DNA from: an uncultured Alphaproteobacteria bacterium
GTDB taxonomy: Bacteria > Pseudomonadota > Alphaproteobacteria > Caulobacterales > Aquidulcibacteraceae
Length of the DNA stretch: 32,000 nucleotides
Assembly (NCBI GenBank): GCA_902826335.1
Contig: CADEEL010000018.1
Span: 27,515-59,514 of the forward strand
Direction of reading: 5' to 3'
Of this stretch, positions 1-32,000 are shown one piece after another. The notes below the pieces were generated by a model. The model saw only the letters and a program-made list of their open reading frames with translations, was not told where the DNA came from and made no database searches. The stretch's first letter is position 1, and each line of letters opens with the position of its first letter. Made by a program: the position numbers and the translations under genes.

Positions 1-333
1 CGCGCCGGGGCGCAAGCCCGCGACATCGACTTTCACGGTATAGTCGCGCCGCGCATCTGTTTCGATAACGCCTGTTTGCACGACGCTGGTGAGGCCCCGA
101 TTGCGCGCCACGATCCAGCGCACGGGCACCGGCCCGTCCTGCTCCGGCGTCACCCGCGTCCAGATGATCACCCGGTCCGGCCCTGGATCGCCGCTGGCGA
201 CGCCGTGGCTGAACGCCAGCCCCCCGATATAACGCGGTGCCGGGGGCCTTTGCCCGCATGCCGCCGCAGCCGCGCCGAGGCCGGCCGCCGCCAACGCGCC
301 CCGGCGCGTCACCTTGATCGATGTCTCGCTCAT
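1..333 (-). CDS. phoD: Alkaline phosphatase D (PhoD family), N-terminal part; gene continues beyond the left edge
   Basis: Absent from the ORF track because it is open at the window edge. Reverse-strand ATG at 333 reads MSETSIKVTRRGALAAAGLGAAAAAC (twin-arginine signal), then FSHGVASGDPGPDRVIIWTRV...DYTVKVDVAGLRPGA, the conserved PhoD N-terminal block. Confidence 0.75.
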   Translation of the reverse strand, partial: MSETSIKVTRRGALAAAGLGAAAAACGQRPPAPRYIGGLAFSHGVASGDPGPDRVIIWTRVTPEQDGPVPVRWIVARNRGLTSVVQTGVIETDARRDYTVKVDVAGLRPGA

Positions 334-408
334 CCCACCCTCTTGGCAACGCCAGTTTCGCACTCCCGCCGGTTCAATGCGAGAGGCGCAAACGCATAGG
401 TGCGCGCG

Positions 409-1392
409 TCAGGCGGGATTGCGGCGCACGCGCAGCCGCACCGGTTGATGATCCGAATGCGCGAAGCCGAGGGGCACGCCGCTCACCTCCAGCGCCTCCA
501 GGTCCGGCGAGAGCACGAAACCGTCAATCACGCTGCGGTAATTTTCACCTTCCACGTAAGGCTGATTGTTGGTGCGGTTGGAGGGCGTGGCCGCGTCCGC
601 CGCGATGCGCCAGCCCGCCGGCAGCGCCTCATCGGGAAACTCATGCACCCAAAAGAGATGCTCTTGCGCGGTGGTGTGCGGGAACGCCGTATCGACCAGG
701 AGATAATTGAAATCGCCGCCAAGCACCACGGAGCGTCCGCTCGCGTGCTCGCGCTCGGCGAAATCCATCAGCGCCGCCAATTGCCGCCGGCGCGTCTGCG
801 CGCCTTCATCGAAGGCCGAGAGATGCAGGGAGACGATGGTCCAGGCCGGCGCGATGCGCGCCACGACGAGGCCGTAATGACGCATAACGACGCCCGCCAT
901 GCGGTTCGGCTCATCGGGCAGGCGCACCACTTCGGCCGATTGCAGCGCGTAACGGGAATAGAGCCCCGGCCCGTGCACCAGCCGCAGCGGCGGCGGCCAG
1001 AAGCGCGTGCGCACATCGGCGTAAAACACCCGGTCAAAAGCGGTGAGCGCGCGATTCACGCCGCCGCGTACATCATGCCAAAGCGTCATCGGCCCAGGCG
1101 CGGCGAGTTCCTGGATGCAATACACGTCCGCTGGATTGGCGCGCAGAGTCGCTTCGATGCCGGTGAGATTACGCGTGACCGAGGCGCGCGAAGGCGGCAA
1201 TAGCCGTGCCCCGCCATCGGCGCGGAAATCAGAATCCGCGCCGAGCCCCGCATAGCCCAAATTCCAGGTGACGATGGTGAGTTCGTTGGGCGCCTCCCCG
1301 GCCGTCTCGCCCCGCCCGATGCGCAGATCGCGCGCATGGGCGGGCGACATCGAAGCGACCAAGAGCGCGACGCAGAGTGCAAGTTCCTTCAT
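409..1392 (-). CDS. Secreted endonuclease/exonuclease/phosphatase (EEP) family protein
   Basis: ORF 409..1488, trimmed to ATG 1392, which gives signal peptide MKELALCVALLVASMSPAHA. EEP hallmarks IVTWNLGY near the N-terminus and GFAHSDHQPV near the C-terminus. Lies directly upstream of phoD on the same strand. Confidence 0.8.
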   Translation of the reverse strand: MKELALCVALLVASMSPAHARDLRIGRGETAGEAPNELTIVTWNLGYAGLGADSDFRADGGARLLPPSRASVTRNLTGIEATLRANPADVYCIQELAAPGPMTLWHDVRGGVNRALTAFDRVFYADVRTRFWPPPLRLVHGPGLYSRYALQSAEVVRLPDEPNRMAGVVMRHYGLVVARIAPAWTIVSLHLSAFDEGAQTRRRQLAALMDFAEREHASGRSVVLGGDFNYLLVDTAFPHTTAQEHLFWVHEFPDEALPAGWRIAADAATPSNRTNNQPYVEGENYRSVIDGFVLSPDLEALEVSGVPLGFAHSDHQPVRLRVRRNPA

Positions 1393-1426
1393 GGCGACCT
1401 CGATGGGCTGGCGCATATTCTCCCCT

Positions 1427-1469
1427 TGTGGGAGAGGGAAGCGCGCACCGGCGCGCCCCTTCTCCCACA
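1427..1469. repeat. Long GC-rich imperfect hairpin (about 19-bp arms, ACCG loop) between the divergent EEP gene and rluD
   Basis: TGTGGGAGAGGGAAGCGCGC-ACCG-GCGCGCCCCTTCTCCCACA. The arms are complementary apart from one shifted base. REP-like appearance. Confidence 0.55.
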
Positions 1470-1506
1470 CAGGGCGAAGGCGCGCCACTCAGAGAGCGCT
1501 GGCGCC

Positions 1507-2544
1507 TTGAACCAAGATGACGAAGAGCCCTCTGAGCCCGGATCGATCCGGAGCGTGATCGCGCCGCCGCAGGCGGCCGGCGCCCGCGTGGACGCCTGGC
1601 TGGTGGAGACATGGCCGGATCTGTCGCGTGCTCGCGTGCAGGGGCTCATCGGCGCGGGAAAGCTGAGCGCCGACGGCGCGCCGGTCACACACGCGTCCAG
1701 CAAGGTCCGCGCTGGCGCGACCTATGAGCTGGCGCTGCCGCCGCCTGAGCCGGCCGCGCCCGAACCAGAGCCAATCCCGCTCCAGGTCATGTTTGAGGAC
1801 GCGCACCTCATCGTGGTGAACAAGGCGGCCGGCATGGCCGTTCATCCCGCGCCCGGCTCGATGCGCGGCACGCTGGTCAATGCGCTCTTGGCGCATTGCG
1901 CGGCGAGCCTCTCGGGCATTGGCGGCGTCGCCCGCCCGGGCATCGTCCATCGCATCGATAAGGATACGACGGGCCTTATCGTCGCCGCCAAGACGGATGC
2001 GGCCCATCAGGGCCTCGCCAGGCTCTTCGCCAAACATGACCTCGAACGCGCCTATTACGCCATCGCGCGCGGCGCGCCGAAGCCGCGCACGGGAACCATC
2101 GACAATCGCCTCGTCCGCTCAAGCGAGGATCGGCGCAAATTCGTCGTCGTGCGCGATGCATCCTCGGAAGCCGGCAAGCGCGCCATCACGCGCTATTGGA
2201 CGGTCGAGCCATATGGCCAGATCGAGGGTGCGCCGGCTGGAACGCCGGCCGCGTCCCTGCTCGAATGCCGATTGGAAACCGGCCGCACGCATCAAATTCG
2301 CGCGCATCTCGCTCATCTCGGCTGCCCGCTGATCGGCGATCCGCTGTATGGCAAGTTTCGCGGGCTGAAAGCAGCGGGCGCGCATGCGCCGGCGGCGGAG
2401 GAAGCCGCGCGCGTCTTTCCGCGTCAGGCGCTCCACGCCGCGATCCTTGGCTTTGCGCACCCGATCACCGGCGCGGAGTTGCGCTTCGAAGCGCCGCTGC
2501 CAGGGGATATGACGACGCTGCTCGAAGCGCTCCGCACCTTGTAG
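1507..2544 (+). CDS. rluD: 23S rRNA pseudouridine synthase, RluA/RluD family (S4 domain plus catalytic domain)
   Basis: ORF 1336..2544. RVDAWL...[10 protein letters not shown] (S4-like), [10 protein letters not shown] catalytic motif, [14 protein letters not shown]. There is no in-frame ATG after 1336, so I chose the in-frame TTG at 1507 (345 aa). The start is uncertain. Confidence 0.85.
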
Positions 2545-2557
2545 CGCCGCGCGCTAC
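2541..2557. other. Perfect palindrome GTAGCGC-CGC-GCGCTAC carrying the stop codons of both convergent genes
   Basis: The rluD TAG (2542-2544) and the TAG of the minus-strand 2554..3675 gene (2554-2556) each sit in one arm of a 7-bp stem with a 3-nt loop. Confidence 0.5.
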
Positions 2558-3675
2558 ATGATGAACTTCGCCTCGTGGTTCGAATTGAGAAAGCTCACCA
2601 TCTCCGCATAGGACAAATCCTCCAGCTCCTTGAGCGCCGTCAATTTCTCGGCGGAGCTGTTCGCACCGCGGAATCGCGCGCGAATAAGCCGAAGCGATGC
2701 GCTGTACTGGCGATAGCGTTCCACCTCCCTGTGCGGCTGCAGCCCCTCTTCAAGCGTTCTGAGCGCCAGCGCGACGATCGCGAACGAGATCGCCCCGCAA
2801 TGCGCGAGCACCAGCAGGAGGGGCGCCGCGCCGGCCGCGACGCCGATCAGAACCAGCACGTCCAGAACCAGCAACATCAGCACGCAGCCGAGCGCCGCTC
2901 CATCGATGATCTTGATCTGCTGAAACGGCAGCTTCGAAAACAATTTCGCATCGGATGACAACATGTACTCCGCGAAATCGATTTGATGATCGATGCGCAA
3001 ATGCGCCAGCGCGTCGAGAAATCCGTTGAGATGCGCGCCTTGCGCCGCCGCCGGATCGAACGCGACATCGAGGAGCCAGGGCTCCTCGCCGACATCGCGA
3101 TTGAGCACGCCGGCGAGCTTGGCGTCCAAGTGAGCGAGTTGTTCGCTGTCAAAGCGCGCGAGAGCCGCCGCCCGCGCCTTCAGGAACGGCGTGCGATCCC
3201 CGCTTTCAGCCGCCTTCATCACCAGGGGCGCCAGCGCGACCAGCGACTGGAAGTGCAATTGCCGCAGCCGCTCGGTCGCGAAGCGATTGCGCAGCCAGGC
3301 GTGTTTCGCTTCGCCGAACAGAACACCGCTAAGCCCAAGATAGCCGCCGATGAGGCCCAGCGCCGCGCCCGTCGCGGCCAGCGCCTGGCGCAGCCACAGC
3401 GGTTCGTGCTCGCTGAGCGGCATCCATGCGGTGATGAGCAGTGCCACGGCCACCATGCACACGGCTTCGATTCCGCGCCGCCGGCCAAGTTTCTTGGCGG
3501 CGTTGGCCGCATCGTCGATCGGCTCAAAGAGGGCGCGCAGTTCGGGATGATCGAGCGCGAAGGCGATATCGGGATAGGCGGCCTGCGCGCTGTTGCGATC
3601 GGGCTCACTGCGCAGCAGGTCCGAGTTGAATCTAAATCCGGCGCTCATGCCCTCAAGCCCCATTTCGCCCAACAT
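2554..3675 (-). CDS. 4-TM membrane protein made of two SLATT/DUF4231-like 2TM modules (putative pore-forming effector)
   Basis: 373 aa. Module 1: basic KKLGRRRG, TM about aa 69-85, TM about aa 96-120, then amphipathic AWLRNRFATERLRQLHF. Module 2: HQIDFAEYML, TM about aa 255-280, TM about aa 284-305, then REVERYRQYSASLRLIRARF. Positive-inside rule puts all soluble parts in the cytoplasm. The family assignment is pattern recognition only. Confidence 0.5.
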   Translation of the reverse strand: MLGEMGLEGMSAGFRFNSDLLRSEPDRNSAQAAYPDIAFALDHPELRALFEPIDDAANAAKKLGRRRGIEAVCMVAVALLITAWMPLSEHEPLWLRQALAATGAALGLIGGYLGLSGVLFGEAKHAWLRNRFATERLRQLHFQSLVALAPLVMKAAESGDRTPFLKARAAALARFDSEQLAHLDAKLAGVLNRDVGEEPWLLDVAFDPAAAQGAHLNGFLDALAHLRIDHQIDFAEYMLSSDAKLFSKLPFQQIKIIDGAALGCVLMLLVLDVLVLIGVAAGAAPLLLVLAHCGAISFAIVALALRTLEEGLQPHREVERYRQYSASLRLIRARFRGANSSAEKLTALKELEDLSYAEMVSFLNSNHEAKFIM

Positions 3676-3757
3676 CGCCGGCTCATCCCAGCCCCTCGCC
3701 GGATGACGCGGCGGCCCGCCCCTGCTAGATTCACTACAAGCTCCGGGGCTTCATGGG

Positions 3758-4378
3758 TTGATAGACGTTTTCATCTCCTACGCGCGCCGCAACCGCGATC
3801 AAGTGCTGGCGATCAAAAAGCTGCTCGATGACAAGGGCCTCGACGTCTTTTTCGATGTGGAGGGCGGCGTCGATGGCGGCGATGTCTACACCGACGTGGT
3901 CGATCAAAAACTGCGCGAAGCCAAGGCCGTGCTCGGCTGCTGGACGCCGCACGCGCTGACGCGCCGCTGGATCAAGATCGAGTGCCACATCGCGCTCGAC
4001 CAGGACAAACTTGTGGTCGCCGAAATCGAGCGGATCAAGCAGGATGAGGTCCCTGCAGTCTTCTATCAAGTCAATCGCGAGGATCTGACCAGCTTTGCGA
4101 ACGATCCAAACCACCCCGCCTGGCGGCGCCTCGAAAATACACTCGCCAAGCGCTTCACCACCTGGGCGGAGCAAAACACCAGCGACCCCGAAGCGCGCGC
4201 CGCGCTCGCCAAGGCCGCGCGGCTTCGGGGCGATGGCGAGGCCCCGCGGCAAAGCCCGCCACCGCGCGCCGCGCATCCTTTGTTGCCAATTCCGCGTGAT
4301 CGCCTTGGGCTCTATCTACAGATCGGCGGCGGGGCGCTGGCGCTCATCGGCCTACTGATCATCGTCTCTGGCGGCTAA
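3758..4378 (+). CDS. TIR-domain protein with a C-terminal transmembrane tail anchor
   Basis: 206 aa with a TTG start. N-terminal DVFISYARRNRD (TIR_2-type box 1), GLDVFFD, AKAVLGCWTPHALTRRWIKIEC (S/T-x-W-x3-E block with the candidate catalytic Glu), then a linker and the TM LGLYLQIGGGALALIGLLIIV at the extreme C-terminus. Confidence 0.8.
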   Translation: MIDVFISYARRNRDQVLAIKKLLDDKGLDVFFDVEGGVDGGDVYTDVVDQKLREAKAVLGCWTPHALTRRWIKIECHIALDQDKLVVAEIERIKQDEVPAVFYQVNREDLTSFANDPNHPAWRRLENTLAKRFTTWAEQNTSDPEARAALAKAARLRGDGEAPRQSPPPRAAHPLLPIPRDRLGLYLQIGGGALALIGLLIIVSGG

Positions 4379-4662
4379 TCGCGCTTGCGGCGGAGATAGG
4401 TTCCCGCCGCCGCCGCGCCGGCGCCTGCAATCAGCAGGACGTATCCAACTGGACGGAACGATCCGCCGCCGCCGCTGCCGCCACACCGTGCGCGATCCGT
4501 CGGATCGGAATCAGCGACGCACCCGCTCCCCTGATAGGCGCGATCGGTCGGGTCGCTGTCGGTGATGGCGTGCGCGGCGCCCGCTGCGCCGCCGGCGCCC
4601 AGCGCCGCCCCCATGACGCGGGTGAAAAAGGACCTGCGGTTCAGGCGGCGCGTATTGTTCAT
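4375..4662 (-). CDS. Small Tat-signal protein with duplicated DSDPTDRA motif, Gly-rich segment and C-terminal TM plus basic tail
   Basis: ORF 4375..4722 trimmed to ATG 4662: MNNTRRLNRRSFFTRVMGAALGAGGAAGAAHA / ITDSDPTDRAYQGSGC VADSDPTDRARCGGSGGGG / VGYVLLIAGAGAAAAGTYL RRKRD. No family recognised. Confidence 0.55.
   Translation of the reverse strand: MNNTRRLNRRSFFTRVMGAALGAGGAAGAAHAITDSDPTDRAYQGSGCVADSDPTDRARCGGSGGGGSFRPVGYVLLIAGAGAAAAGTYLRRKRD
4597..4652 (-). repeat. Copy 1 of a 56-nt Tat-signal-encoding repeat (55/56 identical to 5872..5927)
   Basis: gcccagcgccgcccccatgacgcgggtgaaaaaggacc[t]gcggttcaggcggcgcg encodes RRLNRRSFFTRVMGAALG. Flanking sequence diverges. Confidence 0.9.
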
Positions 4663-4733
4663 AGATTGTATACTATCATGGCGGCGTCTGCCCGACCAAA
4701 CGTGCGCAGCGCAGACGAGCACCCAGCCGAGTG

Positions 4734-4757
4734 GATCGCCGATGATCCTCGGCGATC
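4734..4757. terminator. Perfect 9-bp stem / 6-nt loop hairpin between the TonB-C-like genes and the small Tat-signal gene
   Basis: GATCGCCGA-tgatcc-TCGGCGATC. No U-run follows on either strand, so terminator function is uncertain. Confidence 0.3.
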
Positions 4758-4865
4758 ACTAATGGGCACGCACGAATGGAAGCCGCCGTTCACGGCATGC
4801 TTATAATGTAGTCCAATGCAGCACGCAGTACCATTTGTTATCTGTGCGGCAAACTTGATGCACAG

Positions 4866-5150
4866 TTATTCCCGATGAAATCTCACTGTCGTGCGAACCT
4901 GATCGCCCGGCAATATGCCAAAATAGTCTACATTAGGTTCGCTGGATTCAAACCGCTCGACAACAGCGGCAGCAAGACCCCACCCCATCGGTGTCTCCCT
5001 CTCGGAGACGCATTCGAATTGGCGCTCAGTGCTCCAAGTACAGAGAATAACGACTTCACCCGCGATGCCGGCGGCGAGCGCTGCTGAGGGATAAAAATCA
5101 GTAGGCGCGTCGATCGGCGGCAACACAAATGGCGCCAGGCCGTCATACAT
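4866..5150 (-). pseudogene. Detached third TonB-C-like repeat with no signal peptide; probably split from the upstream ORF by a 1-nt frame difference
   Basis: ORF 4866..5291. From ATG 5150 it reads MYDGLAPFVLPPIDAPTDFYPSAALAAGIAGEVVILCTWSTERQFECVSERETPMGWGLAAAV, the same domain pattern as the two repeats in 5170..5937. No SD and no export signal. Low-GC DNA. Confidence 0.4.
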
Positions 5151-5169
5151 CCGGTTGAGCGACTCCAAT

Positions 5170-5937
5170 TCAGAGCGTGCGCCAAAAATTGACAGGAAGA
5201 AAAAATGGCGCGGTCTGGTGCGCCGCGACAAACTCCTGCTCGCGTTCGGAAACACGAAATTGCAGCGCAAGTTGCATCGCCGCTTCACCAAATCCGTATC
5301 CGGGCGGCGTTTCGCGAAACAGCTGGCAATTCAATGATCGGTCTTGACGTACAATACAGCGCAATACACCGCGACCACGAACGCGATCGCGTGCGGCCTG
5401 CCTAGGGTATGCATCCAACACAGCGAAGAAATTCGGCGCAGCCTCCCATATGGGTAAATTCGGCGACGATAGGGGAAATGTTTCTCCGCCAACGCGGAGT
5501 GAAGCCACGTCAGGAAGTGATCCTGCGCCATCTGGAAACAAGAAATTAATGGGCACGCGCAAATTCGCGCCGGCGACGGGTTCTCCGCCCCGCGTAGCCG
5601 GCGTCAATCGGAACAGCCGTGAGAGAGCCCGCGCCGCGTCGCCAAAGCCCCATCCTTCGGGTGACTCACTTCCGATTTCACAATTAGCGCGCGTATCGAG
5701 CTGGATTCTGCATTCTAAAATGACCCTGCCCACCACGCCCTGCTCAACCGCGGTTGGGGGAAAGTACAGCCACAGCATTTCACCGCTCGGCCGTTCAATC
5801 CACTGGGGTCTCTCAAAGTCAAGTGGTCGCGGGTCGCCTTGGGCAAGCGCCGCGCCGGTGCTCAGCGCGACGCCCAGCGCCGCCCCCATGACGCGGGTGA
5901 AAAAGGACCGGCGGTTCAGGCGGCGCGCATCGCTCAT
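5170..5937 (-). CDS. Tat-signal periplasmic protein with two TonB C-terminal-like domains
   Basis: ORF 5170..6003 trimmed to ATG 5937: MSDARRLNRRSFFTRVMGAALGVALSTGAALA. Two repeats follow the pattern P..A...G..GRV.L.C.....L..C......P.G.GFG.AA..L...FR..P (VVGRVILECRIQLDTRANCEIGSESPEGWGFGDAA and GRGVLRCIVRQDRSLNCQLFRETPPGYGFGEAA). Confidence 0.65.
   Translation of the reverse strand: MSDARRLNRRSFFTRVMGAALGVALSTGAALAQGDPRPLDFERPQWIERPSGEMLWLYFPPTAVEQGVVGRVILECRIQLDTRANCEIGSESPEGWGFGDAARALSRLFRLTPATRGGEPVAGANLRVPINFLFPDGAGSLPDVASLRVGGETFPLSSPNLPIWEAAPNFFAVLDAYPRQAARDRVRGRGVLRCIVRQDRSLNCQLFRETPPGYGFGEAAMQLALQFRVSEREQEFVAAHQTAPFFLPVNFWRTL
5872..5927 (-). repeat. Copy 2 of the 56-nt Tat-signal-encoding repeat
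   Basis: Identical to 4597..4652 except for one base (g instead of t). Confidence 0.9.
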
Positions 5938-6009
5938 GGCTATGATGTTAGCACCGCGCCGGCCCAGGCGCGACCGCCCCAAGACCGGGCCGCCCGCTTG
6001 CAAAGTGTA

Positions 6010-6510
6010 TTAAGCGGCGTTGTGTCCTCGCCGCCAGAGCGACAGGATCAAAGCGAGCACGAGCGCGCCGGACAACCCCCAATTGATCATTGCGCCCACG
6101 GACACCGCTTGGCCGGGGTCCGGCGGCAGACTCATCATCGATATCGCCGTGCGTCCGACCTGTTCGGCGCCAAGCGACAGGATCATCAGCGGCAACAAGG
6201 CGCGATAGCGCACGAGTGCAACGAGGCCGAGCAACGCCAGCATCAGTAGCGCCAGTCCCCATGCTTGAAACATAAACACAAGCAAGGCGGCGGCATTGGC
6301 GGGAAAAGTGTCGATGGGTACGCCGTCTGCGGCGTGTATGATGAACCGGCTGCTCACCCATGGATTTAGACCGGCGACGTTGAAACCCATCGCGGCCTTC
6401 ATCAGCACGACCGGAACCAAGAGCCAGATCGCGAGCCATTGGCCCCGATAAGAATTGTCGATCTGGCGTGGGAAAAGTAGTTCCAGCATCGTCTTTACCT
6501 CTCGTGTCAT
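6010..6510 (-). CDS. Small integral membrane protein (about 4 TM), function unknown
   Basis: ORF 6010..6699. I chose ATG 6510, which overlaps the upstream gene stop as ATGA. ATG 6489 is preceded by GAGAGG and is an equally good start. Hydrophobic segments include WLAIWLLVPVVLM, AAALLVFMFQAWGLALLMLALLGLVAL and WGLSGALVLALILSL. Confidence 0.55.
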   Translation of the reverse strand: MTREVKTMLELLFPRQIDNSYRGQWLAIWLLVPVVLMKAAMGFNVAGLNPWVSSRFIIHAADGVPIDTFPANAAALLVFMFQAWGLALLMLALLGLVALVRYRALLPLMILSLGAEQVGRTAISMMSLPPDPGQAVSVGAMINWGLSGALVLALILSLWRRGHNAA

Positions 6511-7304
6511 GCTGCGGCCGGCGCTGTGATTGCGGCGCGGTATTTTTTCGACAACCGCACGCGCAACAGCCAGAAGATAAGGAAAGGCAACGGCGCGAGT
6601 GCGGCGATGTAGAGCACGGGCGTGTCGCGCAGCCATTGCGGAAACACCTGCTGCTGGCCAAGGAACAGCGATCCCGCGGCGACGAACAGGCCAAAGCACA
6701 TGCGCCAGACATGGCGCGCAATGCGCTGGCCCCCCTCGATGCCGCGCCGCAGCACGAGTTTGAGATCCGACGCCGCTGCGATGAGACTGACGAACAGGAA
6801 AATGTAGAAGGCCTGCGGCGGCGCCCCATCAAGCGTGCCCTCCGGCGTGTTCGTAGCCATCCACGTCAGCGAGAGCGTCGCGATCAGGCCGCCAACAGCT
6901 ATGAACAACCCTAAGACTTCCAACGCGCCCACGCCTTGGCGCCGGCGCGCGGTCAGCCAACCGGTGAAAATGAGATAGAATGTCATAAAGCCGGCGACAG
7001 TCGAAATCCGATCGTGAAGGAACGGCGCCACCGCCCCGCCGATCCCCGACATGACAAGCATGGCGACGAGGAACACATTGCCCGCCCGCCGATGGAGCAG
7101 CCCGCCCTTACGGGCTAAGAGCGCGACGCCGCCGCTAAGAAGCCCCACCGTACCGCCGCCGATATGGAGATAGAGCAACGCATCGGCGCCCAGGTGCACC
7201 CACCAGGGCGCGCGCGCGGCCACTTCCAGACGATCCGCGTAGGCCGACCCCGCCAATGCGAAGCTCAAGCCTACAAAAGCCCACAAAAAACCCGTCCGTC
7301 GCAA
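6507..7304 (-). CDS. Integral membrane protein, DUF2306-like
   Basis: ORF 6507..7424. The first 40 codons are AT-rich and atypical and would crowd the divergent AraC start, so I propose the in-frame TTG at 7304 (AAGGA 8 nt upstream). Contains LYLHIGGGTVGLLSGGVALLARKGGLLHRRAGNVF and about 6 TM segments. The family call is tentative. Confidence 0.5.
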   Translation of the reverse strand: MRRTGFLWAFVGLSFALAGSAYADRLEVAARAPWWVHLGADALLYLHIGGGTVGLLSGGVALLARKGGLLHRRAGNVFLVAMLVMSGIGGAVAPFLHDRISTVAGFMTFYLIFTGWLTARRRQGVGALEVLGLFIAVGGLIATLSLTWMATNTPEGTLDGAPPQAFYIFLFVSLIAAASDLKLVLRRGIEGGQRIARHVWRMCFGLFVAAGSLFLGQQQVFPQWLRDTPVLYIAALAPLPFLIFWLLRVRLSKKYRAAITAPAAA

Positions 7305-7346
7305 CCTAGGTATCCTTGCCTGCCGTCGCGGCCAACCCCGCGCGCT

Positions 7347-7387
7347 GGACCGCCATATCGACTTGCGATAAATTATTACGGCGGTCC
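7347..7387. promoter_or_regulatory. Nested inverted repeat in the AraC / membrane-gene divergent region
   Basis: GGACCGCC-a-TATCG-acttg-CGATA-aattattac-GGCGGTCC: 8-bp outer arms, 5-bp inner arms, AT-rich centre. Confidence 0.3.
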
Positions 7388-7442
7388 GCGAGCAATTGAA
7401 CATGACGCCAAGCATCAAAAGCATGACCCAAGGCGACAGGCG

Positions 7443-8495
7443 GTGACGGCCGTCCTTTCGCGCGCCCAGCCCAAGATCGCCGCCGGATACCCGCGCGGCC
7501 TGGTTGAATTCGCGGTGCGCAAAGGCGCCAGCCGCGCGGCCTTGCTGACGCGGGCGGGTCTAACCGAGGCGGACCTGCGCCATCAGGACAATCATGTCGC
7601 GCTGGAGCGCTACCTCGCGCTGTTCGCCGCCGCCGCCGAATTGACGGGTGATCCTGCCATCGCCCTGCACTATGGCGAGGCCGTGCGCATGCAGGAAGTG
7701 TCGATCGTCGGCCTCATCTGCGAAGCGTGCGAGACGACGATCGATGTTGCGCGCGAAATCAATCGCTACGCCGCTCTGGTTGTCGATGACGACCGCGGCG
7801 AACCGGCGATGCTCATGCGCGGCGTACAGCGCGACGGCGGCGTCTGGATCGAGTTTCCGCACGATCTCTTCACCGCCAATCCCCCGATCGTCGAGGCGGA
7901 ATTCGCGCGTCTGGTCTGGAACGGCAGGATCATGTTCGCCAACACGCCTGAATTCCAAACCATCAAATATCCGCGCATCATTCAATTTCGCCACCCGGCG
8001 CCCAGCCATCGCTCCGAATATGAGCGCATTTTTCAATCGCCCGTCGTGTTCGACAGCCATTGGAACGCGATGCAAATCGATCCGGAATTTCTCGCTTTGA
8101 AGCAGCCGCCGGTGAACCGCTACGTCTTTGGCGTGCTGAGCGAACGGGCCGACGCGCTGTTGAAGAGCCTCGAAGACGCTAAAACCATGCGCGGCCGGGT
8201 CGAGAGCGTCCTTGTGCCGGTGCTCCACAAAAGCGAAGTCGACATGGATTTCGTAGCCCGCGAGCTGGGGCTGGGACGCCAGGCGCTGTATCGCGCCCTG
8301 AAAGCCGAAGGCCTCACCTACGAAGCCGTGCTCGACGCGCTCAGGCACCGGATGGCCCTTAACTACCTTGCGGAGCGAAAAGTCTCCGTCAACGAGGCTG
8401 CTTACCTTGTCGGCTTCTCGGAGCCGGCCGCCTTTTCGCGCGCCTTCAAGCGCTGGACGGGCATGAGTCCCAGCGAAACGCGCAAACGCTTGTAG
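7443..8495 (+). CDS. AraC/XylS-family transcriptional regulator with an N-terminal arabinose-binding-like (OruR/AdiY-type) domain
   Basis: ORF 7164..8495 has no internal ATG before the domain begins. In-frame GTG 7443 gives 350 aa. The C-terminal HTH_18 pattern is VSVNEAAYLVGFSEPAAFSRAFKRWTGMSPSETR. Confidence 0.85.
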   Translation: MTAVLSRAQPKIAAGYPRGLVEFAVRKGASRAALLTRAGLTEADLRHQDNHVALERYLALFAAAAELTGDPAIALHYGEAVRMQEVSIVGLICEACETTIDVAREINRYAALVVDDDRGEPAMLMRGVQRDGGVWIEFPHDLFTANPPIVEAEFARLVWNGRIMFANTPEFQTIKYPRIIQFRHPAPSHRSEYERIFQSPVVFDSHWNAMQIDPEFLALKQPPVNRYVFGVLSERADALLKSLEDAKTMRGRVESVLVPVLHKSEVDMDFVARELGLGRQALYRALKAEGLTYEAVLDALRHRMALNYLAERKVSVNEAAYLVGFSEPAAFSRAFKRWTGMSPSETRKRL

Positions 8496-8646
8496 GCGCC
8501 CCGGCGCCCTCTTTTCGCCGCCCACGGGTTTTAGAAATCCTATCCCCCTGCCCATGAAACCGGATGAAGGGCGGGCGCGTAAATACTATATGAATTCGTC
8601 AGCCCAGCCCGGCCCCCGCCGGCGCGGGGCGGGACCAGGGGATGAC

Positions 8647-9540
8647 ATGGCCTCCACCGCGCTCACGCTCGCGCTGTCGCCCGAACAGGGCCTGCAACGG
8701 TATCTCTCCGAGATCCGGAAATTCCCCATGCTCCAGAAGGATGAGGAATTCATGCTCGCCAAACGCTGGCAGGAGCACCAGGATTCCAAGGCGGCCCACA
8801 GGCTTGTCACGTCGCACCTGCGCCTCGTGGCCAAGATCGCCATGGGCTATCGCGGCTACGGCCTGCCGATCGGGGAAGTGATCTCGGAAGGCAATGTCGG
8901 CCTCATGCAGGCGGTCAAAAAATTCGATCCGGACAAGGGCTTTCGCCTCGCCACCTACGCCATGTGGTGGATCCGCGCCTCGATCCAGGAATACATTTTG
9001 CGCTCCTGGAGCCTCGTCAAAATGGGCACCACGGCGGCGCAAAAGAAGCTCTTCTTCAATCTGCGCCGCTTGAAGGGCGAAATCTCAGCGCTCGAGGAAG
9101 GCGATCTCAAGCCCGAGAACGTCAAGACCATCGCGCACAAATTAGCGGTGACGGAGGACGAAGTCGTCTCCATGAACCGGCGCCTGTCCGGCGGCGATGC
9201 AAGCCTCAACGCGCCGATCGCCTCCGACGGCGAATCCGAATGGCAGGATTGGTTGGCGGACGATACGCAGGAGAGCCAGGAATCGACGCTCGCCCGCACC
9301 GAGGAATTTGGCGCGCGTATGAGCTTGCTGCAGGCGGCGATGGCTGACCTCAGCGAACGCGAGCGTCACATCATAGAAGAACGGCGCCTGAAGGATGAGC
9401 CCGCCACTTTGGAGGATCTCTCCAAGGAATATGGCGTCTCCCGTGAGCGCGTACGCCAGATCGAGGTGCGCGCCTTCGAGAAACTTCAAAAGGCGATGAA
9501 GAAGCAGGCGCTGGAACGCGGGTTGGTGGAAGCAGAATAA
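8647..9540 (+). CDS. rpoH: RNA polymerase sigma-32 heat-shock factor RpoH
   Basis: ATG 8647 follows AGGGGA. Sequence LQRYLSEIRKFPMLQKDEEFMLAKRW, ISEGNVGLMQAVKKFDPDKGFRLATYAMWWIRASIQEYILRSWSLVKMGTTAAQKKLFFNLRR (RpoH box), and YGVSRERVRQIE in region 4.2. Confidence 0.95.
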   Translation: MASTALTLALSPEQGLQRYLSEIRKFPMLQKDEEFMLAKRWQEHQDSKAAHRLVTSHLRLVAKIAMGYRGYGLPIGEVISEGNVGLMQAVKKFDPDKGFRLATYAMWWIRASIQEYILRSWSLVKMGTTAAQKKLFFNLRRLKGEISALEEGDLKPENVKTIAHKLAVTEDEVVSMNRRLSGGDASLNAPIASDGESEWQDWLADDTQESQESTLARTEEFGARMSLLQAAMADLSERERHIIEERRLKDEPATLEDLSKEYGVSRERVRQIEVRAFEKLQKAMKKQALERGLVEAE

Positions 9541-9571
9541 ATCCGCCCCCAAATCGCCGCACGCGCGCGTC

Positions 9572-10489
9572 ATGAGCGCGCCCATGAGCTGGACCCGCCG
9601 CACGCTTGTCGCTTGCGCCGCCGCACTCGCCGCGCGGCCGGCCTTCGCGCACGATCCCGCAGCGCTCGTCGATCCTTATACGGAGGAAACCGAGGCGCGC
9701 GGGCCACGCCGCGCCCTGCCCTTCACCGCGACGTTTCAAAACCATGGCCGGCGCCTCACCTTCGTCGCCACGCTGCATGATACCGATCGGCGCGGGGCAA
9801 CCTTCCGCGCCATTGACCGCGCCTTCGCGCAGCGGCCGAACGCCCTTCTGGTCGAGGGCTTTCCCTCGTCCTGGGGCGTCAATCCCACGCGCATCCTCGA
9901 TGTTGTGCGCGCCAGCGCCGCCGATCCACGCGGCGCCGATTCCTATGTGCGCGGCGAACCCGGCCACGCGCTGCGCCAGGCGCTTCAACGCGGCGCGCCG
10001 ATCCATGGCGGAGAGCCCGATAACGCCGCGATCGACCGCGCTCTGATCGCGCTGGGTTATGCGCCGGCCGACATCGCCGCCGTCAAAGTGCTGCAATGGA
10101 TTCCACAAGGCCGCATCGCCGGCGAATTTCGCGACAACCGCGATCCGCGCTTTCGCGCATTTCTCGATCAAGCCTGCGCGCGCATCGCCGCCGAGTTCGA
10201 GCCGGCGCTTCTCTTCAATCGCGGCCTTTATGAGCGCTGGCACGCGCGCCAGTTCGGCCGATCCGTCTATGAGGACGATCTTTATCACGAGCGGCTCGAT
10301 CCGCGCGCGCGCACGCAGGCGGGCGACATCTCCCGCGCCATGACGCTGGTGCGCGACCGCCACATCTTTGGTGAAATCCTGCGCGTGCTGGCGCGCCATG
10401 ACCGCACGCTTGTCGTCTATGGCGGCGTACACCTCATCACGCAGTGGCGCGCGCTCAACGCGGCGCTCGGCGCCCCGCGCCTGTCTTAG
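9572..10489 (+). CDS. Exported hypothetical protein, possibly of the TraB/GumN/Tiki superfamily
   Basis: Signal-like N-terminus SWTRRTLVACAAALAARPAFA. Paired motifs FVATLHD...LLVEG and LVVYGGVHL resemble the duplicated GxxH/E pattern of that superfamily. Weak call. Confidence 0.4.
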   Translation: MSAPMSWTRRTLVACAAALAARPAFAHDPAALVDPYTEETEARGPRRALPFTATFQNHGRRLTFVATLHDTDRRGATFRAIDRAFAQRPNALLVEGFPSSWGVNPTRILDVVRASAADPRGADSYVRGEPGHALRQALQRGAPIHGGEPDNAAIDRALIALGYAPADIAAVKVLQWIPQGRIAGEFRDNRDPRFRAFLDQACARIAAEFEPALLFNRGLYERWHARQFGRSVYEDDLYHERLDPRARTQAGDISRAMTLVRDRHIFGEILRVLARHDRTLVVYGGVHLITQWRALNAALGAPRLS

Positions 10490-11409
10490 AGATAGTCAAG
10501 CAGCGTCAGTTTTGAGAGATCTGAAAAGACCTTCGCCGTCGCCTGATATTGCGCCTGCAGCGTCGCCAACTGGATCGATATTCTAGGAATGTCCGCGTCG
10601 GCGATATCGCCAATTTCTCGGGACAGCAGATTTGAGCGCGCCTCATTGCGGGCGCGCTCGGATGTGAGACGCTGCTCCAACTGCCCCGCGCGCGCATCGG
10701 CGGCCGTGAGCGTTTGCGCCGAGGATTCAAGCCGCGTGGCCAGCGCCTGCAAGGCGTCACGTTGCGTCTGGGTGAGGTCCTCGCCGAGTTGTCCGCCATT
10801 CGAATCGAGCAGGAGCTTGAGATCGCGCATCGCGTTCATCAGATCGCCGCTGATCTCGGACGCCTTGTCCGCAAGCGCGACGGGCGCGCCGAGCCCCAAA
10901 TCCATGACTTGGTGGCGATTGGCTTCATCGAAAATGTCATCCGGCCCCGCGGCGGCGACCAGCGCCTGCAGATCGCCGACCTTGATCGGCCCGGCGCCGA
11001 CGCGTTCGCCAGCGAACAGCGGCTGGCCGTTCCAGGTCTCGTTGAGCGCGGAGACAACGCTGCCGAACGCGAGATTAAGCTCCAGACCGACGGTCTGGCC
11101 GTCATCGTCCGCCACCGCGTTGCGCAAGGACAGCGCCAAGGCGCGGCTTGCCTCCGATGCGCGCGACAGCGCGGCCGATTGCACGCTGAATCGCGCAATC
11201 ATCTGGTTCGCCGCTTCGCCACGCGCGTCGGATAGCGCACGCAGCCCGCGGGTATCGACAAGGCGGCTTGCGTCCGCGCCATAACCTTGAAGATCGCCAG
11301 CGATGACGCCAGTCGACACCTGCTGCTGCAACGCCGACATTTCCGCCGTCATGCGCGAGATATCGTATTGCATCTGCGTGGTGAAGCGAAGCGTGATTGC
11401 GCTGGTCAT
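10486..11409 (-). CDS. flgL: Flagellar hook-associated protein 3 (FlgL)
   Basis: 307 aa starting 11 nt downstream of flgK. Flagellin-like N- and C-terminal heptad regions (C-terminus ...IQLATLQAQYQATAKVFSDLSKLTLLDYL). Confidence 0.85.
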   Translation of the reverse strand: MTSAITLRFTTQMQYDISRMTAEMSALQQQVSTGVIAGDLQGYGADASRLVDTRGLRALSDARGEAANQMIARFSVQSAALSRASEASRALALSLRNAVADDDGQTVGLELNLAFGSVVSALNETWNGQPLFAGERVGAGPIKVGDLQALVAAAGPDDIFDEANRHQVMDLGLGAPVALADKASEISGDLMNAMRDLKLLLDSNGGQLGEDLTQTQRDALQALATRLESSAQTLTAADARAGQLEQRLTSERARNEARSNLLSREIGDIADADIPRISIQLATLQAQYQATAKVFSDLSKLTLLDYL

Positions 11410-11420
11410 GGTTCAATCGC

Positions 11421-13574
11421 CTAATAGCGGCCAAGCGCCAACAGGATGTCGTACATTTCATTCGCCGCCTGAATGAGGCGCGAGGCGGCAGCATAAGCGT
11501 TTTGGTACGTTGTCATGCGGATGAGTTCATCATCGATGGAGACGCCCTCAACCTGTGAACGCCGATCTCCCGCCGCCGTGGCCAGCGCGCGCGCACCCTC
11601 TGTCGCGCGCGCGGCGTCGCTGGAAATGCGCCCGGCCATGCCGGCGAAACGCGCGGCGTAGATGCCAGGCGAAGTCGATTGGGCGAGCATCTGTCCAGCC
11701 GCCGGAAAATCGTGGGCCGCGTCGCGCGCACGCGCGAGCGCGGCGGCGCCGCGATTATCGCCCGCTTCGCTGATCACATCGCCGATCGCGGCGGAGAGGT
11801 CGGGACGGGCGACGCCGAGCCGGCCTGGATTGGCGGCGATAGAAGCAGACACATCCATCTCAACGGCGCGCGTCGCGCCGGCGCTGTAGCTGAGGCCAAA
11901 CAGCGAAGACATCGATACGCCGGTCGCGCCGCGTGTCGTGGAATCGCCGTTCAGGACGACATCGAATCCAGTGCGCGGCGTCCAATCGACACGTCCGGCA
12001 GCGGCGTCGTAGGAAAACACCGCGTACTGACCAAGGCCGGTGGATGTATTGTTGAGCGTGGCGACGAGGTCTGTCCATGTCGATCCGCCGGCGGCGAGTG
12101 CGCCGTTGATCGTCAGCGACGGCGAGGAAATGATGCGGCCCGCCGTGTCGCGCACGCGAAAATTCAGCACGCCGCCGGAATTGAGCCCATGCGCGTCGCT
12201 CGCCGCGCCGCCCGTTTCAAAGAAGATCGGCGCGGGTCGATCAACAACATCGTTGAGGCCGAAGAAGTGCGCAAACCCGCGTCCCGTGCGCGCGCTCGGA
12301 TCGGCGCCGTCCTGCTGCACGATGAGCCCAGCGCCCGACGCGGCTGTCAGTGAAAGCCGCCCATCCGTGAAACCCGCCGCCCCGGCCGGGCTCGCGGCCG
12401 CCAGCGCAAGGTTGAGCGCGGAGGCGAAGCTGCCAATCGTGTTGGAAAAATTGAACGCGCCGGCCGGTTGTTCCGCGCTGATTTGGCCCGCATCGAAATC
12501 GATCGTCAGCCTTTGCGCGAGCGCGCCATTGGCGTCCGTGACGCCGATGATCGCCTTGCCGGTAAAATTGAGCGCATCGCCCGCGAGTAGGCCTGTTTGA
12601 CGCCCTTGAAGATCACTCGGCGCCGGATAAGACGAGTTCTCGTTGTGCACCTTGTTGAGCGCATCGCCGATCGCCGCGGCGAAGCCGCCCAGGGCTTCCG
12701 CCAATTGCCGCAGATCGACATCGCGCGCCTCGATGAGGCCCTTGAGTTCACCGTTGCCAAGATATGGCTCGAGATTGCCGGCATTATCGATCGCCGCATT
12801 ATACGATATGCCATTGAACGCTGAGAACGGCGCGCCGCTCGGCGTATAAGCGATGTTGGCCGCGCTCTCCCCGACGAGCAACGCCCCGCCCCCGGTGCGC
12901 ACATGCACGCCGCCCTGTTCGAGCGGCGTGACTCGAATGTCGAGAATCGCCGCCAGCTTGTCGATCGCGGCCGATTGGGCGTTTTCCGCCGCCGCCGCAT
13001 CGGCGCCCGAACGGCGCGTCAGCCGAATATCATTGTTGAGAGCGGCAATGCGCTGAATGATGTCCTGCGCCTCGGAGACCTTATCGCCGACGCGCTCATC
13101 GGCCTCGCCGATCAACACCTGCACGTCCTGCGCCGTGCGCCGCACTTCCGAATAGAGCGCCGAGAGCGAGGCGACCGCTTCATCGCGCCGCAAGGTCGAG
13201 GATGGATCAACGCCAAGGCTGGTGAACGCCGGCCACACGCGCTCGAATGTGGCGAACAAGGATGTCTCGCTCGAAGGATCGCCAAAACTCGCTTGCGCGC
13301 GCGCCAACAATTCAGAGCGCGCCCCGGCGCGGCCCTGCGCCGCCTCGGCCATGTGGCTCGCCGTCGCCAGAAATCGGTTCGCCGCGCGCTGGACGACGCC
13401 GTCATCAACGCCGGCGCCGTTGCCAAACTGCGTCAGCGGTGTGAACTGCACCTCCGTGCGCACATAGCCGGGCGTATTGACGTTGGCGACATTTTGCGCG
13501 GCGACTTGCAGGCCAGTCTGACTGGCGTGAAGACCGGTCAGTGCTGTACGGAAAATCGTGCTGAGGCTGGTCAT
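11421..13574 (-). CDS. flgK: Flagellar hook-associated protein 1 (FlgK)
   Basis: 717 aa. N-terminus TALTGLHASQTGLQVAAQNVANVNTPGYVR (rod/hook N-terminal motif). C-terminus SIDDELIRMTTYQNAYAAASRLIQAANEMYDILL. Confidence 0.95.
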   Translation of the reverse strand: MTSLSTIFRTALTGLHASQTGLQVAAQNVANVNTPGYVRTEVQFTPLTQFGNGAGVDDGVVQRAANRFLATASHMAEAAQGRAGARSELLARAQASFGDPSSETSLFATFERVWPAFTSLGVDPSSTLRRDEAVASLSALYSEVRRTAQDVQVLIGEADERVGDKVSEAQDIIQRIAALNNDIRLTRRSGADAAAAENAQSAAIDKLAAILDIRVTPLEQGGVHVRTGGGALLVGESAANIAYTPSGAPFSAFNGISYNAAIDNAGNLEPYLGNGELKGLIEARDVDLRQLAEALGGFAAAIGDALNKVHNENSSYPAPSDLQGRQTGLLAGDALNFTGKAIIGVTDANGALAQRLTIDFDAGQISAEQPAGAFNFSNTIGSFASALNLALAAASPAGAAGFTDGRLSLTAASGAGLIVQQDGADPSARTGRGFAHFFGLNDVVDRPAPIFFETGGAASDAHGLNSGGVLNFRVRDTAGRIISSPSLTINGALAAGGSTWTDLVATLNNTSTGLGQYAVFSYDAAAGRVDWTPRTGFDVVLNGDSTTRGATGVSMSSLFGLSYSAGATRAVEMDVSASIAANPGRLGVARPDLSAAIGDVISEAGDNRGAAALARARDAAHDFPAAGQMLAQSTSPGIYAARFAGMAGRISSDAARATEGARALATAAGDRRSQVEGVSIDDELIRMTTYQNAYAAASRLIQAANEMYDILLALGRY

Positions 13575-13746
13575 CGCGCGCCCGGCATTAGGCGCCCGGG
13601 CCTCGGCAAGTTTGACCTAGTGAAAGCGTCTCCGCGCGGCGGCCTCGTCGCTCCGTGGTTCGACCGAAGTGCCTGACGATGCATGGGTTTTCCAGATCGA
13701 TGCGGCGGGCGCGCGGACCAATTCCACGCGGAGACGCATGTTGCGT

Positions 13747-13762
13747 CGCAAGCTTCGGGCCA
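13747..13762 (-). promoter_or_regulatory. Sigma-54 (-24/-12) promoter candidate for flgK-flgL
   Basis: The reverse strand reads TGGCCC-GAAGC-TTGCG, with exact GG-N10-GC spacing, about 175 nt upstream of the flgK ATG. Confidence 0.6.
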
Positions 13763-13782
13763 CGCATTCACCATAACGCGCG

Positions 13783-13824
13783 CCCGGCAGAAGCTGCCGT
13801 CCCCGCGCGGCGCTTCTTGCCGGG
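13783..13824. promoter_or_regulatory. Enhancer-like dyad between the divergent sigma-54 promoters (candidate FlbD / ftr-type site)
   Basis: CCCGGCAGAAGC -17 nt- GCTTCTTGCCGGG (arms match 12 of 13 with one extra base). The left arm is itself part of the perfect palindrome CGGCAG-AAG-CTGCCG. It lies 70-110 bp upstream of the fliK -24 element. Confidence 0.4.
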
Positions 13825-13893
13825 CATGGTGAATGGGCGCGGCGCCAAGCATTTTAGAGCGCTGTTTTGTAACGGTTTTTTTGGTTTACGCGA

Positions 13894-13909
13894 TGGCCCG
13901 ACGCTTGCT
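13894..13909 (+). promoter_or_regulatory. Sigma-54 (-24/-12) promoter candidate for fliK-flgD-flgE
   Basis: TGGCCC-GACGC-TTGCT with exact GG-N10-GC spacing, 50 nt upstream of the fliK ATG. The core is almost identical to the flgK promoter candidate. A T-rich tract (13871-13884) lies just upstream. Confidence 0.65.
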
Positions 13910-13958
13910 CTGAGAATCCGTGGCCATGCGCGCCCGTGCGCGTAGCCGAGGAGTCTGC

Positions 13959-15425
13959 ATGGACGTAGCATTCATTCCGACTGCGCCTGCGCCAGCGCCC
14001 ACGCCCAGCGAGCCGCCCTCGGCGTCCGCTGAGGCGGACGATTTCGCGGTGCATCTGGATGCGCCCGAGGATACGGACGCGCCACCGGAAGACCACGCGC
14101 CGCCCACGGATTTGACGTCCGGCGAACGGCCGCGCCCACAACCTGCGTCCCTGGCCATCGACGCGGCGATCCTGTTCGCGCCCGCTCCGGCCCCGCCCGC
14201 CGCGCCGCAGCTCGCCTCCGAACTCACCCCGGCCGTGACCGCGCCCGCTCCGGTGCTGGAACCGAACATCGAGGGTAACGCGCAGGCGCCGATGATCCCT
14301 CCCGTGGAAACGAAATCAGCGCCGCACACAGATGCGCAGGTGGCCACGCCAGCCACGACGGCGCACGCGCCTCTCCCGGCAACGCCTTCGGACGCGCCGC
14401 GCGCACCAGCCCGGCCAGACATCACCGCGCCGCCAGCGATCGCTGCCGCGCATGGCGTGGACAAGCCGGCGATTGGCGCAGTCGCGGCGGCGCCAGACGC
14501 GCCGCCCGCCGCCCTCAACGCCGCGTCTATTGCTTCCGCGGCGCGGCCGGCCCGTCCCACGCGCCTTGCCCAGGCCGCCCAACAGGCAACCCAAACTGCC
14601 GCGCCCGCGTCGCCCGTGGCGGTCGCCGAAGACCCGCTCACGCCAGCTCCGCCCAGTCCGGAGGCGGTTGCGCCAACCATCCAGCCCGCGCGCGCCGCGC
14701 CCGCAACACAAGCAACGCCGGCGGCCGAGACGACGCCGGCGCATCAGCAGCTCGCCGCGCTGAATTCAAAAGCGGTGGAAGCGCCCGAACCCGCCGAGGC
14801 GGCCGCCCCGCCACCGGCGGCTCTCGCCAGCGCGCAGCGCAACGCCGCGCCGCGCGCCGAGGCTGGCGCCGCGCAACCGGCGCACAATACGGCCGCCGCG
14901 CCAAGCGCCGATCCAGTTGCGATCGATCCATCCGCGACTCTCGCCGCAGCGCCCGATAGCGACATCGCGCCTAGCGAAACGCATACGGCGCGCGCCGCGC
15001 AGACGGCGACGCCCGCCGCCCAGATCGCCCAACACATTGTGCGCCGGATCGACAACGGCGCGACGCGCTTTGAATTGCGCCTCGACCCGCCCGAGCTTGG
15101 CCGCGTCGATGTGCGTCTCGAACTCGGCCGCGATCACCGCGTCACCGCCCTGATCGCGGCGGAAGAGCCCACGACCCTTGCCCAGCTCACGCGCGCGGCG
15201 CGCGAAATCGAACTGACGCTTGAATCCGCCGGCCTCGAACTCGCGGAAAACGGCCTCAGCTTTGATCTCAGCGGCGGCGGCGAGGCCGGGCGCGACGCAC
15301 AATCCTTCAGCGCGGGGGCGCACGCGGCGCCGGCGCGCGGGCTGGCGGAGTCCGATCCCCCGCTCGCGCGCCGCGCGCTCGCGCTTGAAAGCTGGCGCGG
15401 CGCGCGCGTCGATCTGGTTGCTTGA
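13959..15425 (+). CDS. fliK: Flagellar hook-length control protein (FliK-like; FlbG position)
   Basis: ATG 13959 with GAGGAG 6 nt upstream. About 350 aa of Ala/Pro-rich low complexity are followed by a Flg_hook-type C-terminal domain: ATRFELRLDPPELGRVDVRLELGRDHRVTALIAAEEPTTLAQL. Confidence 0.85.
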   Translation: MDVAFIPTAPAPAPTPSEPPSASAEADDFAVHLDAPEDTDAPPEDHAPPTDLTSGERPRPQPASLAIDAAILFAPAPAPPAAPQLASELTPAVTAPAPVLEPNIEGNAQAPMIPPVETKSAPHTDAQVATPATTAHAPLPATPSDAPRAPARPDITAPPAIAAAHGVDKPAIGAVAAAPDAPPAALNAASIASAARPARPTRLAQAAQQATQTAAPASPVAVAEDPLTPAPPSPEAVAPTIQPARAAPATQATPAAETTPAHQQLAALNSKAVEAPEPAEAAAPPPAALASAQRNAAPRAEAGAAQPAHNTAAAPSADPVAIDPSATLAAAPDSDIAPSETHTARAAQTATPAAQIAQHIVRRIDNGATRFELRLDPPELGRVDVRLELGRDHRVTALIAAEEPTTLAQLTRAAREIELTLESAGLELAENGLSFDLSGGGEAGRDAQSFSAGAHAAPARGLAESDPPLARRALALESWRGARVDLVA

Positions 15426-15434
15426 GGAAACGTC

Positions 15435-16097
15435 ATGCCGACTACCGCCATCACGCCGACGACGCCGACGACGACAGCGCAAGCCACGCAGTCGCTCTCG
15501 GATAATTTCGATACGTTTCTGACGCTGCTCACCGCGCAGATTCAAAATCAGGATCCGCTCTCGCCGATGGATTCGGCGCAATTCACACAGCAATTGGTGC
15601 AATTCAGCCAGGTCGAGCAGCAAATCCGCACCAACGAAAATCTGGAATCGATGCTTTCGCAAAATCAAGCGGCCGCCGCGGCGCTGCCGCTGTCTTATCT
15701 CGGCCGCGCCGCGCTGCTCGATAGCCCCCACACCACGCTGCCGGAAGGCGGCGAGGCGAGCTGGACCTACGCCCTCACGGAATCGCCAGCGCAAGTCACG
15801 CTTAACGTGCGCGACGCGGCGGGCCGCATCGTCTTCACCGCCGAGGGGCCCGCTGCGGCCGGATCACACACCTTTACCTGGGACGGCCGGCGCACCAATG
15901 GGGGCGAGGCGCCGCCCGGCGTCTACGAACTTTCGGTTTCCGCGCGCGATGACGAAGGCGACGCCATCGCCGCCGAAGTCACCGTCATGGAAATCGTCTC
16001 CGGCATCGATCTGACCGCCGCGCAACCGCGCGTGATCACGCAAAGCGGCCCGCACGATCTAGACGACATTCTCGGCATTCTGGCCCCGCCAAGCTAA
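15435..16097 (+). CDS. flgD: Flagellar hook capping/assembly protein FlgD
   Basis: FLTLLTAQIQNQDPLSPMDSAQFTQQLVQFSQVEQ is the FlgD signature. The C-terminus is FlgD Ig-like (FTWDGRRTNGGEAPPGVYELSV). Confidence 0.95.
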   Translation: MPTTAITPTTPTTTAQATQSLSDNFDTFLTLLTAQIQNQDPLSPMDSAQFTQQLVQFSQVEQQIRTNENLESMLSQNQAAAAALPLSYLGRAALLDSPHTTLPEGGEASWTYALTESPAQVTLNVRDAAGRIVFTAEGPAAAGSHTFTWDGRRTNGGEAPPGVYELSVSARDDEGDAIAAEVTVMEIVSGIDLTAAQPRVITQSGPHDLDDILGILAPPS

Positions 16098-16173
16098 CGC
16101 GGCCTGACATCATGACGCGGCCAGAAGGCGGCGTGACCCGCGCAGAAGCGCTCCATGCATAGACCTCAACCCA

Positions 16174-16195
16174 GCGCGCCATGGGCGCGCCATGG
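16174..16195 (+). repeat. Perfect 11-bp tandem duplication (gcgcgccatgg x2) overlapping the flgE Shine-Dalgarno region
   Basis: gcgcgccatgg|gcgcgccatgg is followed by agcagatcgATG. The two CCATGG copies can pair (6-bp stem, 5-nt loop), and the second copy supplies the GG of the GGAG SD. Confidence 0.7.
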
Positions 16196-16204
16196 AGCAG
16201 ATCG

Positions 16205-17518
16205 ATGAGCATCTACACCGCCATGCGCGCCGGCGTTTCAGGCCTTTCGGCAAATTCGAGCGCGCTCGCCACCATCGCCGACAACATCGCGAACGTGAAC
16301 ACGGTCGGCTACAAGCGCACCAGTGTGGATTTCTCCGCGCTGGTCAACGCGCAGAACTCCAACACGACCTACAATGCCGGCGGCGTGCTGCCCTCCACGC
16401 GCACGCAGATCAGCCTGCAAGGCTCGCTTGAGCAATCGCGTTCTCCCACCGATCTCGCGATCTCCGGCGAGGGCTTCTTCATCGTTGGCCAAAGCTCCAG
16501 CCAATTGACCGACGGCGCGGGCGTTCTGTTCACGCGCGCAGGCTCATTCACGGTCGACGCGGCGGGTTACATGGTCAACGCGCAGGGCCTTTATCTGCAG
16601 GGCTGGCCAGTCAATTCAAACGGCACCGTCGTATCGAGCCCGACTTCGCTTTCCGCCATCGAACCGATCAACATCGCCGGCGTCGGCGGCCTGGCCGAGC
16701 CGACCGAGACCGTCGCCATCAACGCCAACCTGCAATCGAGCCAAACCGCTTATGATCCCCTGAGCCAAGGCGTCTATGACGTCGGCGATCTGGCGACCGG
16801 CACGATCACGGCGCACTTTGAAAGTTCATTGGAAGTGTTCGACAGCCTGGGCGCGGCGCGCACCATCGCCATGGGCTTTTTGAAGACCGGCCCGAACACC
16901 TGGCAGGTTGAAGCCTATTCGCGCCCGGCCACGAACGCGCCGGGCAACGCGGGCGGGCGTCTCGCGGAAGGCACGATCACGTTCAACACAGACGGCACCG
17001 TCGCCAGCGTGACCGGCACCATCGCCAGCGCCTTCAACATCAATTGGGCCGCGTCCACGGGCGCCGCTGCGCAGCCGCTGACGCTTAACCTATCGTCCGG
17101 ACTTACCCAGTTCGCCAATAATTACGGCGTCACCAGCGTCGTCGCCGATGGTGTGCCGCCGGGCGATCTCGTCGGCCTTGTCATCGAAGGCGACGGCAAT
17201 CTGACGGCGCAATTCTCCAACGGCCGCTCTCGTGCGCTCTATCAGATACCCTTGGCCACCTTTACAAACCCCAACGGCCTCCAGGCGGACGCCGGCAGCG
17301 CCTTCCGCACCACGCTTGAAAGCGGCCTTTACAACATCAACGCCTCGAACGCTGGCGGCGCCGGGCGGATTCAGTCGGGCGTGCTGGAAGGCTCGAACGT
17401 CGACCTCGCGGCCGAATTCACCAGCCTCATCACCACGCAGCGCGCCTATTCGGCCTCCTCACGCATCATCACCACGGCGGACGAAATGCTTGAGGAGCTG
17501 CTGAGGATCAAGCGCTAA
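16205..17518 (+). CDS. flgE: Flagellar hook protein FlgE
   Basis: ATG 16205 follows GGAG. Sequence MSIYTAMRAGVSGLSANSSALATIADNIANVNTVGYKR. C-terminus VDLAAEFTSLITTQRAYSASSRIITTADEMLEELL. Confidence 0.95.
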   Translation: MSIYTAMRAGVSGLSANSSALATIADNIANVNTVGYKRTSVDFSALVNAQNSNTTYNAGGVLPSTRTQISLQGSLEQSRSPTDLAISGEGFFIVGQSSSQLTDGAGVLFTRAGSFTVDAAGYMVNAQGLYLQGWPVNSNGTVVSSPTSLSAIEPINIAGVGGLAEPTETVAINANLQSSQTAYDPLSQGVYDVGDLATGTITAHFESSLEVFDSLGAARTIAMGFLKTGPNTWQVEAYSRPATNAPGNAGGRLAEGTITFNTDGTVASVTGTIASAFNINWAASTGAAAQPLTLNLSSGLTQFANNYGVTSVVADGVPPGDLVGLVIEGDGNLTAQFSNGRSRALYQIPLATFTNPNGLQADAGSAFRTTLESGLYNINASNAGGAGRIQSGVLEGSNVDLAAEFTSLITTQRAYSASSRIITTADEMLEELLRIKR

Positions 17519-17668
17519 TCGGCTAAGAAATAATCTTGTATAGGATTGATCAACACTTGGCCTGTACCGTTGTGAAACAAGGTGTAAACACAGATTAGTC
17601 TCTGGTCTTAGCGCTTATTCAATCCTCACACGCTATAAGTGCGTGAATATAGAGGAGAACAAGGCGCT

Positions 17669-17950
17669 ATGCAGAAGCAACGCCGACATGAGGGTGTGGT
17701 GATGGGGCCCGACGGCACGCCGTTGACCCTGGACGATCTTCCGCCGCCGAATACGACCCGCTGGGTTATTCGTCGCAAAGCCGAGGTTGTGGCCGCCGTG
17801 CGCGGAGGCCTGCTGACCTATGAGGAGGCGTGCGAGCGCTACAATCTGACCACGGAGGAATTCGATTCCTGGCGTGCGTCGATTGAACGCCACGGTCTGC
17901 CTGGCCTGCGCACCACGCGCATCCAGCATTACCGCGCGGTTCCGGCCTAA
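17669..17950 (+). CDS. sciP: DUF1153-type small HTH protein, SciP-like (CtrA inhibitor family)
   Basis: ATG 17669 with GAGGAG upstream, 93 aa. GPDGTPLTLDDLPPPNTTRWVIRRKAEVVAAVRGGLLTYEEACERYNLTTEEFDSWRASIERHGLPGLRTTRIQHYR closely matches my recollection of SciP. It has the same position downstream of flgE as in Caulobacter. Confidence 0.75.
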   Translation: MQKQRRHEGVVMGPDGTPLTLDDLPPPNTTRWVIRRKAEVVAAVRGGLLTYEEACERYNLTTEEFDSWRASIERHGLPGLRTTRIQHYRAVPA

Positions 17951-18630
17951 GCGCCGCTGCGCGGGCGTGTGCGTCCGAACAGGACCACGTCCGTGAGCGC
18001 CGCGATAAGCGCGCCCGCGCCCTGCCCCGCCCAGAACAGCGGCGCATCGGCGAGCCGGAGCCCTGAAAAGCTGTCGGTGAAGGCCCGCGCCAGCGTCACC
18101 GCTGGATTGGCGAACGAAGTGGACGCCGTCCACCAATAGCCAGCCGTGATGACGAGTGCGACCGCGACCGGAATAAAATCCGGCTTCGCGCGCCGCACGG
18201 CGAGGATCGTGAACACAAGCGCGAACGTCGCCATCGCTTCGGCGAGGCCCTGCCCCCAGCCCGCGCGCGCGATCGCGCCCACCTGATAGAGCGGCAGTTC
18301 AAACTGCGCGTGCGTGGCCGCGACGCCCGCCAGCGCGCCCGCGCCTTGAGCGGCGGTGTACAAAAGCCCCGCGCCGAGCCCAACTTCGCGCCGCAGCACA
18401 AAGACCAGCGTCACCGCCGGATTGAAATGCGCGCCGGACACCCGCCCCAGCGCCGTGATCAGCACGGCCAGCATCGCCGCCGTCGCCAACGTATTGCCCA
18501 GCAGCGCCACGCCGTCATCGCCGCTCAACCGATCCGCCAGGATGCCCGAGCCGATCACGGTGGCGACAAGCAGCGCTGTTCCCAGCGCCTCGGCCATGAG
18601 GCGCTGGTGGAGCCCGAACTGTCCGTTCAC
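17947..18630 (-). CDS. aqpS: Aquaglyceroporin-type arsenite channel (MIP family, AqpS-like)
   Basis: Two NPA boxes (SGAHFNPAVT and SFANPAVT) and 6 TM segments. GTG start overlaps the arsC stop (GTGA). Last gene of the ars operon. Confidence 0.85.
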   Translation of the reverse strand: MNGQFGLHQRLMAEALGTALLVATVIGSGILADRLSGDDGVALLGNTLATAAMLAVLITALGRVSGAHFNPAVTLVFVLRREVGLGAGLLYTAAQGAGALAGVAATHAQFELPLYQVGAIARAGWGQGLAEAMATFALVFTILAVRRAKPDFIPVAVALVITAGYWWTASTSFANPAVTLARAFTDSFSGLRLADAPLFWAGQGAGALIAALTDVVLFGRTRPRSGA

Positions 18631-19163
18631 GGTGTTTTGGCGTCCGCGCTCGGCGCCATGCGGCCGATCTCATCGAGTTTGGTTTGCAGCGCCAGGCGAT
18701 CGAGCCCGGAGATTGGCAGCGCGCAGAATACGGTGATGCGGTTCTGCAGCATGCGGAACGCATCCCAGAACGCCGCCGCGATCTCCGCTTCGTTGCCTGT
18801 CGCCGCCGCCGGATCGGGCAATCCCCAATGCGCGGTCATCGGCTGGCCTGGCCAAACCGGGCACACTTCGTTGGCGGCGGAATCACACACCGTGAACACG
18901 AAATCGAGCCGCGGCGCATCCGGCCTTGCAAACTCCGCCCAATCCTTGGAGCGGAATTGGTCGGTCATGTAATTGAGCGATTTGAGCAGGCGCAGCGTTT
19001 GCGGATTGACCTCCCCCTTCGGCTGCGAGCCGGCGCTGAACGCCTTGAATTTCGGCACCCCAAAACGATTCATGATCGCCTCGGCCATGATCGAGCGCGC
19101 GGAATTGCCCGTGCACAAGAACAAGACATTATACGGATTGTCGCGCGTGCCTTTGTCGCTCAT
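18627..19163 (-). CDS. arsC: Arsenate reductase, LMW-PTPase / thioredoxin-coupled type
   Basis: ATG 19163 follows GGAGG. P-loop VLFLCTGNSARS (CX5R). Second Cys pair in TVCDSAANEVCP, spaced like Cys82/Cys89 of pI258 ArsC. Confidence 0.9.
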   Translation of the reverse strand: MSDKGTRDNPYNVLFLCTGNSARSIMAEAIMNRFGVPKFKAFSAGSQPKGEVNPQTLRLLKSLNYMTDQFRSKDWAEFARPDAPRLDFVFTVCDSAANEVCPVWPGQPMTAHWGLPDPAAATGNEAEIAAAFWDAFRMLQNRITVFCALPISGLDRLALQTKLDEIGRMAPSADAKTP

Positions 19164-19195
19164 CGTTCCCTCCTCCCATGTCACAACTTTACAAC

Positions 19196-19633
19196 TCACC
19201 CGCAGCAAGCGCCGGCTGAAACCGCCGTGGGCGCCGTGAGCCCTTCAAGCGGCGGAGCGGCGCCATAGTGCGTTGCTTCGCCGAACGTATGGAACGTCTC
19301 CCACAACACGCCTTGCGGGTCGGCGACCCACGACTTCTCCGAGCGCGCATAGCAACACGTCGTTTCGCCCTCTTCGAGCACCGGCGCATCGGCCGCCTTG
19401 AGCCGCGCATAGACCGTCTGCAACTCCTCCGCGCTTTCGGCCTGAATGCCGAGATGGCGCAGCCCCGCGCCTTCGCCGCGTTGCGAAATGGCGAAATTCA
19501 CGCGGGGATCGTCGAGCATCCACTTCGCGTAATCGTCCTTGCGCACGGTCGGCTCGGCCGCGAACAGGGTGGAATAGAAGCCGATCGAACGATCAAGGTC
19601 CGTGACGCCGATATGAACGTGCAAGCGCTTCAT
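19196..19633 (-). CDS. arsI: VOC/glyoxalase-fold protein of the ArsI (C-As lyase) / CadI type
   Basis: ATG 19633 follows AGGAGA. Sequence MKRLHVHIGVTDLDRSIGFYSTLF...NFAIS...HLGIQ...EGETTCCYARSEKSWVADPQGVLWETFHT, with the vicinal Cys pair characteristic of ArsI. A further CC sits at the C-terminus. Confidence 0.75.
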   Translation of the reverse strand: MKRLHVHIGVTDLDRSIGFYSTLFAAEPTVRKDDYAKWMLDDPRVNFAISQRGEGAGLRHLGIQAESAEELQTVYARLKAADAPVLEEGETTCCYARSEKSWVADPQGVLWETFHTFGEATHYGAAPPLEGLTAPTAVSAGACCG

Positions 19634-19974
19634 GCTTGTCTCCTGTGCGGCGCGGCTTCGGCGGCCGCGCAGGCCGCCCCGCCGCAACAATTATCGGTGA
19701 GGAAGTCGATCAGCGCGCGCATGCGCGCGAAATCGGCGGCGTAGATGAGCGATCTGCCCACACGGGTGACTGACAAGAGCCCCGCGCGGGACAAATGCGC
19801 CAAGTGAAATGAGAGGGACGAGGCCGGCAGATTTAGCGCCTCGGCGATCGCGCCCGCGGCCCGCCCGGCCGGGCCGGCCTGCACAAGCAGGCGAAACACC
19901 GCCAGGCGATGCTCGTGCGCGAGCGCGCCCAGGGCGATGATTGTTTCGGTGGTGATCGTTTCGGCGCCAATCAT
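19630..19974 (-). CDS. arsR: ArsR/SmtB-family metalloregulator (C-terminal Cys-cluster type)
   Basis: ORF trimmed to ATG 19974 (114 aa). wHTH LAHEHRLAVFRLLV...IAEALNLPASSLSFHLAHLSRAGLL. No ELCVCDL motif. It has C-terminal NCCGGAAC, resembling the A. ferrooxidans-type As(III) site. The stop overlaps the arsI start (ATGA). Confidence 0.9.
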   Translation of the reverse strand: MIGAETITTETIIALGALAHEHRLAVFRLLVQAGPAGRAAGAIAEALNLPASSLSFHLAHLSRAGLLSVTRVGRSLIYAADFARMRALIDFLTDNCCGGAACAAAEAAPHRRQA

Positions 19975-20013
19975 TTCGATATTTCGATTATCATCGAAAT
20001 TTAACGATTGCAA
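19973..20013 (-). promoter_or_regulatory. ars promoter/operator: ATTTCGAT direct copy plus perfect dyad ATTTCGAT-TATC-ATCGAAAT, with TTGCAA as a -35-like element
   Basis: The dyad is at 19981-20000, with an extra half-site at 19973-19980 overlapping the arsR ATG. On the reverse strand TTGCAA (20008-20013) lies 15-17 nt upstream of GATAAT/TAATCG inside the dyad, the classic ArsR/SmtB autorepression layout. Confidence 0.55.
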
Positions 20014-20028
20014 GCGCCGCCGCGCGCT

Positions 20029-20043
20029 TGGCGCATAATTTGC
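20029..20043 (+). promoter_or_regulatory. Sigma-54-like -24/-12 element upstream of fliF (an alternative reading is an FlbD/CtrA-type site)
   Basis: TGGCGC-ATAAT-TTGC with exact GG-N10-GC spacing, about 85 nt upstream of the fliF start, followed immediately by TTGCCGGC and TTAAC (20048-20052). Confidence 0.4.
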
Positions 20044-20128
20044 CGGCTTAACCTTCCTTTCACCGACACCAGGAAAATTCTGCCCACCGGCGCACGCATG
20101 GCTCGCGCGCCGCGAGGGGTGTGTGGGC

Positions 20129-21751
20129 GTGAACGGATTGGTGCAGTTTCTGACGCGCATGGGGCCCACGCGCCTCATCGCCGTGATGGCGGTGACGGCG
20201 ATCGTCGCAGCGGGTCTCTTCGCGCTCATTTTCCGCCTGGGCGGCGAGGAAAACTCACTCCTGTTTTCCGGCGTCAATCTGCGCGAGGCCGGCGAGATCA
20301 CGGCCAAGCTCGATCAGGCCGGCATCGCCTATGATCTATCGCCTGATGGCTCGGCCATCTTCGTGCCGCGCAGCGAAGTGCTGCAGGCGCGCATGATGCT
20401 CTCGGCCGACGGCCTGCCCTCGCGCGGCTCGGTCGGCTACGAAATCTTCGATCAGCCCGAGGCGCTGGGCCAGACGCAGTTCCAGCAGAACATTAACCGC
20501 CTGCGCGCGCTTGAAGGTGAACTCGCGCGCACCATCGCCTCGCTTGACGGCGTCGCCAATGCGCGCGTGCATCTTGTGTTGCCAGAGCGGCAATTGTTCG
20601 ATCGCGAACGCCAGCAGCCGACCGCCTCGATCGTGCTTGAATTGCGAAGGGACGACCTCACGCCCGGCCAAGTGCGCGCGATCCGCAATCTGGTCGCAGG
20701 CGCCGTGCCGGGCCTGCAATCTAATCGCGTGACGATTCTCGATGAGCGCGGCGATCTTCTGGCCGCCGCCGTGCAGGAAAACGAAGCCGGTGAGATCGGC
20801 GAAGGTGTCGATGCGCGCCAGGCCGCCGCTGAAGAGCGCATCCGCCGCACGGTGATGGACATTGTCGAAGGCGTCGTCGGCGCTGGCCGCGCGCGCGTGC
20901 AAGTCAATGCGGAGATGGACTTCAACCGCGTCACCGAAACGGCCGAGCGCTTCGATCCGGAAGGCCGCGTCATCCGCTCTGCCTCGACCACCGAAGAATC
21001 TTCCAACTCCGCCGAAGGCGGCCCCGCCGGCGGCGCGAGCGCCACTGCCAACCTGCCGGACGGAACTGGCGCGGCCGCGCCCGGCGGCGGCGAACAAAGC
21101 GGCACGGCGCGCAGCCAGGAAACCATCAATTATGAAATCTCGCGCACCACGCGCACATCCGTAAGCGAGGGCGGGCGCATCACGCGCCTGTCGGTCGCCG
21201 TCGCGGTCGATGGTGTCGTCGCGGCCGGCGCGAACGGCCAGCCCGGCCAATATCGCCCGCGCAGCGCCGAGGAATTGCAGCGCATTACCGCGCTTGTGCG
21301 TTCGGCCGTGGGGTTCAGCGAGCCGCGCGGCGATCGCGTCGAGGTGGTCAATCTTCAATTCGCGCAAACGGCCGCCGCCGTCGCCGCGCCGGCCGCGCAA
21401 AGCCCGTTCGATCTGTCGCGCCTCGAACCGATGCGTCTGGCGGAGGTCGGCGCCATGCTGATCGCGGCGCTGGCGCTCATCTTCTTCGTGCTCCGCCCCT
21501 TGATCGCCGGGCTGATCCGCGGTGGACGCGCGGTCGGCGCGCCAGACGATGCGCCCGCGCAATTGCCGCCAGGCGCCCTCGGCGCGCCCGCGCTCGCCGC
21601 GCCAGCCCCAGCGCTCGATCCAGCCTTCGATATGGCGCGCATCCAGGGCCAGGTGCGCGCCTCCTCGATCAAGAAGGTGGCCGAAGTCGTTGATCAGCAT
21701 CCGGATGAATCCGCCCAGATCATCCGCGGCTGGATCAACAACGCGATTTGA
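20129..21751 (+). CDS. fliF: Flagellar MS-ring protein FliF
   Basis: I prefer GTG 20129 (GAGGGG 9 nt upstream), giving [16 protein letters not shown]. Sequence [50 protein letters not shown], with a C-terminal TM. Confidence 0.95.
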
Positions 21752-22827
21752 TGGCCATGGCCAACGCCCTCGCCAAACCTGAACCAAGAGACCTCGCGGC
21801 GCCCGAGCGCGCCGAGGATAAGCGCGCCGATATCTCGCAATTCAGCGGCATCGAGAAGTCGGCCATCATCCTCTTATGCTTGGGCGAGGACGCCAAGAAA
21901 ATCTGGACCCAGCTCGACGAGGATGAGATCAAGGATCTCTCCCAGGCGATGAGTTCGTTGGGCCATATCGCCTCGAACGTAGTCGAAGCGATTGTCATAG
22001 AGTTCGTGCAGAAGCTGTCCACAACGGGCTCGATCATGGGCTCGTACGATCAGACCCAGCGCCTCCTCCAGTCCTTCCTGCCGCCCGACAAGGTCGAGGC
22101 GATGATGGAAGAAATCCGCGGGCCCGCTGGGCGCAATATCTGGGACAAGCTCGCCAACGTGAACGAAGAAGTTCTCGCCGCATATCTGAAGAATGAATAT
22201 CCGCAGACCGTCGCGGTCATCCTCTCCAAGGTGCGCGCCGAGCATGCGGCGAAGGTGCTCGCCAAGCTCCCGGAGGAATTCGCGGCCGAATGCATCACGC
22301 GCATGTTGGCGATGGAGCCAGTGCAGCGCGAGATCGTCGATAAGGTCGAGGCGACGCTGCGGTCGGAGTTCATGTCAAATCTCGCGCGCACCACGCGGCG
22401 CGACCCCCATGAGCTCATGGCTGAAATCTTCAATGGCTTTGACCGGCAAACGGAAAGCCGCTTTCTCTCCGCGCTCGAAACCCGCGCGTTCGACAGCGCG
22501 GAGAAAATTCGCGCGCTCATGTTCGTGTTCGAGGATTTGAAAAAGCTGGACGCCGGCGGCGTGCAGACATTGCTGCGCACCGTTGACAAGACGGACCTCG
22601 CCATCGGCCTCAAGGGCGCTTCCGAGCAAATCCGCACGCTCTTCTTGTCGAACATGAGCGAGCGCGGCGGCAAATTGTTGCGTGACGAAATGCAGTCCAT
22701 GGGGCCGGTGCGCCTACGCGATGTGGACGCGGCGCAAGCGCGCATCGTAGCGCTCGCCAAGGACCTCGCCGCCAAGGGTGAAATCGTTCTCTCCGACGGC
22801 CGCGCCGATGATGAAATGATTTATTGA
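21751..22827 (+). CDS. fliG: Flagellar motor switch protein FliG
   Basis: ATG 21751 overlaps the fliF TGA (TGATG). Sequence [20 protein letters not shown]...[11 protein letters not shown]...MFVFEDL...LRDEM. Confidence 0.95.
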
Positions 22828-23456
22828 TGGCGCAGATTCGCAAATACGCGTTTGACACCGAATTCGCGCCCGATGGCGCCATCGTGCGCGATGGCGTAAC
22901 CGGCGCGCGCAACCGCCTCACGCCGCAGGAAGTGGAAATCGAACGCGCCAGCGCCTATCAAACTGGTCAGCGCGATGCGCAAATCTCAGCCGAGCGCGCG
23001 CTCGCGGAGGCGACCAACGCGCTGGTCGATTCCGCGCATCGCATTCTTGTTCGCCTTGACACGGAAAGCGCCCGTCTGCGCGCCGAGGCCGCGCATGTCG
23101 CGCTGGCGGCCGCACGCAAGCTGGCGGGTGAAGCGCTCGATCAATTTGGCCTCGCGCGGATCGAAGCCGCCATAGACGCCGCGTTGCACGCTTTACCTCA
23201 CGGGCCGCGCCTCGTCATTCGCGTGGCGCCCGCGCTCGTTGAGCCGTTGCGCGCGCGCATCGAGGCGCTGGCGGCCGAACACGCCCATGATGGCGCGCTG
23301 CTGGTGCGCGCGGATGAAGCGGCCGCGCCCGGCGATGTCTCGATCGATTGGGCCGACGGCGTCGTCACACTATCGCGCGCCGATATCGCCGCGCGCATTG
23401 AAACGCTGATCGACGCGGCCTTAGCCGCGCCATGTGATGAAGGGGGTGCGCCATGA
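22827..23456 (+). CDS. fliH: Flagellar assembly protein FliH (FlbE position)
   Basis: ATG 22827 overlaps the fliG TGA at the same TTGATGG junction seen between fliF and fliG. N-terminal KYAFDTEFAPDG and an Ala-rich coiled region are typical of alphaproteobacterial FliH. The call rests on position plus a weak motif. Confidence 0.7.
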   Translation: MAQIRKYAFDTEFAPDGAIVRDGVTGARNRLTPQEVEIERASAYQTGQRDAQISAERALAEATNALVDSAHRILVRLDTESARLRAEAAHVALAAARKLAGEALDQFGLARIEAAIDAALHALPHGPRLVIRVAPALVEPLRARIEALAAEHAHDGALLVRADEAAAPGDVSIDWADGVVTLSRADIAARIETLIDAALAAPCDEGGAP

Positions 23457-23791
23457 GCGCTGGCGGCGGACGTGATCTTACACTCGATGAATTCAAGCCC
23501 GGCGGCGATGGCGGCGGCGATATCAGCGCCGAAGATATGACCGCCGCGAACCTCGCGGCGATTCATGATGTGCCGGTCAACATCCAGGCCGTGTTGGGCA
23601 AAACGCACATGGATGTCGCCACTTTGCTGCGCCTCGATCGCGGCTCGCTGATTGAGCTTGATCGCAAGGTCGGCGAGGCGATCGACATTTACGTGAACAA
23701 TCGCCTTGTGGCGCGCGGCGAAGTGGTCGTGGTTGAAGATCGCCTCGGCGTGACAATGACGGAAATCATCAAGGACGTGGACGCGGCCTAA
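23453..23791 (+). CDS. fliN: Flagellar motor switch protein FliN
   Basis: ATGA overlap with fliH. SpoA domain: VPVNIQAVLGKTHMDVATLLRLDRGSLIELDRKVGEAIDIYVNNRLVARGEVVVVEDRLGVTMTEII. Confidence 0.9.
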   Translation: MSAGGGRDLTLDEFKPGGDGGGDISAEDMTAANLAAIHDVPVNIQAVLGKTHMDVATLLRLDRGSLIELDRKVGEAIDIYVNNRLVARGEVVVVEDRLGVTMTEIIKDVDAA

Positions 23792-23826
23792 CAGAGTAGG
23801 CGCCAAGCGGCGCCGGGAGTGAGACG

Positions 23827-25182
23827 ATGCGATTACTGATCGTTGGCCCGCTCGGCGGCCAGATTTCCGCGGCGACGCAGATCGCCATGCGCCATGGCGC
23901 GAAGGTCTCGCACGTCGATACGATCGAGCAGGCGACCGCGGCGCTGCGCGCCGGCAAGGGCGCGGACCTGCTCATGGTCGATGCGCGGCTGGACATCGCC
24001 GCCCTGCTCGCCGCGAACGAAGCCGAACGCATCGTTGTGCCGATCGTCGCCGCCGGCGTCGGCATCGATCCGGCGCTCGCGGCGCGCGCGATCCATGCCG
24101 GCGCCAAGGAATACATCTCCCTGCCGCCCGAGCCGGAATTGATCGCCGCCGTGCTCGCGGCGGTGTGCGACGACAATAAACCCGTGATCGTCGTCGATGA
24201 TGCGATGAAATCCGTGTTGGCGCTCGCCGATCAGGTCGCCGGTTCTGACGCCTCGATCCTGATCACCGGGGAATCCGGCGTCGGCAAGGAAGTCATGGCG
24301 CGCTATGTGCACGCGAAATCCAAGCGCGCGGGCGCGGCGTTCATCGCCGTCAATTGCGCGGCGATACCGGAAAACCTGCTTGAAAGTGAGCTGTTCGGCC
24401 ACGAGAAAGGCGCCTTCACCGGCGCCGTCGGGCGCCGCGTCGGCAAATTCGAGGAGGCCGATGGCGGCACATTATTACTCGACGAAATCTCGGAAATGGA
24501 TTTTCGTCTGCAATCGAAATTGCTGCGCGCGATTCAAGAGCGCGTGATTGACCGGGTCGGCGGCGCAAAGCCCGTTCCGATCAACATCCGCATCCTGGCC
24601 ACGTCAAACCGCGATTTGCAGGAGGCCGTGCGCGCCGGCGAGTTCCGCGAAGACCTCCTCTTCCGCCTCAATGTCGTCAATCTGCGCATTCCGCCGCTGC
24701 GCGAGCGCAAGGGCGATCTCGCCGCGCTCGCTGATTTCTTCATCGACAAATACGCACGCGTCAATGAGCGCCCGGCCCGGCGCCTATCGGACGCCGCGCG
24801 CGCGCAAGTGATGGCGCATGCCTGGCCCGGCAATGTGCGCGAGCTTGAAAACGCCATGCACCGGGCCGTGTTGCTCTCCCCCGGCGAGGAGATCGGGCCG
24901 GACGCCATCCGCGCGCCGGACGGCGCACCCGTCGGTGCGCGCCGCGACATCACAAGCCGCGCGGCCGAAGCCGCGCAAGCCGCCGCGCGCAACCTTGTGG
25001 GCCGCACGGTCGCCGCCGTCGAACAGGATCTCATCCTGGAAACGCTGACGCACTGCCTCGGCAATCGCACGCATGCCGCGCACATTCTCGGCATCTCGAT
25101 CCGCACGCTGCGCAACAAGCTCAAAATCTACACCGATCTCGGGCTCGACGTGCCCCCGCCCGCGACCGGCCAAGCGGCCTGA
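23827..25182 (+). CDS. flbD: Sigma-54-dependent flagellar transcriptional activator FlbD (degenerate receiver, AAA+ and Fis HTH domains)
   Basis: [12 protein letters not shown]...LLMVD..., GESGVGKE (Walker A), [15 protein letters not shown] (GAFTGA motif), C-terminal [18 protein letters not shown]. Closely resembles my recollection of Caulobacter FlbD. Confidence 0.9.
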
Positions 25183-25196
25183 GGGGGAACACCTAG

Positions 25197-27290
25197 ATGG
25201 TCGATATTCCGCAAACCCCGCCGGCGGCGACGTTTGATTTCGCGCGCTTGCGCGCGGCGATCTTTCGCGGCGACATCGCGCTCGCCGTCGGCGTGCTCGG
25301 CATTCTCGCCATCATGCTGGTGCCGCTGCCGGCGATGCTGCTCGATCTGCTGCTGGCGTTGTCTCTTGTCGCCTCGATCCTGGTGCTGATGACGGCGCTG
25401 ATGATCAAGCGGCCGCTTGAATTCACCATCTTCCCGGCGATATTGCTGCTGACGACCCTCTTCCGCTTGGCGCTCAACATCGCCACCACGCGGATCATCC
25501 TGTCGCACGGACAGGGCGGCCACCACGCCGCCGGTGAAGTGATCTACGCCTTCGGCCAATTCGTCATGGGCGGCAATTTCATCATCGGCGTCATCGTGTT
25601 CGCGATTCTCGTCATCGTGAATTTCGTGGTCATCACGCGCGGCTCCACGCGCATCGCCGAAGTCGCCGCGCGCTTCACCTTGGACGCCATGCCCGGCAAG
25701 CAGATGGCGATCGACGCCGATCTTTCCGCCGGCATCATCAACGAGCAGGAGGCGCGCGCGCGCCGCAAGGCGCTGGAAGATGAAAGCTCCTTCTTCGGCG
25801 CGATGGACGGCGCCTCCAAATTCGTGCGTGGCGACGCCATCGCCGGCCTGCTCATCGTGGCCATCAACATCATCGGCGGCGTGATCATCGGCGTGGTGAC
25901 TCATTCCCTGCCGCTCGGCGAAGCGGCCGACACCTACACCCGCCTCACCGTCGGCGATGGCCTCGTCACGCAAATTCCCGCTCTAGTCATTTCCGTCGCC
26001 GCCGGCCTTCTCGTTTCGAAGGCAGGACTTGACGGCGCGGCCGACCAGGCGCTCGCCAAGCAATTGACCGGCTATCCCCAGGCGCTCGCCGTGGTCGCCG
26101 TGTGCGCGTTCGGCGCGGGCGTGCTGCCGGGCATGCCGCTCATTCCGTTTTGGATTTTGGCCGGCGCGTCGGGCCTGCTCGCCTGGCGGCTCAATTCTGA
26201 CCGACGCAAGGAAGCGCACGCGCTCGCCGCCGCGCCGGCGCCCGCGCCTGCGGCGGAGGAAACACCGCAGGCCGCGCTCGCCATGGATGAAATCCGCATC
26301 GAGCTTGGCTTCGGCCTTCTGCCGCTCACCAATGACGTGCAGGGCCGGCGCCTCACCGATCAGATCAAGGCGCTGCGCAAAACCTTGGCGCAGGAGATGG
26401 GTTTCGTCATGCCCAGCGTGCGCATCCTCGACAATGTGCAATTGCCGAATGACGCCTACAGCCTGCGCGTGCGCGAAATGGAGGCCGGCGGCGGGCGCTT
26501 GAAGCTCGGCGCGCTGCTGGCGATGGATCCTACCGGACGAGGCGTGGCGATACCAGGCGAAGCGGTGAAGGAACCCGCCTTCGGACTAGATGCAGCCTGG
26601 ATCGATGAGCGCCTGCGTGAGGAAGCGAGCTTCCGCGGCTACACCGTCGTCGATCCAGCCACCGTGCTCTCCACACACCTCACCGAAGTCATAAAGGAAC
26701 ACATGCCGGAGCTGTTGAGCTTCGCGGAGGTGAAAAAGCTCATCAAGGATTTGCCCAAGGAAACGCAGGCGCTGCTCGACGAAGTGGCCCCCTCGCACAT
26801 TTCTTGGTCCGGCGTGCAGCGCGTGCTGCAGAATTTGCTGGGCGAGCGCATCTCCATCCGCGATCTCGCCGCCATCGTCGAGGCCATCGCGGAAGCCGCA
26901 CCCTCCTCGCACGACCTCATGCAGATCACCGAGCATGTGCGCACGCGCCTGGCGCGCCAGATTTGCCATCAGCTCAAGAACGCGGAAGGCGCGCTGCCCG
27001 TGCTCTCGCTCTCGCCCACATGGGAGCAGGCCTTCGCCGATGCGCTGGTGGGCGAACGCGGCGAGCGGCGCCTGGCGCTGGCGCCCTCGAAACTGCATGA
27101 CTTTGTCGCCGACGTGCGCGCCGCCTATGAGCGCGCGGCCCAAGGCGGGGAAACGCCGATCCTGCTCACCTCGCCGCTCATTCGCCCCTATGTGCGCTCC
27201 CTGGTGGAGCGGTTCCGGCCGATGACGGCGGTGATGAGCCAGGCCGAGGTTCATCCCAAGACGCGCCTCAAGGCCATGGGCGCGGTGTAA
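25197..27290 (+). CDS. flhA: Flagellar type III export apparatus protein FlhA
   Basis: 697 aa. FPAILLLTTLFRLALNIATTRIIL, RIAEVAARFTLDAMPGKQMAIDADL, FVRGDAIAG, and a C-terminal cytoplasmic domain. Confidence 0.97.
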   Translation: MVDIPQTPPAATFDFARLRAAIFRGDIALAVGVLGILAIMLVPLPAMLLDLLLALSLVASILVLMTALMIKRPLEFTIFPAILLLTTLFRLALNIATTRIILSHGQGGHHAAGEVIYAFGQFVMGGNFIIGVIVFAILVIVNFVVITRGSTRIAEVAARFTLDAMPGKQMAIDADLSAGIINEQEARARRKALEDESSFFGAMDGASKFVRGDAIAGLLIVAINIIGGVIIGVVTHSLPLGEAADTYTRLTVGDGLVTQIPALVISVAAGLLVSKAGLDGAADQALAKQLTGYPQALAVVAVCAFGAGVLPGMPLIPFWILAGASGLLAWRLNSDRRKEAHALAAAPAPAPAAEETPQAALAMDEIRIELGFGLLPLTNDVQGRRLTDQIKALRKTLAQEMGFVMPSVRILDNVQLPNDAYSLRVREMEAGGGRLKLGALLAMDPTGRGVAIPGEAVKEPAFGLDAAWIDERLREEASFRGYTVVDPATVLSTHLTEVIKEHMPELLSFAEVKKLIKDLPKETQALLDEVAPSHISWSGVQRVLQNLLGERISIRDLAAIVEAIAEAAPSSHDLMQITEHVRTRLARQICHQLKNAEGALPVLSLSPTWEQAFADALVGERGERRLALAPSKLHDFVADVRAAYERAAQGGETPILLTSPLIRPYVRSLVERFRPMTAVMSQAEVHPKTRLKAMGAV

Positions 27291-27305
27291 ATTTACATTT
27301 CTTTT

Positions 27306-27361
27306 TTGCGGTTTCAGGCCGAGTGGACACCGGTCGGCCGCCCGGAAACCGCAATAATCAA
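27306..27361 (+). repeat. Intergenic hairpin repeat, copy A
   Basis: TTGCGGTTTC...GAAACCGCAA outer stem with an inner GGCCGA/TCGGCC stem and tail TAATCAA. Aligns with copy B at 31036..31090 (tttcagg...agtg...ggt...ccg.ccg.aa.c.gc...atcaa). Confidence 0.7.
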
Positions 27362-27366
27362 TATTT

Positions 27367-27418
27367 TAGACCGCGTTCTGACGGAAAACCGGTATCCACT
27401 TTTCCTGAACGCGGTCTA
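27367..27418 (-). repeat. Intergenic hairpin repeat, copy C (inverted relative to A and B)
   Basis: 12-bp perfect IR TAGACCGCGTTC/GAACGCGGTCTA enclosing GGAAAA...TTTTCC. The reverse complement CCGCGTTCAGGAAAAGTGgataCCGGTTTTCCGTC aligns closely with copy B. Confidence 0.75.
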
Positions 27419-27481
27419 GAATTTAGGGCCGCGCGCTAACCCCCTCGCAATGGTCGCGCGCGCACATTGGCGCCAATCGCC

Positions 27482-28288
27482 ATGACAAGCCGTCCCAACA
27501 CCGCCCGCGAAACGCCCGCGCCGCGCATCAAGCCGGCGCCGATTTTCGCCGTCGCGTCTGGCAAGGGCGGCGTCGGCAAGACATGGCTGACAACCACGCT
27601 CGCCTGCGCCTGGGGCCGCGCCGGGCGGCGCACGCTGGTCGTCGATTGCGATCTCGGGCTCGCCAACATCGATGTGCAATTGGGCGTCCGTCCGCAGGCG
27701 GATATTCATTCCGTCCTGCGCGGCTGGATCGATCTTGACGCGGCCGCGACCCCCGTGCTCGGCGGCGCGGGCCGCGGCGGCGGCTTCGATCTCATCGCAG
27801 GCCATTCCGGCTCCGGCGCGCTGGCGGCCATCAAGCTCGAAGATGTCGCGAAAATATGCGACGGCGTCAGAACGCTGGCGCCGCACTATGATCGCATCCT
27901 GCTCGATCTCTCGGCCGGCGTCGATCCAAGTGTGCAACGATTCGCGCGCGGCGCGGACGCGCTCGTGCTGGTCATCACCGAAGAGCCGACCTCGCTGACC
28001 GACGCCTACGCGCTGGTGAAGCTGCTGAAGCTCAATGGCGGGCAGCTCATTCCGTCGGTCGTGGTCAACATGGCTGAAAGCCGGATGCGGGGCCGCAAAG
28101 TGTTCGAGCAATTCGCCATGGCGTGTAATGAATATCTCGGCTTCCGCCCCAAGCTCGCGGGCGTTATCAGCCGCGATCCGCGCGTACCGGACGCCATCCG
28201 CGCGCAGACGCCGCTGCCCGTGCGCCATCCCCAGGCCCAGGCCTTTGAAGATGTGCTCCGCATCGCCGAGGCGCTGAGCGAGGTTTGA
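27482..28288 (+). CDS. MinD/ParA-family ATPase, FlhG/FleN-like (flagellar number/placement regulator)
   Basis: ATG 27482. Deviant Walker A FAVASGKGGVGKT, then VVDCDLGLANIDV and ILLDLSAG. Lies immediately downstream of flhA. Confidence 0.75.
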   Translation: MTSRPNTARETPAPRIKPAPIFAVASGKGGVGKTWLTTTLACAWGRAGRRTLVVDCDLGLANIDVQLGVRPQADIHSVLRGWIDLDAAATPVLGGAGRGGGFDLIAGHSGSGALAAIKLEDVAKICDGVRTLAPHYDRILLDLSAGVDPSVQRFARGADALVLVITEEPTSLTDAYALVKLLKLNGGQLIPSVVVNMAESRMRGRKVFEQFAMACNEYLGFRPKLAGVISRDPRVPDAIRAQTPLPVRHPQAQAFEDVLRIAEALSEV

Positions 28289-28291
28289 GAT

Positions 28292-29611
28292 TCAGCGCAG
28301 GATCGACGCGATCGCCGCGCGCGTGGCGAGTGCGGCGTCGCGGATGAACGCCGGATCAGTCTTGTCGAGCCGATCGGCGTCAATGTGATGAAAGCGATGC
28401 GCGCCGAGCAAGCCGAACACGCGTTCATAGCCCGCCGCGAGAATCTCACCGAGTTCGCCCGCTACGCCGGGCGCGGCGGCGTAAAGCGTCTCGAGCCCAG
28501 GCAGACCGCGATACGCGGCGCGCAGCGCTGGCGACAGCGCCGCGCTCCCCATTAGAAATCGTTGCGGATCGGCGCTCGCTAACGGCGCGAGCCGATAGCC
28601 GCCGAATTCGTGAAAATCACGCGCGGCGAAACCCGCGCCGAGATGGACCCACAGGGCCGTGCGCGCGGGCGCGGGCGCCGCCGAGCTGTCCAGAAATGCG
28701 TGCGCGCCCCAATTGTCGTATTCGTGCGCGGTCGCGCTTGTGAACAACAGACTGTGTCGCCGCAGCGCACGCGCCGCCCAGTGCGCCAGCGCGATAAAGC
28801 TCGCAACGCCCGGCCCACGCTCGGCGAGCGCGTGCGTCCAGCCCGAATGCGGCGTCGACACCACAAGGAGCGGCCCGCCGCGCTCGATGCGACCCCACAC
28901 GTTTTCGCCCGTGCGCACGCCGCCCTCGCCATCGATGAGCAGCCGCCCCATCGCCCCGGTGCGCGCGGCCGCAAGCGCAGCGGCGCCAGGCTTTGGCCCA
29001 AGGCTCGCCAGAGGAATGTCAGCGAGCGCGCGGTCATGCGGTGCGTTGAGATGGATGGTCTCCCCCGTCGGCCCATCCGTTATCAGCACGGCCGCGCGCG
29101 CGCCGGCCGCGACGGCGGCTTCGATCCGTGGGCGGATCAAGGGCGAAACGACCTGCGAATGGCGGGCATAGGGCAATTGGATGAGCGCGATCGCGCCCGC
29201 GACGCGCGGCCCATCACGCTCGTCACACCAAAGCGCCAGCGGCGCTTCAAGCCCATCAGGGCCCGTTGCGCGCACGATGGCTTGCGGCGCCACGCTGACG
29301 CCGCCGCCAGGCCAGGACAATTCCGCGGTGCGTGCGTCAAAAAAGGGCGCCGCCACGTCCGCGCGCGCCACCTCGAACCCCGCCGCCGCAAGCTGGGCGG
29401 CGAGATAATCTGTCAGCGCCCGCTCCCCCGGCCCACCGGTGCGCAAGTCTCCGCCGCGCTCCAGCACGTCCAGATGAGCGCGCACCCGCGCCAGCGCAAA
29501 TGGATCGCCGGACGTCTGCGCCCGCGCGCCGGTGGCGAACGCGCCGGCCAATGCGCCGGTCAGCGCTCCGGCGAGGCCCAGGGCGGCGCGGCGATTGAAG
29601 AGTACGCTCAT
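28292..29611 (-). CDS. Tat-signal secreted protein with an M28-peptidase/PA-domain-like layout (possibly catalytically degenerate)
   Basis: MSVLFNRRAALGLAGALTGALAGAFATGARA. LVVSTPHSGW...GPGVASFIALAHW and SATAHEYDNWGAHAF loosely resemble M28 metal-ligand blocks. Weak call. Confidence 0.4.
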   Translation of the reverse strand: MSVLFNRRAALGLAGALTGALAGAFATGARAQTSGDPFALARVRAHLDVLERGGDLRTGGPGERALTDYLAAQLAAAGFEVARADVAAPFFDARTAELSWPGGGVSVAPQAIVRATGPDGLEAPLALWCDERDGPRVAGAIALIQLPYARHSQVVSPLIRPRIEAAVAAGARAAVLITDGPTGETIHLNAPHDRALADIPLASLGPKPGAAALAAARTGAMGRLLIDGEGGVRTGENVWGRIERGGPLLVVSTPHSGWTHALAERGPGVASFIALAHWAARALRRHSLLFTSATAHEYDNWGAHAFLDSSAAPAPARTALWVHLGAGFAARDFHEFGGYRLAPLASADPQRFLMGSAALSPALRAAYRGLPGLETLYAAAPGVAGELGEILAAGYERVFGLLGAHRFHHIDADRLDKTDPAFIRDAALATRAAIASILR

Positions 29612-29631
29612 AGTCCGCTCCCTCGCGCGGC

Positions 29632-29671
29632 GAGAATTTCACAGCGCTTCGCTTTTTGAAATGAGAATTTC
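29632..29671. promoter_or_regulatory. Two exact 9-bp direct repeats GAGAATTTC spaced 31 bp apart, in the divergent promoter region
   Basis: Copies at 29632-29640 and 29663-29671. Also ATTTCA/TGAAAT and GAAAT-gaga-ATTTC symmetry. The region lies between the M28-like gene (start 29611) and the kinase gene (start 29704). Confidence 0.35.
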
Positions 29672-29703
29672 CGCGTCGCCGCAGCATGCGCTAAGAACGA
29701 CCA

Positions 29704-31035
29704 ATGGCCCGCCGTCTTCGCGATTACCTGCCCAAGGGGCTTTATTGGCGCACGCTACTCATCATCGTGGCGCCGGCCGCGATCCTGCAGCTCATCGTCA
29801 CGCTCGTCTTTCTCGACGACCACTGGCGCTGGATATCCAAGCGCATGAGCCAGGGCGTCGCGTCCGATGTCGCGCTCATCATCCAGCTCTATGAGCGCGA
29901 TCCCACGCCCGCCAATTTCGCCGATCTGCAAAACATGGCCCGCACGCCCTTGCGGCTCGACGTGGCGCTGGAGCCTCGCGCCGCGCTCGACGCGCCGCGC
30001 TGCCGCACCGGCGGGTCGATCCTCGATCGCTATTTCACGGAGGCGCTGTCTGACGCGCTGACGCGCGAGGTCTGGTACGATTCAAGCTGCCGGGGTCCGC
30101 ATGTGCGCATCCGCGTGCCGACGCGCGAGGGCGTGCTTGCTGTGCGCGCGTTCCGGGACCGCGTGCAGGCCCGCTCGGGGCCGCTCTTCGTCGCCTGGAT
30201 TCTGGGCGCGACGGCGCTGCTCTGCGTCGTCTCCATCATCTTTATCCGCAACCAGGTGCGCCCGATCGAAAAGCTCTCCGAAGCCATGGCGAAATTCGGC
30301 AGGGGCGCGGAAGATGAGGGCCTGTTCAAGGCGCGCGGCGCGCGCGAAGTGCGCGCCGCCACGCTCTCCTTCTTCGATATGCGTGGGCGCATTCGCCGCC
30401 ACATCGCCCAGCGCACGCAATTGCTGGCAGGCGTCAGCCATGATCTGCGCACGCCTTTGACCCGCCTCAAGCTGCAATTCGCGCTGATGGAGACCAGCCC
30501 CGAAGTCGAAGCCGCCAAGCGCGACGTGGCGGACATGGAAGAGACGATCGCCGAATACCTCGCCTTCGCCAAAGGTCAGTGGTCGGAGGATGTCATGCCC
30601 GCCGATATCGGCGCCATAGCCGAGGAAGCGGTTGGCAACGCCCAGCGCGCCGGCGCGCGCATCGCCCTGTCGCGCGAAGGCGCGCTGATCGCGCCGGTGC
30701 GCGCCGGCGCGGTGAAACGGGCGTTGTCAAATTTGATCGACAACGCCGTGGCGCACGGCGAGGACGTGCGCGTCACCGCCGCGCGCGAAGCCCGCGCCGT
30801 CACCGTGACGGTCGAGGATGACGGGCCTGGCATCGCCGAGGATCAACACGAAGACGCCTTCCGTCCCTTCTCCCGCCTCGATGAGACTCGCACCAAGAAC
30901 GCCAAGGGCGTCGGCCTCGGCCTTTCCATCGCACGGGATGTGGCGCGCGCCCATGGCGGCGAGATCACCTTGTCGAAAAGCGCGCTGGGCGGTCTTATGG
31001 CGACGTTGCGCCTTCCACTGCCTTCGGCGACATAA
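29704..31035 (+). CDS. EnvZ-like two-component sensor histidine kinase (2 TM, HAMP, HisKA, HATPase_c)
   Basis: LYWRTLLIIVAPAAILQLIVTLVFLDDHW. H-box AGVSHDLRTPLTRL. N/G boxes LSNLIDNAVAHG, VEDDGPGI, GVGLGLSIARDVARAHGG. No response regulator gene is adjacent. Confidence 0.85.
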   Translation: MARRLRDYLPKGLYWRTLLIIVAPAAILQLIVTLVFLDDHWRWISKRMSQGVASDVALIIQLYERDPTPANFADLQNMARTPLRLDVALEPRAALDAPRCRTGGSILDRYFTEALSDALTREVWYDSSCRGPHVRIRVPTREGVLAVRAFRDRVQARSGPLFVAWILGATALLCVVSIIFIRNQVRPIEKLSEAMAKFGRGAEDEGLFKARGAREVRAATLSFFDMRGRIRRHIAQRTQLLAGVSHDLRTPLTRLKLQFALMETSPEVEAAKRDVADMEETIAEYLAFAKGQWSEDVMPADIGAIAEEAVGNAQRAGARIALSREGALIAPVRAGAVKRALSNLIDNAVAHGEDVRVTAAREARAVTVTVEDDGPGIAEDQHEDAFRPFSRLDETRTKNAKGVGLGLSIARDVARAHGGEITLSKSALGGLMATLRLPLPSAT

Positions 31036-31090
31036 GCCGCTTTCAGGAAAAGTGTGCAGCGGTTTTCCGTCCGAAAGCGGCGCAAATCAA
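31036..31090 (+). repeat. Intergenic hairpin repeat, copy B, starting directly after the kinase stop codon
   Basis: GCCGCTTTC-aGGAAAAgtgtgcagcggTTTTCCgtcc-GAAAGCGGC with tail gcAAATCAA. Lies between convergent genes. Confidence 0.75.
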
Positions 31091-31104
31091 CAGCAAGGAC
31101 GGCA

Positions 31105-31719
31105 TCATTCCGCCCGGTTGGCGCCCGCGCCGATCGTCACAGGTGCTCTCGTCTCAAAGCCAGCGAAGCGCCCGAACATTTCCTCGGCCCGGCGCAAATT
31201 TTTATCGAGCGAGCTCATCGTCTTGGCGAAATCGCCTGCATCGTCGCCGCGCCAGGCCGCGCGCGCCTGCCCGATGATGACGGCGAGCCCCTGCGCACGC
31301 GCCTGCCCGCCCATGCCGTCGGCGTCGAGCCCCGCGAGCGTCAAGGTCCAGCGCGCGGCGCGCACATGGCGCTGATGCGCGGCGGCGAGCGCGACCGGAT
31401 CGCCGTCCCGTCCCGCCTCGATGACGCCCAGCGCGGCGCGGTGCGGCTCCATTGCTTCGAAGCGGCGCATGATGAGATCGAACAGGCGGTCGCGTACATT
31501 CTGGCCGTCGTCCAACTCGCCCTCCGCCATGGCGCGGTCGAACGCCTCTTCGATGCAATCGAGCGCATCGGAAAGGACCGCTGGATAAAAATCCGTGATC
31601 GGACGATCGGCGGCGGCGGCGAGGTCGGCGAGCTTGACGGCGCGCCATGCCTTTTGGGCCGCCACATCGAGCGCGGCGCGCGCCAGCGCCGCGCGCGCGG
31701 AAGCATCAAGACCAATCAT
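31105..31719 (-). CDS. TetR-fold / COQ9-like hypothetical protein (no clear HTH recognised)
   Basis: 204-aa all-helical Ala/Arg-rich protein. DRLFDLIMRRFEAMEPHR and GDFAKTMSSLDKNLRRAEE resemble TetR_C/COQ9-type C-terminal regions. Low certainty. Confidence 0.35.
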   Translation of the reverse strand: MIGLDASARAALARAALDVAAQKAWRAVKLADLAAAADRPITDFYPAVLSDALDCIEEAFDRAMAEGELDDGQNVRDRLFDLIMRRFEAMEPHRAALGVIEAGRDGDPVALAAAHQRHVRAARWTLTLAGLDADGMGGQARAQGLAVIIGQARAAWRGDDAGDFAKTMSSLDKNLRRAEEMFGRFAGFETRAPVTIGAGANRAE

Positions 31720-31758
31720 CCCTGATAGATAGCGACGCGGACCGGCTTGTGGGAGGGG

Positions 31759-32000
31759 TCACCCGCCCTCGCCGCGCCCCAGATCGCGCGAACGCTTCAC
31801 CGCCGCCGCCACCGCGCGCCGCAACACGGGCGCCAGCCCATCGGCGGCTTGCAGCACATCGAGCGCCGCTTCCGTCGTCCCGCCGGGAGAAGTCACATGC
31901 TTGCGCAGCTCCTTGGGCGGCGCGCCCGTCTCCAGCATCAGCGCGCCCGCGCCCGCCACCGTCTGCGTGGCCAGCCGCGCGGCTGTTTCGCGGTCGAGCC
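31759..32000 (-). CDS. proC: Pyrroline-5-carboxylate reductase, C-terminal part; gene continues beyond the right edge
   Basis: ...HVTSPGGTTEAALDVLQ... is the conserved ProC C-terminal motif. The reading frame stays open to position 32000. Confidence 0.8.
   Translation of the reverse strand, partial: LDRETAARLATQTVAGAGALMLETGAPPKELRKHVTSPGGTTEAALDVLQAADGLAPVLRRAVAAAVKRSRDLGRGEGG

Follow-up and report, generated by a model that had tools for sequence, protein, structure and literature searches.

SLATT and DUF4231 proteins are pore-forming effectors with two transmembrane helices (2TM) and are found in CBASS, DRT10/UG17, and GTPase-centric conflict systems. In conflict systems that depend on NTP, SLATT genes are found together with TIR effectors (PMC7159879). 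Signaling between TIR and SLATT proteins was validated only recently, when the combination was named type VII Thoeris (ThsB + ThsH) in December 2025, with cADPR as the signal (Yirmiya et al., bioRxiv, doi 10.64898/2025.12.03.692087). That system is defined experimentally by its signal, canonical cADPR, which activates ThsH, and by a phage-defence phenotype; the model of ThsH is an oligomer that spans the membrane and has cytoplasmic pockets of positive charge (doi 10.64898/2025.12.03.692087). Defence STANDs are known to use FGE-sulfatase-like domains as sensors (PMC13581612). Type VII Thoeris loci were retrieved with the published TIR sequence, including L056 and L061, in which the ThsB and ThsH genes are co-directional. 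Profile searches identify ThsH as a tandem SLATT_3+SLATT_1 protein with four TM helices (4TM; 159 and 131 bits). Here, a TIR gene and a 4TM gene are described from a 32,000-nucleotide stretch of DNA (the window) from an uncultured alphaproteobacterium. An earlier note on this DNA did not recognise the pair as any named defence system, but TIR plus SLATT is already type VII Thoeris, and ThsH is itself a tandem SLATT protein.

The two genes are divergent, with starts 82 bp apart; the coordinates, opposite strands, and spacing in the earlier note are all borne out by the ORF list (Table 1). Homologues of the 4TM protein begin at the equivalent of Met10 in the alignment, so the true start may be 3648, which would widen the intergenic gap to 109 bp. 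A promoter-like element in this gap (GGATGACGC-N14-GCTAGATTC) is kept in a 73%-identical locus (L005) and presumably resembles the Caulobacter consensus TTGACGS-N10-14-GCTANAWC. An E. coli-type scan of the intergenic region yielded no sigma-70 sites. A small gene that the earlier note had overlooked lies convergent with the TIR gene, their 3' ends overlapping by 4 bp. It encodes a protein with a Tat-like signal peptide, DSDPTDR repeats, a C-terminal TM helix, and an RRKRD tail. This gene is found at the same position in L005 and L054, where the outer flanks differ, and its product may be a third part of the module in the short-TIR variant.

Table 1. Features of the TIR/4TM locus, in window coordinates
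Feature	Position	Strand	Evidence or remark
4TM gene, 373 aa, all-helical	2554..3675	-	ORF and AF2 model; start possibly 3648
N-module of 4TM protein, residues 44-147	3235..3546	-	AF2 helices, hydropathy, invariant columns
C-module of 4TM protein, residues 216-368	2572..3030	-	AF2 helices, conserved columns
Divergent intergenic region	3676..3757	.	Window sequence, comparison of intergenic regions
Promoter-like element GGATGACGC-N14-GCTAGATTC	3703-3733	+	Conserved in L005
TIR gene, 206 aa, TTG start	3758..4378	+	ORF, Pfam TIR_2, AF2 model, Foldseek
Glu75 codon of TIR gene	3980-3982	+	Alignment with SARM1
C-terminal TM helix of TIR protein, residues 182-206	4301-4375	+	Hydropathy, predicted helix
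Small Tat-like gene, ~95 aa, ORF reaching 4722	4375..4662	-	Also in L005 and L054

The 206-aa protein is a true TIR domain protein that retains the NADase-type catalytic Glu, in agreement with the compact domain claimed previously. Residues 4–111 match Pfam TIR_2 (PF13676; E = 3.1e-14, 54 bits, cut-off 28), and the AF2 model (pLDDT 81.8) has a TIR (flavodoxin-like) fold that Foldseek matched to the TIR domains of SPARTA, SARM1, and AbTir with a probability of 1.0. A profile of the TIR family matches the NAD-cleaving TIRs SARM1 and AbTIR as well as the TIR domains of TcpB/BtpA (E about 1e-6 to 1e-7). W71 and E75 do not vary within the family, E75 in short and long partners alike, and the HMMER alignment places E75 (in RRWIKIEC) on the Glu of DWVHKE in SARM1, the catalytic E642 of the WVHKE motif. 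The domain covers residues 1 to about 135 and is followed by a Pro-rich linker, low-confidence in the AF2 model, and then by a strongly hydrophobic segment at the extreme C-terminus. The single C-terminal TM anchor that had been claimed is upheld by hydropathy and by conservation, since the segment is common to all short homologues. Its sequence is highly conserved (RLGLYLQIGGA..A.IGLL.IVSGG), and the protein ends 3 residues past the helix. TIR proteins of most relatives run past this helix into a PvdO-like FGE-sulfatase (FGS) domain, so the tail-anchored form in the window is a truncated or minimal variant. The window TIR protein has no FGS domain, tblastn of the window gave no FGS remnant (E > 1), and neither Macro remnants nor a STAND NTPase were found there.

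The AF2 model of the 4TM protein (pLDDT 88.8, pTM 0.84) contains two TM hairpins, with helices at 44–83/93–118 and 250–281/285–312, each followed by conserved amphipathic helices. Model and hydropathy agree on the four TM helices in two hairpin modules that had been proposed. The N-module consists of a basic helix, TM1 (about 67–90), TM2 (about 93–118), and an invariant juxtamembrane helix (W127-R131-E135-R138-H141-F142), and the C-module of a helix with R227/Q231, TM3 (250–281), TM4 (285–312), and conserved LRTLEEGLQPxREVERYRxY helices. Lys and Arg are absent from both of the short loops between TM helices but abundant in every long soluble part, which makes the proposed cytoplasmic location of these long parts plausible as a predicted topology. 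Two modules of a 2TM hairpin flanked by helices, the layout of the SLATT/DUF4231 superfamily, are present as the earlier note described, but homology between them was not detected. A candidate internal duplication was rejected when hhalign of the N-half against the C-half aligned the TM hairpin alone (E = 0.019). "Tandem SLATT" is therefore an architectural description here, not proven homology.

Assignment of the 4TM protein to SLATT held in part, with consistent weak matches across the family and sub-threshold scores for the window protein. The latter passes none of the curated SLATT/DUF4231 cut-offs, scoring 23.5 bits against NCBIfam SLATT_1 (cut-off 41) and 14.4 bits against Pfam DUF4231 (E = 0.05, cut-off 24.7). 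Among 56 family members scanned, SLATT_1 matches 47 (best E = 2e-10) and DUF4231 matches 28 (best E = 2e-8); for 47/56, NCBIfam ranks a SLATT model first or matches nothing else, and SLATT_3/4/5 are also matched weakly. N-halves alone match SLATT_1 with E values of 5e-6 to 0.02, covering up to model positions 8–97 of 132, and C-halves alone give weak matches to SLATT_1/4/5 (E = 1e-4 to 0.1). Other 2TM families, such as DUF2207_C, are matched as well. A structure search of the PDB returned no fold comparable to the 4TM protein, so its link to SLATT comes from weak sequence signals, which suggest a family that is distantly SLATT-like. As in the superfamily (PMC7159879), its genes are associated with enzymes that make nucleotide signals, TIR among them. 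The family differs in its fixed two-module, 365-aa architecture.

The 4TM family is large and is left unannotated by Pfam, NCBIfam, and PADLOC cut-offs; PADLOC was run as the earlier note had proposed, and none of its models match the family. Clustering at 50% identity gives at least 1155 groups (E <= 1e-3), whose representatives are nearly all 355–400 aa and full length, and a repeat protein search with a 56-sequence profile added hardly any new members. The distribution of the family is patchy (45 of about 185,000 species representatives). One member is fused to a PrsW intramembrane protease.

Gene pairing was compared in 45 related genome loci carrying the 4TM gene and is real and conserved in many bacteria. 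A TIR gene occurs in the neighbourhood in 27 of the 45, in several phyla, as expected of the module that the earlier note proposed, and in 21 of these 27 it is adjacent and divergent. The divergent arrangement persists at 30–40% protein identity while the flanks change, and L005 also retains the pair between changed flanks. All complete divergent partners (14/14) consist of a TIR domain, about 100 aa, a strong TM segment, and then an FGS domain. The C-terminal domain of these long partners matches PvdO (5hha) with an E value of 4e-59. In the main clade it lies beyond the TM helix, so the FGS domain is predicted to be periplasmic, not cytoplasmic. The FGS-bearing partners found in most relatives had escaped the earlier note. 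TIR-TPR, TIR-NACHT, TIR-nSTAND1, or other TIR proteins are encoded beside the 4TM gene in six further loci, and L008 contains a TIR fusion. STAND NTPases without a detected TIR domain are present in four loci, nSTAND1-FGS proteins are among the partners, and in about 14 of the 45 loci the 4TM gene has neither a TIR nor a STAND gene near it. No neighbour family of the 4TM gene recurs other than the TIR/FGS/STAND group.

We see roughly an even chance that the pair is a conserved membrane-associated module of TIR and SLATT-like proteins, a divergent relative, by its logic, of type VII Thoeris and TIR-SLATT conflict systems. The single TM helix would tether the TIR domain to the cytoplasmic side of the inner membrane and, in most relatives, would join it to a periplasmic PvdO-like, non-catalytic FGS sensor. 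A trigger would cluster and activate the TIR domains, which would convert NAD+ into a cyclic-ADPR-type signal. This signal could be bound by the SLATT-like 4TM partner at its conserved cytoplasmic juxtamembrane helices, which are rich in Arg, His, and Trp; the partner would then oligomerise and breach or depolarise the membrane, leading to growth arrest or abortive infection. In favour of this reading are the TIR identity with its Glu, the consistent SLATT matches across the family, the recurrent pairing, and the precedent of type VII Thoeris. Against it stand the sub-threshold scores of the window protein, the non-significant comparison with ThsH, the lack of a PADLOC match or a comparable PDB fold, divergent genes in place of an operon, the housekeeping context, the absence of plasmid or phage copies, and the 4TM loci that have no TIR or STAND gene. 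In the minimal version found in the window, an extracytoplasmic part may be provided in trans by the small anchored protein with its Tat-like signal peptide. It is rather improbable, in our estimate, that the system is an outside-in TIR receptor, with an extracytoplasmic domain (the fused FGS, or the small Tat protein in trans) that would sense a periplasmic or envelope cue, for instance the adsorption of a phage, the injection of its DNA, or damage to the cell wall, and would act through the TM helix on the TIR domain to open a dedicated tandem-SLATT-like channel. If true, such a receptor would combine a Toll-like-receptor-style topology with a pore effector and act before phage genome expression.

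Conservation data strongly disfavour a meaningless adjacency, in which a generic membrane protein with SLATT matches arising from TM-composition noise lies beside an unrelated TIR gene. The sub-threshold scores of the window protein, the additional matches to DUF2207_C, and the third of 4TM loci without TIR speak for it, but TIR is a rare domain and recurs beside the family across phyla, the divergent arrangement outlasts its flanks, and SLATT models are the leading NCBIfam match in most members; we regard this explanation as very improbable. We think a reversal of roles unlikely. The 4TM protein would be a membrane-embedded sensor of membrane or envelope perturbation that controls the TIR protein by direct TM-TM contact, and the TIR protein would kill or arrest the cell by NAD+ depletion, with no diffusible signal. 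Both are integral proteins of one membrane, the TIR helix is more conserved than a mere anchor would need, and the nearest TIR structures include the NAD-depleting SARM1, AbTIR, and SPARTA. Some 4TM members also occur without any TIR, and the PrsW fusion involves a membrane-stress sensor family. In all systems characterised so far, however, the SLATT-type protein is the effector; soluble TIR-STAND partners with their own TPR sensors at other loci fit the 4TM protein better as a downstream effector, and its conserved charged cytoplasmic helices resemble a putative ligand site.

Genomic context bears on whether the module is anti-phage at all. The pair had been placed in an accessory stretch, but its neighbours in the window are the housekeeping genes rluD and rpoH, and no plasmid or phage copies of the 4TM family were found. 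The GC trough described alongside is present but mild (0.56–0.60 at 4501–5500 versus about 0.65 for the window). Parvularculaceae loci have rpoD (7 loci) and dnaG (3 loci) among their neighbours. Across 97 flanking genes, the families seen most often are rpoD, dnaG, PepSY, and metabolic ones, and these most frequent families include no defence genes in what is a tally, not an enrichment statistic. These core-gene neighbours suggest a stable chromosomal position. Together with an FGS domain closest to periplasmic PvdO, they are consistent with a vertically inherited alphaproteobacterial module for envelope or stress signaling, or for programmed death, in which TIR-TM-FGS proteins would report a periplasmic cue and the 4TM protein would adjust permeability or ion flux. 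We give this a low probability: combinations of TIR with SLATT and of TIR, STAND, and FGS are characteristic of conflict systems, the partner varies by lineage (TIR-FGS, TIR-TPR, TIR-NACHT, nSTAND1-FGS) in the manner of rapidly evolving immune modules, and the family is patchily distributed.

The locus points to a large tandem-SLATT-like family that current annotation misses and whose partners are either TIR/STAND proteins or membrane-spanning TIR proteins whose sensor domain is predicted to be periplasmic. Should the family prove functional, Thoeris-like immunity would come to include sensing that is tethered to the membrane and possibly extracytoplasmic, and the compact 206 + 373 aa pair would be useful for studying the gating of a SLATT pore by a TIR signal. 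Such modules can occupy core-gene neighbourhoods, where discovery based on defence islands would miss them.

Several known systems share parts of this architecture. Defence STAND and NLR-like proteins (PMC13581612; PMC7159879) resemble the related loci that pair the 4TM gene with TIR-nSTAND1-TPR, TIR-NACHT, or nSTAND1-FGS, and FGS also serves them as a sensor domain (PMC13581612); the window differs in having no STAND NTPase or FGS, and the main-clade FGS is predicted to be periplasmic. PvdO and other non-catalytic FGE-like proteins correspond to the C-terminal domain of the long TIR partners, where the domain is fused to TIR via the TM helix, and this likeness is limited to the relatives. By analogy only, the long partners resemble animal Toll-like receptors in their logic of a ligand-binding ectodomain, one TM helix, and a cytoplasmic TIR domain. 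The TIR domain is N-terminal in the long partners (reversed order), the ectodomain is unrelated, and the TIR domain presumably acts as an enzyme and not as a scaffold; the likeness is one of convergent architecture, not whole-protein homology.

Type VII Thoeris likewise pairs, in two genes, a small TIR protein with a 4TM protein of two 2TM modules. The TIR protein keeps a W-x3-E catalytic motif in both, and for both it is proposed that a TIR signal causes SLATT oligomerisation and membrane damage. The 4TM family is longer (365 aa versus 290 aa for ThsH), with an additional conserved stretch at the N-terminus and a greater distance between the modules, and its SLATT matches are sub-threshold. 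Homology to ThsH was considered and rejected, as profile-profile comparisons were not significant (E = 0.16 and 0.044). The window protein has a membrane-anchored TIR domain of the TIR_2 type, ThsB a soluble one of the ThsB type, and the two show superfamily-level similarity only (E = 8.5e-4). Because ThsH homology is not detectable, the genes are divergent rather than co-directional, and the context is housekeeping, sequence comparison does not establish the pair as a type VII member. Type VII Thoeris is the closest named system, and the window locus looks like an unannotated variant of these TIR + SLATT immune systems.

The window pair is a minimal form of a coupling between an unannotated SLATT-like family and membrane-spanning, receptor-like TIR proteins. 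Its two ORFs, encoding a four-TM (4TM) protein and a TIR protein, lie at the coordinates claimed in an earlier note, on opposite strands with start codons facing each other across 82 bp. The 4TM homologues start at the position equivalent to Met10, so the true 4TM start may be 3648. No promoter was found between the genes by a scan for the E. coli-type consensus. An element of the form GGATGACGC-N14-GCTAGATTC sits ~25 nt 5' of the TIR start and resembles the Caulobacter housekeeping promoter consensus.

Features of the window and of related loci in other genomes and metagenomes (L-numbers)
Locus	Feature	Position	Strand	Remarks
Window	RluD-like pseudouridine synthase	1336-2544		flank of pair
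Window	4TM gene	2554-3675	-	373 aa
Window	promoter-like element	3703-3733	+	common to window and L005 intergenic region
Window	TIR gene	3758-4378	+	206 aa, TTG start
Window	small gene	4375-4662	-	ORF to 4722
Window	direct repeat	4593-4686; 5868-5961		94 nt
Window	double TonB_C gene	5170-6003	-	
Window	membrane-protein ORF	6010-6699	-	
Window	membrane-protein ORF	6507-7424	-	DUF2306-like product
Window	RpoH-like sigma factor	8554-9540		other flank of pair
L005	small gene	1156-1437		
L005	Macro-domain gene	571-1095		stand-alone, 174 aa
L054	small gene	677-964		
L054	Macro-domain gene	995-1519		stand-alone, 174 aa
L008	TIR_2 + tRNA-synt_1c fusion	3409-6000		863 aa; Glu/Gln-tRNA synthetase catalytic domain
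L008	GAF protein	6000-7934		644 aa
L025	TIR ORF + nSTAND1			
L031	partner TIR-NACHT			
L040	partner TIR-nSTAND1-TPR + Sel1 proteins			
L047	partner TIR protein			1932 aa
L048	partner TIR protein			two TM segments
L050	partner TIR-TPR			
L035	partner STAND-TPR			no TIR detected
L038	partner STAND-TPR	966-4598		no TIR detected
L042	partner STAND-TPR	1130-4795		no TIR detected
L043	partner nSTAND1-FGS	1001-3931		no TIR detected

The TIR protein matches Pfam TIR_2 above its curated cut-off (residues 4-111, E=3.1e-14). Its AF2 model (pLDDT 81.8) alternates strands and helices, and Foldseek matched it to the TIR domains of SPARTA TIR-APAZ, SARM1, AbTir, MyD88, and TLRs with probability 1.0. When the family profile is aligned to SARM1 with HMMER, 'rrWvktE' pairs with 'KDWVHKE', which puts Glu75 at the catalytic Glu position; W71 and E75 are invariant across the family, and the catalytic Glu is kept, as had been proposed. 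Residues 182-206 are strongly hydrophobic and predicted to be helical, and this TM segment ('RLGLYLQIGGA..A.IGLL.IVSGG') is near-invariant in seven close short homologues. The protein ends three residues later, and the description of it as a tail-anchored TIR is correct.

Profile searches suggest that the 4TM family, which is laid out as two modules, probably belongs to the SLATT/DUF4231 superfamily as a divergent branch. The window protein itself falls below threshold for NCBIfam SLATT_1 (23.5 bits, cut-off 41) and Pfam DUF4231 (E=0.05). Among 56 family members, 47 match SLATT_1 (best 2.1e-10), 28 match DUF4231 (best 1.9e-8), and a few match SLATT_3, SLATT_4, and SLATT_5. N-halves alone match most of the SLATT_1 model (5e-6 to 0.02), and C-halves match SLATT_1/4/5 (1e-4 to 0.1). 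The AF2 model, built from a 13-sequence alignment, is all-helical (pLDDT 88.8, pTM 0.84), with TM hairpins at 44-83/93-118 and 250-281/285-312 that are concordant with hydropathy, each followed by long amphipathic helices. The two short inter-TM loops lack Lys/Arg, and the long soluble parts are K/R-rich. Invariant residues occur in the helix after TM2 (W127, R131, E135, R138, H141, F142), before TM3 (R227, Q231), and after TM4 (G311, Y324, E352). The claim of a SLATT-like 4-TM protein finds partial support at the family level, with the window protein itself sub-threshold; that of two copies stands as a layout, but the halves show no significant mutual similarity (hhalign E=0.019, TM hairpin only).

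When 1.84 billion representatives were scanned with the profile, 1155 family proteins passed E<=1e-3 and 498 of them passed E<=1e-30, far more than a first word-indexed search had indicated. Nearly all are 355-400 aa and match the profile end to end. One family protein, P0088 (709 aa), joins an N-terminal PrsW-type intramembrane protease domain to a complete 4TM module.

Genomes were scanned for the 4TM family, one per species, yielding 45 loci, mostly from Parvularculaceae, Caulobacterales, and other Alphaproteobacteria, with a minority from Gammaproteobacteria, Acidobacteriota, Actinomycetota, Planctomycetota, and Verrucomicrobiota. A TIR HMM detected a TIR ORF near the 4TM gene in 27 of the 45, divergent and immediately upstream in 21 (where measured, the conserved motifs lie 127-230 bp apart), so the expected neighbourhood of homologues was recovered. 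The closest relative, L005 (73% and 76% identity), retains the divergent pair within different outer flanks. All 14 partners free of contig-end cuts share one architecture, in which the TIR at the N-terminus is followed by a short helical motif that is conserved, a Pro-rich linker, a single strong TM segment, a second linker, and an FGE-sulfatase-like domain (FGS) at the C-terminus. This FGS is most similar to periplasmic PvdO (5hha, E=4e-59). Lys-Lys before the TM helix predicts that the TIR lies inside and the FGS outside. FGE-sulfatase-like domains are recognised sensors in defence STANDs (PMC13581612), which fits a sensor role for this FGS. The window TIR aligns with these long partners through the TIR domain (~30% identity) and TM helix, then ends; no FGS remnant was found within the window. 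Six other sequences keep the short form at 68-78% identity, indicating a maintained variant rather than a fresh truncation.

Other partners carry TPR, NACHT, or STAND domains (see table). In the L038, L042, and L043 STANDs, the N-terminal ~200 aa match the N-terminal end of PDC-S60, a PADLOC candidate (E between 4e-8 and 6e-4), and appear to be an effector-like domain. Metagenomic locus L008 has an unusual architecture, its fusion and GAF genes lying directly upstream of, and co-directional with, the 4TM gene. No TIR/STAND neighbour accompanies the 4TM gene in L006, in L007, or in about 14 of the 45 loci, and all-against-all clustering of flanking genes revealed no further recurrent neighbour family.

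The window shares with L005 and L054 a small gene that is convergent with the short TIR gene and overlaps its end by 4 bp. The product begins with a Tat-like signal, RRLNRRSFFTRVMGAALGAG, carries DSDPTDR repeats, a C-terminal TM helix, and a basic RRKRD tail, and may be a third module component. The small gene and the double TonB_C gene each carry a copy of the direct repeat (83% identity) at the 5' end and so encode almost identical Tat-like signal peptides, which suggests that a secretion-signal cassette was duplicated or recombined. A Macro-domain gene, absent from the window, adjoins the trio of small gene, TIR gene, and 4TM gene in L005 and L054, the two loci most closely related to the window. 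Because Macro domains act on ADP-ribose derivatives, this gene might serve to clear the signal, or its presence might be coincidental. The two window membrane-protein ORFs overlap by ~190 nt on the same strand, and at least one of their start codons is probably mis-set.

The best-supported reading, in which we place about half of our confidence, is that the membrane-tethered TIR would be activated by a cue detected at the membrane or beyond it and would produce an NAD-derived signal; the SLATT-like protein would read this signal through its cytoplasmic juxtamembrane helices and then permeabilise the membrane. Direct contact, with the 4TM protein regulating a TIR NADase effector, seems unlikely. 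That the genes are adjacent by chance is highly improbable given their conservation as neighbours.

Also rather improbable is a non-defence role in envelope signalling, to which the housekeeping context points. Among 97 genes around TIR/STAND-linked loci, the top Pfam families were rpoD (7 loci) and dnaG (3), beside the Parvularculaceae TIR-FGS/4TM pair (L014, L021, L024, L027, L044, and others), together with PepSY and metabolic genes; restriction, CBASS, and other defence genes were not among the most frequent. The window pair sits between rluD and the rpoH-like gene, separated from the latter by ~4 kb of membrane/secreted-protein genes and an AraC-type regulator. A tblastn search of 72,556 plasmids and 50,697 phages found no homologues, which together with the core-gene flanks indicates a chromosomal module. 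Its place among core genes is stable and atypical for defence islands, contrary to the proposed accessory stretch; the GC trough beside the pair is real but mild (0.56-0.60 vs ~0.65).

A signalling TIR with a SLATT effector, as the earlier note interpreted the pair, is largely right, but neither unprecedented nor fully established. The link between SLATT and nucleotide-signal enzymes began as a computational prediction and has been noted again for TIR-bearing conflict systems (PMC7159879). Our literature search found no paper mentioning 'TIR domain' together with 'FGE-sulfatase', and nothing on membrane-anchored Thoeris-type TIRs. The view that the pair resembles no named defence system is outdated, since TIR + SLATT was named 'type VII Thoeris' in December 2025, with phage defence shown, canonical cADPR as the signal, cADPR-induced toxicity, and a model in which the effector ThsH spans the membrane as an oligomer and has basic pockets on its cytoplasmic side (Yirmiya et al., doi 10.64898/2025.12.03.692087). 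ThsH, obtained from metagenomic loci via the published TIR sequence, is 290 aa long; in it SLATT_3 (E=8e-47) precedes SLATT_1 (E=3e-38), so ThsH is itself a tandem-SLATT 4TM protein. The 4TM family was considered as a ThsH homologue; the profile match was not significant. On paper, the window pair works like type VII Thoeris, combining a TIR with a two-module 4TM protein. The membership tests run here nevertheless do not support placing it in that type: besides the missing ThsH match, its TIR belongs to another subfamily (E=8.5e-4 between the TIRs), its genes are divergent rather than in an operon, and its context is housekeeping.
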